Shown: in pieces, positions 1-64,000 of the stretch
Layout: every line of letters begins with the position of its first letter
How positions within the stretch are numbered: position 1 is the stretch's first letter
NCBI GenBank assembly: GCA_963665255.1
Contig: OY762210.1
Span: 1,588,631 to 1,652,630, forward strand
From: Dehalococcoidia bacterium
Lineage (GTDB): Bacteria; Chloroflexota; Dehalococcoidia; Lucifugimonadales; UBA1123
DNA length: 64,000 bases
Direction: 5' to 3'
Made by a program: the position numbers and the translations under genes
Notes under the pieces: generated by a model
What the model was told of the DNA's origin: nothing
Seen by the model: only the letters and a program-made list of their open reading frames with translations
Databases searched by the model: none

Positions 1-776
1 AGCAGAGTAGATTCGAGAGGAATTCGCCAGGAGCTATCCACGACCACACGTAGCGGCTGACGGGGCAGTGGAGTGCCGTCGGGCCTTCGAGCAGTAAGTT
101 GAGGATCGTCGGCTATAACCGTGCCTATGCCTGCCATTATGGCGTCGGAGCGTGCCCTGAGTTCATGCACGTAACGTCGAGACTCTTCACCAGTAATCCA
201 CTTCGAATCGCCCGTGCGCGTCGCGATCTTCCCGTCGAGGCTCATTGCGAACTTGGCGGTAACAAGCGGCCTGCCAGTTGAGACCAGCTTGGAGTGCGGC
301 GCACTTAGCTCATCAGCCTGATACTGACCCTGACCGACGTGAACGGCGATGCCAGCCCTTCTTAGCTGACCAATCCCCGATCCACTAACGCGAGGATTCT
401 TATCGATAGTCGCGACATGGACCTCGGAGACACCTGCGGCAATGATGGCCTCAGTACAGGGGGGTGTTCGCCCGTAATGTGAACAAGGCTCCAGGGTGAC
501 GTAGAGAGTGGCTCCACGCGCTAGGTGACCAGCCGCATTAAGAGCGACCACTTCGGCGTGGGCCTGCCCCGCAGGCTGGGTAAATCCCTCCCCCACAACG
601 CGGTCGCCTCTGACCAGTACCGCTCCGACCGGTGGATTTGGACTGGTAAGGCCAACGGCGCTCCAGGCCAGCTCGAGCGCTCGGGCCATGTGACCGCTTA
701 CAGTATCTTGTCGTCTTGAATTGCGGGGAGGCCCCGTCCAGCGAGAGTTCAGACCTGTATCGTCACGCTGATTCAT
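1..776 (-). CDS. ribD: Riboflavin biosynthesis protein RibD (deaminase + reductase); partial, C-terminus runs off the left edge
   Basis: Absent from the ORF track because it runs off the edge. My minus-strand translation from the ATG at 687..689 reads MARALELAWSAVGLTSPNPPVGAVLV..GQAHAEVVAL..TLEPCSHYGRTPPC (deaminase zinc motif HAE/PCxxC), then KFAMSLDGKIATRTGDSKWITG (reductase domain). An in-frame ATG at 774..776 would add 29 aa and overlap dcd by 14 nt, so the start is ambiguous (689 or 776). Confidence 0.88.
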   Translation of the reverse strand, partial: MNQRDDTGLNSRWTGPPRNSRRQDTVSGHMARALELAWSAVGLTSPNPPVGAVLVRGDRVVGEGFTQPAGQAHAEVVALNAAGHLARGATLYVTLEPCSHYGRTPPCTEAIIAAGVSEVHVATIDKNPRVSGSGIGQLRRAGIAVHVGQGQYQADELSAPHSKLVSTGRPLVTAKFAMSLDGKIATRTGDSKWITGEESRRYVHELRARSDAIMAGIGTVIADDPQLTARRPDGTPLPRQPLRVVVDSSWRIPLESTL

Positions 777-1353
777 CGCCGTTCATGGGCAGCTGGTAGT
801 CCCAGTAATACCTTGATGCCACAGGTCCGCCCTGGCCCTGATACTTGCTGCGGAGTGCACTAGATCCATACGGATTCTCTGCCGGCGTGGTCAACTGGGT
901 AAACGAGATGTGGCCGATCTTCATTCCCTTGTGGAGCGTTATGCCCAGGATTCCGACGTTGGAAAACTCGAGGGTTAACTTGCCAGTCCATCCGGGATCA
1001 ACGAATCCGGCCGTCGAATGAATCAGCAGACCGTAGCGGGCCAGGGAGCTCTTACCTTCGATCCTGGCTACGATGTCGTCCGGAATCGTCACGGCCTCCA
1101 GGGTGCTGCCTAGCGCGAACTGGCCAGGATGCAGAAGGAATGGTCGCCCTTCTTCAATCATTACCCTTTCGACAACGTCGTCGGCTGGTTTCATCACATC
1201 GATGTGCGTCCGCCAGTTGTTGCGGAAGACGAGGATCTCACTGTCCAGTCTGATGTCCACACTCGCTGGTTGTACCGCATTCGGACCAAGAGGATCGATA
1301 ATGATTCGGCCTTCCGACATCTGCTCTTTGATGGTTCGATCGCTGAGGATCAT
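763..1353 (-). CDS. dcd: dCTP deaminase
   Basis: 196-aa ORF. MILSDRTIKE..IDPL..VQPASVDIRL and GFVDPGWTGKLTLE are typical Dcd/dUTPase-fold motifs. Confidence 0.93.
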   Translation of the reverse strand: MILSDRTIKEQMSEGRIIIDPLGPNAVQPASVDIRLDSEILVFRNNWRTHIDVMKPADDVVERVMIEEGRPFLLHPGQFALGSTLEAVTIPDDIVARIEGKSSLARYGLLIHSTAGFVDPGWTGKLTLEFSNVGILGITLHKGMKIGHISFTQLTTPAENPYGSSALRSKYQGQGGPVASRYYWDYQLPMNGDESA

Positions 1354-1478
1354 GAGTGACGCACCCGTATTCTAGTTTCAGTGATGAACTCTATCGAGAA
1401 GATTTGTCCATGCGAAAGCGTCGACAGTATCCGGTTTCGCGGATTACTGGCGACGCCGTCCGCAAGTCTGACGAGCGT

Positions 1479-2360
1479 CTATTGAATTGAGAAAGCTGTA
1501 TGGACCGTGAGAGAAACCTCGAGTTCACCTCCGCTAATCGAAGTCGCAGCGGACTCGTCTGCCGCTAACGCAAATGCTGCCCGCGGCGCGTATGGGTCCA
1601 CACTCTGAGTCCTCACGGCAGAGTCCGTGATGTATTCAAGGCTTCCAAGTGTCACACCAGCTACATCGGCGATCTGCTGAGCCTTTTCCATTGCATCCAT
1701 GATCGCATTCTCACGCAACTGTGACATCACCTCGGAGGTATCCTCCACCGTGAAATTGATGCCATCAAATCTCGTGGCGTCGCCTCCGGCCTCAATCACA
1801 TCGTCGATCAAGGCCCCGACAGATTCCAGGTCTCTGATCTTCGCGGTGAGGTTGTTTGTCACTTCGTACCCAACGAGTTCACGCCGGTTTGATCTTCTTC
1901 CGTCCTCTTCGATCTCTATCCACTCATATTGCGGTCGGACGTTGAAGTTATGGGTCTGAATGTCGAGATCCTCAACTCCGTTTTCCGTAAGAGTATTCAT
2001 GATGGCGTCCATTGCGTCCGCGGCCATACCATTTGCATCTGAGACAGTCTCGGCCATGGATTCGACGCCAAGATTCAGTATCACCAGGTCTGGTTCCATT
2101 GAGACCTGTCCAGTCCCGGTCACCCAGATGCCTGCTTCTCCTGCCGCAACTTTGTCAAACAGTGCCGCGGACTGGGAGAGAGGAGCGCCGGTGGCCGCAC
2201 TTGCTGCAGTTACAACACCCAGTGATGCTGGCGCGGCCTCGTCGGTCTTGGTTTCCGGTTCGTGGGTCGCAGCCTCACTCTCGAGTGCGCATCCCACTAC
2301 CGCCACTACTAGCAGGACCGAGGCCGCTGCCAATGCCATGTTTTTCCACACCCTGTTCAT
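1479..2360 (-). CDS. SIMPL/DUF541-family secreted lipoprotein
   Basis: 293 aa. Signal peptide with a lipobox-like VVAVVGC. The C-terminal half resembles SIMPL (26-kDa periplasmic immunogenic protein) and ends ..GGELEVSLTVHTAFSIQ. GGAGG sits upstream of the ATG. Confidence 0.78.
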   Translation of the reverse strand: MNRVWKNMALAAASVLLVVAVVGCALESEAATHEPETKTDEAAPASLGVVTAASAATGAPLSQSAALFDKVAAGEAGIWVTGTGQVSMEPDLVILNLGVESMAETVSDANGMAADAMDAIMNTLTENGVEDLDIQTHNFNVRPQYEWIEIEEDGRRSNRRELVGYEVTNNLTAKIRDLESVGALIDDVIEAGGDATRFDGINFTVEDTSEVMSQLRENAIMDAMEKAQQIADVAGVTLGSLEYITDSAVRTQSVDPYAPRAAFALAADESAATSISGGELEVSLTVHTAFSIQ

Positions 2361-2516
2361 TCATAGACCTCCTTTTGATCTGCCTTGCATTTCTCTTGAT
2401 GTGGGCAACCACGAAATTGTGGCCCTCGTTGTATAGACGTTACAAGCGTCGTGTCTGTTCCAATTGATCCTTCTGAAACTGCCCTTCTAAGGTGCGTCCG
2501 CGGGTAAGGCCGCGGG

Positions 2517-3647
2517 CTAGTGACCTCTTCGTGATATCCAGAATGAAACTCCGATGAGGAGGATAAACAGAATTCCGAGGGCAATTTCCAATTGTAGTAG
2601 AGGGAGTTCGGGACGTGGCGGCACGTCGTCGCTCTCAACGGGCTGAATTCTAATTGAAGTGGCGGTTAGTGTTGGAGTCGGACTCGGCTCGCTCGTTGGA
2701 GTAGGCGTAAAGACAGGCGTGGGTGTAGGTGTAGCCGTCATTGTGGGAGTCGCGGTTGAGATGGGAGTCGGCGTTGGTTCGGGCGTCTCAGTGGGCACTG
2801 GGGTAGCAGTCGAGGTAGGAGAAGCTGTTGCGGTAGGCGTTGATGTTGGTGGCGCCTCCGTTACTGACTCCTGCGACGAGGTTGCACCCGCGACTTCGTC
2901 GGCTGCCCTTGCCTGTATGGGAGAGTCAGCCATTGCTAAGTCGGGTGCTGAAGTAGGTTCGGGCTCACTCTTCATTGCTGCAGCGACAGGAGGCGCCGTC
3001 GGGGCCGGTGGTGCGGCCGCTGGTGCCACTGGAGCCGCAGCAGGGGCGGGAGCAGGAGCAGCCGGAGCCTGAGTGGGGGCGGAGGAAGCCTGGGCCTCCA
3101 TCGCTTGAACGGGAGCGGCGGCAGGTGCTGCTGGAGCTGCTGCCGCAGGGCCTGGAGCAGCCGGAGCCGGAGCGGCAGGTTGCTGAGGTGCCGCCGGGGC
3201 TGCTGCTGCTGGGGCCATGGCAGGTGCTGGTGCCATAGCAGGGGCTGCGGCAGCGGGGGGCTCGGACTCGATCCTCCTAGACTGTCTTGCCCATTCAGTT
3301 AGATCGGACTGCACAACAAGACCAGTCACGTCTGCGAGGATCAGCCCTACTAGCACGACTGCTGCTGCCGATGCGGCCAGGCGTACACCCAACACCCATC
3401 CGGTGCCGCGCTTCATTGGCGCCGGACTGTCTACAATCGCGAATGAACGTGCGGTCTGAATCTCCGGCAACTGACGCAATGCCGACACCGCCAGCCTGAG
3501 CGATTCAAGCTCCTGCTGGCACCCTTCACACTCAGCCAGGTGACGTTCAATGCGGAGGCGCTCAGAGGTGTTGACCTCTCCGTCGATGTACGACGACAGC
3601 AGTTCTCGCGTTCCTCCATGTCTGAACCTGTCAAAAAAACCTAGCAA
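2517..3647 (-). CDS. Anti-sigma factor (zinc-binding ZAS type), membrane protein with a long low-complexity external region
   Basis: 376 aa. The N-terminal H36-x3-C40-x2-C43 (HLAECEGC) is the ZAS motif. It lies 15 nt downstream of the ECF sigma gene. It has a TM helix near aa 85-110 and a second hydrophobic helix at aa 350-370. Confidence 0.8.
   Translation of the reverse strand: MLGFFDRFRHGGTRELLSSYIDGEVNTSERLRIERHLAECEGCQQELESLRLAVSALRQLPEIQTARSFAIVDSPAPMKRGTGWVLGVRLAASAAAVVLVGLILADVTGLVVQSDLTEWARQSRRIESEPPAAAAPAMAPAPAMAPAAAAPAAPQQPAAPAPAAPGPAAAAPAAPAAAPVQAMEAQASSAPTQAPAAPAPAPAAAPVAPAAAPPAPTAPPVAAAMKSEPEPTSAPDLAMADSPIQARAADEVAGATSSQESVTEAPPTSTPTATASPTSTATPVPTETPEPTPTPISTATPTMTATPTPTPVFTPTPTSEPSPTPTLTATSIRIQPVESDDVPPRPELPLLQLEIALGILFILLIGVSFWISRRGH
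2658..3263 (-). repeat. Coding low-complexity tract (Ala/Pro-rich then Thr/Pro-rich, about 200 aa) inside the anti-sigma gene
   Basis: Translation reads PAAAAPAMAPAPAMAPAAAAPAAPQQPAAPAPAAP... and then TSTPTATASPTSTATPVPTETPEPTPTPISTATPTMTATPTPTP. The DNA shows degenerate GCN/CCN and ACN/CCN periodicity. Confidence 0.85.
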
Positions 3648-3662
3648 GTTGAACGAGTCCTC

Positions 3663-4283
3663 TTACTCATCAAGACGTATCCAGTCCCCTAGTAGTTCCC
3701 GACGCTCCATCAGGGCATCCCTCACACGAGACCTCGCCCGGCTCAACCTGGACTTTACGGTCCCAATGGACACGCTCATCGCCTCGGCAGCCTCGCTGTA
3801 ACTTAGTCCCTGCACATCGACAAGCACGAGGGCCGTTCTCTGGTCGATTGCCAGTGTCAGGATCGCTCGCTGGATTTCGCTGTTGAGTTCACTGCGCTGT
3901 GCAGCCTCTTCAGGGGACTCATCACCGGAAACGGGCTGAAACGAAGGACTCTCCAGAGATTGCTCTAGTGAACTCTCGGGCCTGCGTTGACGACGGCGTA
4001 GAACATCCCGGCTGCCGTTTGCTGCGATCCTGAAGAGCCACGATCTGAGGTTGCCTCCCCTGAAACGGCTGAGCGATCGGTAGGCCGAAATGAACGTGTC
4101 CTGGGCTACGTCCTCTGCCTGCCCTCGGTTGCCCAGCATACGCGCGGCGAGGTTTACGACCTGGTTCTGGTATCGAGCGACAATCCTGTTAAATGCACAT
4201 AGATCGCCGCTCTGAGCCTGACAGATCAGTGCGCCGTCGTCATAGCAGCTGTCCGTGTGACTGCCTATTGTCGCCCGCTCCAA
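3663..4283 (-). CDS. ECF (sigma-70 family, RpoE-like) RNA polymerase sigma factor
   Basis: 206 aa. Region 2 (FNRIVARYQNQVVNLAARMLGN..AEDVAQDTFISAY) and region 4 HTH (LSYSEAAEAMSVSIGTVKSRLSRAR). TTG start. Confidence 0.9.
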   Translation of the reverse strand: MERATIGSHTDSCYDDGALICQAQSGDLCAFNRIVARYQNQVVNLAARMLGNRGQAEDVAQDTFISAYRSLSRFRGGNLRSWLFRIAANGSRDVLRRRQRRPESSLEQSLESPSFQPVSGDESPEEAAQRSELNSEIQRAILTLAIDQRTALVLVDVQGLSYSEAAEAMSVSIGTVKSRLSRARSRVRDALMERRELLGDWIRLDE

Positions 4284-4417
4284 ATTGCCGACTCAGAAGC
4301 CGGCCTGTGTGTGACCCGGTAACCTGCAACTACCCTATAATTGTAACTGCGCCTGGCTCCAGAGATTCTCCGGTGCCGAAGTATCGACCAGGAATAAGCA
4401 GCCTTGAGAACTCACTG

Positions 4418-5002
4418 ATGAGAAGAATTGCCAGAGAGATGATCGAAACGATCCTATTGGCTTTGCTGCTGTTTGTGTTGATGGAGTTCAGCGTGCAGAA
4501 CTTCAAGGTCGAGGGATCCAGTATGACCCCGACCCTTGCGCAAGACCAATACCTTCTCGTCAACAAGATTGCATATGCCCGAGTCGGTATGGATGATCTT
4601 GGTTCGTTAATACCATTCGTGCACGCGTACACTAACGGATCAGAACGCCCCATCTATGCATTTAGGCCTCCCCAATATGGCGAGGTTGTGATATTCCACT
4701 TTCCGAACGACCCGTCACGAGATTTCGTTAAGCGGGTGATCGGCGTTCCCGGCGACAGCATAGAAGTCAGGCGCGGCGAAGTGTACCGTAATGGGCAGCC
4801 TATAGACGAACCGTTTATCATCAGTGCCAGTTCAAGAAGCTACGATCCCGTCTTCGTAGATGAAGGTCACTACTACGTCCTTGGGGACAACAGGCGCTCC
4901 TCGAACGATTCGCGCGACTGGGGCCTCGTCCCCCAGGAGAACCTGATAGGTAGAGCCTGGATGAGGTACTGGCCACCAGGCAGTCTCGGGTTCATTGAAT
5001 AG
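4418..5002 (+). CDS. lepB: Signal peptidase I
   Basis: Motifs GSSMTPTL (catalytic Ser), KRVIGVPGD (catalytic Lys) and GDNRRSSNDSRDWG. I place the start at ATG 4418 (MRRIAREMIET + TM). The ORF-track start at 4193 would overlap the divergent sigma gene. Confidence 0.9.
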   Translation: MRRIAREMIETILLALLLFVLMEFSVQNFKVEGSSMTPTLAQDQYLLVNKIAYARVGMDDLGSLIPFVHAYTNGSERPIYAFRPPQYGEVVIFHFPNDPSRDFVKRVIGVPGDSIEVRRGEVYRNGQPIDEPFIISASSRSYDPVFVDEGHYYVLGDNRRSSNDSRDWGLVPQENLIGRAWMRYWPPGSLGFIE

Positions 5003-5106
5003 CTCTTTCATCCTCAAGTCTAACTGCGGATTAGGCGTCAAAGGCGGGGTCATTACTCCAATGCCACAAACCTCGAAACGGGATCATGTACAAAGCTAGG
5101 TGAAGC

Positions 5107-5135
5107 TTGACAAGCATCATTTACTTGAGTATCGT
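5107..5135 (+). promoter_or_regulatory. Candidate sigma-70 promoter for the Fur-family gene
   Basis: TTGACA (5107..5112), a 17-nt spacer, then TATCGT (5130..5135). Confidence 0.35.
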
Positions 5136-5152
5136 AGCCGCCAAGTCAATTT

Positions 5153-5165
5153 TGGAATCATTCCA
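5153..5165. promoter_or_regulatory. Perfect 6-1-6 palindrome TGGAAT-C-ATTCCA; candidate Fur-family operator
   Basis: Perfect inverted repeat just downstream of the putative -10 and 60 nt upstream of the Fur-family start. It shares the AAT-N-ATT core of Fur/Zur/PerR 7-1-7 boxes. Confidence 0.4.
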
Positions 5166-5224
5166 GACGTTTAGGAAGTTCACAAACTCCCTGAATAGAG
5201 GCGAATCACGCAAGGAGACGCCAC

Positions 5225-5686
5225 TTGGATTCACTGGTTCGGGCTCGAATCGATGAGATGCGAAACGCGCTTTTGAATCAAGGCATTTCCATCACAAGGC
5301 GCAGGGACAAGATGCTTCAGGCACTTGCCTCTAATGATCGCCATCCCAGCGTCAACGAGCTCCATGCAGAAGTGAGACGCTGGTATCCCTCCACCAGCCT
5401 GGCCACCATCTACAACACCATTGAGTTGCTGAAGGACGCGGACCAGATACTGGAACTGGAATTCAGTGGATCCGCCAACCGCTATGACGGTAGACGGCCA
5501 CAATCCCATCCCCATCTAATCTGTCTCTCCTGCGAGTCCATTGAAGATATGGATGTCGAGTCATCCCATTCGGACCACCTGGATAGACTCTCTGAAGACA
5601 CAGGCTATCGCCTCGTGCGCCAGCGCACAGACTATTATGGTTTCTGCCCAGACTGCCAGGAGCAGACTGCGGCAGCTTCTGACTGA
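5225..5686 (+). CDS. Fur-family metalloregulator (Fur/Zur/PerR type not resolved)
   Basis: 153 aa. Winged-helix N-terminus (ITRRRDKMLQALASNDRHPSVNELHAEV) and two CxxC pairs (CLSC...CPDC) for the structural Zn site. TTG start preceded by AAGGAG with a 7-nt spacer. Confidence 0.85.
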   Translation: MDSLVRARIDEMRNALLNQGISITRRRDKMLQALASNDRHPSVNELHAEVRRWYPSTSLATIYNTIELLKDADQILELEFSGSANRYDGRRPQSHPHLICLSCESIEDMDVESSHSDHLDRLSEDTGYRLVRQRTDYYGFCPDCQEQTAAASD

Positions 5687-5749
5687 CGGCGGAATCGAAA
5701 GTGCAGGGGAGGAGTGAGCCTCCTGCAACGAAATGAAAGGAGGACCCGG

Positions 5750-7150
5750 ATGGCAACGAGAGAAGACATTGCTTTGATGTCGCACCTGATGCGTCGAGCC
5801 GGTTTCGGCGCAACTCGTGACGAGGTTGAGCGCTATTGCGAGATTGGGTATGAGCAGACAGTAGAAATGCTGATTGACTCGGACAGCCAGCCGCCAGTAG
5901 ATGAGTACACCTTGTATAGGTACCATCCTATTACTGAGGTGCCCGGTGGTGCGGCAGCACCAGGACAGGCCAACTGGCTGTACTGGATGGTAACAACCCA
6001 GCGGCCTCTGGAAGAGAAGATGGCGCTTTTCTGGCACCATGTCTTCGCGACCGGCAACGCTAAGGTCGACAACTGCAACCACCTGCTCGATCAGATCGAT
6101 ATGTTCCGTGAGCTTGGAATGGCGAACTATCGAGACCTGCTGCTTGCCCTTGCGCAGGATCCTGCTATGATCTACTGGCTGGACAACAACGAGAACCATA
6201 AGCACGCTCCCAATGAAAACTGGGGACGCGAGCTTCTGGAACTGTTTAGCCTTGGAGTCGGCCACTACACCGAGACCGACGTGTTCGAGTGCTCTCGCGC
6301 ATTCACTGGTTGGACGATCGATGCAAAGATGCCTCGTTACCCATACGGACGGCATCCTTGGAAGTTCAGCTTCAGGCCCGAGGACCACGACCAGACTGAG
6401 AAGACGTTCCTGGGTCGCACGGGCAACTTCAACGGCGAGGACATCATCGACATCATCCTCGACCAGGAAGCATGCCCCAGGTTCATCACCAGGCACCTGT
6501 ACAACTTCTTCGTAGCAGACGAGCCTCAGGTACCTGCGTGGAACATCGAGCCACCTCGTAACCCCGAGGCAATCGAGGCGCTGTCGAAGACCCTCGTGGA
6601 CAACAACTACGATATCAAGCCGGTACTGCGAGAGATGTTCAACTCGGACTACTTCAAGGAAGCTCAATACCAGAAGGTCAAGAGTCCCACCGAGGTAGTA
6701 GTCGGCACACTTCGGGTTACCAAGGATATGACTGGTCCCGACCCGCGTCTTGAGGCGCTGGGCAAGGAGCCGGGTTACATGGGCCAGGACATCCTGGACC
6801 CACCGAGCGTCGAAGGCTGGCACACTGGCCGCGAGTGGATCAACAGCGGATCACTCGTCAAGCGCGTCAACTTCGTCGCAGACCGCGTGAGCAACGTTGA
6901 ACTCGAGGGCGTTCGATCTATGGTCGACTACGTCGGTTCCAACGGTTCGACAATGTCCGCAAGTGATCTGGTGGACCGGTGCCTGGACATAATGGGCCCA
7001 CTCGAGGTTGACCAAAGAACGCACGATGAGTTGGTTTCCCACGTCTCAGCCGGTGGTGATGAAGTCGCCGTGGGTTCTGAGGACTTCCAGGAGAGGGCCA
7101 CTCAGACATTCGCGCTAATCGCTTCGACTAGGGAATACCAGTTCGGATAG
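5750..7150 (+). CDS. DUF1800-family protein
   Basis: HLMRRAGFGATRDEVE and LFWHHVFATG are characteristic DUF1800 motifs. Start chosen at ATG 5750, behind AAGGAGGA (5737..5744). Confidence 0.8.
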   Translation: MATREDIALMSHLMRRAGFGATRDEVERYCEIGYEQTVEMLIDSDSQPPVDEYTLYRYHPITEVPGGAAAPGQANWLYWMVTTQRPLEEKMALFWHHVFATGNAKVDNCNHLLDQIDMFRELGMANYRDLLLALAQDPAMIYWLDNNENHKHAPNENWGRELLELFSLGVGHYTETDVFECSRAFTGWTIDAKMPRYPYGRHPWKFSFRPEDHDQTEKTFLGRTGNFNGEDIIDIILDQEACPRFITRHLYNFFVADEPQVPAWNIEPPRNPEAIEALSKTLVDNNYDIKPVLREMFNSDYFKEAQYQKVKSPTEVVVGTLRVTKDMTGPDPRLEALGKEPGYMGQDILDPPSVEGWHTGREWINSGSLVKRVNFVADRVSNVELEGVRSMVDYVGSNGSTMSASDLVDRCLDIMGPLEVDQRTHDELVSHVSAGGDEVAVGSEDFQERATQTFALIASTREYQFG

Positions 7151-7233
7151 TCTAAGTCAGTACCGGAAACGGGCGGCCCTGTAACAGGGGCTGCCCCTTC
7201 CAAGCAGGCCAGTGAGCCAGAGGAGATGATGCA

Positions 7234-8388
7234 ATGGCTGCAAATGGCAATGGAAATGGGAAGCCCCCGGTCCTGGTTGTGCTCCAGTTGACCGGCGGGA
7301 ACGACTACTTCAATACGGTCATCCCGTACAACGATGAGCACTACTTCGACAGCCGCCCATCGCTTCAGATTCCGCAGGACCGCGTACTGAAGCTTGACGA
7401 CGATCTCGGCTTCCATCCGGCAATGGGCCCGATGAAGGACATCTACGAGAGCGGCGACATGGCGATTATCCACGGCATAGGGTACGCGAACTCGCCGAGG
7501 TCGCACTTCCGCTCGATGGACATCTGGCATACCTGTGAGCCGGACAAGGTTGGGACTGAGGGCTGGCTCGGTCGCGCCCTTCGAGAGATCGATCCCAACG
7601 GAGAGAACCCCGTAACCGGCGTCAACATCGGTCAGGCACTTCCGCGCGCGCTGGTTGCCCCAGGCGTGTCGGTAGCTTCTGTCGCCGATCTTTCGACTTA
7701 CGGGTTGCTGACCAGCATCGAGCAGCAGGAGCAGCGGGAGCAGATGCTCAGCCGCTTCGCCAACATGTACGGGCCCGCAGTGGGCACCGGCCAGGTGATG
7801 GAATATCTCGGCCAGACCGGACTCGACGCGTTGAAGGGTGCAGACATCCTGAAGGTCGCTCCCGACAAGTACGAGTCTACAGTCGAGTATGGCGCAAGCC
7901 CAATCGCCTCGAAGCTCCGTGACATCGCACAGATTCACACGGCCGACGTTGGCACCAGGGTCTTCTACTGCGACTACGGTTCGTTCGACACCCACGCTGC
8001 CCAGGCGACGACTCACGCGAAGCTTTGGCAGGACGTGTCTGAAGCCGTGCAGGACTTCTGGGACGATCTTCGCGAGAACAACGCTGACGACAATGTCGTC
8101 ATGATCATGTTCAGCGAGTTCGGTCGCAGGGTAAGAGATAATGGCTCCGGCACCGACCACGGTGCGGCTGGCGTAGGTTTCGCCATTGGCCCGAGCGTCA
8201 AGGGCGGAATGTACTCCGAGTACCCGGAGACCAGGCCCGAGGCTCTCGAGCAGGGCGACCTTGTCCCGAACCAAGACTATCGCGGCTTCTACACGACGAT
8301 CCTCGAGAACCACCTCCACCTGGAGGCTCCGCCGATCGTCAACGGTCAGTTCGACGCCCCTGGCTTCCTGCAGACCAACGGCCACTAA
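7234..8388 (+). CDS. DUF1501-family protein (sulfatase/alkaline-phosphatase-like fold)
   Basis: LTGGNDYFNT, GYANSPRSHFRSMDIW, GSFDTHA and SEFGRRVRDNGSGTDHG match the DUF1501 pattern. It is the usual genomic partner of DUF1800. I see no Tat or Sec signal. Confidence 0.85.
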   Translation: MAANGNGNGKPPVLVVLQLTGGNDYFNTVIPYNDEHYFDSRPSLQIPQDRVLKLDDDLGFHPAMGPMKDIYESGDMAIIHGIGYANSPRSHFRSMDIWHTCEPDKVGTEGWLGRALREIDPNGENPVTGVNIGQALPRALVAPGVSVASVADLSTYGLLTSIEQQEQREQMLSRFANMYGPAVGTGQVMEYLGQTGLDALKGADILKVAPDKYESTVEYGASPIASKLRDIAQIHTADVGTRVFYCDYGSFDTHAAQATTHAKLWQDVSEAVQDFWDDLRENNADDNVVMIMFSEFGRRVRDNGSGTDHGAAGVGFAIGPSVKGGMYSEYPETRPEALEQGDLVPNQDYRGFYTTILENHLHLEAPPIVNGQFDAPGFLQTNGH

Positions 8389-8544
8389 GAACTGTAATTT
8401 GTACGCCCGCCGCAACTCCTCCCTTAACTGTGGAGGTTGGGGCGGGCGTTCCTCTATTGGGCCCCTGGCCTCTGCCAAAGATGTAAGGGTTCTGAGGTAA
8501 CGATCGATGGACTCGACCAATTCATGTGTTGGGAGCAGTGCACC

Positions 8545-9537
8545 ATGTTGACCACAACCGTGGCTGGACGGACTTGGAATTTCAGCCATGCTATTGGAAG
8601 AAACGCAGCAGCCGGCAATGGCTTCACCCAGCCCGTTGACGTTGCCGCAGGGCCGGATGGCGTACTCTATGTCATCAGCCGCGGTAACGACGGGGCTGGA
8701 GGCGTCGTTGCAGAGAACAAGCGCATTGGCAAGCTAACCATTGACGAGCAGTTCATTGGCGACTTCGGGCGCAGACAGATGATGTGGCCCACTTGCATCG
8801 CGCTTGACTCCGGGGGAAACCTTTACTGTTCAGATGAGCACGAGAACCGGATTCATGTCTTCAACGAAGACGGTGAACTCGTCAACCAGTGGGGAGAGGT
8901 TGGATCTGGCGAGGGCCAGTTGAACGGTCCTTCTGGTCTGGCATTCGACAGCGACGACAACATACTGGTCGCTGAAGCCAAATCCAATCGAATCCAGAAA
9001 TTCACCAAAGACGGCGAGTTCCTGGCTGTCATCGGTGAGGGACAACTGAACCAGCCCTGGGGGATGTTCGTCGACGGAGACGACAATATCTACGTTGCCG
9101 ACTGGGGCAACAGCCGAGGTGTGAAGTTCTCACCGCAGGGTGACCTTTTGGTTACCTATGGAGGCGACTCAGCGGAGGATGGCGCAGATGTGGACCATCC
9201 GGCAAGCATCGCCGTCGATAGTGAGGGCGACGTCTACATGTCGGACTGGGGGAACAAGCGTATCCAGATATACGAACCTGATGGCACGGTGATCACGGCC
9301 CTATACGGTGACGCTGTGGAGTTCAGCAAGTGGGCGGCCGAGGTCATCAACTCCAACCCCGACGCTCAAAAAGCCTACCGCCGCGTCAAGGACCGCACAC
9401 CGCTTGGCCTGTTCGAGCGGCCAGTAGGTCTGACGATTGACTCCGAGGACCGACTCATCGTCACCGACTCGACGAGAGGGCGGCTGCAGGTATATGCGAA
9501 AGAAAAGGACTACATGGATCCTCAGTTCAACCTGTAG
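8545..9537 (+). CDS. NHL-repeat beta-propeller protein
   Basis: Six repeats of the type G.G.G.F..P.G.A.D..GN.YV.D..N.R.Q.F. Start set at ATG 8545 (MLTTTVAGR). The 36 aa upstream in the ORF track look non-coding. Confidence 0.8.
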   Translation: MLTTTVAGRTWNFSHAIGRNAAAGNGFTQPVDVAAGPDGVLYVISRGNDGAGGVVAENKRIGKLTIDEQFIGDFGRRQMMWPTCIALDSGGNLYCSDEHENRIHVFNEDGELVNQWGEVGSGEGQLNGPSGLAFDSDDNILVAEAKSNRIQKFTKDGEFLAVIGEGQLNQPWGMFVDGDDNIYVADWGNSRGVKFSPQGDLLVTYGGDSAEDGADVDHPASIAVDSEGDVYMSDWGNKRIQIYEPDGTVITALYGDAVEFSKWAAEVINSNPDAQKAYRRVKDRTPLGLFERPVGLTIDSEDRLIVTDSTRGRLQVYAKEKDYMDPQFNL

Positions 9538-9566
9538 TCCAGTCTGAAAGCCGAGAGGCTAAATTG

Positions 9567-9596
9567 GGCGTCCCCACTTCTGGGGGCGCCTTTTTT
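9567..9596. terminator. Rho-independent terminator between the convergent NHL gene and priA
   Basis: GGCGTCCCCA-cttc-TGGGGGCGCC (10-bp stem with one G-U pair) followed by TTTTTT, with AAATT on the other side. Confidence 0.8.
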
Positions 9597-9611
9597 CATT
9601 GCGAAGGTCCT

Positions 9612-12080
9612 TCAGGTGAGAGCTACGGGATCTACGTCAACGCTCCACTCACGTGGAACCTCGATCGAGTCTAGAAGCGCCCTCGGGTTATGACCTCTCA
9701 AGACTATATGCCAGCGATACCTGCCTCTGAGTCTGGACGGATATGGGGGAGTGGGACCTAGTATCTCAACGTCAGCCAAGTCTGCCTCAGACTGCGCCTG
9801 CCGGAGCGCATTCGCCAACTCACGGGCCCTGGACTCGGCCATTGCGGCATTCGTGTGGCCATAGACCAGTCGGATCAGTCGCGAATAAGGAGGATTACGC
9901 TGCTCCCTTCTGTAACGCATCTCGGCAATGTAGAACAGCTCGTAGTCTTGAGCCGCTGCTGCCCTGATGGCGTAGTTCTCCGGCTGGTATGTCTGGAAGA
10001 CGACTCGTCCCGAGTCGTGCTCGCGCCCTGACCTACCCGCTACCTGGCACAGCAACTGGAAGGTACGCTCTCCTGACCGGTAGTCGGGAATGCCCAGTCC
10101 GACGTCTGCAAGTACCACTCCAACGAGTGTCACTCCTGGCAGGTGCAGGCCTTTGGCGATCATCTGAGTACCAACGATGACGTCTGCCTCACCACTTCTG
10201 AACTCAGAGAGCAGCTTCTCATACTCACGCGCGTGTCGGGTGGCATCACGGTCCCATCTGAGGACACGTGCCTGGGGGAATTCACGCTCGACTTCTGAAG
10301 CCACTGACTGAGTGCCAATGCCGTAAAGACTGAGCCTGAAGCTCAGACATTCCGGGCAGTTTTCCGGCATTCGCCTTCGCCGCCCGCAGTAGTGGCAGAT
10401 TAGCCGCTGGATAGGTCTGTGGTACGTCAGGGCAATGTCACAGCTCCGGCATGACAGACTGAGTCCACAGTGGCGACACTGCATGTGTGAGGCAGTGCCA
10501 CGCCGATTCAGAAATAGAATCGCCTGCTGTCCCGCGTCCAGACAGGAAGCCAGCTCGGAGTGCAACCTGCGGGAGAACATTCCCCTGTTTCCCTCGCGTA
10601 GCTCCCGTCTCATGTCGACCACTTCTACCTCTGGCAGCGGTAGGACTGACGTGCTTCCGTCGGGTTCTCTGACCAGTCTGTCCTTCAGGCCGTGCAGGCC
10701 GTACTCCCGACGGCGTCCCAGGTAGTAAGAGCCGACATCCGGCGATGCGCTGCCCAGCACCGTCACTGCACCTGACAGCCTCCCCAAGTGTTCCGCTACC
10801 GATTTTGCGTGGTATCTGGGCGCCATGTCGTTCTGTTTGTAGGTCCACTCATGCTCCTCGTCCAAAATGATCAGGCCGGGATTGGACAGGGGGGCGAACA
10901 CAGCGCTCCGTGAGCCAATCACTACGTCTCGCGAACCACTGTGAATCGCCCACCACTGATCGTGGCGCTGGCCAGGTGTGAGGCCGCTGTGCTGAACTGC
11001 AACACGACCCCGGAATCGTCCTGCAAACCTCTCGATGGTCTGAGTGGTCAGTGCGATTTCAGGGACCAGCACGATCGCTTGACGTCCAAGTGCCAGGCAT
11101 TGCTCCACCGCAGACAGGTACACCTCGGTCTTGCCGCTGCCGGTAACTCCCTGCACGAGAATTACCCTTGGTTCGACGGTGTTGTCGCCCAAAGCCCTGG
11201 AGATTCCGTTAACTGCAGTCTGCTGGGGTTGGGAAAGTTCGACCTTCGGGCCGGGTTCATACTCCCTGTCAGCCAACGGATCTCGAAATACCTGGGTCTG
11301 CTCGACTACTATGAAGCCCTTGTCTCTAAGGCCTGAGACGGCAGAGGGGCCAAACTCTCTTCTTGCCTGAGCAGCCGGGGTGAGCGAGTCCGTCTCTACG
11401 AGGCTGAGAATGAGGTCCGCCTGCCTCGGCGCTCGACTTCCGCGCTCGGACAACCACCGTCGTATCTCTCCGATCGCACCGGTCCTGACGCGCAGATACT
11501 CGACGTACCTCGGACCTATCATCCGGCGATTTGATCTATAGGTGCGTTCCAATACATCGCGGGATACGAGTGGGCCGACTGTCGCTCTGACCCATTCCCC
11601 CAAGCTGGAAGCAAGGGAATCAACGTCAACCTGTCCATCTCTTCGGACGGCCTCCAGCACGCGGAGTTGCCTGTCGCTATTGGACACCGACTCGATGTCG
11701 GTGACGTTTTCGGATAGAGACACAACTGTCCGTGTCTGAACGCGACTTCCGGGCGGCAGCATGGGTGCGACGGCCTCGAAGAGGGAACATCGGTAGTAGT
11801 CGCTGATCCAGCGTGCGAGGGTCAGGTGAGTATCACTTACCAGGGAGTCCTCGAAGAGGTTCTCTGCGATCTCGCGCGTCTCTTCGACACTTGGCGCGTC
11901 AGTTAACTCAAAGACAACGCCCTGAATAGTCCTGGGACCGAATGGTACGCGGATGAGTTGTCCAGGAATCAGGTGCCATCCGGATGGTACGGAGTAACTG
12001 AAAGTCCTCGAGGGCCCCGTTGGGGCGTCGACGGCAACTTCGGCGAATCTCACGGCATCCCCCTTCTCGGGCGCTGCCAT
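9612..12080 (-). CDS. priA: Primosomal protein N' (replication restart helicase PriA)
   Basis: 822 aa. Walker A GVTGSGKTEVY, DEEH box (ILDEEHEW) and a Cys-rich zinc region CRHCGLSLSCRSCDIALTYH..LICHYCG. Confidence 0.93.
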   Translation of the reverse strand: MAAPEKGDAVRFAEVAVDAPTGPSRTFSYSVPSGWHLIPGQLIRVPFGPRTIQGVVFELTDAPSVEETREIAENLFEDSLVSDTHLTLARWISDYYRCSLFEAVAPMLPPGSRVQTRTVVSLSENVTDIESVSNSDRQLRVLEAVRRDGQVDVDSLASSLGEWVRATVGPLVSRDVLERTYRSNRRMIGPRYVEYLRVRTGAIGEIRRWLSERGSRAPRQADLILSLVETDSLTPAAQARREFGPSAVSGLRDKGFIVVEQTQVFRDPLADREYEPGPKVELSQPQQTAVNGISRALGDNTVEPRVILVQGVTGSGKTEVYLSAVEQCLALGRQAIVLVPEIALTTQTIERFAGRFRGRVAVQHSGLTPGQRHDQWWAIHSGSRDVVIGSRSAVFAPLSNPGLIILDEEHEWTYKQNDMAPRYHAKSVAEHLGRLSGAVTVLGSASPDVGSYYLGRRREYGLHGLKDRLVREPDGSTSVLPLPEVEVVDMRRELREGNRGMFSRRLHSELASCLDAGQQAILFLNRRGTASHMQCRHCGLSLSCRSCDIALTYHRPIQRLICHYCGRRRRMPENCPECLSFRLSLYGIGTQSVASEVEREFPQARVLRWDRDATRHAREYEKLLSEFRSGEADVIVGTQMIAKGLHLPGVTLVGVVLADVGLGIPDYRSGERTFQLLCQVAGRSGREHDSGRVVFQTYQPENYAIRAAAAQDYELFYIAEMRYRREQRNPPYSRLIRLVYGHTNAAMAESRARELANALRQAQSEADLADVEILGPTPPYPSRLRGRYRWHIVLRGHNPRALLDSIEVPREWSVDVDPVALT

Positions 12081-12143
12081 CGACTCAGGGTCGAGTTTGG
12101 GAGACTTCCAAGGACGGATGCGAGCCGAGGAGTGGACTTACCC

Positions 12144-12500
12144 CTAGCGCCTGGCGCGCTCCCTGCGGTCTTCGGGAATACGGGCCGCGCGACCCGACCT
12201 GCCACGCAGATAGTATAGCCGGGCTCTACGTACTCGCCCACGTCGGACAAGCTTTACATATTCCACGTTTGGCGAGTGCAGCATGAAAGTCCGCTCCACG
12301 CCGATTTCGTAGCTGACGCGTCTGACCGTGAAGGATGCACCGGGCCCGCTTCCGCGTGACCTGATCACCACGCCCTCGAACACCTGTGTCCTGGTGCGGT
12401 TGGCTTCCGTTACGCGAACACCTACCTGAACGGTGTCACCAGGAGTGAAATCGTCGATGTTCTCGTTCGTCTGAAGCTTGACCAGCTGATGTGCTTCCAT
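12144..12500 (-). CDS. rplS: 50S ribosomal protein L19
   Basis: 118 aa. [29 protein letters not shown] and [13 protein letters not shown] are typical of L19. Confidence 0.95.
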
Positions 12501-12617
12501 TGGCTTTTGTCCTGAATGGGCGCTGAGTGTCAGTATGTTCAGTAGGTACTGAGAAGTACGTCAGGTAATTGTATAGATTCGCTTCAATTTGGTTCAAGTC
12601 ACATGGCCGCGCAGGTT

Positions 12618-13403
12618 CTATGCCCATGGCAGATCCATACTGTTGGCGACCCCTTTCGCAAGGCCGGCGAAACCCGTCAAGTCGGAACTCGACATATTTG
12701 CAGGATCCATGGGAGTTATGGATACCCAGCCATTTCTGGTGGCCCAGACGTCGCAGCCTTCGGGAATCTTGTCACCAATTGGCTTGTTGTGCAGAATCCA
12801 AAAGTGCGTGCGGCGGCCGTCCTGACCCTGTATCACACTTTCGAGATAGGCTTTAGGGCCCAGAAAAGTAGTGCGGATGCCCTTGATGCGATCTGGCGCA
12901 ACATTTGGGACATTTACGTTGTACAGAAAGGGTCCGACCCCGTTTCCGACCACCTCTTGTGCGAGTCTCATAGCTACCTGCGCGGCCGGTTTGTACTGGA
13001 CACCAGTCACTGCAGTAACTGACACAGCAATCGAAGGGATTCTACGAAAGTACCCTCTCATGGCTCCCCCAACCGTGCCGGAGTCGAAGGCGTCAAGTCC
13101 GAGGTTCGCACCCTCATTGATTCCAGACACAACTAGATCGAATGGCTCACTGAAGATGGACTCAGACGCGAGAATCACACAGTCGGAAGGGGTGCCGCTC
13201 ACGGTGTATGCCGCAACTCCCTCTCTTCGTGACTCGACCTCAGACACTCTTAGGATGTTGAGCAACGTGCGAGCAGTGCCTATGCCGCTCTGGTCACGGT
13301 CAGGCGCGACGACTGAGACCTCTCCAACGGATTCAAGTGCCTCGACTAGCGTCCACAGGCCGTCCGCATTAATGCCGTCATCATTGGTGACTAGAATTCT
13401 CAA
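12618..13403 (-). CDS. surE: 5'/3'-nucleotidase SurE
   Basis: MRILVTNDDGINADGL..APDRDQSG..SGINEGANLG. Confidence 0.92.
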   Translation of the reverse strand: MRILVTNDDGINADGLWTLVEALESVGEVSVVAPDRDQSGIGTARTLLNILRVSEVESRREGVAAYTVSGTPSDCVILASESIFSEPFDLVVSGINEGANLGLDAFDSGTVGGAMRGYFRRIPSIAVSVTAVTGVQYKPAAQVAMRLAQEVVGNGVGPFLYNVNVPNVAPDRIKGIRTTFLGPKAYLESVIQGQDGRRTHFWILHNKPIGDKIPEGCDVWATRNGWVSITPMDPANMSSSDLTGFAGLAKGVANSMDLPWA

Positions 13404-13407
13404 TTTG

Positions 13408-13701
13408 CTATATCTCTCGCGTTACATACCAGCGCATGTACTTGGGGCTGTCCATCGACACGCCACGATCGTAATAGATTTCGAACTTGCGGCCCTCGGC
13501 AGTCTCCACCCTGTAGTAGTTGCGATGATATCGTTGCCGCCAGGTATGCTTTCGACCGTCACTTGGGAAGCCGTAGTCCTGCCATGACGTCATGATCCGT
13601 GCAACTTCATACGTCTCCTCCTTGAAGGAGAACGCCGTCGGTTCCCTCGTTACGGGGTCCCGCTCTACTGAGATCGTCTGTCCAAAAAAGCGTCTCGACA
13701 C
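13408..13701 (-). CDS. Hypothetical small basic Trp/Tyr/Arg-rich protein (97 aa)
   Basis: GTG-start ORF that ends 4 nt before surE on the same strand. Its composition looks like a real protein (…HTWRQRYHRNYYRVETAEGRKFEIYYDRG…). I cannot name a family with confidence. Confidence 0.55.
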   Translation of the reverse strand: MSRRFFGQTISVERDPVTREPTAFSFKEETYEVARIMTSWQDYGFPSDGRKHTWRQRYHRNYYRVETAEGRKFEIYYDRGVSMDSPKYMRWYVTREI

Positions 13702-13870
13702 ACTAAGCGGTCTGTCTTCTGCTTAAACCCTGAAAGCCCGGGTCGCTTCTGGCCGGTGGCATTATACCAGCGCCGACTTTTACGTGGCGTTGAGGCCTGA
13801 TATATAATCATTCAATCCTGATGCGGCCGAATTCTTCAGGACGCCGCGTTACATAACCGGGAGGATCCCG

Positions 13871-15556
<1,686 letters not shown>

Positions 15557-15628
15557 ACCTGCGCACGGGTCCAACCCTCTGACCATTCATGGAAATATTG
15601 AAGGGCAGGGGAACACTTCCAGACTGAG

Positions 15629-15661
15629 GCGCTCCCGAACACTCGGGAGCGCTTTTTCTTT
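15629..15661 (+). terminator. Rho-independent terminator of ilvD
   Basis: GCGCTCCCGA-acac-TCGGGAGCGC (10-bp perfect stem) followed by TTTTTCTTT. Confidence 0.82.
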
Positions 15662-15686
15662 CCACGAAGGCTACGTGCAGCGGCCT

Positions 15687-18077
15687 TCAGGCCAAAGCAC
15701 CTGTCCCTTCGTCTGCCTCAGCCATCCAGTAACCTACACGTCGCTTGGTGAAGATATAGCTCGGATTCTCCGCGTCGTCACCAAGCTTGCTGCGTAGCCT
15801 CATAACTATTATGCGCACAGGAGCTGAATCACTCGAGTTGCTATGTCCCCATACACGTCGCACCAGTTGCTCGTGGGTCATGATGCGTCCTGCGTTGGTT
15901 GAGAGTTCTACCAGGACGCGATATTCGGTGTCAGTCAACTCGATCTGCGTACCTGAAACGGAGACCCGGCGCTGAGCGTAGTCGATGACAAGGTCGTGCA
16001 GTACAAAGGGCTTGCCAATTTCAATGTCGCTGAGTGGAGACGTATGCCGGCGCATAGCGGCGTTGATCCTGGCCACGAGTTCGGTAGGTGAGAAAGGCTT
16101 GACGACATAATCGGCGGCTCCTGAATCGAATGCCCTGGCGATTACATCGTCTTGCCCGTAGGCTGACAGGAATATGACTGGTGTATTGGCTAGGTCGCTG
16201 ACAGTTCGCATCAGTTCTATTCCGTCAGTTCCCGGCAGCATCAGGTCCAGCAACACAAGGTGGGGCTGTCCGTCGTGCAACAATCGGGGGACGTCACTTG
16301 GGTCCGCCGTCACGCTCAGTTCATAGCCCGACTCAGAGAGGACACCTCTGACGTACCTAAGTGTATGCGGGTCGTCGTCCACCACGAGAATTCGTGGGCG
16401 CTCTCTATTCGTATCTGGGCTACGCACACGGGTGCCAGCCGTCTGGATCTCGGGGTGATACTCTGCTGCCACCGGAAGCGTGAAGGTTAGCGTCGTTCCC
16501 AGATTGGGGCCTTTGCTGTCGGCCCAGATTCGTCCTCCGTGCGCGTCTATAATTCCCTTGCAGATTGCCAGCCCTAGACCGTAGTCACCTCTGTTGTCGC
16601 CCGACCCAGAAAACTTCCGGAACAGGTGTGGAAGGCGATCGGCGGGGATGCCCTGGCCTTGGTCAGATACCGACACCGCAACGTGGGTGCCCCTGGTCTT
16701 AGCCGTAACGTGAATCAGGTGGGCGTTAGGCGAGTACCGGGCAGCGTTGGACAGCAGATTGATCATGACCTGGACTATGCGTCGCCTGTCTGCCATGACC
16801 GGAGGCAGGTCCGATGGAAGCTCAATCCGAAAGTCGTTGCCTCCGCCCGAAGTCCTAAATGTGCCTCTGGCTTCATCGATCAACACCGCTACTTCGGATG
16901 GAACTGGCGAGATCGACAGGCTTCCCGCTTCGATGCGGGCTACATCGAGCAGGTCGGTAATCAGGCTGCTCATGCGGTCAGCCTCCTGCTCGATGATCCG
17001 GAAGAACAGATCAAGCTCGGCAGGGTCGAGTGAGGCCCACGACCCTGCCAGGGTTGCTGCCGAGCCCTTGATGGAACTAAGTGGGGCGCGCAACTCATGG
17101 CTAACTGTGCCGAGGAACTCAGCTCTTAGGCGCTCCACTTCCTGCAGCGGGGTCATGTCCTGGAGTGTTACGACATATGACTCGACCTCGCCACCTTGCG
17201 AATGTATCGGGGTAGCGTTAACGAGAGTTGTGACACTCTCGCCGTCCGGCACGCTGATGACGATCTCTTCTGCCCGTACCATCTCAGCGTCCCTAAGCAT
17301 CGTGGTCAGCGGCAACTCCTTAAAAGAAACCTCTTCGCTGCCCGCACGCCGAATTGTCAGGATATCGAGAACCTCTTCGGGAGTGAACTCGGGGGAGGCA
17401 AGCTTGGAGCTAATCCTTCTCGTCTCGCGATTGACGTAGGTTGGGATACCCGTCTGAGCCTCAAATACCAGCACACCGACCGGGACGGTGTCGACCAATG
17501 CTTCCAGATCGCTGCGGACTCGCTGTTCGTCTCGGTAGAGTCGGGCGTTTTCTATTACAAGCGCCGACTGGGAGGCGAACATTACAATGGTTTCCTCGTC
17601 ATCCGAGGTGAACTCTTGGCCTGATGCCTTGTCGCCAAGGTAAATGACACCGGTTAGGTTCCCCAAGTAGGTGATAGGGGCAATCAGGAAGGGGAGGGGC
17701 GTACTCACCTGCACGGGCGGCTGGAACGCAGGCAAGCCCAGTTCCCTTATGAAGGCCTGGAAGTCCCGAACTCTCACGGCATGAGAGAGTCCACTAATTC
17801 GCTGGAAGAGCCTCTTGCCGTCCTCCATCTCCCACAACTGCGCTGCCTGTTCAGATGTCAATCCGGAAGCCAGGCAGTCCTGGACCTGCTGCTCTTCATC
17901 CAGGAGCAGAATCACGCCATAGAGGGCTCCAGTCAGGGCGCAGGCGCTATCCAGGACACCCTGGAGGACTCGGTCAAGGTTGAGGCTTTCGTTGATCCGA
18001 AGGCTGGCCTCGCTAAGCCGCGAAAGGCGCTCTCTCAGAGCCTCGATTTCCACGTCACATTCGTCGGCAATCGGCAT
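15687..18077 (-). CDS. Soluble hybrid sensor: GAF-PAS-HisKA-HATPase fused to a complete OmpR/PhoB-type response regulator (REC + winged helix)
   Basis: 796 aa with no TM segment. H-box FLGTVSHELRAPLSSIKG (His327). N/G boxes (LLSNAARYS, DQGQGIP, GLGLAICKG). REC domain ILVVDDD...LVLLDLMLPGTDG (Asp611)...VVKPF. C-terminal Trans_reg_C-like LTDTEYRVLVEL..VRIIVMRLRSKL..IFTKRRVGYWM. Confidence 0.9.
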   Translation of the reverse strand: MPIADECDVEIEALRERLSRLSEASLRINESLNLDRVLQGVLDSACALTGALYGVILLLDEEQQVQDCLASGLTSEQAAQLWEMEDGKRLFQRISGLSHAVRVRDFQAFIRELGLPAFQPPVQVSTPLPFLIAPITYLGNLTGVIYLGDKASGQEFTSDDEETIVMFASQSALVIENARLYRDEQRVRSDLEALVDTVPVGVLVFEAQTGIPTYVNRETRRISSKLASPEFTPEEVLDILTIRRAGSEEVSFKELPLTTMLRDAEMVRAEEIVISVPDGESVTTLVNATPIHSQGGEVESYVVTLQDMTPLQEVERLRAEFLGTVSHELRAPLSSIKGSAATLAGSWASLDPAELDLFFRIIEQEADRMSSLITDLLDVARIEAGSLSISPVPSEVAVLIDEARGTFRTSGGGNDFRIELPSDLPPVMADRRRIVQVMINLLSNAARYSPNAHLIHVTAKTRGTHVAVSVSDQGQGIPADRLPHLFRKFSGSGDNRGDYGLGLAICKGIIDAHGGRIWADSKGPNLGTTLTFTLPVAAEYHPEIQTAGTRVRSPDTNRERPRILVVDDDPHTLRYVRGVLSESGYELSVTADPSDVPRLLHDGQPHLVLLDLMLPGTDGIELMRTVSDLANTPVIFLSAYGQDDVIARAFDSGAADYVVKPFSPTELVARINAAMRRHTSPLSDIEIGKPFVLHDLVIDYAQRRVSVSGTQIELTDTEYRVLVELSTNAGRIMTHEQLVRRVWGHSNSSDSAPVRIIVMRLRSKLGDDAENPSYIFTKRRVGYWMAEADEGTGALA

Positions 18078-18370
18078 TTTCCCACCTCATTGGACAAGGA
18101 CTCAAAGGTCCCCCAAGGATTGGTACTATTGCGATTCCGGCGAGTCGCAGGCCAACTATACCACAAAAGACACTAAATTATACAGATTTTGTTACATTAA
18201 CTCGCATTTCTTAAACGTTATTTATACGAAATCGGTGATAGCATTCTTCGCGTTGTGAGCCAACTGGTCACATCTACAAGCCCGATTGCATGAGTCGCCT
18301 GTGCGAAGGACCTCTTCACTCCTGACTTTCATGGTGGAGCCTTCGCACGCCCCTCGGAGGAACGTGCACG

Positions 18371-18616
18371 TTGCAGAGCCATCGTCCATTCAGCAGCAGT
18401 GAATCCTATGTTGTCCCCGATAACTTTCCTGTACGTTTAGAGCAGTTCAAGGAGGCATCTGGCCTTTCATGGGCGGAATTGAATCGCCGCGTTGGGACCC
18501 ATCCACAGACCATGAGACGCTGGAGGAAGAGTGAGACGCGCCCCAGTACTCGTCACATGTTAGCGTTATTGGATCTCGCCGACAGTCTGGGAATCGGTTA
18601 CCTGTTCACCGACTGA
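18371..18616 (+). CDS. Small XRE-like helix-turn-helix protein (81 aa)
   Basis: FPVRLEQFKEASGLSWAELNRRVGTHPQTMRRWRKSETRPSTRHMLALLDLADSLG fits an HTH_3/XRE pattern. TTG start about 10 nt after GGAGGA. Confidence 0.55.
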   Translation: MQSHRPFSSSESYVVPDNFPVRLEQFKEASGLSWAELNRRVGTHPQTMRRWRKSETRPSTRHMLALLDLADSLGIGYLFTD

Positions 18617-18783
18617 CACGGCGACCATTTAAATTGGTACGCTGGCTCGACCGTAGCGGATTCTCAAGTTGTCTGCAGATGCCAGTGGACGAGTTCAGAA
18701 ATAGCGACAATTTCGCTCCAAATTGCATTCACAATCTCGCGGCTTTATGATGCCTTCCAATTTCAACAATTGGGAGCAGTTTA

Positions 18784-19095
18784 GTGCCAACATTTGAAAT
18801 AGTACCTCTGAATGAAGCCCAACTGGAGCTTACGCTTTCCGGCAAACGAGGCGCGGTTCTACGCGAATACGTTGACATTCTGAGAAAACTCGAACCTGGT
18901 CAAGCAGGTAAAGTTACGGCAAACGAAGGCGAAACTACGGCAGGTATTCGCAGAAGACTGGCAACCGCTGCGGGCCTGCTGGGCAAGACTTTGGAACTTA
19001 ACCTGCAGGACAATGTCGTCTATTTCTGGGAAGAGGGCGACGGTGCAGCTCCGATGCGCAGGCGCAGGAGATCGAGTTCTGAGGCAAGTGAATAG
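18784..19095 (+). CDS. Hypothetical protein (103 aa) with an Arg/Ser-rich tail
   Basis: GTG start 7 nt after GGGAG. No family recognised. Visibly lower GC than the neighbouring genes. Confidence 0.45.
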   Translation: MPTFEIVPLNEAQLELTLSGKRGAVLREYVDILRKLEPGQAGKVTANEGETTAGIRRRLATAAGLLGKTLELNLQDNVVYFWEEGDGAAPMRRRRRSSSEASE

Positions 19096-19152
19096 CAAGA
19101 ATAGAGTACAATTGCGTCTTACTATTAACACTTGTCTGGAGGAATTCCCTCA

Positions 19153-19992
19153 ATGCGCGCTATCGATATGCACGTCCATGTACCCAGGCAGCCCGGCCTG
19201 CCGGACATGGTCATAGAAGAGAGCTTGAGAAGCTTTTTTAGACTTACTGACCCACCGCGTAAAGCCGAAGAATTGGCTGATAGGTACAGAGAGTGGGACA
19301 TATTTGGAGTTGTGTTTTCAGTTGATGCACAGACTTCGACAGGTGACCAACCTGACACGAATGACTACGTTGCTGCACTTGTTAAGGGGCATCCAGAGCA
19401 GTTCGTGGGTTTTGCCACAGTAGACCCTTGGAAGGACCGCTGGGCAGTTAACGAACTGGAGCGTGCAGTTAACGAGCTCGGGCTAAAGGGTCTCAAGCTC
19501 CATCCCATCCACCAGGCGTTCTTCCCAGGCGACTCTCGCTTTTACCCGCTATACGAGAAGTGCGAAGAGCTAGGGGTGCCACTTCTGCTTCACTCTGGAT
19601 TCGCCGCGGCGGGCGTAGGAATGCCCGGCGGCGGGGGTATGAAGCTCAAGTACGCTGCGCCAATCCCGCACATTGACGACATCGCTGCGGACTTTCCGGG
19701 TCTGACGATCATCATGGCGCACCCTGCCTGGCCTTGGGTCGAGGAACAGATTGCGGTCGCGCTTCACAAGCCGAACGTGTATCTCGATCTCTCAGGCTGG
19801 GCCCCGAGATACATCCCGCAAGCGCTGATCGACGAAACAAACACCCGTCTTCAAGATAAGGTGCTGTTCGGTTCGGACTTTCCCTATCTGCCTCCAGACA
19901 GGTGGCTCTCAGGCTTCGACCAGTTGGACATACGGGACGAAGTCCGTCGAAAGGTACTTCTCGATAACGCGAAGAAAGTACTCAACCTATAG
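19153..19992 (+). CDS. Amidohydrolase-2 family metal-dependent hydrolase (TIM barrel)
   Basis: MRAIDMHVHV (HxH metal site), KGLKLHP, MAHPAWPW and LFGSDFPY. Start set at ATG 19153, behind GGAGGA. Confidence 0.8.
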   Translation: MRAIDMHVHVPRQPGLPDMVIEESLRSFFRLTDPPRKAEELADRYREWDIFGVVFSVDAQTSTGDQPDTNDYVAALVKGHPEQFVGFATVDPWKDRWAVNELERAVNELGLKGLKLHPIHQAFFPGDSRFYPLYEKCEELGVPLLLHSGFAAAGVGMPGGGGMKLKYAAPIPHIDDIAADFPGLTIIMAHPAWPWVEEQIAVALHKPNVYLDLSGWAPRYIPQALIDETNTRLQDKVLFGSDFPYLPPDRWLSGFDQLDIRDEVRRKVLLDNAKKVLNL

Positions 19993-20025
19993 GAATTGGC
20001 GATAGGGGCCCCGGAGTGGGCAGAG

Positions 20026-20946
20026 TTACCCTGAGAGCAGTTCCGCCAGTATCGCCTTTTGTGCATGTAGTCGGTTTTCTGCCTGATGGAAGACTATTGA
20101 CTGGGGATGGTCCAGCATATGGTCGTCGATTTCCTCACCCCTGTGTGCCGGCATATCGTGCATGAAGACTGCCGAGCTGTCAGCTCGCTCCATCAGGTCG
20201 CCAGTCACACGATAGGTGGAGAACACTTCCCGCCTTTCATCGGCTTCAGGCTCGTCACCCATGCTGATCCATACGTCGGTATAGACGACGTCGGCTCCCT
20301 CGACTGCAGCCTCCGGCGACTCAGTCCACTGCAAGATGGTCTCAACCTCAGCAGAGCGCCGTTCTGCAATGCTCCAGGCGACCTCCGGAACTTTGTACTC
20401 CGGGGGAGAGGCAACGGTGAAATTGGCCCCGACTGACGCACAGGCTATTGCGAGACTAGAGGCAATGTTGTTCCCATCACCTACGTAGGCAACGTTCAAT
20501 CCGGAGAGGTCACCCTTGTGCTCAGTCATGCTCAGCAGGTCGCCAACAGCCTGGCAGGGGTGGGCAAGGTCCGACAATGCATTCACGACAGGTATAGACG
20601 AGTATTCAGCAAGAATCTCCAGGTGTCGATGCGAAAATACCCTGGCAATAATCACGTCCACCAGTCTGTCGAGTACGCGCGCAACATCCTCTGCAGGCTC
20701 TCGCGTACCCATTCCCACGTCGGCGCCGCTCAAGTAGATGCAGGTACCACCCATCTGCTTGACGCCAACCTCGAAGCTAACTCTAGTCCTCAGCGAGGGC
20801 TTTTCGAATAAGAGAACGGCAACTTTTCCGTCCATTGCGCGAGGAGTCCCGCCCTCTTTCATCTCGCGAGCCTTGCGGACCATCTGCCCGACCTCTTCGG
20901 ACTCCAGGTCTGCCAGCCAGAGAAAGTCCTTGCCTCTCATATGCAT
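20026..20946 (-). CDS. argF: Ornithine carbamoyltransferase
   Basis: SLRTRVSFE (carbamoyl-phosphate site), HPCQAVGDL, DVWISMG and HDMPAHRGEE motifs. Confidence 0.9.
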   Translation of the reverse strand: MHMRGKDFLWLADLESEEVGQMVRKAREMKEGGTPRAMDGKVAVLLFEKPSLRTRVSFEVGVKQMGGTCIYLSGADVGMGTREPAEDVARVLDRLVDVIIARVFSHRHLEILAEYSSIPVVNALSDLAHPCQAVGDLLSMTEHKGDLSGLNVAYVGDGNNIASSLAIACASVGANFTVASPPEYKVPEVAWSIAERRSAEVETILQWTESPEAAVEGADVVYTDVWISMGDEPEADERREVFSTYRVTGDLMERADSSAVFMHDMPAHRGEEIDDHMLDHPQSIVFHQAENRLHAQKAILAELLSG

Positions 20947-21042
20947 ACCTCTCAGGTTGATGGGGGATTATAGCGCAGCCAACGAATTGGAGACTAACCG
21001 AACGGCCTGAAACAGGCTTCAAAAGGACGTATTTTGCCTGTT

Positions 21043-21792
21043 CTACGCGCGGCGTAGGGCTTGTAGGTATAGCTTGTCATCCTCGGAAAGATGATCTGGA
21101 CTAAGTTGCTCGAATAGGTCGGGTCTGCGTTCATAGGTACGCCTGAGAGCTTCCCTTCGCTGCCATCGGGCTACTTCGGCGTGGTTGCCGGAGAGTAGAA
21201 CTTCGGGGACGTCCAAGTCCCGGAAACTCGCCGGTCTCGTGTACAGCGGGTGTTGCAGGAGCCCTGTGGTGAACGAGTCGTTGGCGGGCGATTCCGGCGA
21301 CCCTACGACTCCGGGTACCAAGCGTGACACTGCTTCGATCACGACCATCGCTGCAACCTCCCCGCCAGCTAGAACGTAGTCTCCGATGCTCAGCTCATCG
21401 GTTGCCAGGTGCTGCCGCACTCGCTCGTCAAAACCCTCGTAACGTCCGCAGATAAGGAGGATGTCGTCCTGTTCCGCAAGTTCTTCGGCTACCACCTGAT
21501 TGAAGACTCTCCCCTGGGGAGTTAGCAGGATTACTGGTGCATCGCGACTAGTGCGCTTGGACTCCACAACTGACTCGACCGCCTCGAACAGGGGCTCAGG
21601 TTTCATGACCATCCCAGGGCCACCGCTATATGGGTAGTCGTCAACGGTTGAATGGCGGTCGTGAGTAAAGTCCCTAATGTTGTACAGCCCCACGGAGAGG
21701 ATTTCCCGATCTATGGCGCGGGACAGTATGCCGTAGCTCAGAGCCCCTTCGAACATCTCGGGGAATAGGGTGAGGATGTGGAAACGCATCAT
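21043..21792 (-). CDS. trmD: tRNA (guanine37-N1)-methyltransferase
   Basis: MRFHILTLFPEMF..YPYSGGPGMVMKPEP..LICGRYEGFDERV..SIGDYVLAGGE. Confidence 0.93.
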   Translation of the reverse strand: MMRFHILTLFPEMFEGALSYGILSRAIDREILSVGLYNIRDFTHDRHSTVDDYPYSGGPGMVMKPEPLFEAVESVVESKRTSRDAPVILLTPQGRVFNQVVAEELAEQDDILLICGRYEGFDERVRQHLATDELSIGDYVLAGGEVAAMVVIEAVSRLVPGVVGSPESPANDSFTTGLLQHPLYTRPASFRDLDVPEVLLSGNHAEVARWQRREALRRTYERRPDLFEQLSPDHLSEDDKLYLQALRRA

Positions 21793-21799
21793 TGAAGAT

Positions 21800-22300
21800 T
21801 TATGGATCAGCGTGCGTACGCCATCCCCTGATCATTTCGAGTGCGTGAGGCATTGACGTTAAGGCGACTTCCAGGGTCTCGCGCACGCCGGTGGGACTGC
21901 CAGGTAGATTCACGATCAGGCAGCCGTTGCGAACGCCGACAACCCCGCGACTCAGCATCGCGAATGGAGTGTTCTTTAACGTCTCCATGCGCATCGCCTC
22001 TGCTATTCCTGGTGCCTCGATGTCGATAACTTCTCGTGTCGCCTCTGGAGTGACATCCCTTGGGCCGAGTCCAGTTCCGCCGGTCGTAACCACAACATCG
22101 GCATCGGCCGAGTCGCACCATTCGCGCAATCGTGCACTTATCTGGTCGACCTCGTCGGGAACAATGGTGCGGCGGACCTGCGAAAATCCAGATTCGGTCA
22201 TCAGCTCGACTATTACGTCGCCGCTCGAGTCTTCGCGCTCACCCTTGGAACCGGCGTCGCTGATTGTCAATACCGCGAATTTGAACGAATTCTCTGACAT
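21800..22300 (-). CDS. moaB: Molybdenum cofactor biosynthesis protein MoaB/MogA family
   Basis: 166 aa. VLTISD..VVTTGGTGLGPRDVTPEAT..NLPGSP is the MoCF_biosynth domain pattern. Confidence 0.85.
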   Translation of the reverse strand: MSENSFKFAVLTISDAGSKGEREDSSGDVIVELMTESGFSQVRRTIVPDEVDQISARLREWCDSADADVVVTTGGTGLGPRDVTPEATREVIDIEAPGIAEAMRMETLKNTPFAMLSRGVVGVRNGCLIVNLPGSPTGVRETLEVALTSMPHALEMIRGWRTHADP

Positions 22301-22624
22301 TTTCGGTACTCATTTCAAAGAACTCTATAAGAGTCCCCAATAGGCCTTGCGCATCCGTTGGAATCGATAGGAAACTGATCGTGTCACTTGAAGAGAGCCG
22401 ATCAATAGGTGCGGCGCTTCAAGTCTGAGAGTTACGAATCCGATGCTATGTTAACATGGTGAAGGATAAGGTTTCGTGCTCTCTTTAGGCGGGGCAGCGT
22501 GGAGAGGATGAGGCATTCCGGCGCGTGTAGACTGTCCCGCGTAAATTGGCCGACTTAATTGCCGGCAAAACGGGTAGGGAACTAGCACACTCGCGGAAAT
22601 ACCAATCCGCAGGACCAAAGTAAC

Positions 22625-23572
22625 ATGACCGGTCTTGCAGCCGAAACGGATAATCCTTCGACCCACTTGCCAGTAATGGTGCCTGAGGTCATGATGGCTC
22701 TTCCTCCCACACCAGGAGGGTCATTCATTGACTGCAACCTTGGCGACGGTGGACACGCAGAAGCAATTCTCAGATCAATTCCCGGAGCCCAGCTCCTGGG
22801 TATCGACTTGGACCTCGATGCGCTCAAGAGAGCCAACGAACGACTGAGAATGTGGTCTGACAGACTTACTATTGTCCATGGGAACTTTGCCGAGGTCGCA
22901 GAAATTGGGGAAAAGAAATTCCCCAAAGGCTGCTCAGGCATTCTATTCGACCTGGGAGTTTCTTCGGCCCAGCTCGATACAGCAGAACGGGGCTTCAGCT
23001 TCAGGTTCGACGCTGAACTTGACATGAGATTCGACCCTGCCAGCGAGTTGACTGCGTATCACATTGTTAACAACTGGCCTCAGGTGAAGTTGGAGGAAGT
23101 CATCAGCTCCCTCGGTGAAGAACCTCGGGCCCGAAGAGTGGCACGTGGGATAGTAGCGAATCGTCGGATTGAGAGCACCCTGGAACTGGCCGACATTGTT
23201 ACGAAGTCACTTCACTGGCCCGTTGAAAGTCGAAACCACCCTGCCACACGCACCTTTCAGGCCCTGCGAATGGCGGTCAACTCCGAAATGAAGAACCTGG
23301 AAACAGGTCTCGCAGGGGCCGTCAAGGCATTGAGCAGAGGTGGAAGGCTCGTAGTAATCAGTTATCACTCGGTGGAAGATCGTTTAGTCAAGAACTTTAT
23401 TCGCGACGCTGCTTCCTCGTGCAAGTGCCCACCACTCTTGCCAGAGTGCCAGTGCGACAGCACCCCTACTCTCAGAGCGGTCAACACACGTGTGATAAAG
23501 CCGAGTATCACTGAGGTTCGCAATAATCCTCGCGCGCGAAGCGCCCGGATGCGCGTCGCTCAGAAAATCTAG
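22625..23572 (+). CDS. rsmH: 16S rRNA (cytosine1402-N4)-methyltransferase
   Basis: HLPVMVPEV..DCNLGDGGHA..FDLGVSSAQLD..RGFSF..ISYHSVEDRLVK. Confidence 0.92.
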   Translation: MTGLAAETDNPSTHLPVMVPEVMMALPPTPGGSFIDCNLGDGGHAEAILRSIPGAQLLGIDLDLDALKRANERLRMWSDRLTIVHGNFAEVAEIGEKKFPKGCSGILFDLGVSSAQLDTAERGFSFRFDAELDMRFDPASELTAYHIVNNWPQVKLEEVISSLGEEPRARRVARGIVANRRIESTLELADIVTKSLHWPVESRNHPATRTFQALRMAVNSEMKNLETGLAGAVKALSRGGRLVVISYHSVEDRLVKNFIRDAASSCKCPPLLPECQCDSTPTLRAVNTRVIKPSITEVRNNPRARSARMRVAQKI

Positions 23573-23652
23573 GGCATGGGAAAGAGTGCTTACTTCCTGG
23601 TGGGGCGAGCACGTAATGCAAGTCAGTTGGGGAACTTTCTGGAGAACACGGC

Positions 23653-24903
23653 ATGACGCAAGACCCTAATGTTTTGGTGGCGGTCGATGTGGGCACAACG
23701 AAAGTGTGCACCATCGTCGCTCGCCGGGTTGGCGACGAGCAATTCCGTGTGGTCTCTTTCAGCGTTGTTCCATCGCGTGGTCTCGCCAGGGGAGTCGTCA
23801 CTGACATGCCCGACGCAGCTGAGGCGGTACGCGCATGCATCCAGGACGCTGCACGACAGGCTGCCTTGACAGTCAGAACCGCTTACGTTGGCGTTACTGG
23901 TTCGCACGTTTCGTTCGACAGCCGTTCCGACCTGATCGGCTGGGCTGCGTCGAAAGGGGTAATCACGCGAGACGACCTTGACAGGGTCCCGTTCGCAGTC
24001 GCGAAAGCAGGAGCCAGACCCGGCCGGCAGATAATTCATGCTCTCCCGAGAAACTACACTTTGGACGGTCAGAGCGGAATCAAGGACCCTCTCGGCATGC
24101 ACACGCGTAAGCTCGAAGTTGAGAGTCATGTCGTGTCTGCTGACGTATCCCTGGTACAGAGTCTGACAGGCGCCGTAGAGAGGTCGGGACTTGAGGTAGA
24201 GGCGCTGGTCCTCGAACCGGTCGCTAGTGCCGAGGCCGTCTTGACAGAGCGGGAGCGTTACCAGGGTGTGGTCCTGGTTGATATTGGTGGTGGAACGTCG
24301 GACCTGATTGTCTTCGACAGAGGCGCCATTGAGTTAACTGCGATTCTTCCCGTTGGTGGATTCCAGTTCACGAACGACATCTGCGTCACCTACGGGACAG
24401 ATTACGCAGCGGCAGAGGCAGCCAAGCTGGAGCATGGCCACACCGATACGTCTATCTTCGGTGCCGCCGATGAGATCATCCTGCCAGTACCTGGTCGTGT
24501 CAGGCAGCGCAGAGTAGCGCTACAAGAGCTTTCCCAGCTTATGCGAGAGCGGGCGGTTGAGCTCGCCAGAATGATTCGATTGAAGATGACGGAGGCTGGA
24601 ATACAGGATCCGGGCTCTGCTAATGTCGTACTTACTGGAGGCAGCTCCCAGCTGCCAGGAATCGACGATTTGTTCAAGCGCCAACTCACTCCGAAACTGC
24701 GCATTGGCGGCGCCAAATCCAGCCTGGATGTACCTGAGGCTCTGCGAGCTCCCGAGTTCGCGACAAGCGTCGGGTTATTGCGCTGGGCGCTGAGGCAGCC
24801 GAGCGGCAAAGTGGGCGTGGAGGACGAACCAACTGAACGTAGGAATGAAGTTCCAGAGCGGACCTTCAGTTCAAGGCTACGCAAGTGGCTTTCACCAAGG
24901 TAA
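23653..24903 (+). CDS. ftsA: Cell division protein FtsA
   Basis: 416 aa, actin-like ATPase. VAVDVGTTKVC, VLVDIGGGTSDL and VLTGGSSQLPGI. Confidence 0.9.
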   Translation: MTQDPNVLVAVDVGTTKVCTIVARRVGDEQFRVVSFSVVPSRGLARGVVTDMPDAAEAVRACIQDAARQAALTVRTAYVGVTGSHVSFDSRSDLIGWAASKGVITRDDLDRVPFAVAKAGARPGRQIIHALPRNYTLDGQSGIKDPLGMHTRKLEVESHVVSADVSLVQSLTGAVERSGLEVEALVLEPVASAEAVLTERERYQGVVLVDIGGGTSDLIVFDRGAIELTAILPVGGFQFTNDICVTYGTDYAAAEAAKLEHGHTDTSIFGAADEIILPVPGRVRQRRVALQELSQLMRERAVELARMIRLKMTEAGIQDPGSANVVLTGGSSQLPGIDDLFKRQLTPKLRIGGAKSSLDVPEALRAPEFATSVGLLRWALRQPSGKVGVEDEPTERRNEVPERTFSSRLRKWLSPR

Positions 24904-24937
24904 TGACCATTAGCACACCAGAAATGGGGGGAACAGA

Positions 24938-26023
24938 ATGACATCCTTTCGGGGCGAGCAAGAGAATATTGCCCGCATTAAGGTTGTGGGTGTAGGCGGC
25001 GGCGGATCCAATGCTGTCTCGAGAATGTTCAGGGAGCGGATCCCAGGCGTTGACTACATGGTGGTCAACACCGACTCCCAGGCACTCGTCCGCAGTGACG
25101 TCCCAATGAAAGTCAGAATTGGCGATCAGCTCACTCAGGGTAAGGGTGTCGGAGGTATGCCCGAGCTTGGAGCCAAGTCTGCAGAGGAGAGCCGGGAAGA
25201 CCTCTACGAGGTCATACGCGACTCCGATATGGTCTTCATTGCCGCTGGAATGGGTGGAGGCACCGGTACCGGCGCCGCTCCGACCCTCGCTCAGATAGCG
25301 AAGGAGACGGGCGCACTGACAGTCGCGGTCGTCACCAAGCCCTTCGAATTCGAGGGCCTGCGCCGGATGAAAGTGGCTGATGAAGGCATTGGCAGACTTG
25401 CAGATTACGTCGATACTCTGCTGGTGATACCCAACGAGCGTCTTCACGTGATCGCCGAGGACGAGATCACTGCCGAGAACGCCTTCAAGATGGCAGACGA
25501 CGTTCTCAGAATGGGCGTACAGTCAATTGCCGAACTCGTAACAGTTGCCGGCGACATCAACGTGGACTTTGCTGACGTCAACGCCATCATGCGGGACGCT
25601 GGTCCAGCGTGGATGTCCATCGGTTGGGGTATGGGCGAGCACCGTGCACGAGAGGCAGCTCAGCACGCCATTACCAACCCGCTGCTCGACGTCTCTATAG
25701 AAGGCGCTCGCGGCATCCTCTTCAACATCACCGGTGGCAGCGACCTCAAGCTGAACGAGCTGCATGAGGCGGCTGAAGTGATCAAGCGCGTGGTTGATCC
25801 CGACGCGAATATCATCTTCGGCATGGTCACCGATCTCAAGATGGAGAATGAGATCAAGCTCACGATCATCGCCACCGGGTTCCCGACTGAGAACACCATC
25901 GATGAGCGCGAAGCACAGATAGATAGGATGCTGTCGGAAGCCCTGGAGAGCGGTGGCGAGCGCGATCTCGACCTCCCGCCATTCCTGCGGCGGTACTCGC
26001 GAGCACGCAACAGCGGACTCTAA
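24938..26023 (+). CDS. ftsZ: Cell division GTPase FtsZ
   Basis: VVGVGGGGSNAV, tubulin signature GMGGGTGTGAAP, NVDFADV, and the C-terminal peptide DLDLPPFLRR. Confidence 0.96.
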   Translation: MTSFRGEQENIARIKVVGVGGGGSNAVSRMFRERIPGVDYMVVNTDSQALVRSDVPMKVRIGDQLTQGKGVGGMPELGAKSAEESREDLYEVIRDSDMVFIAAGMGGGTGTGAAPTLAQIAKETGALTVAVVTKPFEFEGLRRMKVADEGIGRLADYVDTLLVIPNERLHVIAEDEITAENAFKMADDVLRMGVQSIAELVTVAGDINVDFADVNAIMRDAGPAWMSIGWGMGEHRAREAAQHAITNPLLDVSIEGARGILFNITGGSDLKLNELHEAAEVIKRVVDPDANIIFGMVTDLKMENEIKLTIIATGFPTENTIDEREAQIDRMLSEALESGGERDLDLPPFLRRYSRARNSGL

Positions 26024-26046
26024 ACGACTCAACAGTAACTGCAATT

Positions 26047-26090
26047 GAGGCCGGGAGCATGCGGGCAGCGCTCCCGGCCTCTACTTTTAT
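26047..26090 (+). terminator. Rho-independent terminator after ftsZ
   Basis: GAGGCCGGGAGC...GCTCCCGGCCTC (12-bp stem) followed by TACTTTTATT. Confidence 0.72.
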
Positions 26091-26317
26091 TGGGACCTGC
26101 TGACCATGAAGTCCGGCAATCCCCCCATTCATGTTTCTACAAGATTGAGCGGGAGGGATTCATGGCCCTGGTGGGGGGCACGGCCCACGAGTGCAGCCCC
26201 GCGGACGTCATTACGCTCAAGTTGACTCTCGGTGTCGCGGTAAATCGGGCTTTTCGCACTGCTTTGCACTCCAGATAGCGGCTATCTTGATCGCCGTCAA
26301 AGTGTGGGAAAAGTCAT

Positions 26318-26371
26318 TTGACAAACCCCACATATGGTGTAAACTTACACACCTAACCCAATAAGTTGTGG
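26318..26371 (+). promoter_or_regulatory. nrdR-nrdJ promoter with two NrdR-box-like sites
   Basis: TTGACA at 26318..26323 and TAAACT at 26340..26345. Box 1 is ACCCCACATATGGTGT (26325..26340) and box 2 is ACCCAATAAGTTGTGG (26356..26371). Each matches 12/16 positions of the NrdR-box consensus acaCwAtATaTwGtgt (recalled from memory). The box starts are 31 bp apart. Confidence 0.55.
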
Positions 26372-26416
26372 TTTTCTGTACTTTTCCTAGAATTGTATAA
26401 GAAAGAGAAAAAGGCG

Positions 26417-26983
26417 ATGCGCTGCCCCTATTGCGGCCATTCAGATTCCAGGGTGATTGATTCACGTGATGCTGGCGACGGGATACGGCGCCGACGTGAA
26501 TGCGTGGAATGCGAGAGGCGTTATACCACGTATGAATACATACAGATGCGATCAATCATGGTTGCCAAGAGAGATGGTCGCAGGGAGGAATTCCAGCGCG
26601 AAAAGCTATTCTCCAGTTTGAGTAAGGCCTGTGCCAAGAGACCTCTGCCAGTCGGCAGCATCGATAAGCTCGTGGACGAGATCGAGCGACAACTCACGGA
26701 GTCTGGTCGCGCCGAATTCTCTTCTCGCGCCATCGGGGAAGCAGTCATGGTAAAGCTTGCTGAACTGGACCGTGTGGCGTGGGTCAGGTTCGCCAGTGTC
26801 TATAGGGACTTCAGAGATATTGAGTCCTTCAAAGATGCGATCGATGCCCTGCTGGAACCTGAAACAACAGACTACAAGGATCATCCAGGCCAATTCAGCC
26901 TGATCGACGAGGATTCGATCCCACCCCTGCGAAGCGGGCGACGCACGAGGCGTACCCAACGTCCAGTGGTCGGTTCCCAGTAG
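26417..26983 (+). CDS. nrdR: Transcriptional repressor NrdR (Zn ribbon + ATP-cone)
   Basis: MRCPYCGHSDSRVIDSR..RRRRECVECERRYTTYE followed by an ATP-cone. Start set at ATG 26417. There is a C-terminal tail of about 35 aa beyond the usual length. Confidence 0.92.
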   Translation: MRCPYCGHSDSRVIDSRDAGDGIRRRRECVECERRYTTYEYIQMRSIMVAKRDGRREEFQREKLFSSLSKACAKRPLPVGSIDKLVDEIERQLTESGRAEFSSRAIGEAVMVKLAELDRVAWVRFASVYRDFRDIESFKDAIDALLEPETTDYKDHPGQFSLIDEDSIPPLRSGRRTRRTQRPVVGSQ

Positions 26984-27133
26984 GGAACAGACTACGACAA
27001 AAGCGAACTCTATCCCGCTTGCCTCAGAATAAATGTTCGTTCTATTATGTTCTTAAGAGCTACGCGTTACATCAGAATGAAATCCATATCCCACAGAGTC
27101 AGTTCATAGAAATCCTTATCAGGAGACACGGCA

Positions 27134-29632
27134 ATGTACGTGGACCAAGAGAAGAGCGGGTCAAGGCACGAAGAGCCTCGCGTGGATCTCGTCAGCGAAG
27201 TAGAGAGACTACTTGAAGGAGTGTCCGGCGAACTGCGAAGCCGGATAGTCCAATCGCTCGCTGAGCCATCGAATTCCGAGACGCATACACCAGCGGCGCA
27301 GGACGGGCTTGCACTTTCAGAGAACGCGCGTGTCATCCTCGAACAGCGCTACCTTCGGAAGGACGAGGATGGTAACCCGACAGAAACAGCCGCCGAGCTA
27401 TTTCGGCGGGTGGCTCGTGCCGTCGCTCAGGGGGAGAACGAGCCAGTGCAGACAATATGGGAGAACAGGTTCTTCGACCTGCTTGCCTCTTTGAAGTTCC
27501 TGCCGAACTCGCCAACGCTCGTAAACGCGGGGACGGGACGAGGCTGTTTGTCGGCGTGCTTTGTTGTCACACCTGAAGACAACATGGAATCGATCATGGA
27601 CGTCGCGCACGACGCCGCAATGATCGAAAAGTGGGGAGGAGGAATCGGCTTTGGCTTCTCCAAGCTCCGTCCCCGCAACGACATGATTAAGACAACACAC
27701 GGCCACGCATGTGGACCAATCGCGGTCATGAAACTGTACTCGTCGGTTGGCGCGACGTTGACACAGGGTGCCTTCAGGCTCGGCGCGCACATGGGGCAGC
27801 TCCGTGACTCCCACCCAGATATCCGGGAGTTCATTACCTGCAAGGACGACGACGACACGCTGCAGAACTTCAACATCTCGGTGCAGATAACAGACGCCTT
27901 CATGCAGGCAGTCAGAGATGACGCAGAGTGGGATCTCGTTAACCCCAGAGACGAGGGCAGTGGCCCCACCGATGTAGTAGTGGAGACCATCCGTGCCCGC
28001 GACCTGTGGGATGAGATTGCGCAGTCGGCCTGGAAGACTGGCGACCCCGGCGTGGTCTTCATGGACCGCGTATGGGAGACGGCTCCGAATCCCCAGATGG
28101 GAAGGATCGAGACCTCCAATCCATGTGGTGAAGAGTTCCTGGAGGACTACGGCAACTGCTGCCTTGGCTCCATAAACCTGGACGGTCATGTGGTTGATGG
28201 ACACTTCGACTGGAAGTTGCTAGAGGATACGGTCAGGACCTCCGTTAGATTCCTTGACGACGTCATCAATGTGAACACGTTCCCGCTTCCCAAGCTGCGT
28301 GAAGTCAACCTGGCCACCCGCCGCATTGGCCTCGGCGTGATGGGTTGGGCCGATGCGCTGGTCAGGATGAACGTTCCATACGATTCACAGGAGGGGCTTG
28401 ACCTCGCTGACGAATTGGGCGGATTCATCCAGAGAGTGGCTTGGGACGAATCTGCCAATTTGGCGCGCGAGCGAGGACCTTTCCCCGAATATGAAAGGTC
28501 TGCGCTTAAGGACAGGGGTCTTCCTCCGGTTCGAAACTCCAGCATCGTTACAATCGCCCCGACGGGAACAATCAGCCGGCTTGCAGGCTGCTCGAGCGGA
28601 ATAGAGCCTCACTTCGCCATGGCCTGGTGGTCGAACGTTCTCTGGAAGGACCACGCGGGCAGCAGCTCAAGGTTGCTCGATGCTCCTGTGTCGATCACAG
28701 AATCACTCCGGGCAGAACTGGGTAGCGATGCCCGGGTCAGGCAGGTGCTGGAAGAGATCACGGATAACCCTGAAGGGGCAGAGAGCATCCTGAAGGAGCA
28801 CGGGCTTAATCCGGCGATCTACCGGACGTCGATGGCGATAAGTCCCGAAGCTCACGTCCGGATGCAGGCAGCGTGGCAGAAGCACGTCACCAATTCTGTT
28901 TCAAAGACGATCAACTTGCCCAACAGCGCTACCATCGACGATGTGCGGGAGGCCTACGAACTCGCGTGGGAGACGGGGTGCAAGGCTGTAACCGTATACC
29001 GAGATGGATCGAAGTCGATGCAGGTACTGGAGACGAGGTCCGACTCCACGGATACAGGTGAGGCAATCGTCGATCAGACAAGAATGCTGGTACCTAGAGA
29101 GCGACCGACTTCCGTAGCTGGCGTGACCGATCGCGTCCGCACGGGCCACGGCAACATGTACGTCACCATAACCTTCGACGACGAATCCAAGCCCTTTGAG
29201 GTCTTTACGACGCTGGGAAAGGCTGGCGGATGCGATTCTGCCAACCTCGAAGCTGTATCCCGGCTGGTGTCTCTTGCCCTGCGATCAGGGATTGACCCTG
29301 ACCAGATTGTGGCGCACCTGCAGGGCATTACTTGTTGCCCTGCCTGGGACGGCGGGACTTTGATCCGTTCGGCGCCAGACGCCATGGCTCACACGCTGGT
29401 CAATCACATTCATGCGGGACACCGGGCCGTGGCAGGTCCGTCTGTGGAACAGCAGCCGACGGTCGTTCAACCGGGGCTGTTCCCATCGACTCGCCGGTCA
29501 AATGTACCTTCGAACGGCAATGGACACTCACAGGCGCCCTCAGGAGCGAGTTGCCCGAAGTGTTCCGGCAGGCTGATCCCGCAGGAAGGATGCCTCAACT
29601 GTCTCGACTGCGGCTACAGTAAGTGCGAGTAG
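27134..29632 (+). CDS. nrdJ: Class II (adenosylcobalamin-dependent) ribonucleotide reductase
   Basis: 832 aa. LPNSPTLVNAG, SACFV, NPCGEEFL (active-site Cys/Glu), TIAPTGT, and a C-terminal Cys4 ribbon CPKCSG..CLNCLDCG. Confidence 0.92.
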   Translation: MYVDQEKSGSRHEEPRVDLVSEVERLLEGVSGELRSRIVQSLAEPSNSETHTPAAQDGLALSENARVILEQRYLRKDEDGNPTETAAELFRRVARAVAQGENEPVQTIWENRFFDLLASLKFLPNSPTLVNAGTGRGCLSACFVVTPEDNMESIMDVAHDAAMIEKWGGGIGFGFSKLRPRNDMIKTTHGHACGPIAVMKLYSSVGATLTQGAFRLGAHMGQLRDSHPDIREFITCKDDDDTLQNFNISVQITDAFMQAVRDDAEWDLVNPRDEGSGPTDVVVETIRARDLWDEIAQSAWKTGDPGVVFMDRVWETAPNPQMGRIETSNPCGEEFLEDYGNCCLGSINLDGHVVDGHFDWKLLEDTVRTSVRFLDDVINVNTFPLPKLREVNLATRRIGLGVMGWADALVRMNVPYDSQEGLDLADELGGFIQRVAWDESANLARERGPFPEYERSALKDRGLPPVRNSSIVTIAPTGTISRLAGCSSGIEPHFAMAWWSNVLWKDHAGSSSRLLDAPVSITESLRAELGSDARVRQVLEEITDNPEGAESILKEHGLNPAIYRTSMAISPEAHVRMQAAWQKHVTNSVSKTINLPNSATIDDVREAYELAWETGCKAVTVYRDGSKSMQVLETRSDSTDTGEAIVDQTRMLVPRERPTSVAGVTDRVRTGHGNMYVTITFDDESKPFEVFTTLGKAGGCDSANLEAVSRLVSLALRSGIDPDQIVAHLQGITCCPAWDGGTLIRSAPDAMAHTLVNHIHAGHRAVAGPSVEQQPTVVQPGLFPSTRRSNVPSNGNGHSQAPSGASCPKCSGRLIPQEGCLNCLDCGYSKCE

Positions 29633-29647
29633 TTTCCTGCCTCTGAA

Positions 29648-29673
29648 GTCCCCTCTACGCCAGTAGAGGGGAC
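29648..29673 (+). terminator. Stem-loop after nrdJ (possible terminator, no U-tract)
   Basis: GTCCCCTCTA-cgccag-TAGAGGGGAC, a 10-bp perfect stem that is not followed by a T run. Confidence 0.4.
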
Positions 29674-29723
29674 AGCCTCCTCTCCATTCCTGTTAACCCC
29701 ATCCTCCGGCGGCGGCCAAGCAA

Positions 29724-29731
29724 TGTATAAT
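29724..29731 (+). promoter_or_regulatory. Extended -10 element (TGTATAAT) upstream of pdxA
   Basis: TG-T-TATAAT at 29724..29731. GGAGG at 29756..29760 and ATG at 29770 follow. Confidence 0.4.
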
Positions 29732-29769
29732 GCTTGAGGAATGCATTTGAGCCGCGGAGGCAATTCTTT

Positions 29770-30774
29770 ATGAACCAGCGCCCCCTGGTCGCTATTACGA
29801 TGGGCGACGCAGCAGGAATCGGAGCAGAGGTAACTGCCAAGGCACTTCAGGACCCTTGGGTCTATGAGAAGTGCAGGCCCTTCGTAGTTGGGAATGCAGG
29901 CTCTATGAATGCGGCCCTCGACCTGATTGGCAGCGGCGGGCGCGCTCGTGTCGTGCATGACCTAGAGGACGTTCTGGGGCAGCATGGAGACGTCGACGTC
30001 CTGGATTTGGAGAACCTGGACTACGACAGCATCGAATATGGCGTCGTCTCTCCGGTCGCGGGCAAAGCCTCGGTCGAGTGGATCCTGAAAGCTGGTGAAC
30101 TCGCTGCATCTGGAAAGGTCGCAGCAATTACAACCGCCCCGATCAACAAAGAGGCGTGCAGCCTTGCAGGCCACAGAGACATTGGCCACATGGAGATCTT
30201 CCAGAGCCAGACGCAGGCGTCCAATGTAGCCACAATGCTGATGGCGGGGACTCTCCGCGTGGTGCACCTGACTACTCACCGATCGCTGAGAGTGGCTTGC
30301 GACTACGTAACTATCGACAACGTTCTGGGCAAGATCGAGTTGACGGACCAGTGCTTCAAGGAGTGGGGATTCGACAGTCCCCGCATTGGAGTCGCGGCCT
30401 TGAATCCACATGCCTCAGATGGTGGACTCATAGGCACTGAAGAGGCTGAGCAGATTGAGCCGGCTGTTGCGCAAGCCCAAGAGAAGGGCATCGACGCGAC
30501 AGGCCCAGTCCCAGCCGATACGGTTTTCAACCAGGCCATTGACGGCAAATACGACGCCGTCATCGCCATGTATCACGACCAGGGACACATTCCGATCAAG
30601 GTGCATGACTGGGCCAGGAGTGTGAGCGTTAACCTTGGCCTGCCGTTCGTTCGAACTTCGGTCGACCATGGAACTGCCTTTGACATCGCTGGAAAGGGCA
30701 TTGCGGACGCCAAAAGCATGCTGGAGTCAATCCGAGTTGCAGTCTCACTTGCAAGCGATTCTATCCTTCCATAG
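29770..30774 (+). CDS. pdxA: 4-hydroxythreonine-4-phosphate dehydrogenase family (PdxA/PdxA2)
   Basis: ITMGDAAGIG, TAPINKEA, ALNPHASDGG, MYHDQGHIPIK and VRTSVDHGTAFDIAGKG. Start set at ATG 29770 because the longer ORF would begin inside the -10 element. Confidence 0.88.
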   Translation: MNQRPLVAITMGDAAGIGAEVTAKALQDPWVYEKCRPFVVGNAGSMNAALDLIGSGGRARVVHDLEDVLGQHGDVDVLDLENLDYDSIEYGVVSPVAGKASVEWILKAGELAASGKVAAITTAPINKEACSLAGHRDIGHMEIFQSQTQASNVATMLMAGTLRVVHLTTHRSLRVACDYVTIDNVLGKIELTDQCFKEWGFDSPRIGVAALNPHASDGGLIGTEEAEQIEPAVAQAQEKGIDATGPVPADTVFNQAIDGKYDAVIAMYHDQGHIPIKVHDWARSVSVNLGLPFVRTSVDHGTAFDIAGKGIADAKSMLESIRVAVSLASDSILP

Positions 30775-30826
30775 GTCACCTTCCGCCTGACTCTCTTCCT
30801 AACTCAACTACACCAAGGACACTGAC

Positions 30827-31627
30827 ATGAAAATCGCATTTGTAGGCGGCGGAGTGATGGCTGAGGCGATCATAAGTGGAATCGTCGGAGCCGAGGTGGC
30901 GTCACCCTCCGACATCTGTGTTGGGGAGCCAAGCGAGACTCGCCGCGATCACCTGGAAGAGGCCTACTCTATTCAGACGACCCCGGACAATCTCGAAGCT
31001 ATCGACGGCGCGAGTCTCACAGTACTAGCAGTCAAGCCTCAGACTCTCCCCTACGTTTACCCTCAGATCAGGGACGGTCTGACCCAGGACAACACGGTGG
31101 TGTCTATCGTCGCCGGGGCGACCATGAGCAACCTCACTTCGGGCCTTGGGCATGCTCCTATCATCCGGGTAATGCCAAATACGCCGGCGCAGATCGGAGC
31201 TGGCATGACGATGTGGATGGCCTCGGATGCCGTTCCCAAAGAGACTGTGGACACGGCCCGGTCCATAGTGCAGACCCTCGGCAAGGAGATCTACACAAAC
31301 GACGAGAAGATGATCGACATGGCAACCGCCCTAAGTGCGAGCGGACCGGCCTACGTCTTCCTGTTTATCGAGTCGCTGATCGATGCCGGAGTGTACCTGG
31401 GACTCTCGCGCGAGGTGTCATGGCAGCTTGCCATACAGACCATCCTGGGAAGTACCCAGTTAGTCCAGGACACAGGCATCCACCCAGCCGAACTGAAGGA
31501 CATGGTCACGTCCCCAGGCGGCACGACCATAGAGGCGCTCAGGGCATTCGAAGAGGGAGGCTTCAGGGCGCTCGTCTTCAGTGCGGTAGACGCCGCCTAT
31601 GAGAAGTCCAAGGCTCTGGGTGGCTAG
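30827..31627 (+). CDS. proC: Pyrroline-5-carboxylate reductase
   Basis: MKIAFVGGGVMAEA..AVKPQ..RVMPNTPAQIG..TSPGGTTIEAL. Confidence 0.92.
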   Translation: MKIAFVGGGVMAEAIISGIVGAEVASPSDICVGEPSETRRDHLEEAYSIQTTPDNLEAIDGASLTVLAVKPQTLPYVYPQIRDGLTQDNTVVSIVAGATMSNLTSGLGHAPIIRVMPNTPAQIGAGMTMWMASDAVPKETVDTARSIVQTLGKEIYTNDEKMIDMATALSASGPAYVFLFIESLIDAGVYLGLSREVSWQLAIQTILGSTQLVQDTGIHPAELKDMVTSPGGTTIEALRAFEEGGFRALVFSAVDAAYEKSKALGG

Positions 31628-31630
31628 CCC

Positions 31631-31894
31631 ATGAACCAGTTCCTGATCCAGTTTGTAAACATCCTCATACCAGTGCTGTACGTGTCGATACTGGCCAGGG
31701 TGATTGTGTCGTGGATCCCCATCGGCGAGGACAGCCCATTCGCACCAATCGTGAGGGCGATCTACCAGATTACTGAACCGATTCTTGGGCCGATCCGTCG
31801 CCTCATCCCCGGACTCGGGATGTTCGACCTCTCGCCAATGATCGCCATAATCCTGCTCATGGTGATACAGAGGATACTGGTAGCCGCTCTGTAA
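31631..31894 (+). CDS. yggT: YggT-family membrane protein
   Basis: 87 aa with two TM helices. ARVIVSWIP....I.QITEPILGPIRRLIP..GMFDLSP matches the YggT pattern. It lies 3 nt after proC. Confidence 0.85.
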   Translation: MNQFLIQFVNILIPVLYVSILARVIVSWIPIGEDSPFAPIVRAIYQITEPILGPIRRLIPGLGMFDLSPMIAIILLMVIQRILVAAL

Positions 31895-31932
31895 GGTGTC
31901 CCGACGCTTACTGCTCTGGGCGGCCAACCGCC

Positions 31933-32691
31933 CTATGCGTGCGCCAATGCGCCTCCGTCTATGAAGAAGGTCTGACCGGTAACAAAACCGCACGCGTCCG
32001 ACGACAGGTAGACCAGCAGCGAAGCGAGGTCGTTCGGATGCCCCTTGCGTCTTGAAGGCAGATATCTCACCAGCAGCTCGCGCTGGTCTTCCTCTGAGGG
32101 TTCGCTTGTCGACATCCAGCCAGCGCCGATACCGTTGACCCTGATGCCCTCTCGTCCCCATTCCAGTGCTAGCGACGTCGTGATCTGGTGGATTGCTCCC
32201 TGTGCTGCGCAGGCCGCAACCGAGTTCCACAAGCCCCGTTGTGACAGCGCGGTCCCGATGTTGACTATCCGACCACTGCGCTGTTTCAGCATGCGCCTTC
32301 CAACGGCCTGGCACGTCAAGTACATGGACTTCACGTTGAAGTCCATCAGCATGGACCACTCGTTTTCTGTTACGTGCTCGAAGCGCTTTCCAAACTCGGC
32401 GCTCGCATTGTTCACCAGTATGTCCACGCCACCCAGCTCGTCCTCTGCCCTGAAGACCATGGCCTCGACGCTTACCCTGTCGGTCAGGTCAGTAGCGACG
32501 GCAATGGCTGTGCCACCCTGGGATGTCACCGCATCGACGGCGTCTGACATATCCGATCCGTCAGAACCGGCTACGGCAACTGAAGCTCCAGCTTCGGCTA
32601 GCGCGGACGCCAGAAAGGGCGTCCATCCCCTACGGTCAGCCGTGATTATCGCTTTCTTTCCGGTCAGGTCCCACTCACTTGGGATGCTCAT
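31933..32691 (-). CDS. SDR-fold protein with degenerate cofactor and catalytic motifs (probable non-catalytic paralogue)
   Basis: Clear SDR fold (LVNNAS, IVNIG, IRVNGIGAG, GQTFFIDGG). However TGxxxGxG is TADRRGWT, and the YxxxK position reads A-C-A-A-Q when aligned with the neighbouring SDR. Confidence 0.8.
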   Translation of the reverse strand: MSIPSEWDLTGKKAIITADRRGWTPFLASALAEAGASVAVAGSDGSDMSDAVDAVTSQGGTAIAVATDLTDRVSVEAMVFRAEDELGGVDILVNNASAEFGKRFEHVTENEWSMLMDFNVKSMYLTCQAVGRRMLKQRSGRIVNIGTALSQRGLWNSVAACAAQGAIHQITTSLALEWGREGIRVNGIGAGWMSTSEPSEEDQRELLVRYLPSRRKGHPNDLASLLVYLSSDACGFVTGQTFFIDGGALAHA

Positions 32692-32724
32692 TTTCCCCTC
32701 GAATTCTGTATAGAGTTATCAGTA

Positions 32725-33531
32725 TCAGATGACCAGCGGGATCTCGGGTGCATGTCCCGTGGGTGCTGCACCGCCTGCGAGACCTCCCCCGTCTATGATG
32801 AACGATTCGCCATTCATGTAATCCGAAGCGCCGGATGCGAGGAAGACTGCAACGGCTCCCATCTCGTAGGGATGTCCCACTCGGCCAACAGGTATGAACT
32901 CACCCCTGGGCAGAGTAAGCCGCGACTCGTCAGTGCCTTCAGTTGGTATGAACCCGGGCACGATACAGGTGCTCGTTATACCGTATCTGCCCAGACTCGT
33001 TGCAAGCACACGAGTAAGATTTACGATTCCTCCCTTGCCGACGCAGTACATGTAGTTGTCCCTACCGCCTCGGTATCCGAACCCGGAGGACACGTTGATG
33101 ATCTTTCCGCCCCCACGCTCCACCATGTGCTTGGCGATTGCACGGGCACAATAGAACGCACTCGACATGTTGACATCGATGCCTACTTGCCAGTCGTCGT
33201 CAGTGATTTCCCATATCGGTATCGCGCCCTGGCCCCGAACGATCCCAGCGTTGTTCAGCAGCACATCTACTTTGCCGAGCTCGTCAATTGCTGAATCCAT
33301 CAGGCTCTTGACCTGCGCGGTGTCGGTCACGTCTGCTGAGATCGCTACGGCCTTTCTACCGAGGGCTCTCGCCTCCTCAGCGACTTCCTCAATTGGCCCG
33401 GTCCGGCGGGCTGCAATGACGATGTCGGCTCCTGCCCGGGCCATCGCCAGGGTCATTTCCCGGCCTAGTCCTGTGCCACCACCGGTGATGACAACCCCTT
33501 TGCCTTCAAGGCTTAGTTTCTCTGAGAGCAT
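32725..33531 (-). CDS. Short-chain dehydrogenase/reductase (classical)
   Basis: ITGGGTGLGR, NNAG, NVSS and YCVGK (YxxxK) are all intact. Confidence 0.88.
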   Translation of the reverse strand: MLSEKLSLEGKGVVITGGGTGLGREMTLAMARAGADIVIAARRTGPIEEVAEEARALGRKAVAISADVTDTAQVKSLMDSAIDELGKVDVLLNNAGIVRGQGAIPIWEITDDDWQVGIDVNMSSAFYCARAIAKHMVERGGGKIINVSSGFGYRGGRDNYMYCVGKGGIVNLTRVLATSLGRYGITSTCIVPGFIPTEGTDESRLTLPRGEFIPVGRVGHPYEMGAVAVFLASGASDYMNGESFIIDGGGLAGGAAPTGHAPEIPLVI

Positions 33532-33571
33532 GATTTGTCTCCGATTTATTCTCGTTGGTGAGTGAGCCGAA

Positions 33572-34348
33572 TTATACTTGCGATGTTACTTCTCCCGCTA
33601 CGGCTCGCACACGAGAGCCGTCACGTTGAACCACTACGAGATTGCCACTTTCGTCCACCGACTCAGCAAGCCCTTCAATCGTGCTGTCCCGCCATCTGAG
33701 TAGAACCTGTTTGCCGATCGTCTCCAGGCTCCCTGCCCACAGTTTCGTGAGGGACTCTCCCGCGACGACCCTTCCGTACCACTCTTCCAGATTGCGCAGG
33801 ACTGTAATGAGGACTTCACTCCTGTCAAACGTTCGACCGGTTGCAGTTCGCAGGCTGGTGGCTGTCTCTGAGATCTCGGGATAGGAGGCTACGTCAAGAT
33901 TGACGTTAAGGCCGATTCCAACGAGGGCGTGCTCCAGCTTCCCACCTTCGAATTCGGTCTCGATAAGAATGCCGCTTATCTTTCTTCCACCAATACGTAC
34001 GTCGTTCGGCCACTTGACCGCGGTTGGCAGCCCCGTTGAGTGTGAGACGGTCCGGTGAACCGCAAGCGTTGCAGCCATGTTCACGTAGGTCAACTGCTCG
34101 GGAGCCGGACGAAGAAGTGCGGTGAAGTACAGGTTGAGGCCGGGAGGGGAGACCCACGTTCGATCGAACCGTCCACGACCGCGGCCCTGCTGTTCTGCTA
34201 TGACCACAGCACCTTCAGGCTTGCCATCTCGGGCCATTGCCCTGGCAACGTCCATGGTGGAGCCAGTTTCCATGTGGTAGCTGATTCTGTGGCCAATAGT
34301 GGAGTCCGCCATTGCGGCTTCGATGCGTCCGATATCCAGAAGCTCCAC
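33572..34348 (-). CDS. birA: Biotin-[acetyl-CoA-carboxylase] ligase (group I, no N-terminal HTH)
   Basis: STMDVA..AEQQGRGRGRFDRTWVSPPG..KWPNDV..GKKISGILIE pattern, 258 aa. Confidence 0.88.
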   Translation of the reverse strand: MELLDIGRIEAAMADSTIGHRISYHMETGSTMDVARAMARDGKPEGAVVIAEQQGRGRGRFDRTWVSPPGLNLYFTALLRPAPEQLTYVNMAATLAVHRTVSHSTGLPTAVKWPNDVRIGGRKISGILIETEFEGGKLEHALVGIGLNVNLDVASYPEISETATSLRTATGRTFDRSEVLITVLRNLEEWYGRVVAGESLTKLWAGSLETIGKQVLLRWRDSTIEGLAESVDESGNLVVVQRDGSRVRAVAGEVTSQV

Positions 34349-34354
34349 GACGAG

Positions 34355-34744
34355 TCAGCCAGTCGTCGGGATGAGCTCGACCAGCTTACTGCCTTCCACC
34401 CAAGGCTCAATATCCAGTCCTTGTCCCTGTCTGAACGCGGACTGGGCAGCCAGGCGGGTAAAGACATCCCTTCGTTCGTCTTCGCCAGTGATGGGGCGAG
34501 CACTGACAGTGATGTCCGCCTTTACTTCATCCTTCAGATGCAGTGTTACATCCCGGTTGGCGTAGAGGTTCGCGTACCAGCTTCGTGGTCCAGGAGAAGC
34601 AGCCAGGTACAGTTGACCGTCCATCAGGTGGCACCAGATCTCTATTCGTCTGGGTTGACCTGAACTTCGTCCAGTGGTCGTAATGTCCACGACCATGTCA
34701 ATAGAAAGAGCGTCCCTTACTGCGGATTCCAAGTTCTGCAACAT
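34355..34744 (-). CDS. Deazaflavin (F420H2)-dependent nitroreductase/quinone reductase family (PF04075-like)
   Basis: DITTTGRSSGQPRRIEIW....GQLYLAASPGPRSWYANL matches the DDN-family core. Start uncertain: ATG 34744 (behind GGAGG) is preferred over the ORF-track start at 34873. Confidence 0.7.
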   Translation of the reverse strand: MLQNLESAVRDALSIDMVVDITTTGRSSGQPRRIEIWCHLMDGQLYLAASPGPRSWYANLYANRDVTLHLKDEVKADITVSARPITGEDERRDVFTRLAAQSAFRQGQGLDIEPWVEGSKLVELIPTTG

Positions 34745-34908
34745 CAACCTCCACTGCCGGGTTTGGGGCGATTCGGCAGGTTTCAATCTTCTCACACAGG
34801 TTTCAGCGGTACAACTGACTGGTCCCCGCCCGAGGGCTATTGCGTTGAACTCGAACCAGCCCACTGCTACCATCTGACCGATTCGAATTGGTAAGCAGGA
34901 GGATGTCG

Positions 34909-35235
34909 ATGATCTACGAATACCGCGTGTACGAAGCAGCCCCAGGCAAGATGGAAGCCCTGAACGCCAGGTTCCGAAACCACACTCTTGGAATCTTTGA
35001 GCGTCACGGGATCAAGAACATTGGTTACTGGACTTCGGCGGTTGGAGACTACTCGGACCGACTGATCTACATCATCGCTTTTGAAGACGAAGGCCATCGC
35101 GAGCGAGCTTGGGCTGCGTTCCGAGCTGACCCTGAATGGAACAAAGTACGTTCAGAGACTGAAGTTGATGGTGCTCTGACCGCCAGGGTTTTCAACACGC
35201 TCCTAAGCCCAACTGACTACTCACCGCTACAGTAA
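34909..35235 (+). CDS. NIPSNAP-family protein
   Basis: MIYEYRVYEAAPGKMEALNARFRNHTLGIFERHGIKNIGYW is typical of NIPSNAP. AGGAGG at 34897..34902 favours ATG 34909. Confidence 0.75.
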   Translation: MIYEYRVYEAAPGKMEALNARFRNHTLGIFERHGIKNIGYWTSAVGDYSDRLIYIIAFEDEGHRERAWAAFRADPEWNKVRSETEVDGALTARVFNTLLSPTDYSPLQ

Positions 35236-35236
35236 A

Positions 35237-37294
35237 TTGTCGCAGTACCATGTAGCTGTCGACATAGGCGGCACGTTTACTGACGTTGTCGTCCAGGACA
35301 CAGATGCCGGCGAGCTCTGGACGGTAAAGACCCCGACGACACCCTCGGATTTCGCCGAAGGCTTTATGACCGGAGTTCGCCTGGGACTTTCTCAGGCGGA
35401 CGCCGCGGCCGGGGAAGTGCTCAGGCTTTTCCATGGAGCGACGATCGCGACAAACGCCGTAATCGAGCGGCGACCCGCAACGGTCGGCCTTCTGACCACC
35501 AAGGGGTTCAAGTACGTCCTCGAAATCGGTCGGCATGACATCCCTCGTGGCAACAACATCTACGCATGGATGAAGCCCGAACGTCCGGTACCGCCGAATC
35601 GCATCTTCGAAGTCTCGGAGAGGCTGGATCGCACTGGCAGCGTACTGACCAGCCTGAGCGAAGAAGACTGTCGTGCAGCCGCAACAGCCCTGCGTGAAAT
35701 GCAGGTCGAGGCGGTCGCTGTCTGCTTCCTCTACTCCTACGCCAATGACGCCCACGAGCGACGAGCCGCTGAAATCCTTCGCGAGGAGTTGGACGGCATT
35801 CCGATCTCACTCTCGAGCGAAGTGCTTCCCCAGTTCCGCGAATTCGAGCGCACAATTGCCACGACGCTAAACGCCTATGTAATGCCGCAGGTGTCACGGT
35901 ATCTGACAGGTCTCGAGTCGGCAGCCAATCGCGAGGGCATGAATGCGCCCCTGTTCATCATGAAGTCCAACGGGGGAGTGACTAGTGCCGACCTTGCCGC
36001 GAGGCAGGCCATCCATACCGTCCTGTCAGGGCCTGTTGCCGGGGTCATGGGGGCGACTCGGGTCTCAGACGACGCGGGCTATCCTGGCTTCATTTCAGTT
36101 GATGTCGGCGGAACTAGCGCTGATATCTGTCTCGTAAGGGACGGTCGTCCGGATGTCACCGTTGAGCGCAGCATCGGCGGCTTGCCCCTCCAACTCCCGA
36201 TGCTGGATATCGCGACAATTGGCGCCGGCGGGGGTAGCATCGCACGCGTCTCGGCAACTGGCGGACTCGCGGTCGGCCCTGAAAGCGCAGGTGCCGATCC
36301 AGGCCCTGCGTGCTATGGGCAGGGCGGTACAGAGCCTACCGTCACCGACGCCCGATTGGTGTTAGGTCACCTGCCACAACATTTGCTGGGCGGAGAGATG
36401 CACATCGACCCGGATCTGGCCCGTGCCGCAATTCTGAGCAGAGTTGCTGAGCCCCTTGGTCTCACAGTCGAAGACGCGGCCGCAGGCATAGTAGAAGTCG
36501 CCGACAACAACATGGCAGGCGCGATGCGTACGGTGTCGGTTGGCAGAGGACTTGACCCTAAGGACTTCGCACTGGTCGCCTTCGGAGGTGCGGGACCGCT
36601 CCATGCCTGTTCCCTGGCGTCGTTGCTGGGGATGAACACGATCGTCGTTCCGCCAACGCCTGGCGTGCTTTCGACCTACGGCCTTCTGTTTACCGACCTT
36701 CGCAATGACTACGTACAGACGTATCTCCAATCGGGAGAGCCGTCCGTTGCGGATGTATCCTCCGCGTACGCTCAGCTTGAAGGACAGGCTGCCGACTGGC
36801 TCGACAGAGAGGGCGTTCCTTCACGGGCACAGCAGATTACCCGATCCGCAGATCTGAGATATCAACATCAGGGATGGGAGATTACTGTCGACGTGCCAGA
36901 CGGGAAAGTCAGCCAGCAGACTCTCGCGGACATGGTGACAAACTTCCACGGGCTTCACGAAAGACTGTACACGTACAATCTCCCTCACCAGACCGTGGAA
37001 CTAGTCAACCTGAGAGTAACAGCGCTCGGCAGTCTGCCAAGACCGACCTCAGAGCCGGTCACCGTGCAGACTGTATCAAGTCCGGCGCCGGCCTCTCTAA
37101 GAGAAGCCAGGCTTTCCCGCCGAGAAGGTTACGTCGATGTCCCAGTCTACGACCGTGACCAGTTGGCCGCAGGTGTTCGGATTGAGGGCCCGGCAATAGT
37201 GGGACAGCGCGATACAACAACCCTGATAGCTGACGGCTACGTCTCGGTAACCGACGGCTATGGCAATCTGATTATTCGCCCTAAGGACAACTGA
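35237..37294 (+). CDS. hyuA: Hydantoinase A / oxoprolinase family, ATP-hydrolysing subunit
   Basis: 685 aa. VAVDIGGTFTD, SNGG and DVGGTSAD motifs. TTG start 1 nt after the NIPSNAP stop codon. Confidence 0.88.
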   Translation: MSQYHVAVDIGGTFTDVVVQDTDAGELWTVKTPTTPSDFAEGFMTGVRLGLSQADAAAGEVLRLFHGATIATNAVIERRPATVGLLTTKGFKYVLEIGRHDIPRGNNIYAWMKPERPVPPNRIFEVSERLDRTGSVLTSLSEEDCRAAATALREMQVEAVAVCFLYSYANDAHERRAAEILREELDGIPISLSSEVLPQFREFERTIATTLNAYVMPQVSRYLTGLESAANREGMNAPLFIMKSNGGVTSADLAARQAIHTVLSGPVAGVMGATRVSDDAGYPGFISVDVGGTSADICLVRDGRPDVTVERSIGGLPLQLPMLDIATIGAGGGSIARVSATGGLAVGPESAGADPGPACYGQGGTEPTVTDARLVLGHLPQHLLGGEMHIDPDLARAAILSRVAEPLGLTVEDAAAGIVEVADNNMAGAMRTVSVGRGLDPKDFALVAFGGAGPLHACSLASLLGMNTIVVPPTPGVLSTYGLLFTDLRNDYVQTYLQSGEPSVADVSSAYAQLEGQAADWLDREGVPSRAQQITRSADLRYQHQGWEITVDVPDGKVSQQTLADMVTNFHGLHERLYTYNLPHQTVELVNLRVTALGSLPRPTSEPVTVQTVSSPAPASLREARLSRREGYVDVPVYDRDQLAAGVRIEGPAIVGQRDTTTLIADGYVSVTDGYGNLIIRPKDN

Positions 37295-37317
37295 AACCCA
37301 CCTGTGAGGACCAGCTA

Positions 37318-39096
37318 ATGTCTGTCGATCCGATCACACTTGAGATAGTGCGCGGTGCCGTCAGTTCCATCATCCGACAGATGGAGGCCCTGATAGAGCG
37401 AACGGCGATGTCTCCCGTCATTAAGGAAAAGATGGACTACTTCGTGGGCGTCTATGACCTTGAAGGCCGCGTCGTCGATGGGTTTCTCTCGACCTCAGGA
37501 CCTCGCATTGTGGACCCCGTACTTGAAGAGTATCCGCTGGAAGACATGCGGCCCGGCGATCTCTACTGGTACAACGATCCGCATAGATCGAAGGGTGCAA
37601 TCCAGCACACGGGCGACATGTGCTTCACATCACCCGTCTTCCATGATGACCGTCCCGTTGGCTTTGCGGTCAGCTACGGTCACTTCTGGGACATCGGTGG
37701 AAGTGTCGCAGGCAGCCTCTCACCTCACGCCTCCGAGATCTTCCACGAGGGGATGCTGGTCCCTCCGATCAGGATAATGCGCAAAGGTGAGATCAACCGA
37801 GAGGCCTACGCGGTCATCCTGAATAACAGCAGGTTCCCAGAGATGCTTGAAGGCGACACCCGCGCGCTAATGGCGGCCTGCCGGCTCGCTGAGGATCGCG
37901 TAGCGGAACTGATGGACCGCTACAACCAGGACGTTATATTGGAGGCGTTCGATGAGATCGTGCAGCGCAGCATCGACGCTTACAGAGACTTCGCCCGCGA
38001 AGTAATTCCTGAGGGAGAGCACCACTTCTTCGATTACGTGGACCGCGATCCGGTGGACGACGATCCGAGGCTTGTCGACGTAAAGCTGCTTAACCAGGAG
38101 GGCCGACTTGTAGCCGACCTGACTGGCAGTGGTCCACAGGCAAGAGGCCCAGTCAACTTCATCACGAGTCCGGGCGCGTTCAACCTCATACTTGCGCGAC
38201 ACCTCAGCTACATGAAGCCGGGCCTTCCACTCAACGAGGGTGCCGTGGCTTTTCTCGACGAGGTGCGAACCAAGCCCGGGACGATTACCTACCCGAGTTT
38301 TCCGGCCCCTGTCGGGCTCAGGAGTCACACGGTCATTCGACTCATGGACATTATGGGTGGCGTACTTGCTCAGGCGAACGAAGGGCAGGGCCCGGCTGCA
38401 TCGCCAATCTACGTCATCTACAACCTCCGCACAGTCAATGACGACGGACAGTATCTCTACTTCAGTGAAGGCATTGGCTCCGGTCAGGGTGCGCGTCCGA
38501 CAGGGGATGGCCTGAACGTCATCTACTTCCGGGACCAACGTAACTACCCGCTGGAGTTTGAAGAAGGCGAGTTCCCTCTCCGCGTCGAGCAGTACGCGAT
38601 CAGGCCAGACTCCGGAGGACCGGGCCTCTATCGCGGCGGATGTGGTGTCATTCGAGACGTCCGCGTACTTGTCGACTGTACTATGAGCACGCGTATGGAC
38701 AACGTGAGGTTCCCCTGCTTTGGGCTCAATGGCGGGCGAGCCGGACAGCCCGGCCGATTCGTCCTGAATCCCGGCACACCTGATGAGCAAGAGGTCTCGC
38801 CTGCAGGTGAGGGAATCCAGGTAAGGGCAGGCGACCTACTGAGGGCTGAGACCGGTGGCGGTGGCGGTTGGGGACACCCCTTCGATCGCGAGCCGCGAGA
38901 TGTTGTGAACGACGTTCTGGGAGGCTTCGTAACGAGAGCCGCCGCCGAATCGAGCTACGGAGTAGTCCTGACAAGCAGCTCGGATCTCGACAGGGAACAG
39001 ACAGAAGCGCTCAGGTCACGGAATCGGCCAGACATTGAGGACGTTGATAGGGGACACCACGCCGCCGAGTGGTTGGCCCGTATGGGAACAGCTTAA
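37318..39096 (+). CDS. hyuB: Hydantoinase B / oxoprolinase family subunit
   Basis: 592 aa. DPITLEIVRGA..SPVIKE..D(F/Y)..G and the C-terminal GGGGWG pattern. Directly follows hyuA. Confidence 0.88.
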   Translation: MSVDPITLEIVRGAVSSIIRQMEALIERTAMSPVIKEKMDYFVGVYDLEGRVVDGFLSTSGPRIVDPVLEEYPLEDMRPGDLYWYNDPHRSKGAIQHTGDMCFTSPVFHDDRPVGFAVSYGHFWDIGGSVAGSLSPHASEIFHEGMLVPPIRIMRKGEINREAYAVILNNSRFPEMLEGDTRALMAACRLAEDRVAELMDRYNQDVILEAFDEIVQRSIDAYRDFAREVIPEGEHHFFDYVDRDPVDDDPRLVDVKLLNQEGRLVADLTGSGPQARGPVNFITSPGAFNLILARHLSYMKPGLPLNEGAVAFLDEVRTKPGTITYPSFPAPVGLRSHTVIRLMDIMGGVLAQANEGQGPAASPIYVIYNLRTVNDDGQYLYFSEGIGSGQGARPTGDGLNVIYFRDQRNYPLEFEEGEFPLRVEQYAIRPDSGGPGLYRGGCGVIRDVRVLVDCTMSTRMDNVRFPCFGLNGGRAGQPGRFVLNPGTPDEQEVSPAGEGIQVRAGDLLRAETGGGGGWGHPFDREPRDVVNDVLGGFVTRAAAESSYGVVLTSSSDLDREQTEALRSRNRPDIEDVDRGHHAAEWLARMGTA

Positions 39097-39253
39097 GGCT
39101 CCATAGTTTGAAGGGACTCCATGGGTGCTCTCCGATCTTTGTCCCTTACAAAAGTGCACCTGAGTTTGACACCAACGTCTTCGATTCTTACCATGGAAAT
39201 GGTGCGACAAGTAGTCGGTTGCCTTATTCAATCACTGGTGGTCAAAGCTGCAG

Positions 39254-40129
39254 ATGCAAGCTCAAACTACCATCCTTCCAGAAACTTCGGCGATCAAGTA
39301 CGAGGTACGCGAGTTCCGTGATGTTTCGTACAGGACCTATCGCGCCGAGTTAAGACTGCTTAGGCTCCAACTTCTCCTACTCCAGGAGTGGGCCGCCGAG
39401 CAGGGCCAACGAATTGCGATTGTTCTTGAGGGTCGTGACGCCGCCGGCAAGGGTTCCACTGCATCGGGAATTACCCACTACCTCAATCCGAAATTCGTCA
39501 ACGTTGTCGAGCAGGGTATACCGAGCGCCAAGCAGATGAGGAATTGGCTAGGGACGCACTACAGGCAGTTGCCATCCCCCGGTCAAATGACAATATTTGA
39601 CAGGTCCTGGTACTCTCGCGCTCTAATTCAGCCAGTCATGGGTTACTGCACTATGAGGCAGTACAACTACTTTATGAATCGTGTAAACGATTGGGAGAGA
39701 GACGTTATCGACGAGGGCATTCATCTGCTTAAGATATATCTCTCTGTCTCCAGGGAAGCCCAGGACATGCGTTTCAGGCTGCGCGAGAACAGCGAACTCC
39801 AGTACTGGAAGTATTCGTCAACCGACCGCATGGCTGCTGAGCGTTGGCACATGATCACTTACTTCAAAGAGCGAATGTTTGCCGTCACATCGACAGACTA
39901 TGCTCCCTGGATAGTCATCGAGTCGGACAACAAACACCAGGCCAGGCTTAACGTCTTTCACTACATACTTAGCCAGTTTGAATATGACGGCAAGAATCTC
40001 AGTCTCGAATCGATTCAACCTCAGGCCAATGGACACTACTTCACCGACATGATCGTGGACGGAGTCCTGTTTAAAGACATGGACCCTGATCAGGTGGAAG
40101 TCCTGGAACGGATACTGATGCATGAGTAA
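39254..40129 (+). CDS. ppk2: Polyphosphate kinase 2 (single-domain PPK2)
   Basis: VLEGRDAAGKGS (Walker A), FDRSWYSR and KIYLSVS..Q..R are PPK2 hallmarks. Confidence 0.88.
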   Translation: MQAQTTILPETSAIKYEVREFRDVSYRTYRAELRLLRLQLLLLQEWAAEQGQRIAIVLEGRDAAGKGSTASGITHYLNPKFVNVVEQGIPSAKQMRNWLGTHYRQLPSPGQMTIFDRSWYSRALIQPVMGYCTMRQYNYFMNRVNDWERDVIDEGIHLLKIYLSVSREAQDMRFRLRENSELQYWKYSSTDRMAAERWHMITYFKERMFAVTSTDYAPWIVIESDNKHQARLNVFHYILSQFEYDGKNLSLESIQPQANGHYFTDMIVDGVLFKDMDPDQVEVLERILMHE

Positions 40130-40604
40130 TGGCGACATCCCGCAGATGGCCGCCGCCGGAGGGCTTGTCCTCTGCGGTGGCCACGCACTATTGATCAGGA
40201 AGCACGGTCTGTGGGACATCCCCAAGGGCAAGGTCAAGAAGGAAGAACCTCACGAGCGCTGCGCGCGCAGGGAGATCTCCGAAGAGACCGGCATCCGTCG
40301 AAAGCGACTTAAGGTCCGGCAGTTCTTCTGTCGGACAAGTTACATCTCCTACTACTCCGGCAAGCCGTTCAATAAGACTGTCACTTGGTTCCTGCTGGAC
40401 TACGACGGAAGCACCGCAGATTCCCTGGAGCCAGACCTTTCCGAAGACATAGACCTATGCGAGTGGATACCCGTCGACGAGCTGGTCGAGAAACTTGACG
40501 CTGGTCGGCCTTACCTTCGGGCGGTCAGGAGGACAGTCGCTGAGTCGCTCCACCTGCTTAAGCAGGCACCAATGGATGAAAGGGTTGGCTTTGCCGCATC
40601 ATGA
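40122..40604 (+). CDS. NUDIX hydrolase
   Basis: Complete Nudix box GKVKKEE-PHERCAR-REISEETGI. The start overlaps the ppk2 stop by 8 nt. Confidence 0.85.
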   Translation: MSNGDIPQMAAAGGLVLCGGHALLIRKHGLWDIPKGKVKKEEPHERCARREISEETGIRRKRLKVRQFFCRTSYISYYSGKPFNKTVTWFLLDYDGSTADSLEPDLSEDIDLCEWIPVDELVEKLDAGRPYLRAVRRTVAESLHLLKQAPMDERVGFAAS

Positions 40605-41767
40605 AGATTACCAGTGTTCGAGCTATCCCCATGTCCGATCCGGTTCCAGAGGAGCGTCAGCATCGGACCGATCTCGGGACTAAGGTCAAGAGCGACGCCG
40701 TACTGATACTAGTTGATACGGACGACGGTCTAACCGGCATGGGCGCTTCTCTGGGAAGCCCTGAAACTGTCTCAGCCATAGTCGAGTACGATCTCACTCC
40801 TGCACTGCTTGGCGAAGACCCGATGTACTCGGAACTACTCTGGGAGAAGATGTACAACGGATCCCGGTGGAAGCCTGCGCTGGAGCGAGGCCACTCTCAG
40901 CCTTCGGAGGCGCGTCGAGGTGTCACCCTGGAAGCCATCGCAGGTGTAGATATCGCGATCTGGGACGTAAAAGCACAGTACCTTGGTGTGCCCGTCTATC
41001 ATGCACTCGGAGCCGTTCGTGACTCCGTCCGCGGCTACGGCTCTGGTGGATGGGCCCCTGGAGATGAGGCCGGGCAGGAGATGGCCGGCTACGCCGCAAA
41101 GGGCTTTACCGCCGTCAAGATGCGCGTCGTTGGACGCGATGGCTTCTCGATTGAAAACACCGTTCGAAGAGTTGCCGCAGCACGCAGGGGCATCGGGAAG
41201 GATGTCGAACTAATGGTGGACGCGCACGGCTCGCTGGACGTATCCACCGCGATCAGGCTTGCCCGGGAGCTTGAACCTTATGACATATCATGGTTCGAGG
41301 AGCCCATTTCACCGGACGACCATCCCGGACTGGCTGAAGTACGCCGTTCGACGGTGATACCGATTGCCACGGGGGAGCGCGAATTCACGAGGTTTGATTT
41401 CGAGGACCTCTTCAATCATCGCGCACTGGACATCGTCCAACCGGACGTGGCGAGAGCAGGTGGTTTGACCGAGATTAGACGCATCGGAGCAATGGCGTCC
41501 GCCAAGGGAATCAGGCTGGCCCCACATGCCTGGGGCTCCGGCGTGCTGTTCGCGGCCAGTATGCACGTGGCGATGTCGGCGCCGAACTGCCACATCCTCG
41601 AGGTCAGCCAGGGCTACATGCCTATGATGAACGATCTCTTCAATGAGCCTTACGACATCAGGGATGGCACTGTACACGCCCCGCAAGCGCCCGGTCTTGG
41701 ATTCACGCTCAGGGACGATGCATTCGAACGCTTTGAGTACGTCCCAGGTCCCGAGTTCGTCTTCTAG
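40601..41767 (+). CDS. Enolase-superfamily enzyme (mandelate racemase/acid-sugar dehydratase subgroup)
   Basis: Metal ligands in VDAHGS / FEEP / ATGER, DIVQPD and PHAWGS (Asp-His dyad). ATGA overlap with the Nudix stop. Confidence 0.88.
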   Translation: MKITSVRAIPMSDPVPEERQHRTDLGTKVKSDAVLILVDTDDGLTGMGASLGSPETVSAIVEYDLTPALLGEDPMYSELLWEKMYNGSRWKPALERGHSQPSEARRGVTLEAIAGVDIAIWDVKAQYLGVPVYHALGAVRDSVRGYGSGGWAPGDEAGQEMAGYAAKGFTAVKMRVVGRDGFSIENTVRRVAAARRGIGKDVELMVDAHGSLDVSTAIRLARELEPYDISWFEEPISPDDHPGLAEVRRSTVIPIATGEREFTRFDFEDLFNHRALDIVQPDVARAGGLTEIRRIGAMASAKGIRLAPHAWGSGVLFAASMHVAMSAPNCHILEVSQGYMPMMNDLFNEPYDIRDGTVHAPQAPGLGFTLRDDAFERFEYVPGPEFVF

Positions 41768-41818
41768 GCGTATTCTGAGTCACCTCGCGCAACTGCGCTT
41801 GAACACCTGGCTTTCATC

Positions 41819-43081
41819 ATGCGCAATTGCGCGCGTGAGACATCCAGATTGAGGCGATTCCAACTCCCACCTGTTCACGTATTTCTCATCATGGCTATCA
41901 TCGCCGAGATGGCGACCATGACATTCTCCACGATGTCGGCCGTGTACCGGATCACCGAGGCAGGACTTAACCCACTTCAGCTCATCCTGGTAGGCACAGT
42001 GCTGGAATTGACCGTCCTTCTTGCTGATGTCCCTACAGGAGTTCTAGCGGACGTCTATAGCCGGCGTCTGTCGATGATCGTTGGGTATGTCCTGATCGGC
42101 GTCGGGTACATCCTGGAAGGATCGCTACCGATCTTCGCGTCAATCCTTGTGGCACAGGTCGTGTGGGGATTTGGATATACCTTCATCAGCGGCGCGTTCC
42201 AGGCTTGGCTGTCTGACGAACTTAAGGACGACTCGAAGACCGCTGCCGTTTTCGTCAAGGCTACCAAGTACGAGTCCTTTGGTGCCCTGGCCGGCATCTT
42301 TCTGAGCGCTGCTCTGGCGACCGTCTACGTGGGGTTTTCACTCGTAGCCGGAGGCGTAATCTTCATCGGACTGGGGTTGTTCGTCGCAGCTTCTATGACC
42401 GAGACTGGATTCACTCCCAGGTCGAACAGGGAACGAAGTACCTGGGATTCGATGACGAATGTACTGAAGACCGGACTCCGTGCCGTATCCATGAGCCGTG
42501 TGCTGATGGCACTGGTTGCTATTGAGATCTTCTTTGGAATGTCCAGCGAACCGTTCGACCGGCTGTGGGCAAAGCACACCCTGGAAGTGTTCGAGTTCCC
42601 AGCTATATTTGGCCTCGATCCGATAGTATGGTTTGGAGTAATTCAGGCCGTCGCCGCGATCGCCACGATCGTAGGTATTTCTGTCATGGAACGCCTCGTC
42701 CCGGTCGATCGTCCATTGGCTCCCCGTCTGGCCCTGTCTCTATTCAATGTGACCATGATTGGCGCCACGCTCACTTTCGCCCTTACCGGCACATTCGGCA
42801 TAGCTATCACCATGGTGGTGGTGGTCTACGTCCTGCACCGCGTAACCTGGCCCTTCGCAGCCGCATGGATCAACAGGAACTGTGAGTCGGAGTATCGAGC
42901 AACAGTGTTCTCGCTGCACGAACAGGCCAACTCTTTTGGGCAGGTATTTTTTGGCCCCGGCATGGGACTGCTCGCCACTCTACGTGGACTGCGAGCAGCG
43001 TTGGTTGGTGTGTCCATTCTGCTGATTCCCCCCCAGCTGCTCTACCTTGTTAGAGAGCCTTCGGCAGGTGGCGAGCAGTAG
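41819..43081 (+). CDS. MFS transporter
   Basis: 420 aa with about 12 hydrophobic helices. GVLADVYSRR is an MFS loop-2/3-like motif. Start uncertain. Confidence 0.8.
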   Translation: MRNCARETSRLRRFQLPPVHVFLIMAIIAEMATMTFSTMSAVYRITEAGLNPLQLILVGTVLELTVLLADVPTGVLADVYSRRLSMIVGYVLIGVGYILEGSLPIFASILVAQVVWGFGYTFISGAFQAWLSDELKDDSKTAAVFVKATKYESFGALAGIFLSAALATVYVGFSLVAGGVIFIGLGLFVAASMTETGFTPRSNRERSTWDSMTNVLKTGLRAVSMSRVLMALVAIEIFFGMSSEPFDRLWAKHTLEVFEFPAIFGLDPIVWFGVIQAVAAIATIVGISVMERLVPVDRPLAPRLALSLFNVTMIGATLTFALTGTFGIAITMVVVVYVLHRVTWPFAAAWINRNCESEYRATVFSLHEQANSFGQVFFGPGMGLLATLRGLRAALVGVSILLIPPQLLYLVREPSAGGEQ

Positions 43082-43332
43082 CTCAAGAATTGACCGTTGA
43101 CTAGGACTTTTTTGAGAACTGCAACAAGCCTTTTGAGGCTGCATTCACTCCGTCCTACCGGATCAGGTCACACTTGCCTATCACCCTTATCTGAGGTAGA
43201 GTAACCCTTGAATTGAGGCGTCGTTTCAATGCGGATTCCTACTAGAGAACCGTCGCGCAGAACACTGTGACGCCCCTTGCCCACATTTAGGCTGTATCGC
43301 GGCCCAAGCACTCGACACACAGGAGGCCAGAC

Positions 43333-45669
43333 GTGACCACACAGGCAGTGCTCGGCGAAAGCATCAAGCGTCGCGAAGACCCAAGACTGATCACTGGAAG
43401 AGGAACGTATGTTGACGATGTCCGTCTTGTCGGCATGACCAACATGGTCCTTGTTCGCAGCCCACATGCCCATGCCAACATCAGGAGTGTCGACACTTCG
43501 GCGGCCGAGTCGGCGGATGGCGTTGTTGCCGTATTCACAGGAGCCCAGCTTCAAGAGGAGCTCGGTTCCCTGATTTGCGGCTGGGTAGTTCCGGACACAA
43601 ACGAGACTCCCCATCCACCACTTGCGTTCGAAAAGGTACGCTGTGTAGGCGACGCCGTAGCAGCCGTTGCGGCCATCAGCCCACAGGCAGCAGCAGACGC
43701 CGCCGCGCTTGTACAGGTCGACTATGAAGTTCTGGACGCCGTAGTAGACATGGAAGCCGCGGTACAGGACGGCGCTGCACAGGTGCACGAAGATGCTGCA
43801 AACAACATCGCCTTCGAGTGGGAAATTGGCGGCGGTGATTTCGATGCAGCGGCGTCTTCAGCCGGAGTTCGTGTTACAGAGCGCATAATCAACCAGAGGC
43901 TTATACCGAACCCGATGGAGCCGCGGGGTGTCGTTGCCGACTACAACCCCGGCACTAACCAACTCACGGTGTGGACATCGACACAGATCCCACACCTCGT
44001 GCGGCTGTTACTTGCGCTGGTCACAGGTCACCCCGAACACCAGATTCGGGTGATCGCCCCTGACGTGGGTGGTGGTTTTGGCTGCAAACTGTACCTGTAT
44101 GCCGAAGAGGTAATCGCTGCCATACTGGCCAGGAGGCTGGGACGTCCAGTCAAGTGGATCGAGGGCAGGCAAGAGAACTACCTGGCTACGACCCACGGGC
44201 GGGACCACGTTGGTGAGGTCGAGATCACAGGCGACTCTGATGGCAACATCACAGGCCTTCGTACCGAGCTTTACGCCAACATGGGCGCTTATCTCTCGAC
44301 ATTCGCCCCGGCGATTCCCACATACCTGTTCGGACTGATGCTCGTCGGGCCCTACAGCATCGATAACATCCAGTGCAAAGTGACAGGTGTGTATACGACC
44401 ACTACGCCCGTTGACGCCTACCGAGGCGCCGGACGCCCGGAGGCAACTTACCTGGTCGAGCGCATGGTCGACCGCTATGCGGCGGAAATTGGCATGGATC
44501 CGGTAGAAGTCAGGCGCAAGAACCTGATTCCTCCGTTCGAAGATGGGCACGAGGTCGCCACGACCGTCGTCTACGATAGCGGAAACTACGAGGCTGGTCT
44601 TGACCGCGCGCTGGAACTGGTCGGATATGACGACTTCCGTGCAGAGCAGGCAGCAGCCAGAGACGCAGGCCGTTATCTCGGAATTGGCCTGTCCACCTAT
44701 GTGGAGATATGTGGCATGGCCCCGTCCGCGGTGGCCTACACGCTCGGCGCCCGCGCTGGCGTGTGGGAGAGCGCACTGGTTCGTGTCCATCCCACCGGCA
44801 AGGTCACGGTGTTCACCGGTTCGTCAGGGCACGGCCAGGGCCACGACACCACCTTCGCACAGCTTGCTGCGGCAGAATTGGGCGTCGAAGTGGAGGACGT
44901 GGAGGTCATCCACGGCGACACCGACAAGGTACAGATGGGAACCGGCACGTTCGGCTCCCGCAGTGCGGTCTGTGGTGGCAACGCCATCCACATGAGCATT
45001 GAGAAGATCCAGGACAAGGCCAAGCGTATAGCTGCCAACCTGCTCGAGGCTTCCCCGGAGGACATCGTCGCCGAGAACGGCCAGTACTTCGTACAGGGTG
45101 CTCCCGCAGAAGCAAAGACCTTCCAGGAAGTCGCGCTCGCAGCTTACTGGTATGAGAGCCTGCCCGAAGGGACCGAGCCAGGACTCGAGGCAGTCAGCAT
45201 CTTCGACCCGCAGAACTTCACCTGGCCCTTCGGCACGCACATCGCGGTTGTCGAGGTTGATGGCGACACCGGCGAGGTCGAGCTCCAGAAGTACGTTGCC
45301 CTCGACGACGTCGGCAACGTCATCAACCCCATGATTGTAGAGGGCATGGTGCACGGCGGAGTGGTGCAGGGCGTAGGTCAGGCGCTGACCGAAGAGGCGG
45401 TGTATGACGAGTCCGGCCAGCTCATTACGGGCAGCATGATGGACTACGCTATCCCGACTGCCAATTCTGTTCCATCCATCATCACGGATCGCACGACGAC
45501 CCCGTCGCCGACGAACCCGCTCGGCGTGAAGGGTGCGGGCGAGACCGGCACCATCGCCGCGTCACCTGCAGTGATGAACGCCGTGATCGACGCGCTGTCG
45601 CCATTCGGAGTAACCCACATGAACATGCCCGCCAAGCCGGAGAAGGTCTGGCGAGCCATGCAGGGATAG
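43333..45669 (+). CDS. Molybdopterin-binding large subunit of the xanthine dehydrogenase/CO dehydrogenase family (form-II CoxL-like)
   Basis: 778 aa. KRREDPRLITGRGTYVDD N-terminus, GGGFG, and active-site loop AYRGAGR (nt 44416..44436), which is the form-II signature rather than the form-I AYxCSFR. GTG start 6 nt after AGGAGG. Confidence 0.88.
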   Translation: MTTQAVLGESIKRREDPRLITGRGTYVDDVRLVGMTNMVLVRSPHAHANIRSVDTSAAESADGVVAVFTGAQLQEELGSLICGWVVPDTNETPHPPLAFEKVRCVGDAVAAVAAISPQAAADAAALVQVDYEVLDAVVDMEAAVQDGAAQVHEDAANNIAFEWEIGGGDFDAAASSAGVRVTERIINQRLIPNPMEPRGVVADYNPGTNQLTVWTSTQIPHLVRLLLALVTGHPEHQIRVIAPDVGGGFGCKLYLYAEEVIAAILARRLGRPVKWIEGRQENYLATTHGRDHVGEVEITGDSDGNITGLRTELYANMGAYLSTFAPAIPTYLFGLMLVGPYSIDNIQCKVTGVYTTTTPVDAYRGAGRPEATYLVERMVDRYAAEIGMDPVEVRRKNLIPPFEDGHEVATTVVYDSGNYEAGLDRALELVGYDDFRAEQAAARDAGRYLGIGLSTYVEICGMAPSAVAYTLGARAGVWESALVRVHPTGKVTVFTGSSGHGQGHDTTFAQLAAAELGVEVEDVEVIHGDTDKVQMGTGTFGSRSAVCGGNAIHMSIEKIQDKAKRIAANLLEASPEDIVAENGQYFVQGAPAEAKTFQEVALAAYWYESLPEGTEPGLEAVSIFDPQNFTWPFGTHIAVVEVDGDTGEVELQKYVALDDVGNVINPMIVEGMVHGGVVQGVGQALTEEAVYDESGQLITGSMMDYAIPTANSVPSIITDRTTTPSPTNPLGVKGAGETGTIAASPAVMNAVIDALSPFGVTHMNMPAKPEKVWRAMQG

Positions 45670-45701
45670 ACCAGATTTAGACAGGCATATAGAGTTCTGA
45701 G

Positions 45702-45736
45702 ACCGCCCCGACCTTAGTGTCGGGGCGGTGTTCTTG
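45702..45736 (+). terminator. Stem-loop after the coxL-like gene
   Basis: ACCGCCCCGAC-cttagt-GTCGGGGCGGT (11-bp stem) followed by the weak T-tract GTTCTTG. Confidence 0.5.
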
Positions 45737-45786
45737 AGAGGCCCAAACTGAACGAGCCAGACCCAATCAGAGACATCGTCCGTGAG

Positions 45787-46635
45787 TTGGAGTCGCGCGA
45801 CTACATCGCCGACCCTGCCATCGCAACGTCGATCTACATGGCCCAGGCGTTGGGACGTCCGCTGCTGATTGAAGGACGCGCCGGTGTCGGCAAGACCGAG
45901 ATCGCAAGAGTCATGTCCCAGCTTATGGACACTCGTCTCATCCGGCTCCAGTGCTACGAGGGTCTTGACGTCACTACCGCACTCTACGAGTGGAACTACC
46001 CCAAGCAGTTACTCTGGATCAGGCTCGACGAGGGAAGCGGTCGCTCATCAGAGCAGCGGGAAGAGCAGATTTTCAGTCGTGACTTTCTGCTGGAGAGACC
46101 CCTGCTCTCCGCGCTGACACAGCCTGACAAGGCACCAGTACTTCTCATCGACGAAGTCGACCGTGCCGACGAAGAGTTCGAAGCGTTCCTCCTTGAGGTG
46201 CTATCAGAGTTCCAGGTGACGATTCCCGAGATCGGAACGATCTCAGCCAAGCACCGCCCACTTGTGATCCTTACCTCCAATCGCACCCGCGATCTCTCTG
46301 ACGCTTTGCGCCGCCGCTGCCTTTACCTCTGGATCGACTACCCGGACCTTGAAAAAGAGCTGAGAATTGTTCGCCGTAAGGTGGACGGCATCTCGGAGAA
46401 ACTCGCACGCCAGGTCTGCCAGTTCGTAGAGAACGCACGCGAGTCCGGTCTCGACAAAGTTCCTGGAATCTCGGAGACGTTGGACTGGGCAAAAGCAATG
46501 GTCATCCTCCACTACGATCACCTTGACCAGGATGCTGTGAGGCAAACGCTCGGCGCCCTCGTCAAAGACGCCGACGATCTGGACAGATTCCGTGAAGAGG
46601 CCATCGTGAAGATCATGGCCCTGGTCGGCGATTAA
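45787..46635 (+). CDS. MoxR/CoxD-like AAA+ ATPase
   Basis: Walker A EGRAGVGKTE and Walker B VLLIDEVDRA. The TTG start has no SD, and family-typical N-terminal sequence seems to continue upstream (see findings). Confidence 0.85.
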   Translation: MESRDYIADPAIATSIYMAQALGRPLLIEGRAGVGKTEIARVMSQLMDTRLIRLQCYEGLDVTTALYEWNYPKQLLWIRLDEGSGRSSEQREEQIFSRDFLLERPLLSALTQPDKAPVLLIDEVDRADEEFEAFLLEVLSEFQVTIPEIGTISAKHRPLVILTSNRTRDLSDALRRRCLYLWIDYPDLEKELRIVRRKVDGISEKLARQVCQFVENARESGLDKVPGISETLDWAKAMVILHYDHLDQDAVRQTLGALVKDADDLDRFREEAIVKIMALVGD

Positions 46636-46753
46636 CCCTTTTCTCGTACACCTCGGGTTCAGCCGACCATAACTGCCGCTCCACGTTGTGTTGCGCCACC
46701 CTTCGACCTGTAATACGCTTGACCGAACCTGTCGCATCAACCAGGAGGCGCAA

Positions 46754-47152
46754 GTGAGCATCACACTTCAAGAAGGCCAGACGATGGTGGCGGCCGCTTT
46801 AGCAAAGGCCGAGGAACTCAACATCAAGATAAACGTGGCGGTCTGCGACGCAGGCGGCCGACTTGTCGCCTTTGCCAGAATGGATGGCGCGATCTGGGCT
46901 GGTGTATATGGCAGCCAGGGCAAGGCGGTCGCATCTGTTGCCTTCGGCAGACCCAGTGGCGAGATGCAGGAGAGGGCAGGAAGTCCGATAGTGACCGGCA
47001 TTCGCGCCGCAGAGGGTGACCACATGATCGCCAGCCTTGGCGGAGTCCCAATCATCAGGGATGGCGCTGCGGTCGGAGCCGTCGGCGTAGGTGGTGGTAC
47101 CGGCGAGGAAGACGAAGAGTGCGCGCAGGCCGCCGTGGACTCAGTCTCCTGA
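46754..47152 (+). CDS. GlcG/HbpS-like (DUF336) protein
   Basis: AVCDAGGRLVAFARMDGA..GGVPI..G..VGAVGVGGGTGEEDEECA is the DUF336 pattern. GTG 46754 lies 5 nt after AGGAGG. Confidence 0.75.
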   Translation: MSITLQEGQTMVAAALAKAEELNIKINVAVCDAGGRLVAFARMDGAIWAGVYGSQGKAVASVAFGRPSGEMQERAGSPIVTGIRAAEGDHMIASLGGVPIIRDGAAVGAVGVGGGTGEEDEECAQAAVDSVS

Positions 47153-47192
47153 TCCCTCCAGTCCACCAATACATAAAGCTCGGAGTATAACC

Positions 47193-48860
47193 ATGCCTCA
47201 GATGACTGGAAAACGCGCCTTTATGGAAATGCTCCGCGCCGAAGGCGTGAAGTACATTTTCGGAAACCCGGGCACCAGCGAGGGCGCGATCCTGGATGCG
47301 CTGGAAGACTATCCGGACATCGAGTACATCCTCACGACGCAGGAAGGCGCTGCTATGGGTATGGCGGACGCCTACGCTCGTTCGACGCAGCAGCCCGCCT
47401 TCGTGAGCCTGCACATCGAGACCGGACTCGCCAACGGGATCAGCCTCCTTCACAACGCCAAAGAGGGCGGCACCCCAATGGTGGTCACCAGTGCGAACAA
47501 GGACATCCGCAAGCTGGCAGAGGGACGGACACAGCTCGACGAAATGACCCGGCTCTTCACCAAGTGGAGCGCGGAGGTTACGCATCCTGAGCAGATTCCT
47601 TCGGTGATGAGGCGTGCGTTCACCGAGGCCAAGACGCCCCCAACCGGTCCCGTCTACATAGGCTTCTCCGCGAACGCACTTGATGACGAGGGCGAGGTAG
47701 AGATCGTTCCTTCACCTACTGGCTACTTCAGGATGGCCCCGGACGCGCAGGCAATCTCGGATGCCAGCGGACTCCTTTCAGGTGCGAACAATCCTGTAAT
47801 GATAGTAGGGGATAGGCTCGCTCAGTCCGGGGGAATCGAGGAGGCTGTCCGCGTCGCTGAGCTTCTTGGCGCAAAAGTTTACTCCTCTGCCTACTCCGAG
47901 ATGAACTTCCCAACTGACCACCCGCAGTTCATGGGACGGTCCGCGCCGGTCTCGCCTGCGGGCAGGGAGTTGTTTGCCGACGCCGACGTGGTCCTCGCAG
48001 TTGGCACCAACGTCTTCGGCGGATTCTTCCACTTCCAGGGTCGTGCGCTAAGCACTGATACCAAGCTCATCCACATGGACCAGGCAGCAAGGGAGATCGG
48101 CAAGAGCGAACCGACAGACATAGGTATCATCTCGGACCCCAAAGTAGGGCTTGCCCACCTCGCTGATGCATTGGATTCCGATCTGACCGGTGCGCACAGG
48201 GAAGCTGCCAAAGGCAGAGCTGCCAACCTGTCAGAAGCGAAAGCAGCCCAACAGGCAGCGACTGAAGCTCGTCTCAAGGAGCGATGGGACCTGAGTCCTA
48301 TGTCCACCGAGCGCATGATGCACGAGGTAGCACAGGCGCTTCCTCCCGACACCCTGATTGCCGACGATTCCGTGACTACTCGCGACTCTATCCACGCCGC
48401 AATTAGTTTCGACACACCTGGCACCGTTTTCGGCGAGAGGGGTGGAGCCCTGGGTTGGGGCATGGGTGGCACGCTTGGACTCAAGTTGGCGAATCCAGAT
48501 CGACCTGTTGTGGGAATCATCGGCGACGGGAGTTCGATGATGACCGTCCAGGCGCTTTGGACAGCGGCCACATACAACATCCCGGTTGTATATATCATCT
48601 GCAACAATCGGGCTTACCGCATCTTGAAGCTCAACATGAACGTCTACAAGCGAGACATCCTTGGAGAGTCCGACCCTCAGAGCCAGTATCTTGCGATGGA
48701 CTTCCCGGTCCCGTTCAACCTTGCTGGCATCGCTGAAGGCATGGGGATACCTGGTCGAAACATTACCGATCCTGAGGAGATCGGGCCGGCTATCGAAGAG
48801 GCTCTCAAGTCAGGCGGTCCAGCCGTCTTGGACATCTCAATAGACGGCTCTGTAGCTTGA
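47193..48860 (+). CDS. Thiamine-diphosphate-dependent enzyme (acetolactate synthase / benzoylformate decarboxylase family)
   Basis: IFGNPGTSE N-terminal PYR domain and the TPP motif GDGSSMMT...ICNNRAY. Start set at ATG 47193. Confidence 0.88.
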   Translation: MPQMTGKRAFMEMLRAEGVKYIFGNPGTSEGAILDALEDYPDIEYILTTQEGAAMGMADAYARSTQQPAFVSLHIETGLANGISLLHNAKEGGTPMVVTSANKDIRKLAEGRTQLDEMTRLFTKWSAEVTHPEQIPSVMRRAFTEAKTPPTGPVYIGFSANALDDEGEVEIVPSPTGYFRMAPDAQAISDASGLLSGANNPVMIVGDRLAQSGGIEEAVRVAELLGAKVYSSAYSEMNFPTDHPQFMGRSAPVSPAGRELFADADVVLAVGTNVFGGFFHFQGRALSTDTKLIHMDQAAREIGKSEPTDIGIISDPKVGLAHLADALDSDLTGAHREAAKGRAANLSEAKAAQQAATEARLKERWDLSPMSTERMMHEVAQALPPDTLIADDSVTTRDSIHAAISFDTPGTVFGERGGALGWGMGGTLGLKLANPDRPVVGIIGDGSSMMTVQALWTAATYNIPVVYIICNNRAYRILKLNMNVYKRDILGESDPQSQYLAMDFPVPFNLAGIAEGMGIPGRNITDPEEIGPAIEEALKSGGPAVLDISIDGSVA

Positions 48861-48964
48861 CCCACAATTGACCGACGACGTATAGTACGCGGCGAATCAG
48901 GAAGCCTCCATGACACGCAAATTGACTTCCTGCTCCGTTAACCCTGACGATGGAGGATTGACCC

Positions 48965-49852
48965 ATGGCATACGGTTCCGGAGACTTCCAGTACGAGCTG
49001 GTTGAGGGTTGGGGAGACCTCCCCGACGGCTATGAGTGGCATCAGGTTGCAGGCGTTGCAGTGGATATCAACGACAATGTCTATGCTTTCAACCGTAGCT
49101 CCCACCAGATGATGGTGTTCGATAGCGACGGAGCGTTTCTGAACACTTGGGACCAGACATTTGAAGGCCCCCACGGTATCCACATTGGCCCGGATAACTG
49201 TGTGTACCTTGCCGACCGAGATGCCCACGTAGTCTCAAAGTACTCTCTCGATGGTGAGTTGCTGCTGAGGCTTGGAACTGGTCGGCCCTCGGAGACTGGC
49301 TACACATCGAACTCAGAACCCGTTCCCAAAGCAGCGGGACCATTCAACCTGCCCACGAGTATCGCAGTAACAGAAGAAGGTGAGATATTCATCTCGGACG
49401 GCTACGGCAATTGCCGGGTCCACAGGTACAACTCCACGGGTTCACTGGTCCTGTCCTGGGGCCTGCCCGGCAAGGTGAATCCTGGTGACTTCCATTTGCC
49501 GCACGGGATTGGACTCGACCACGATGGCTATGTCCTCGTGTGCGATCGCGAAAACGATCGCCTGCAGGTCTTTGACCAGGAGGGCGAGTTCGAGGAGATA
49601 TTCACCGGATTTAGACAGCCCACTGACGTTCACGTCGGGCCAGATGGCGAGATATACGTGCCCGAACTTCAGGGCAGGATGACCATCATCGACAACGAGG
49701 GCAACATTCTCGCCCAGTGGGGCGGAGACCGCACCCACGAGGCCGGTCTGTTCTGGGCACCACACGGCGTTGCCGTCGACTCCCGTGGCGACATCTACAT
49801 AGGTGAAGTCCTGGAAGGGCAACGCCTGCAGAAGTTCGCCCGCCTCAGGTAG
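48965..49852 (+). CDS. NHL-repeat beta-propeller protein
   Basis: Repeats with HG(I/V)..D..G..YV.DR.N.R.Q.F. GGAGGA upstream of the ATG. Confidence 0.8.
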   Translation: MAYGSGDFQYELVEGWGDLPDGYEWHQVAGVAVDINDNVYAFNRSSHQMMVFDSDGAFLNTWDQTFEGPHGIHIGPDNCVYLADRDAHVVSKYSLDGELLLRLGTGRPSETGYTSNSEPVPKAAGPFNLPTSIAVTEEGEIFISDGYGNCRVHRYNSTGSLVLSWGLPGKVNPGDFHLPHGIGLDHDGYVLVCDRENDRLQVFDQEGEFEEIFTGFRQPTDVHVGPDGEIYVPELQGRMTIIDNEGNILAQWGGDRTHEAGLFWAPHGVAVDSRGDIYIGEVLEGQRLQKFARLR

Positions 49853-49854
49853 TT

Positions 49855-51318
49855 ATGGAATCTGGACTATTCGCAATTGTCGGCATCGTCATTGGCCTCC
49901 TTGTCGGCGGACTGGTGACTTGGCTGGCAGTGCGATTACGTTCAGAAGATTCCAGCACACGCCTGGAGCAGGATGCTAGAGCTGCTTCTGAACTCAGAAA
50001 TGAACGGGACTCACTTCGTCTTGAGAGAGACGACGCGAATCGGCAACTTGCTGCGGCCCAAGCCAGTCTCAACTCTGTTGCAGCTCAGAACGAGTCGAAT
50101 TCGACCGCCTTGGAACACGCAAGGGTTGCATCCCAGCAGGCTGGCGAGACAGTCGCATCTCTGCAGCAGCAACTTCGTGAGGCCAACCGTCGCCTCGAAG
50201 AGCAGGGCGATATCGAAAAGACACTCGTCGACCAGTTCAAGGTACTGGCGACAGAGGTCATCGACAGCAACAACGAAAAGTTTCTCACTGCCGCCGACGA
50301 GAAGGTCGGCAACCTCGTCCAACAGGCGAAGAAGGACTTCTCCCTCAGTAAGGAAGCGGTCAACGACCTCGTTAAGCCCCTCTCGGAAGAGCTAAAGAGG
50401 ATCGAAACTGCCAGGACCGACTCGCAGGGCAGTCTTCGACAGCATTTGGAGACCCTCGCCAGCAGCAACAAGGCACTCGAACTGGAGACCCGTAACCTGA
50501 CGACGGCACTGAAGCGTCCCGAAGTTCGTGGCAGTTGGGGAGAGATACAGCTCAGGCGTGTTGCAGAGCTCGCCGGGATGACCAACTACTGCGACTACGA
50601 GGAGCAGGTAAGCATCCAGTCAGGTGAAGGGAGCACGGACCGCCCCGATATGGTTGTCCGTATGCCCAGCAACAGGACCATCGTCGTCGATGCCAAGACC
50701 CCAATGGACGCCTATTTGAGGTCGATTGAGTCTGACACTGATGAGGACCGTGAGAGCCAGCTAGCCCGGCACGCCGAACAGGTAAAGGCCAGGGCGACTT
50801 CGCTGTCCCGAAAGGCCTATTGGGACGCCCTCGACCGCTCGCCTGAGTTCGTCGTGATGTTCCTCCCGGGTGAGTTCCTGCTTCAGCCTGCGCTGGAGCG
50901 TGATCCCGAGTTGTTCGATCGCTCGATGCAGCAGAGAGTCATAATCGCGACTCCCAACACTCTGATGGCCCTGCTGAAGACGGTAGAGATGGGCTGGAAA
51001 GAGGCACAACTAGCGGAACACGCTCTTGAGGTCCAGAAAATCGGCCAGGAGCTGCATGACCGCCTGGCTGTGTATGCGGGGCACGTCTCCAGAGTCGGCA
51101 GTTCGCTGCGTACCGCTGTCAGCAGCTACAACAGCGCGGTTGGGTCATTTGACAGCAGAGTCGCCGTGTCGGCGCGCCGTTTTAGGGAACTTGGCGTGCC
51201 GGCCACAGACGAAATACCAGAACTTGATCAGATAGACATCGACGTTCGAGAGATCACCGCTCGTCATTTGCCCGATGCGCAACTTGCGCTTTCCGACGGC
51301 GATGCCGACGATCAATAG
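49855..51318 (+). CDS. rmuC: DNA recombination protein RmuC
   Basis: N-terminal TM helix, a long coiled-coil, and the RmuC C-terminal domain (RPDMVVRMP..IVVDAKTP..FVVMFLPGE). Confidence 0.88.
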   Translation: MESGLFAIVGIVIGLLVGGLVTWLAVRLRSEDSSTRLEQDARAASELRNERDSLRLERDDANRQLAAAQASLNSVAAQNESNSTALEHARVASQQAGETVASLQQQLREANRRLEEQGDIEKTLVDQFKVLATEVIDSNNEKFLTAADEKVGNLVQQAKKDFSLSKEAVNDLVKPLSEELKRIETARTDSQGSLRQHLETLASSNKALELETRNLTTALKRPEVRGSWGEIQLRRVAELAGMTNYCDYEEQVSIQSGEGSTDRPDMVVRMPSNRTIVVDAKTPMDAYLRSIESDTDEDRESQLARHAEQVKARATSLSRKAYWDALDRSPEFVVMFLPGEFLLQPALERDPELFDRSMQQRVIIATPNTLMALLKTVEMGWKEAQLAEHALEVQKIGQELHDRLAVYAGHVSRVGSSLRTAVSSYNSAVGSFDSRVAVSARRFRELGVPATDEIPELDQIDIDVREITARHLPDAQLALSDGDADDQ

Positions 51319-51360
51319 CCAACCAATGCAAACGACCAGACTTAAGTAGGAGAACAGTAC

Positions 51361-53007
51361 ATGAACGGAGACCAGGCAGTAGCAAAGATCCTCAAGAAAG
51401 AGGGCGTGGAGTGGATCGCTGCATTCCCCGCACAAACGCTTATCGACGCGTGTGCGAGGGAGGGCATCAGGCCGATTCTCTCCCGCCAGGAGCGCGCCGG
51501 CGTGAACATGGCCGACGGCTTTAGCCGAATCAAGAACGGCAAGACCATCGGCGTGTTCACCATGCAGACCGGACCCGGGTCTGAGAACGCCTTCGGCGGT
51601 GTCGCACAGGCCTTCGCGGACTCGGTACCGATTCTCTGCCTGCCGGGAGGGCAGCCGTTCGACCGGATGGACGTCCACCCGAATTTCGAGGCAGTCAAGA
51701 ACTATGCTGGAATAACCAAGTGGATGGCGCTGGTCAACAGCATCGGAAGGATTCCCGAGCTGATGGGCATGGCCTTCAGTCAGCTCAAGCACGGCAGGCT
51801 CGGACCCGTGTTGCTGGAGCTCCCTCGCGACGTAATGATCCAGGAGATTCCAGACGCCCTTGTGGACAACTACAAGCCCGTCAAGCCTCTGAAGTCCGGC
51901 GGTAGCCCTGAGGATGTCAGAGACCTTGTAACCGCGCTACTTGCCGCTGAGGCTCCCGTCATCAACGCTGGACAGGGTGTCATGTACGCTGAAGCGACTG
52001 ACGAGCTTGTCGAGTTCGCTGAGCTGACCAACATCCCGGTAATGACGACCCTGGCCGGTAAGAGCGGCTTCCCAGAAGACCACCCGCTCGCGTTGGGTAC
52101 AGGCGCATCGTCAGGCACCATGATGTGCCAGCACTTCCTGGAAAAGGCCGACTTCGTTCTTGGCATGGGCACCAGCTTCACGATATCCAACTTCAATGCT
52201 CCGATGCCCAGCGGCGTTACCCTTGGCCATTCGACAAACTGTGCTGAAGACGTCAACAAAGACTACCGTGCCGACTACGGAGCCGTAGGCGACGCCAAAG
52301 TGGTCCTCCGCCAGATGATCGAAGAGGTGAAGAGCCAGATTGGCGAGCACGGTCGTGGCGACGTTCACGGCGTTCGTGATGAGCTAGCTAGGGTCAAGGC
52401 CGAGTGGATGGCCGAGTGGTCGCCGTCTCTGAACTCGGACGAGGTCCCGATCAGCCCGTATCGTGTCTTTACTGAACTGATGAAGGCTGTCGACGCTCGG
52501 GAGACCATCATCACGCACGACTCAGGTTACCCTCGTGAGCAGATCGTTCCTTTCTGGCCGGCAGTCACGCCTAGGAACTACATCGGCTGGGGCAAGTCGA
52601 CACAGCTCGGTTACGGTCTAGGTCTTGCTCTCGGCGCAAAGATGGCAGAACCGGACAAGCATGTCATCAACATCATGGGCGATGCGGCGTTCGGCATGGC
52701 CGGCCTGGATATCGAAACTGCTACCAGGTCAGAGCTACCCATCCTGACCGTGGTCCTGAACAACGGTGTCATGACGCACTACTACGACCACATGCCATTC
52801 GCCACCGAGCGCTGGAACAGCAATGCGCTCGGCGGGGAATACGCAGAGGTTGCACGCGGTCTGGGCGCCTACGGCGAGAAAGTATCCGATCCTGCTGAGA
52901 TCGCACCTGCGATAGAGCGCGCGCTCGCAGCGAATAGGGAAGGGCAGCCAGCTCTCCTCGAAATGAAGACCAAGGAAGAGGAGAACATCTCCCGATACTG
53001 GCGCTAG
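51361..53007 (+). CDS. Thiamine-diphosphate-dependent enzyme (second paralogue)
   Basis: PYR domain (AFPAQT..ERAGVNMADG) and the TPP motif GDAAFGMAG...VLNNGVM. Confidence 0.88.
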   Translation: MNGDQAVAKILKKEGVEWIAAFPAQTLIDACAREGIRPILSRQERAGVNMADGFSRIKNGKTIGVFTMQTGPGSENAFGGVAQAFADSVPILCLPGGQPFDRMDVHPNFEAVKNYAGITKWMALVNSIGRIPELMGMAFSQLKHGRLGPVLLELPRDVMIQEIPDALVDNYKPVKPLKSGGSPEDVRDLVTALLAAEAPVINAGQGVMYAEATDELVEFAELTNIPVMTTLAGKSGFPEDHPLALGTGASSGTMMCQHFLEKADFVLGMGTSFTISNFNAPMPSGVTLGHSTNCAEDVNKDYRADYGAVGDAKVVLRQMIEEVKSQIGEHGRGDVHGVRDELARVKAEWMAEWSPSLNSDEVPISPYRVFTELMKAVDARETIITHDSGYPREQIVPFWPAVTPRNYIGWGKSTQLGYGLGLALGAKMAEPDKHVINIMGDAAFGMAGLDIETATRSELPILTVVLNNGVMTHYYDHMPFATERWNSNALGGEYAEVARGLGAYGEKVSDPAEIAPAIERALAANREGQPALLEMKTKEEENISRYWR

Positions 53008-53030
53008 GCTAAACGACGATCGAAAACTAA

Positions 53031-53062
53031 GGGGCGGTCCTCGTGGCCGCCCCTTTTGGTTT
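53031..53062 (+). terminator. Rho-independent terminator
   Basis: GGGGCGG-tcctcgtgg-CCGCCCC followed by TTTTGGTTT. Confidence 0.75.
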
Positions 53063-53093
53063 AGGCGTGATAAGCTTCGATTCTGAATCCCTT

Positions 53094-53110
53094 CTCAAAA
53101 TTATTTTGAG
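53094..53110. promoter_or_regulatory. Perfect 8-1-8 palindrome CTCAAAAT-T-ATTTTGAG overlapping the RBS of the MFS gene
   Basis: 17-bp perfect inverted repeat that ends 11 nt before ATG 53122. Its 3' arm overlaps the GAGGAA RBS. Confidence 0.35.
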
Positions 53111-53121
53111 GAACGCCAGAC

Positions 53122-54354
53122 ATGGCCCGTGTCGTCCGCAGGTTGAATTACGCCCACGTCATTCTCGCCGTGGGCTTCGCCGTCCTCTTCTTTGGCACTG
53201 GGACGCGCTATGTATTCGGCCTGGTTCTCGTACCTATGACAGAGGAGCTGGATCTGAGCAGATCTACCCACTCTTCGGCCCTTCTGGTTTTCATGCTTGT
53301 GTCCGCCGCTGCCATGCCATTCATTGGCAGGCTGATCGATAGACACAGCATCAAGGCAGTCATGGCCGTTGGGGCTGTCCTCAGCGCATCGGCAATCGCG
53401 CTCATGGGTGCAGTCAACTCCGCATGGCAACTCTTCGCCATATACGGTCTGCTCTATGCCGTGGGATTCGCAGCTACCTCCGTGGCGCCGGTTAGCGTGC
53501 TGATGAGCAGGTGGTTTCCCAACAACACAGGACTAGCTTCGAGCGCCGCTATTACCGGGAATGGCACTGGTCAACTGGTCATCATCGCGTTGCTCACTTC
53601 GTTCCTGTCCGACATCGGGTGGAGGCGGGCATACTTCATTCTTGGAATGGCCAATGCCGCAGTAGTCATCCCCCTGGTGCTGCTCTTCGTCCGATCAGGT
53701 CAGGCGCTGACTGCCGACAGACCTGACTCCGGAGTTGCTGACGAAGGGAGTTCGTCAATACGGGAAGTACTGAAGGCCCGTGACTTCTGGCTTGTGACGA
53801 TCATGTACACCGTCTGCGGATTCCAGGACTTCTTCTTTGCTACACACATAGTCGCTTTCGCCCAGGACAGGGGAGTGGGCGATTTCCTGTCAGGCAACAT
53901 TCTGGCATTCATGGGGCTGGCTGCACTTATAGGAGTCCTGCTCTCGGGTGGCCTGGCCGACAAACATGGGGCGTGTCGACCAACGCTGCTGTGCTTCGCA
54001 TTGAGGATCGGCCTGTTTGGATACATCGTCTTCATGCAGGACGCAGTCAGTATCGCCGCTGTCGCGCTCGTGTACGGATTTACCTTCACAATGACTGCCC
54101 CGCTCACAGTGGTGTTCGCGGGCAATATCTTCGGGAGGGCCAGGCTCGGAAGCGTCAGTGGACTGATAAACATGGTCCACCAGGTCGCTGGTGGTCTCGG
54201 AGCGCTGGTAGGGGCCCTGATATTTGACGCGACGGGTAGCTACACCGGGGCATTTGCTCTGATGTTTGCGCTTTCTGTACTTGCAGCAGTCTCCACCGCG
54301 ATGATCAGGGAGAGGCCGTACACCGGGTCCCTTAGAGCGGTCCCAGCTTGCTGA
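53122..54354 (+). CDS. MFS transporter
   Basis: 410 aa with 12 predicted helices. GRLIDRHS is the MFS signature loop. Confidence 0.85.
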   Translation: MARVVRRLNYAHVILAVGFAVLFFGTGTRYVFGLVLVPMTEELDLSRSTHSSALLVFMLVSAAAMPFIGRLIDRHSIKAVMAVGAVLSASAIALMGAVNSAWQLFAIYGLLYAVGFAATSVAPVSVLMSRWFPNNTGLASSAAITGNGTGQLVIIALLTSFLSDIGWRRAYFILGMANAAVVIPLVLLFVRSGQALTADRPDSGVADEGSSSIREVLKARDFWLVTIMYTVCGFQDFFFATHIVAFAQDRGVGDFLSGNILAFMGLAALIGVLLSGGLADKHGACRPTLLCFALRIGLFGYIVFMQDAVSIAAVALVYGFTFTMTAPLTVVFAGNIFGRARLGSVSGLINMVHQVAGGLGALVGALIFDATGSYTGAFALMFALSVLAAVSTAMIRERPYTGSLRAVPAC

Positions 54355-55156
54355 AGTCGGTCACCTTCAACCCAGCCTCCCCTACTTGCCTCGCCAAACG
54401 GCCAAATCTCATCAGCGGGTAGTCGCTGCCAAGCAGCACCTTTTCAGCCCCTACTAGTGATGAGACTGTCTCGTATACGCTGGCGTCATATAGGAACGGA
54501 GACGCCGCAGTGTCGAACCACACATTTCGGAGTGCCTCTTGGACTTCCGGCATAAGTGCATAGAAGGGAAGGCCACCACCCCAGTGCGCGCAGACGATCT
54601 TTACGTTCGGATAAGCGCGGGCATTCTCGATGAACCGCATCAGCAAATCTGGGGTTGTTCGTCCCTTGCCCTGATACAGGTGACCAACCGGCTCCGATGA
54701 GTGGGTCGTGACGGCAAAGTTGTGCTCGTTGGCCACGTCCAAGATTGGCCGCATTGTGTCGGCGTCACCAAGGTCAAAGCCCTGGGTGTCCGGATGCAAC
54801 TCCCCCAAACCCCGGAGTCCCAGTTGAGCGCAGCGTTCCAATTCACGTGCTGCATTGACTCCCCAGTATGGGTTGACCGATCCAAACCCGATGAGGCGGG
54901 TAGGGTGCGATCTTACGGCCTCAGCAATATAGTCGTTGCACCGGCGAGCAAGGTCGATGTCAGTCCATCCGTACCCCATGACCACAGACCGGTCGACGCC
55001 GTCCTCATCCATCGCCGCGATCAGGTCTTCAGCAGTCGCCAATCTCGCCCTGGGATCTGAGAATAACTCGCGAAATGTGGCGTCCCGGCTTGTCCACGAC
55101 TGACGCTCACGTATCAGCCAAGGGGGAACAATATGAGTGTGGAAGTCGGTGATCAA
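54332..55156 (-). CDS. Amidohydrolase-2 family metal-dependent hydrolase
   Basis: MITDFHTHIVP (HxH), GLGELHP, VTTHSSEP, CAHWGGG and LLGSDYPL. Convergent 23-nt overlap with the MFS gene. Confidence 0.8.
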   Translation of the reverse strand: MITDFHTHIVPPWLIRERQSWTSRDATFRELFSDPRARLATAEDLIAAMDEDGVDRSVVMGYGWTDIDLARRCNDYIAEAVRSHPTRLIGFGSVNPYWGVNAARELERCAQLGLRGLGELHPDTQGFDLGDADTMRPILDVANEHNFAVTTHSSEPVGHLYQGKGRTTPDLLMRFIENARAYPNVKIVCAHWGGGLPFYALMPEVQEALRNVWFDTAASPFLYDASVYETVSSLVGAEKVLLGSDYPLMRFGRLARQVGEAGLKVTDFSKLGPL

Positions 55157-55158
55157 CG

Positions 55159-55938
55159 CTACTGCGCCGTCATGCCTCCGTCTATGACCAACTCGGAACC
55201 CGTCATGTACGACGACTCATCCGACGCCAGGAAGAGGATACCCCTCGCGATCTCCATTGCGTCACCCATCCTGCCCATCGGGATGCGCTCCAGCATGAAG
55301 TTAAGCCGACCCTCTTCTTCTGCACCCGGTCGCGTCATCGGGGTTAGCATGAATCCCGGATGAACCGAGTTCACCCTGATACCGTCCTTGGCGAGTTGGA
55401 TCGCGGCCGACTTGGTGAAGATACGGGATGCTCCCTTTGCTGCGTGGTAAGCCGTGGACCCAATGCTGCCGACGATTCCGTAGATGGATGAGATGTTGAT
55501 GATCGATCCTCCACCCGCGGCCCGCATGTGAGGAATAGCGTGCTTGGTGCCCAGGAAGACGCCCTTGCCGTGAACGTCCATCTGTCCCTGCCATATTTCC
55601 TCAGTGGTCTCTTCCACAGTTGGACGGCCACCCGTCCCGGCATTGTTTACTAGGATATTGAGGCTGCCATAGGCAGAGACGGTCGCCTCTATTGCCTCCT
55701 GCCACTCGCTCTCGTCAGTGACGTCAAGGCGTCTGAACATCACGTCGTGACCGGCGTCACGGAGCTGGGCGACAGCTCGTTCCCCAGACTCTACGTCGAT
55801 GTCGGTCAGCATGACCTTGGCGCCCTCTTCGGCAAACAGCCACGCTGATGCGCCACCGAAGCCCATGAGCTCGCCCTTCACGCCATGAGCGGCACCAGTA
55901 ATAAGCGCGACCCTGTTCTCAAGCCTCATTCTGCTCAC
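55159..55938 (-). CDS. Short-chain dehydrogenase/reductase
   Basis: ALITGAA, NNAG, NISS, YHAAK (YxxxK) and IRVNSVHPG. Confidence 0.88.
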   Translation of the reverse strand: MSRMRLENRVALITGAAHGVKGELMGFGGASAWLFAEEGAKVMLTDIDVESGERAVAQLRDAGHDVMFRRLDVTDESEWQEAIEATVSAYGSLNILVNNAGTGGRPTVEETTEEIWQGQMDVHGKGVFLGTKHAIPHMRAAGGGSIINISSIYGIVGSIGSTAYHAAKGASRIFTKSAAIQLAKDGIRVNSVHPGFMLTPMTRPGAEEEGRLNFMLERIPMGRMGDAMEIARGILFLASDESSYMTGSELVIDGGMTAQ

Positions 55939-56006
55939 CTCCAGTAAGACGGCTGGGGCCGATTATATCAGTTGTCCAGCCACACGGGACGTGCTAGAGT
56001 CCGGCC

Positions 56007-56744
56007 ATGCAGGCCTCCCCCGTCGTCGAAGTAAATGAACTCTCCTTTAGCTACGGCACGAACCAGGTCTTGAACGGCCTGTCACTGTCAGTGAAGGAGG
56101 GTGAGATCTTTGGCGTGCTTGGCGCCAATGGCTCCGGCAAGACGACCCTCATGCGGATAATGGTCGGCCTTCTCAGTCGACACGGCGGCACACTCGAAGT
56201 CTATGGTGAGTCTCCCTCTCCCCAGCAGGCAGGCCAAGTCGGTTACATGCCTCAGCTCAACGCGCTTTACCAGGAGCTCTCAGTAAGGGAAAACGTCGAC
56301 TTCTTCGCACGTATGTATGGCATGTCGGATCGCGGCTCCCGTGGGCAGTCCGTGGCGGACGCGATAGAACTTGTGGGCCTCACTTCCCAGATTGGAGAGC
56401 CAGTCCTGAAACTCAGCGGTGGCATGCGCCAGCGCGTCAGCCTGGCAATCGCTTTGGTCCACAGGCCGTCGTTGCTCCTTCTGGACGAACCTACCGTTGG
56501 GCTCGACCCAGACCTCAGGGTTATGTTCTGGGAACACTTCCGAAGAATGGCTGAGTCAGGCACCACAATAGTCATATCCAGCCACACGATGGACGATGCT
56601 GCACACTGCGACCGCCTCGCGTTTCTCAGGGATGGAAGAGTCATCGCGCTTGATACGCCTTCGGCCTTGAGGGCGGCAACCGGACATTCAGATGCTTCCC
56701 TGGAGGATGCGTTCATACACTTCCTTCGGATGTCGGACGACTGA
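56007..56744 (+). CDS. ABC transporter ATP-binding protein
   Basis: Walker A GANGSGKTT, signature LSGGMRQR and Walker B LLLLDEP. Confidence 0.92.
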   Translation: MQASPVVEVNELSFSYGTNQVLNGLSLSVKEGEIFGVLGANGSGKTTLMRIMVGLLSRHGGTLEVYGESPSPQQAGQVGYMPQLNALYQELSVRENVDFFARMYGMSDRGSRGQSVADAIELVGLTSQIGEPVLKLSGGMRQRVSLAIALVHRPSLLLLDEPTVGLDPDLRVMFWEHFRRMAESGTTIVISSHTMDDAAHCDRLAFLRDGRVIALDTPSALRAATGHSDASLEDAFIHFLRMSDD

Positions 56745-57472
56745 TGTCCACCGACCGAGTCCTTGCCATAACCGAACGGATCATCCGCCAGATCCTGCGT
56801 GACCGACGCTCAATCGGACTGCTGATAATCGGACCGCTTATCGTTATGTCCCTGGTTGGCTTCAGCCTGTTCGATCAGCGAACTATACTCGACCGTGTTG
56901 CCCCCGGGCTGCTTGCCGTCTTCGTTCTCTTCTTTACGTTCATACTGACCGGCGTTGGATTCCTGAGAGAACGGGCACAGGGAACACTCGAACGCCTACA
57001 GACTACTCTGGTCGGCAGCTTCGACATCATGCTCGGATACATGCTGGGCTTCCTGATCTTTGCCATTGTGCAAACTATCGTAATCTTCACGTTCACAGTC
57101 TTCGCGCTCCGCATCGAGTACGCTGGCAGCCTCTGGGAGATCGGAGTCTTCCTATTCCTGGTAGTAACCGTTGCTGTCAGTTTGGGCATTTTCATTTCCA
57201 GCTTTGCCAACAACGAATTCCAGGTTGTCCAGTTCATCCCGATAGTTCTCGCGCCCCAGATTTTCCTGTCAGGCGTCATCATCCCTGTCGACCAGATGCC
57301 TCAGCTCTTCGAGTGGCTGTCTGTTGTGCTGCCCCTTACGTACGCTGTCGAGGCACTGCGCGAGATTATGCTGCGCGGGACTGACCTTGCTGCGCTGTGG
57401 GAAAATCTGGTCGCTCTTGCCGTCTTCTCATTGGCGCTCCTTGGCGCTGCGGTAGCAACGCTGAGGCGCTAG
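56744..57472 (+). CDS. ABC-2 type transporter permease
   Basis: 242 aa with 6 TM helices. The ATG overlaps the ATPase stop (TGATG). Confidence 0.85.
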   Translation: MSTDRVLAITERIIRQILRDRRSIGLLIIGPLIVMSLVGFSLFDQRTILDRVAPGLLAVFVLFFTFILTGVGFLRERAQGTLERLQTTLVGSFDIMLGYMLGFLIFAIVQTIVIFTFTVFALRIEYAGSLWEIGVFLFLVVTVAVSLGIFISSFANNEFQVVQFIPIVLAPQIFLSGVIIPVDQMPQLFEWLSVVLPLTYAVEALREIMLRGTDLAALWENLVALAVFSLALLGAAVATLRR

Positions 57473-57484
57473 GCTTTAGCATAG

Positions 57485-58330
57485 ATGCGAACGAAGACAC
57501 TGCTCCGGCTCGCCTTGATCGTGACAGTTGGGGCGGCACTTGGAGTCCTGGTGCGCCAGATGTCCATCCTCGACCGAATCATGGTCTACTTCCCCGAGCG
57601 TGCCATCTCGGCAACCCCTGCCGAAGTCGGCCTCGAGTACAGCGATGTCTACCTGACAACAAGTGATGGCGTCCGAATTCACGGCTGGCATGTGCCGGGT
57701 GAGTCCAGAACGACACTGCTGTGGCTGCATGGAAACGCCGGGAACATCGGCAATAGGGTGGACAACATCGCAGTCCTCAATCGGTTTACTGGCCTAAGCG
57801 TGATGATCATCGACTACAGGGGCTACGGTTTAAGCCAGGGCAGTCCGTCTGAGAAGGGACTCTACCTGGATGCAGAGGCCGCTCTCGAGTACCTGACTTC
57901 GGAAATCGGGCTCGATCCCGAGCAGGACATCGTGCTCTTCGGACGCTCACTCGGAGTTGGAGTGGCGTCTGAGATGGCCACACGGCACCCCGTCAGATGC
58001 GTGATACTCGAATCCGGGTTTACTTCGGTCATTGGTATGGCGAAGGCAACACATCCCGATTGGCTCGTGAACGCTCTTACTCCCCTGATGGACGCAAGGT
58101 ATGACACCCTGTCGAAGATGGGCCTCCTACGGTCGCCGGCTATGATAGTTCACGGGGAACAGGACGAAATCGTCCCATTCGGGATGGCTCATGAACTGTA
58201 CGAGGCTGCAAGCGAACCAAAGCGTCTCTACGCTGTCAGCGGAGCCATGCACAACGACGTCTACAAGCGAGGCGGCAGAGCCTACTACCAGGCCTTGAAT
58301 GAATTCATCGCAGCTGCGGCCCCCGAGTAG
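57485..58330 (+). CDS. Alpha/beta hydrolase
   Basis: N-terminal TM or signal anchor, HGNAGN, nucleophile elbow GRSLGVG, and a C-terminal D/H (GEQDEIV, AMHND). Confidence 0.85.
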   Translation: MRTKTLLRLALIVTVGAALGVLVRQMSILDRIMVYFPERAISATPAEVGLEYSDVYLTTSDGVRIHGWHVPGESRTTLLWLHGNAGNIGNRVDNIAVLNRFTGLSVMIIDYRGYGLSQGSPSEKGLYLDAEAALEYLTSEIGLDPEQDIVLFGRSLGVGVASEMATRHPVRCVILESGFTSVIGMAKATHPDWLVNALTPLMDARYDTLSKMGLLRSPAMIVHGEQDEIVPFGMAHELYEAASEPKRLYAVSGAMHNDVYKRGGRAYYQALNEFIAAAAPE

Positions 58331-58362
58331 ACTCTTTCACCTGGGGCATCAGACTGGTCACT

Positions 58363-58407
58363 AACTGTTACCAACTGGTAGCATCCAGCCAGTTAGTACC
58401 TGCCCAG
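58363..58407. promoter_or_regulatory. Nested inverted repeat between the hydrolase and LLM genes
   Basis: GGT-c-ACTAACTG (58363..58374) pairs with CAGTTAGT-ACC (58397..58407). An inner palindrome TACCA-AC-TGGTA is also present. No T-tract follows. Confidence 0.3.
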
Positions 58408-58428
58408 AGCAGAAGTCGGAGGACCACC

Positions 58429-59388
58429 ATGGAATTCGGATTCGGCGTTCCCAGCCGCGGCCCCTTAGCCTCTCTTGAGAACATAGTAGCTCTCGCCCAG
58501 AAGGGAGAGGATCTGGGCTTTGACATAATAACTGTCAGCGATCACATTGTCGTGCCCAACGACATTGATTCGATCTACCCATACAGCGAGACAGGAGAGT
58601 TCACAAGCTCTCAGTCCGGCGAGTACATGGAGCAGCTCACGACAGTTGCATATCTCGCAGGATTGACCTCCAGGATCAAGCTGCTGACCTCCGTGATGGT
58701 TCTGCCACATCGCAGTCCCGTACTCACGGCCAAGATGCTTGCGACAATCGACGTACTTTCTGAGGGCCGGCTGATAGTCGGCTGCGGAGTTGGGTGGATG
58801 GAGGAAGAGTTCGACGCTATTGGTGCACCTCCATACGCTGAACGTGGAGCGGTAGGTAACGAGTACCTGAGAATCTTCAAGGAGCTCTGGACCAGTGACG
58901 ATCCGTCATATGAAGGCGACTACGCAAGCTTCTCCAACATCGCATTCGCCCCTAAGCCCGTCCAGCAGCCGCATCCCCCTCTCTGGATTGGCGGTGAGAG
59001 CCCGCCTGCGCTGCGTCGCGCCGGTCAGCTTGGGGATGCCTGGTACCCCATTTGCAGCAACCCTAATTTCCCTGTCGGCACCCTGGAGCAGTTCGCAGAC
59101 TACAAGGCGCGAGTCCTCCGTAATGCCGAGCGGGCAGGGCGCGACCCCTCGGAACTGGACTTCGCCTATAGCGTCAACTGGTACGACGACACTCAGGAGC
59201 AGACCGCCGATGGCGAGCGCCGTATCTTGACCGGCTCCGCAACCCAGATCGCTGCCGACATCGATGCCCTGGAAGATCTCGGAGTCAATCACCTCATGCT
59301 CGGATTCCAGGGGGCCAATCTGGATGAGACATTTGATCAGCTCACCCGGTTCACAGACGACATCCGACCCCTAACTGCCAACAGCTAA
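58429..59388 (+). CDS. Luciferase-like (LLM class) flavin/F420-dependent oxidoreductase
   Basis: MEFGFGVP..GFD.ITVSDH..LTSV.VLPHR.P...AK..AT.D.LS.GR...G.G.GW pattern, 319 aa. Confidence 0.85.
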   Translation: MEFGFGVPSRGPLASLENIVALAQKGEDLGFDIITVSDHIVVPNDIDSIYPYSETGEFTSSQSGEYMEQLTTVAYLAGLTSRIKLLTSVMVLPHRSPVLTAKMLATIDVLSEGRLIVGCGVGWMEEEFDAIGAPPYAERGAVGNEYLRIFKELWTSDDPSYEGDYASFSNIAFAPKPVQQPHPPLWIGGESPPALRRAGQLGDAWYPICSNPNFPVGTLEQFADYKARVLRNAERAGRDPSELDFAYSVNWYDDTQEQTADGERRILTGSATQIAADIDALEDLGVNHLMLGFQGANLDETFDQLTRFTDDIRPLTANS

Positions 59389-59402
59389 TTTCTGGAGGAG
59401 AT

Positions 59403-60443
59403 ATGAAAGCTGTCTACATGACCGAACACGGGGATGCTGATGTCCTCCAGTATGGCGATATGCCTGAGCCTGAGATCGGACCAAACGAAGTCAAGGTGCG
59501 CGTCCATGCCGCATCACTCAACCGGCTTGATGTCTACACCAGAGCCGGGGTCCGGGGAACTCGCATTCGTAACTTCGACAGCCCACACATTCTCGGTGGC
59601 GACGCCGCCGGAGAAATCGCTGAAGTCGGCAGTGAGGTTCGAGGGAGAGAAGTCGGGCAGAGGGTCCTGGTCAATCCCCGTATGACATGCAATCAGTGCC
59701 GATGGTGCGCCTCAGGTGAGGATGAGTTCTGTGAAAACTCCGGCATGTTGGGCTCGTCTCGCAGGGGAAGCTACGCCGAATATGTGGCCATACCTGCAAC
59801 CAGTGCCGTGCCCATTCCCGACGGACTCTCCTTCGAAGAGGCAGCCACACTCCCCACGGTTTACCTGCCCTGCTGGTCCATACTAGTGCGTAGAGGTGCT
59901 CTGAAGTCGTGGGAGACTGCACTGATTCTCTCAGCGTCGGCGGGAGTAGGAACTGCGGGAATCCAGGTTGCGAAGAATGTGATTGGTGCCACGGTCGTCA
60001 CCACCACCAGCACCGAAGAGAAGGCGGCCCAGGCGTCGGAACTGGGAGCCGATCACGTCATCAACTACTCGAATGAAGACATTGCCGAGCGCGTCCGTGA
60101 GATTACCGAAGGGCGTGGTGTCGACGTAGTTCTGGACCACGTGGGAGCGGAATTCTGGCCCGCTGCAACCCGGTCATTGGCCATGGGTGGCCGTTATGGC
60201 ATCTGCGGTGTGACGACCGGATACCGAGCGGAACTCCAAATGGGGGCCATGTTCACCCGATACCAGACGGTGTTCGGTGTGTTCATGGGACGCAAAGAGG
60301 ACATGCGTCAGATCGTTCAGATGGCTGGAAGGGGAACGATACGCGGAATCATCCACCAGACATTCCCGCTGGAAGAGGCCGCTAGGGCTCACGAAGCTAT
60401 GGAAGGCCTGAACTTCTTCGGCAAGCTCGTGCTGACTATGTGA
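59403..60443 (+). CDS. Zinc-type medium-chain alcohol dehydrogenase/quinone oxidoreductase
   Basis: GGDAAGEIAEVG, structural-zinc Cys cluster CNQCRWCASGEDEFC, and Rossmann SASAGVGTAGIQ. Confidence 0.88.
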   Translation: MKAVYMTEHGDADVLQYGDMPEPEIGPNEVKVRVHAASLNRLDVYTRAGVRGTRIRNFDSPHILGGDAAGEIAEVGSEVRGREVGQRVLVNPRMTCNQCRWCASGEDEFCENSGMLGSSRRGSYAEYVAIPATSAVPIPDGLSFEEAATLPTVYLPCWSILVRRGALKSWETALILSASAGVGTAGIQVAKNVIGATVVTTTSTEEKAAQASELGADHVINYSNEDIAERVREITEGRGVDVVLDHVGAEFWPAATRSLAMGGRYGICGVTTGYRAELQMGAMFTRYQTVFGVFMGRKEDMRQIVQMAGRGTIRGIIHQTFPLEEAARAHEAMEGLNFFGKLVLTM

Positions 60444-60450
60444 TTAGAAT

Positions 60451-60480
60451 AAAGGGTGCGGCTATCTAACCGCACCCTTT
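60451..60480. terminator. Bidirectional rho-independent terminator between convergent genes
   Basis: AAAGGGTGCGG-ctatctaa-CCGCACCCTTT, with an A-tract on one side and a T-tract on the other. Confidence 0.8.
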
Positions 60481-60489
60481 ATGTTTAAC

Positions 60490-61131
60490 CTAGTCTACTG
60501 CGCCCTTTGGCCAGGGTGGCTGAGGGCTTTTGATCTCGCCGACATACGTCCTGCCGCCGAACAGCGACACGAAGCTGTCGAAGACCTCCACTGCTTCGCC
60601 TTCGGGCGGAATGAACGTCTTCATGTAGGCGGTATGTCCGTTCTCGAAGAGGAACGTCGGCGTACCGAAGATGGCGTTCTCCTGCGAGGTGGCTTCCTCG
60701 TGGTCTGCCGCCACTGTTGCCAGCACGTCGGGATCGTCGAGGTCCTTCTTGAACTGCTCGACGTCAAGCCCAGCCTGCTCAGCCAGAGCGACTAGGGGCT
60801 CGTCCTGGTTTAGGGGCATTCGGTCGCCTGCGTGCCTGGCCTTCAGCAGGGCGAGATGGAACTTATCAAATGCCTCGGGATTACCCTGCCTCTTGGCTGC
60901 TTCACCAGCAACCGAGGCCAGCAGTGCCCGCGCTTCTCGAACATCCATCTGTTCCCAGACCTTCCAGTCTGCGTCATTCCTGCTGTTGATCTGCTCTAGC
61001 GAGAAGTGCCGCCAGTTGATCTGTAGGTTGTCTCCGTACTCCTGCTTGACCTGATCCAGCCACACGGCTGCATTGTAGACCCACGGTCAAGCGTAGTCGT
61101 ACCACACATCCACTTTGACTTGGTCTGCCAT
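60490..61131 (-). CDS. DsbA-family (Rv2466c/Mrx-2-like) thiol oxidoreductase with an in-frame TGA at the active-site Cys position; candidate selenoprotein (alternatively a pseudogene)
   Basis: The ORF track has only 60490..61065. In the same frame upstream I read GGAGG (61138..61142), 6 nt, ATG (61129..61131), MADQVKVDVWYDYA, TGA (61087..61089), then PWVYNAAVWLDQ... The total of 642 nt is divisible by 3. The C-terminal GTPTFLF... motif is typical of the thioredoxin fold. Confidence 0.6.
61047..61089 (-). other. SECIS-like mRNA hairpin starting at the in-frame UGA
   Basis: mRNA numbering from the U of UGA: 1-5 UGACC pairs with 39-43 GGUCA, 9-12 GGUC pairs with 34-37 GAUC, and 20-24 CAGCC pairs with 29-33 GGCUG. 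The apical loop is GUGU. Confidence 0.45.
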
Positions 61132-61316
61132 TTTCCGCCTCCAGTTGTGTTTACCGTCCGGATGCGCCCACGAGGCACATCCTACTTTGCGGCATTGTAT
61201 CATTCTTGGCCTAAACGCGCAGTCCATACCGATGTTAAGGCTTGCCGCGTCCCGAGCGGTTAGACGACAATGTCATTCGGGCAGTTGCTCACGGGACAGC
61301 TCAGGAGGGACACCGC

Positions 61317-62456
61317 TTGATTAAGAACTTCTCAGTGCTCTATGTCGGAAATATCGACCTTGAGGACGTCGGAGCAGACGGCACTCCTGCCGACCAGCGA
61401 TACTACACGAACGACAGGCTCATGGAGAGCCTCGATACGGCCTCGCAGGTTGCAGGGTTGATGGACGACCTCGGATTTCACACCCTGTGGATGGCGGAAC
61501 ACCACTTTCAGCGCGAAGGCTACGAGTGCATCCCGAACATCATCCTGCTGGGCACACATCTCGCCTCGCGCACCAGAACGCTCAAATTCGGCTGCGCCTT
61601 CAACATCGTGCCGATGTGGCATCCGCTGAGGCTGGCTGAAGACTATGCCATGGCGGACATACTGACTGACGGGCGAATAGTGTTCGGCGTCGGCCGTGGA
61701 TATCACAGCCGCGAGGTAGAGACGTTCGGGGCTCCTGTCATCGACAACGATGCAAACCGTGCCTACTTCGAAGAACAGATGGAAGTGCTGCTCAAGGCGT
61801 TCAATGAGGATTCATTCACGCATCATGGTGAGCACTTCACGATTCCGCCTGAAGTCGAATATCGAGGCTACGATCTCAAGGACGTGACTCTGGTTCCTAG
61901 GCCAAAGCACCTGCCTGTCGAGATGTGGCAGCCGATAGTCAGCGGACGGACGATCGACTTCATCGCCAGGAATCGAATCAACGGGGTAGTCGGACTAACC
62001 GGTGAGACCCTCGTGAAGGACATCTTCGAGCAGTACCAGGACGCCAATGCCAAGCATGGCCGGGAACTCGAGCTTGGAGAGAATCTTGCTCTCGAGTTTG
62101 GCTTCTACATTGCCGATTCTCAGGAAGAGGCAATGAACAAGCTCAGGCCCTATCACGACGAACGCTATAAGTGGTTCGCGCCATTCGGATTCGTTCGCTA
62201 CGCGGACGAACACGGTAGGGTCTGGGGCACCCCCGGCGCTCCGGCTCGCACTCCGTTCATAGAAGATGGCGTGGAGCAGAAGGCATGGATTTGCGGCCCT
62301 CCAGAAGACTTCGTCGGCTTCCTACGGGACTTGGAGAACAAGTACCCCGGGCTGGAGCACGTCATCCTGCACTGGGCAGAGGGGATGCCACGCGCTGAGT
62401 TCATGGAACAGCTCCAACTGTTTGCCTCCGAAGTTATGCCCGCTTTCAGAAGTTAG
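61317..62456 (+). CDS. Luciferase-like (LLM class) flavin-dependent oxidoreductase/monooxygenase
   Basis: GFHTLWMAEHHF, NI.L.G..LA..T..LK.G and GR...GVGRGYH pattern. The start is probably TTG 61317, 7 nt after GGAGGG. The ORF-track start is 61242. Confidence 0.85.
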   Translation: MIKNFSVLYVGNIDLEDVGADGTPADQRYYTNDRLMESLDTASQVAGLMDDLGFHTLWMAEHHFQREGYECIPNIILLGTHLASRTRTLKFGCAFNIVPMWHPLRLAEDYAMADILTDGRIVFGVGRGYHSREVETFGAPVIDNDANRAYFEEQMEVLLKAFNEDSFTHHGEHFTIPPEVEYRGYDLKDVTLVPRPKHLPVEMWQPIVSGRTIDFIARNRINGVVGLTGETLVKDIFEQYQDANAKHGRELELGENLALEFGFYIADSQEEAMNKLRPYHDERYKWFAPFGFVRYADEHGRVWGTPGAPARTPFIEDGVEQKAWICGPPEDFVGFLRDLENKYPGLEHVILHWAEGMPRAEFMEQLQLFASEVMPAFRS

Positions 62457-62467
62457 GAATTCACCGG

Positions 62468-63193
62468 TTGGACTTGGAGCACAGACTGAATACCCAGTGG
62501 ACTGACGCTGCTGAGGACTGGATCCAGCAAGACCAGTCCGTGCGCACAGGGATGCTGGACTCATGGATGCTGAAGGCGCTGGGCGATTTATCCAACGCGC
62601 GTGTGGTTGACATAGGGTGTGGTGAGGGCCGCTTCTCACGGCTGCTGGCCGGACTCGGAGCGAGTGTAACGGGGGTAGACCTCACTGAACCGTTCATCGA
62701 AAGGGCCAGGAACCTCGCCGTCGGCAATGACACCTACGTTCTCGGCGACGCTGAGAACCTGGAAGGCATTGCATCGAACAGCTACGACCTTGCTGTTCTA
62801 TATATAGTCCTTGTTGATCTGCTGGACTATGAGAGTGCCATTGGGGCTGCTTACCGGGTACTCAAACCAGGGGGTAAACTCGTCATCTGCAACGTCCATC
62901 CGATGCGGACCTCAGTGCCTAACGGATGGATAAATCAGGGTGGACGTAAGCTCTTTTACGCCGTGGACAATTACACTGACGAGGGGCCTCGGGAATTCGA
63001 CTGGTGGGGGAAGAACTTCATCAACATGCACCGTACCTTGTCCAGCTACATTTCAGCTTTTCTGGAAGCTGGCTTCGTTCTGGAACGACTGGACGAACCC
63101 GTGCCCTCTGAGGAGCAGCTCGCCGAGAATCCTAGTTTTGACGACGAGTACCGTGCTCCCAACTTCATCATTTACGTACTGAAAAAACCGTAA
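62468..63193 (+). CDS. Class I SAM-dependent methyltransferase
   Basis: Motif I VVDIGCGEGRFS, an acidic residue after beta2 (GVDL), and post-I/II motifs (LKPGGKLVI). Confidence 0.85.
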   Translation: MDLEHRLNTQWTDAAEDWIQQDQSVRTGMLDSWMLKALGDLSNARVVDIGCGEGRFSRLLAGLGASVTGVDLTEPFIERARNLAVGNDTYVLGDAENLEGIASNSYDLAVLYIVLVDLLDYESAIGAAYRVLKPGGKLVICNVHPMRTSVPNGWINQGGRKLFYAVDNYTDEGPREFDWWGKNFINMHRTLSSYISAFLEAGFVLERLDEPVPSEEQLAENPSFDDEYRAPNFIIYVLKKP

Positions 63194-63250
63194 GCCTTAC
63201 CCTTCGGATAGACACCGATGGCTGGGCTTCGCACGTCAGGAGTCACAACA

Positions 63251-64000
63251 ATGAAGATAGGAGCGCACGTTTCAACTGCGGGAGGTCTTCACACCGCTTT
63301 CGGTCGCGCCGATGAAATGGGTGCGGAGACCATTCAGATATTCGCGTCGTCTCCAAGAGCATGGAAGTTTCGGGAACTCAAGCCGGAAATCGTACAGCAG
63401 TTCCACGAAGCCTCAGGCGAGACCGGGATTGCCCCAGTCTTCATCCACGGCAGCTATCTGGTCAACATAGCAGGTACGCCGGAGTTAATTGAGAAGTCAG
63501 TGGAGTGCCTGATCAAGAACATGGAAGTAGCAGCCGAGATTGGCGCCACTGGAGTTGTCTTCCACGCTGGAAGCCACAAGGGTAGGGGATTTGACGCTGT
63601 AATCGGGCCAGCCGCCTCAGCGCTGACTGAAGTGCTGGAGGCTAGCCCACCGGGACCGCTCCTACTGGTCGAAAACAGCGCCGGCATGGGAGCGCACCTG
63701 GGAGCCTCGTTCGAAGAACTGGGCGAGATGATCTCGGCAGTTGGGAGCGACCGCTTCAAGGTGTGCCTGGACACTGAGCACAGCTTCGCGGCGGGCTACG
63801 ACATTGCCAACCCCGACGTGATCGATGCCGCAATGGACGAGTTCGACAGCCACATAGGTCTCGATCGCCTGGTAGTTGTCCACGCCAACGACGCAAAGGT
63901 GGAAATGGGTTCTGGAGTGGACCGGCACGATAACATCGGCGAAGGTCACATAGGCATCGAAGGCTTCGAGGTCATCATGGGCCATGAGGCGTTCAGCGAC
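63251..64000 (+). CDS. nfo: Endonuclease IV (deoxyribonuclease IV); partial, runs off the right edge
   Basis: Absent from the ORF track because it runs off the edge. My translation from ATG 63251 reads MKIGAHVSTAGGL..ETIQIFASSPRAW..FIHGSYLVN..VVFHAGSH..LLVENSAG..VCLDTEHSFAAGYD..VVVHANDAK..GSGVDRHDNIGEGHIG, which carries the Nfo metal-ligand motifs. Confidence 0.9.
   Translation, partial: MKIGAHVSTAGGLHTAFGRADEMGAETIQIFASSPRAWKFRELKPEIVQQFHEASGETGIAPVFIHGSYLVNIAGTPELIEKSVECLIKNMEVAAEIGATGVVFHAGSHKGRGFDAVIGPAASALTEVLEASPPGPLLLVENSAGMGAHLGASFEELGEMISAVGSDRFKVCLDTEHSFAAGYDIANPDVIDAAMDEFDSHIGLDRLVVVHANDAKVEMGSGVDRHDNIGEGHIGIEGFEVIMGHEAFSD

What the first reader, a model, noticed from the sequence alone, without database searches (positions are those of the whole stretch)
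60490..61142. In-frame UGA at the catalytic-Cys position of a DsbA/Rv2466c-type oxidoreductase: candidate selenoprotein missed by ORF calling
The ORF track reports only a 191-aa GTG-start ORF (60490..61065), which lacks any thioredoxin-fold active site. Reading the same frame upstream gives a strong SD (GGAGG, 61138..61142), a 6-nt spacer, ATG (61129..61131), 14 codons (MADQVKVDVWYDYA), one TGA (61087..61089), and then PWVYNAAVWLDQVKQEYG continuing into the known ORF. The stretch across the TGA looks like the beta1 strand plus active-site turn of mycoredoxin-2/Rv2466c-type DsbA proteins, which I recall as ..[21 protein letters not shown]... This places the TGA where the nucleophilic Cys of C-P-W-C belongs. 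The motif here is U-P-W-V, with no resolving Cys. The mRNA can also fold into a 43-nt hairpin beginning at the UGA, with stems 1-5/39-43, 9-12/34-37 and 20-24/29-33 and an apical loop GUGU 25-28 nt from the U of UGA. As I recall, this is the geometry of bacterial SECIS elements such as E. coli fdhF. TGA is an ordinary stop elsewhere in the window (dcd and the Nudix gene), so a global codon reassignment is unlikely. The predicted GTG start of the truncated ORF lies inside the apical loop.
Basis: partly seen in the sequence, partly recalled or inferred. Interest (0 to 1): 0.8.

Follow-up and report, generated by a model that had tools for sequence, protein, structure and literature searches.

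The report
Missed selenocysteine DsbA-like gene in SAR202
A gene annotated everywhere as a truncated 191-residue "DsbA family protein" is really a 213-residue enzyme whose single catalytic residue is selenocysteine, encoded by an in-frame UGA; the finding is correct, but this kind of selenoprotein is already known.

Summary
On the minus strand, GGAGG, ATG (61131..61129), 14 codons, TGA (61089..61087) and the 191-aa ORF form one 213-codon frame. Adding the 22 N-terminal residues raises the Pfam DSBA score from 38.6 to 63.3 bits and restores strand beta1 and the active site.

- All 84 gene copies in 80 Dehalococcoidia/SAR202 species carry TGA at this column. Natural homologues carry Cys there.
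- Codons upstream of the TGA show coding-type periodicity. DNA 5' of the ATG does not.
- A 21-nt element 13-33 nt after the UGA (AAU GCA GCC GUG UGG CUG GAU) is frozen even at wobble positions. It folds into a 5-bp stem with a GUGU loop and meets every published bacterial SECIS criterion.
- Divergent Cys-form homologues have lost this element.

The protein has no other Cys, so it is a one-Sec DsbA-like oxidoreductase. Its closest solved relative is the uncharacterised single-Cys DR2335.

Sec machinery could not be checked in this genome. However, Dehalococcoidia MAGs are documented as selenoprotein-rich, and one related genome also carries a SelW-like UGA gene.

The motif D-x-x-U-P matches the catalogued "DsbA-like protein form 2". 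This is a new member of a known kind, of moderate interest.

The parts
61138..61142 (-). Shine-Dalgarno GGAGG, 6 nt before the ATG
   Evidence: Read directly from the sequence. There is a conservation bump at codons -18..-16 across species.
60490..61131 (-). Full coding sequence of the 213-residue DsbA-like selenoprotein (ATG 61131..61129, Sec-UGA 61089..61087, TAG stop 60492..60490)
   Evidence: Translation. Pfam DSBA scores 63.3 bits over profile positions 2-175, against 38.6 bits over 21-175 for the truncated ORF. tblastn matches cover residues 1-213 in related genomes.
61090..61131 (-). N-terminal 14 codons (MADQVKVDVWYDYA) encoding strand beta1 and the active-site turn; missed by gene callers
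   Evidence: Conserved as protein in 80 species. Position 1/2/3 conservation is 0.74/0.79/0.51, like the downstream coding region, against 0.37/0.40/0.43 5' of the start. In the AF2 model of Cys-form P0053, strand 4-10 precedes Cys14.
61087..61089 (-). In-frame UGA read as selenocysteine (residue 15), at the N-cap of helix alpha1
   Evidence: TGA in 84 of 84 copies. Cys (TGC/TGT) sits at this column in full-length homologues. Two database entries read W here, i.e. TGA translated as Trp.
61054..61074 (-). Conserved SECIS core: AAU GCA GCC GUG UGG CUG GAU, folding as AU-(G.G)-CAGCC-GUGU-GGCUG-AU. The apical stem-loop proper is 61057..61070.
   Evidence: Synonymous-site entropy is 0.10-0.49 bits here, against 0.9-2.3 bits elsewhere. 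Third-position conservation is 0.96 against 0.55. The element is 98.4% paired, with 11 pair-preserving single changes and one compensatory U-A to G-C change. It folds alone at -9.1 kcal/mol, z = -2.9.
61044..61092 (-). Full hairpin in this genome, including two lower stems that enclose the UGA
   Evidence: Minimum-free-energy fold at -23.1 kcal/mol. The lower stems are only 73% and 81% paired across species, so they are probably not essential.
60652..60669 (-). F-G-T-P-T-F, the cis-proline loop of the thioredoxin fold (residues 155-160)
   Evidence: Invariant in alignments A1 and A3. It directly precedes strand 162-165 in the model. The cis conformation itself is inferred from the fold family.
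60502..60540 (-). Invariant C-terminal tail G-E-I-K-S-P-Q-P-P-W-P-K-G (residues 198-210); role unknown
   Evidence: Invariant or nearly invariant. Low model confidence. DR2335 aligns up to R-P-x-P.
60451..60480 (-). Strong hairpin 10 nt after the stop codon, between convergent genes; likely a terminator
   Evidence: Folds at -26.7 kcal/mol, z = -7.8, with 0 of 200 shuffles as stable. The consensus terminator scan did not flag it because there is no T-run.

Best explanation
This is a genuine selenoprotein gene.

Mechanism of recoding. The mRNA is translated from ATG 61131. At UGA 61089..61087 a SelB-type elongation factor carrying Sec-tRNA(Sec) is recruited by a SECIS stem-loop in the coding sequence. 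That element has a 5-bp stem CAGCC/GGCUG and a GUGU loop, with 21 nt between the UGA and the loop. Selenocysteine is inserted instead of termination, giving a 213-residue cytoplasmic DsbA-like thioredoxin-fold protein.

Mechanism of the protein. Sec15 sits at the N-cap of helix alpha1, next to the cis-Pro loop, and is the only redox-active residue; the protein contains no Cys. The protein therefore most likely acts as a monoselenol oxidoreductase. The selenolate attacks a disulfide, mixed disulfide or oxidised substrate. The resulting selenenylsulfide is then resolved by an external thiol rather than by an intramolecular Cys.

Shown here: the read-through frame, the Cys/Sec alignment, purifying selection on both sides of the UGA, RNA-level selection on the hairpin, and the fold.

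Inferred: SelB dependence, actual selenium incorporation, and the chemistry and substrate.
For: - Frame and signals are present as described.
- The DSBA profile match extends to profile position 2 and gains 25 bits with the extension.
- Nearly all database homologues, from 97% down to about 55% identity, are truncated at the same point. The few full-length ones have A-C-P-[WYF]-V-Y-N with Cys at the UGA column.
- 80 of 80 species representatives and 84 of 84 copies have TGA.
- Coding periodicity continues upstream of the UGA and stops at the ATG.
- Synonymous sites are frozen over codons +5 to +11, forming a stem-loop that is 98-99% paired, with only pair-preserving changes and one compensatory change.
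- All four published bSECIS criteria are met (for the criteria; for the energies).
- Divergent Cys-form homologues keep the amino acids NAAVWLD but lose the frozen codons. Close Cys forms retain them as a fossil.
- TGA is a normal stop elsewhere in the window.
- Lineage-level Sec use: two Dehalococcoidia MAGs hold 46 and 49 selenoprotein genes in BSepDB, and L074 also carries an Rdx/SelW CxxU gene with UGA.
- Fold: AF2 model of the Cys form has pLDDT 90.7, with Cys at the alpha1 N-cap. The best structural match is single-Cys DR2335.
Against: - No selA, selB, selD or tRNA-Sec was found in the window or in about 1.6 Mb of related flanks. That is only about 0.6% of each genome, so the test is uninformative rather than negative.
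- The one SAR202 single-cell genome analysed in 2016 scored negative for Se traits, but it was incomplete.
- The hairpin fold of the single sequence is not statistically unusual (z = -1.88).
- Almost no double compensatory changes exist, because the element hardly varies. The structural argument therefore rests on conservation more than on covariation.
- No Rfam SECIS family matches.
- The function is entirely inferred. The closest solved relative has no known function.
Confidence: 0.9

Rival explanations
1. The UGA is decoded, but as Cys, Trp or another standard amino acid. This could occur through a tRNA-Sec-like tRNA-Cys(UCA) delivered by a SelB paralogue, or through near-cognate read-through. 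The product would then be a 1-Cys rather than a 1-Sec protein.
For: SelB-dependent Cys insertion at UGA by selC* tRNA-Cys exists in some bacteria. Sequence analysis alone cannot distinguish Sec from Cys at a SECIS-directed UGA. Cys forms of this protein are evidently functional.
Against: selC* genes were reported in Firmicutes, Thermodesulfobacteria, Nitrospirae and Proteobacteria, not in Chloroflexi, whereas tRNA-Sec of the 8/4 type was reported in Chloroflexi. Dehalococcoidia MAGs are listed with 46-49 selenoprotein genes and the Sec pathway. Maintaining TGA plus a SECIS in 84 of 84 copies merely to insert Cys, when TGC is one mutation away, is hard to explain. TGA is a normal stop for 10 of 44 long ORFs, which excludes global reassignment.
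Confidence: 0.04
2. There are two separate translation units: a 14-codon leader peptide ending at UGA, and an independently initiated 191-residue protein from GTG 61065. The hairpin would then be a regulatory element, for example for translational coupling or attenuation.
For: Gene callers choose the GTG start. The GTG lies in the loop of a conserved hairpin.
Against: The 14 codons align to strand beta1 and the active-site turn of Cys-form homologues and of the DSBA profile. The 191-residue product would lack the active site. There is no SD before the GTG. The GTG is GTT in L059 and L060. Callers pick different false starts in different species.
Confidence: 0.02
3. The gene is a pseudogene, or the TGA is a sequencing or assembly error for TGC/TGT.
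For: A single in-frame stop near the 5' end is what a nonsense mutation would look like. One close pair differs only as TGA against TGC (L080 and L087).
Against: TGA appears in 84 of 84 copies from 80 independently assembled species, many of them long-read complete chromosomes. There are no other frame disruptions. Purifying selection acts on both sides of the TGA.
Confidence: 0.01

Closest known systems
DsbA-like selenoprotein 'form 2' (PF01323, Sec motif DxxUP), listed in Table 1 of Zhang et al. 2026 (PMC13188914), citing Peng et al. 2016
   Same: Same Pfam domain and same Sec motif. Here the motif is D-Y-A-U-P, with D at -3 and P at +1 invariant in 80 species. There is one Sec and no CxxC.
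   Different: Identity with the representative MDP6049977.1 could not be checked. [quoted passage not shown] DxxCP-type motifs are also generic to cytoplasmic DsbA-like proteins (FrnE, Rv2466c, DR2335), so the motif match alone is not proof.
DsbA-like selenoprotein 'form 1' (UxxC; Sargasso Sea, Zhang et al. 2005, PMC1088965)
   Same: A DsbA-like fold with Sec replacing the N-terminal nucleophilic Cys, found in marine bacteria, with a SECIS immediately downstream of the UGA.
   Different: Form 1 keeps the resolving Cys (UxxC). This protein reads U-P-W-V and has no Cys anywhere.
DR2335 of Deinococcus radiodurans (PDB 7DK9; C24S mutant 7DKA), a single-Cys DsbA-like protein
   Same: Best sequence match among solved structures (E = 4.8e-13 over residues 4-205) and best fold match (TM 0.72-0.78). 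It has a single Cys in F-D-F-L-C-P-Y aligned to the Sec, and a similar C-terminal R-P-x-P.
   Different: Only about 25% identical. It has Cys rather than Sec and lacks the PQPPWPKG tail. Its function is unknown: 'no experimental data' per PMC8945050.
Rv2466c / mycoredoxin-2 and FrnE (cytoplasmic DsbA-like reductases with CPWC)
   Same: Same superfamily and the same beta1-turn-alpha1 active-site architecture (D-x-x-C-P-W). Detectable homology at E around 3e-5.
   Different: They have a CxxC dithiol motif, and FrnE also has a C-terminal CxxxxC. The Pfam Rv2466c-like model scores 24.0 bits, below the 27 cutoff.
Bacterial SECIS elements (consensus model of Zhang and Gladyshev; E. coli fdhF as archetype)
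   Same: A stem-loop within the coding sequence just 3' of the UGA, with a small apical loop starting G-U, spacing inside 16-37 nt, and energy below -7.5 kcal/mol.
   Different: Only a minimal 5-bp (plus 2) apical element is conserved. Its sequence is nearly invariant across 80 species, unlike the sequence-diverse SECIS elements of most families. No Rfam model matches.

Membership tests
Bacterial selenoprotein gene (UGA-Sec recoding) | In-frame UGA aligned with Cys in homologues | tested here: met
   Cys sits at the UGA column in P0053, P0080, P0086, P0100 and P0118, encoded by TGC or TGT. TGA is present in 84 of 84 other copies.
Bacterial selenoprotein gene (UGA-Sec recoding) | Coding conservation on both sides of the UGA | tested here: met
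   Position 1/2/3 conservation is 0.74/0.79/0.51 upstream and 0.78/0.83/0.55 downstream. There is no periodicity 5' of the ATG.
Bacterial selenoprotein gene (UGA-Sec recoding) | bSECIS: 3-9 nt apical loop, 4-16 bp upper stem, G in the first two loop positions, 16-37 nt from UGA to loop, MFE <= -7.5 kcal/mol (criteria from PMC13188914) | tested here: met
   GUGU loop, 5-bp stem plus 2 flanking pairs, 21 nt spacing, and -9.1 kcal/mol (core) or -23.1 kcal/mol (full). Conserved in 80 species.
Bacterial selenoprotein gene (UGA-Sec recoding) | selA, selB, selD and tRNA-Sec present in the same genome | not testable with these tools
   None was found in the 64-kb window or in the flanks. The apparent hits are a DgaE-like lyase and an AIR-synthase relative. 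Whole genomes cannot be scanned. Lineage-level support comes from BSepDB and the L074 SelW-like UGA gene.
Bacterial selenoprotein gene (UGA-Sec recoding) | Selenium shown in the protein | not testable with these tools
   This requires 75Se labelling or mass spectrometry.
DsbA-like thioredoxin-fold family (PF01323) | Profile match above the curated cutoff | tested here: met
   63.3 bits against a 25.6 cutoff, covering profile positions 2-175 of 191.
DsbA-like thioredoxin-fold family (PF01323) | Thioredoxin fold with inserted helical domain; nucleophile at the N-terminus of alpha1; cis-Pro loop | tested here: met
   AF2 model of Cys-form P0053 has pLDDT 90.7, with strand 4-10, Cys14 and helix 15-34. 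The top 50 fold matches are all DsbA-like. G-T-P-T is invariant.
DsbA-like thioredoxin-fold family (PF01323) | CxxC dithiol active site | tested here: not met
   The motif is U-P-W-V and the protein has no Cys. Cys forms read C-P-[WYF]-V.
Rv2466c / mycoredoxin-2 family (PF22234) | Profile match above the cutoff, and a CPWC motif | tested here: not met
   24.0 bits against a 27 cutoff. There is no second Cys.
DsbA-like selenoprotein form 1 (UxxC) | UxxC motif | tested here: not met
   The position is occupied by Val, giving U-P-W-V.
DsbA-like selenoprotein form 2 (DxxUP) | PF01323 domain with a DxxUP Sec motif | tested here: met
   The motif is D-Y-A-U-P. D(-3), U and P(+1) are invariant in 80 species.
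DsbA-like selenoprotein form 2 (DxxUP) | Sequence homology to the representative MDP6049977.1 | not testable with these tools
   The accession cannot be retrieved here. No NCBIfam model exists for this family; the best hit is Rcas_1661 at 24.7 bits against a 190 cutoff.

The most novel reading that the evidence does not exclude
This may not be the catalogued 'form 2'. It could be an uncatalogued selenoprotein subfamily that is near-universal in SAR202/Dehalococcoidia, among the most abundant bacteria of the dark ocean. Its features would then be: a strictly monoselenol DsbA-like active site, an invariant PQPPWPKG tail, an ancestral operon with RNase III, and an almost sequence-invariant minimal SECIS that reports the recognition code of the lineage's SelB. 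Its chemistry would differ from any characterised DsbA-like enzyme.
Probability: 0.2. Interest if true: 0.55.

Novelty: new member of a known kind. Interest (0 to 1): 0.4.

Why it matters
- **Annotation.** In every public record retrieved here, Sec-form genes of this family are either called as a truncated ~185-196-residue 'DsbA family' protein lacking its active site, or, in two cases, read through with Trp at the UGA. No NCBIfam model exists that would rescue it. Functional and selenium-demand inferences for a very abundant marine lineage are therefore biased.
- **A clean SECIS example.** The element is minimal and nearly invariant, it comes with natural Sec-to-Cys conversions that either retain or lose it, and it could serve to train SECIS predictors for Chloroflexota.
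- **Function.** Single-Cys/Sec DsbA-like proteins, including the crystallised DR2335, have no known function. The use of Sec argues that the residue is a catalytic nucleophile under strong selection.

None of this overturns current understanding.

Tried and rejected
1. tRNA-Sec search with ARAGORN in the window and in L001-L060 found none. Chloroflexi tRNA-Sec can have an unusual 8/4 shape, and the DNA sampled is tiny.
2. tblastn of E. coli SelA, SelB and SelD against the window plus 80 loci gave only a DgaE/'selA_rel' lyase (SelA model 47.9 bits against a 267.9 cutoff) and an AIR-synthase relative (SelD model 84.7 bits against 125). Neither is Sec machinery.
3. A hairpin-anchored scan for other UGA genes gave 27 candidates, all off-frame translations of conserved genes.
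4. A scan of window genes for 5' or 3' extension across a TGA found only this gene to be credible.
5. A codon-usage-filtered scan of all held DNA recovered the DsbA-like genes, three tandem paralogues and one SelW-like gene.
6. The repeated 'RFRRNGR-TGA-GCAMLL' in L075 turned out to be three tandem small genes with true TGA stops.
7. Rfam, at gathering and at permissive thresholds, gave no SECIS match.
I modelled the natural Cys form P0053 instead.
9. Neighbourhood analysis for function found no conserved partner in the window's clade.
10. The Peng 2016 main text and supplements gave no detail on the DxxUP form.
11. A global UGA reassignment was rejected because 10 of 44 long ORFs end in TGA.

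Full report
**What is in the sequence**

On the minus strand, GGAGG (61142..61138) is followed after 6 nt by ATG (61131..61129). Then come 14 codons (MADQVKVDVWYDYA), TGA (61089..61087) and, in the same frame, PWVYNAAVWLDQ... down to TAG at 60492..60490. The mechanical ORF list contains only the 191-residue GTG-start ORF 60490..61065.

With the 22 extra N-terminal residues (U written as C), the Pfam DSBA match rises from 38.6 to 63.3 bits. It also extends from profile positions 21-175 to 2-175. The upstream stretch therefore supplies the missing first strand and active site.

**Comparative evidence for read-through**

A search of 5.8 billion proteins returned 539 relatives. Almost all of the best 120, from 97% down to about 55% identity, are 185-196 residues long (two are shorter fragments) and begin at or just after the hairpin.

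The few full-length relatives read ...DYA-C-PWVYNAAVWLD..., with Cys exactly at the TGA column and no second Cys. Two others read W there, which is the signature of a gene caller translating TGA as Trp.

- Every one has TGA at this column.
- Three loci have a tandem paralogue that also has TGA, giving 84 of 84 copies.
- The 11 codons upstream of the TGA show conservation at codon positions 1/2/3 of 0.74/0.79/0.51.
- Codons +12 to +30 show 0.78/0.83/0.55.
- The DNA 5' of the ATG shows 0.37/0.40/0.43, with no periodicity.

Translation therefore runs through the UGA. A pseudogene or a sequencing error is excluded.

TGA terminates 10 of 44 long ORFs in the window, so the codon is not globally reassigned.

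**The RNA element**

On one sequence this is not unusual: z = -1.88, and 8 of 200 shuffles fold as well.

The comparison across species is decisive. Over codons +5 to +11 (AAT GCA GCC GTG TGG CTG GAT; 61074..61054), synonymous-codon entropy falls to 0.10-0.49 bits, against 0.9-2.3 bits elsewhere. For example, Leu+10 is CTG in 79 of 80 species, while Leu+21 and Leu+30 each use five or more codons. Third-position conservation there is 0.96.

RNAalifold keeps only the apical helix CAGCC/GGCUG with its GUGU loop.
- That helix is paired in 99.5% of cells.
- It carries 10 A-U to G-U changes and one G-C to G-U change, and only two sequences break one pair.
- Two further A-U/U-A pairs flank a G.G mismatch. 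This explains the frozen wobble bases of AAT and GAT.
- The 7-pair element is 98.4% paired and contains one compensatory U-A to G-C change, in three related species.
- Alone it folds at -9.1 kcal/mol, z = -2.9.
- The two variant sequences (L059, L060) keep a 4-bp stem and a 6-nt loop with G at the second position.

The two lower stems are only 73% and 81% paired and are probably dispensable.

The published bacterial SECIS model requires a 3-9 nt loop, a 4-16 bp upper stem, G in the first two loop positions (usually followed by G or U), 16-37 nt between UGA and loop, and MFE <= -7.5 kcal/mol (PMC13188914). All of these are met: GUGU loop, 5 (+2) bp, 21 nt, and -9.1 or -23.1 kcal/mol.

A natural control supports the SECIS role. 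The Cys-form homologues keep the amino acids N-A-A-V-W-L-D.
- Two divergent Cys lineages have lost the frozen codons. L085/L086 read AAC ACC GCG GTC TGG CTC GAC, and L088 reads AAC GCA GCT GTT TGG TTG GAT.
- Three Cys forms that nest close to TGA forms retain the element as an apparent fossil. L087 is 94.7% identical to TGA-bearing L080.

Rfam has no matching family.

**Does the lineage use selenocysteine?**

I could not scan whole genomes.
- The window and 60 loci contain no tRNA-Sec.
- tblastn with E. coli SelA, SelB and SelD found only a DgaE-type lyase and an AIR-synthase relative, both far below the SelA and SelD cutoffs.
- The DNA held is about 0.6% of each genome, so this result says nothing either way.

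Indirect support comes from three sources.
- BSepDB lists two Dehalococcoidia MAGs, with 49 and 46 selenoprotein genes, among the ten richest bacteria. One belongs to the same UUID-named MAG series as my loci.
- Chloroflexi tRNA-Sec has been described.
- L074 carries the DsbA-like TGA gene and also encodes an Rdx/SelW-family protein (Pfam 53.3 bits) with TGA at the canonical CxxU position behind a good SD.

An incomplete SAR202 single-cell genome scored negative for Se traits in 2016.

**What the protein is**

It has no signal peptide, since strand beta1 starts at about residue 5, and no Cys.

The AF2 model of the Cys form P0053 is confident (pLDDT 90.7, pTM 0.87). It places the Cys at the N-cap of helix 15-34, directly after strand 4-10. 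This is the classical thioredoxin-fold nucleophile position. F-G-T-P-T-F, the cis-Pro loop, is invariant.

The best sequence and fold match among solved structures is DR2335 of Deinococcus radiodurans, a single-Cys DsbA-like protein (E = 4.8e-13; TM 0.72-0.78). No functional data exist for it (PMC8945050). FrnE, SCO1869 and Rv2466c are more distant, and the Pfam Rv2466c-like model is below its cutoff at 24.0 against 27 bits.

I therefore infer a cytoplasmic monoselenol oxidoreductase whose selenenylsulfide intermediate is resolved by an external thiol. The substrate is unknown. The invariant C-terminal tail GE[ILV]K[RS]PQPPWPKG is unexplained.

**Context**

In the window the gene stands alone on its strand. 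A divergent luciferase-like oxidoreductase lies on one side and a convergent zinc-type dehydrogenase on the other. A strong hairpin follows the stop codon (-26.7 kcal/mol, z = -7.8). This arrangement holds only in the closest clade.

In 53 of the 58 more distant loci, and in 4 of 5 Cys-form loci, RNase III follows directly on the same strand. That appears to be the ancestral arrangement.

**Comparison with what is known**

DsbA-like selenoproteins were described in the Sargasso Sea in 2005 with a UxxC motif. A 2026 review tabulates a second form: PF01323, motif DxxUP, one Sec. Our D-Y-A-U-P fits it. [quoted passage not shown]

No NCBIfam model covers the family. In every public record retrieved, a Sec-form gene is either truncated or, in two cases, read through with Trp at the UGA.

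**Verdict**

- **Observation:** confirmed.
- **Interpretation:** supported, with three corrections. The protein is not Rv2466c-type. Only the apical hairpin is conserved. The kind is already known.
- **Novelty and interest:** a new, still mis-annotated member of a known kind of selenoprotein; interest 0.4.

Noticed in passing
L023-L080 (about 580-900 nt after the TGA, same strand); also L083, L084, L087, L088: RNase III (rnc) lies directly downstream of the DsbA-like gene in 53 of 58 more distant loci and in 4 of 5 Cys-form loci, with gaps of 0-50 nt. This suggests an ancestral operon. The window's clade (L001-L022) has lost the linkage.
   Followed up: partly
L083:1501-2151, L084:1501-2136, L087:877-1509: Cys-form (TGC) homologues retain the exact SECIS apical sequence GCAGCCGTGTGGCTG. 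L087 is 94.7% identical to TGA-bearing L080. These look like recent Sec-to-Cys conversions with a fossil SECIS.
   Followed up: partly
L085/L086:1500-2943: In a Krumholzibacteria-labelled contig, the Cys-form gene is followed on the same strand by a glutaredoxin and an AhpC/Prx peroxiredoxin. This is the only neighbourhood that hints at a thiol-redox role.
   Followed up: no
L048 (TGAs at 2129 and 2914), L056 (7634 and 8593), L057 (10037 and 10835): Tandem paralogues of the DsbA-like gene, both copies with in-frame TGA and the conserved hairpin.
   Followed up: partly
L074:5182-5463 (minus strand; TGA at 5415..5413): An Rdx/SelW-family gene (MVANGTVNVEIVYCVP-U-AHHG...; Pfam Rdx 53.3 bits) with TGA at the CxxU position and a good SD. 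It is a second recoded gene in a genome that also carries the DsbA-like Sec gene.
   Followed up: yes
window, whole (44 ORFs of at least 200 aa): Stop-codon usage is TAG 22, TAA 12, TGA 10 at 57% GC. TGA is the least used stop and TAG the most used.
   Followed up: no
window 60451..60480: A perfect long hairpin (-26.7 kcal/mol, z = -7.8) between the convergent DsbA-like gene and the zinc-dehydrogenase gene. It is probably a bidirectional terminator, although it lacks a T-run.
   Followed up: partly
L075:9225-9821: Three tandem copies of a small gene (about 60-75 residues, MLL[AV]AHII...RFRRNGR*). Each ends in TGA, with the next copy's SD and ATG 8 nt later. It looked like read-through but is ordinary.
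   Followed up: yes
L024, L026, L027 (14050-15195, minus strand), L035: A DgaE/'selA_rel'-family PLP enzyme lies about 4.4 kb from the DsbA-like gene in four loci. It is a SelA homologue by fold only, not selenocysteine synthase.
   Followed up: yes
window 60502..60540 (residues 198-210): The C-terminal tail GE[ILV]K[RS]PQPPWPKG is invariant across the whole family, including the Cys forms, but is modelled with low confidence. Its role is unknown.
   Followed up: no
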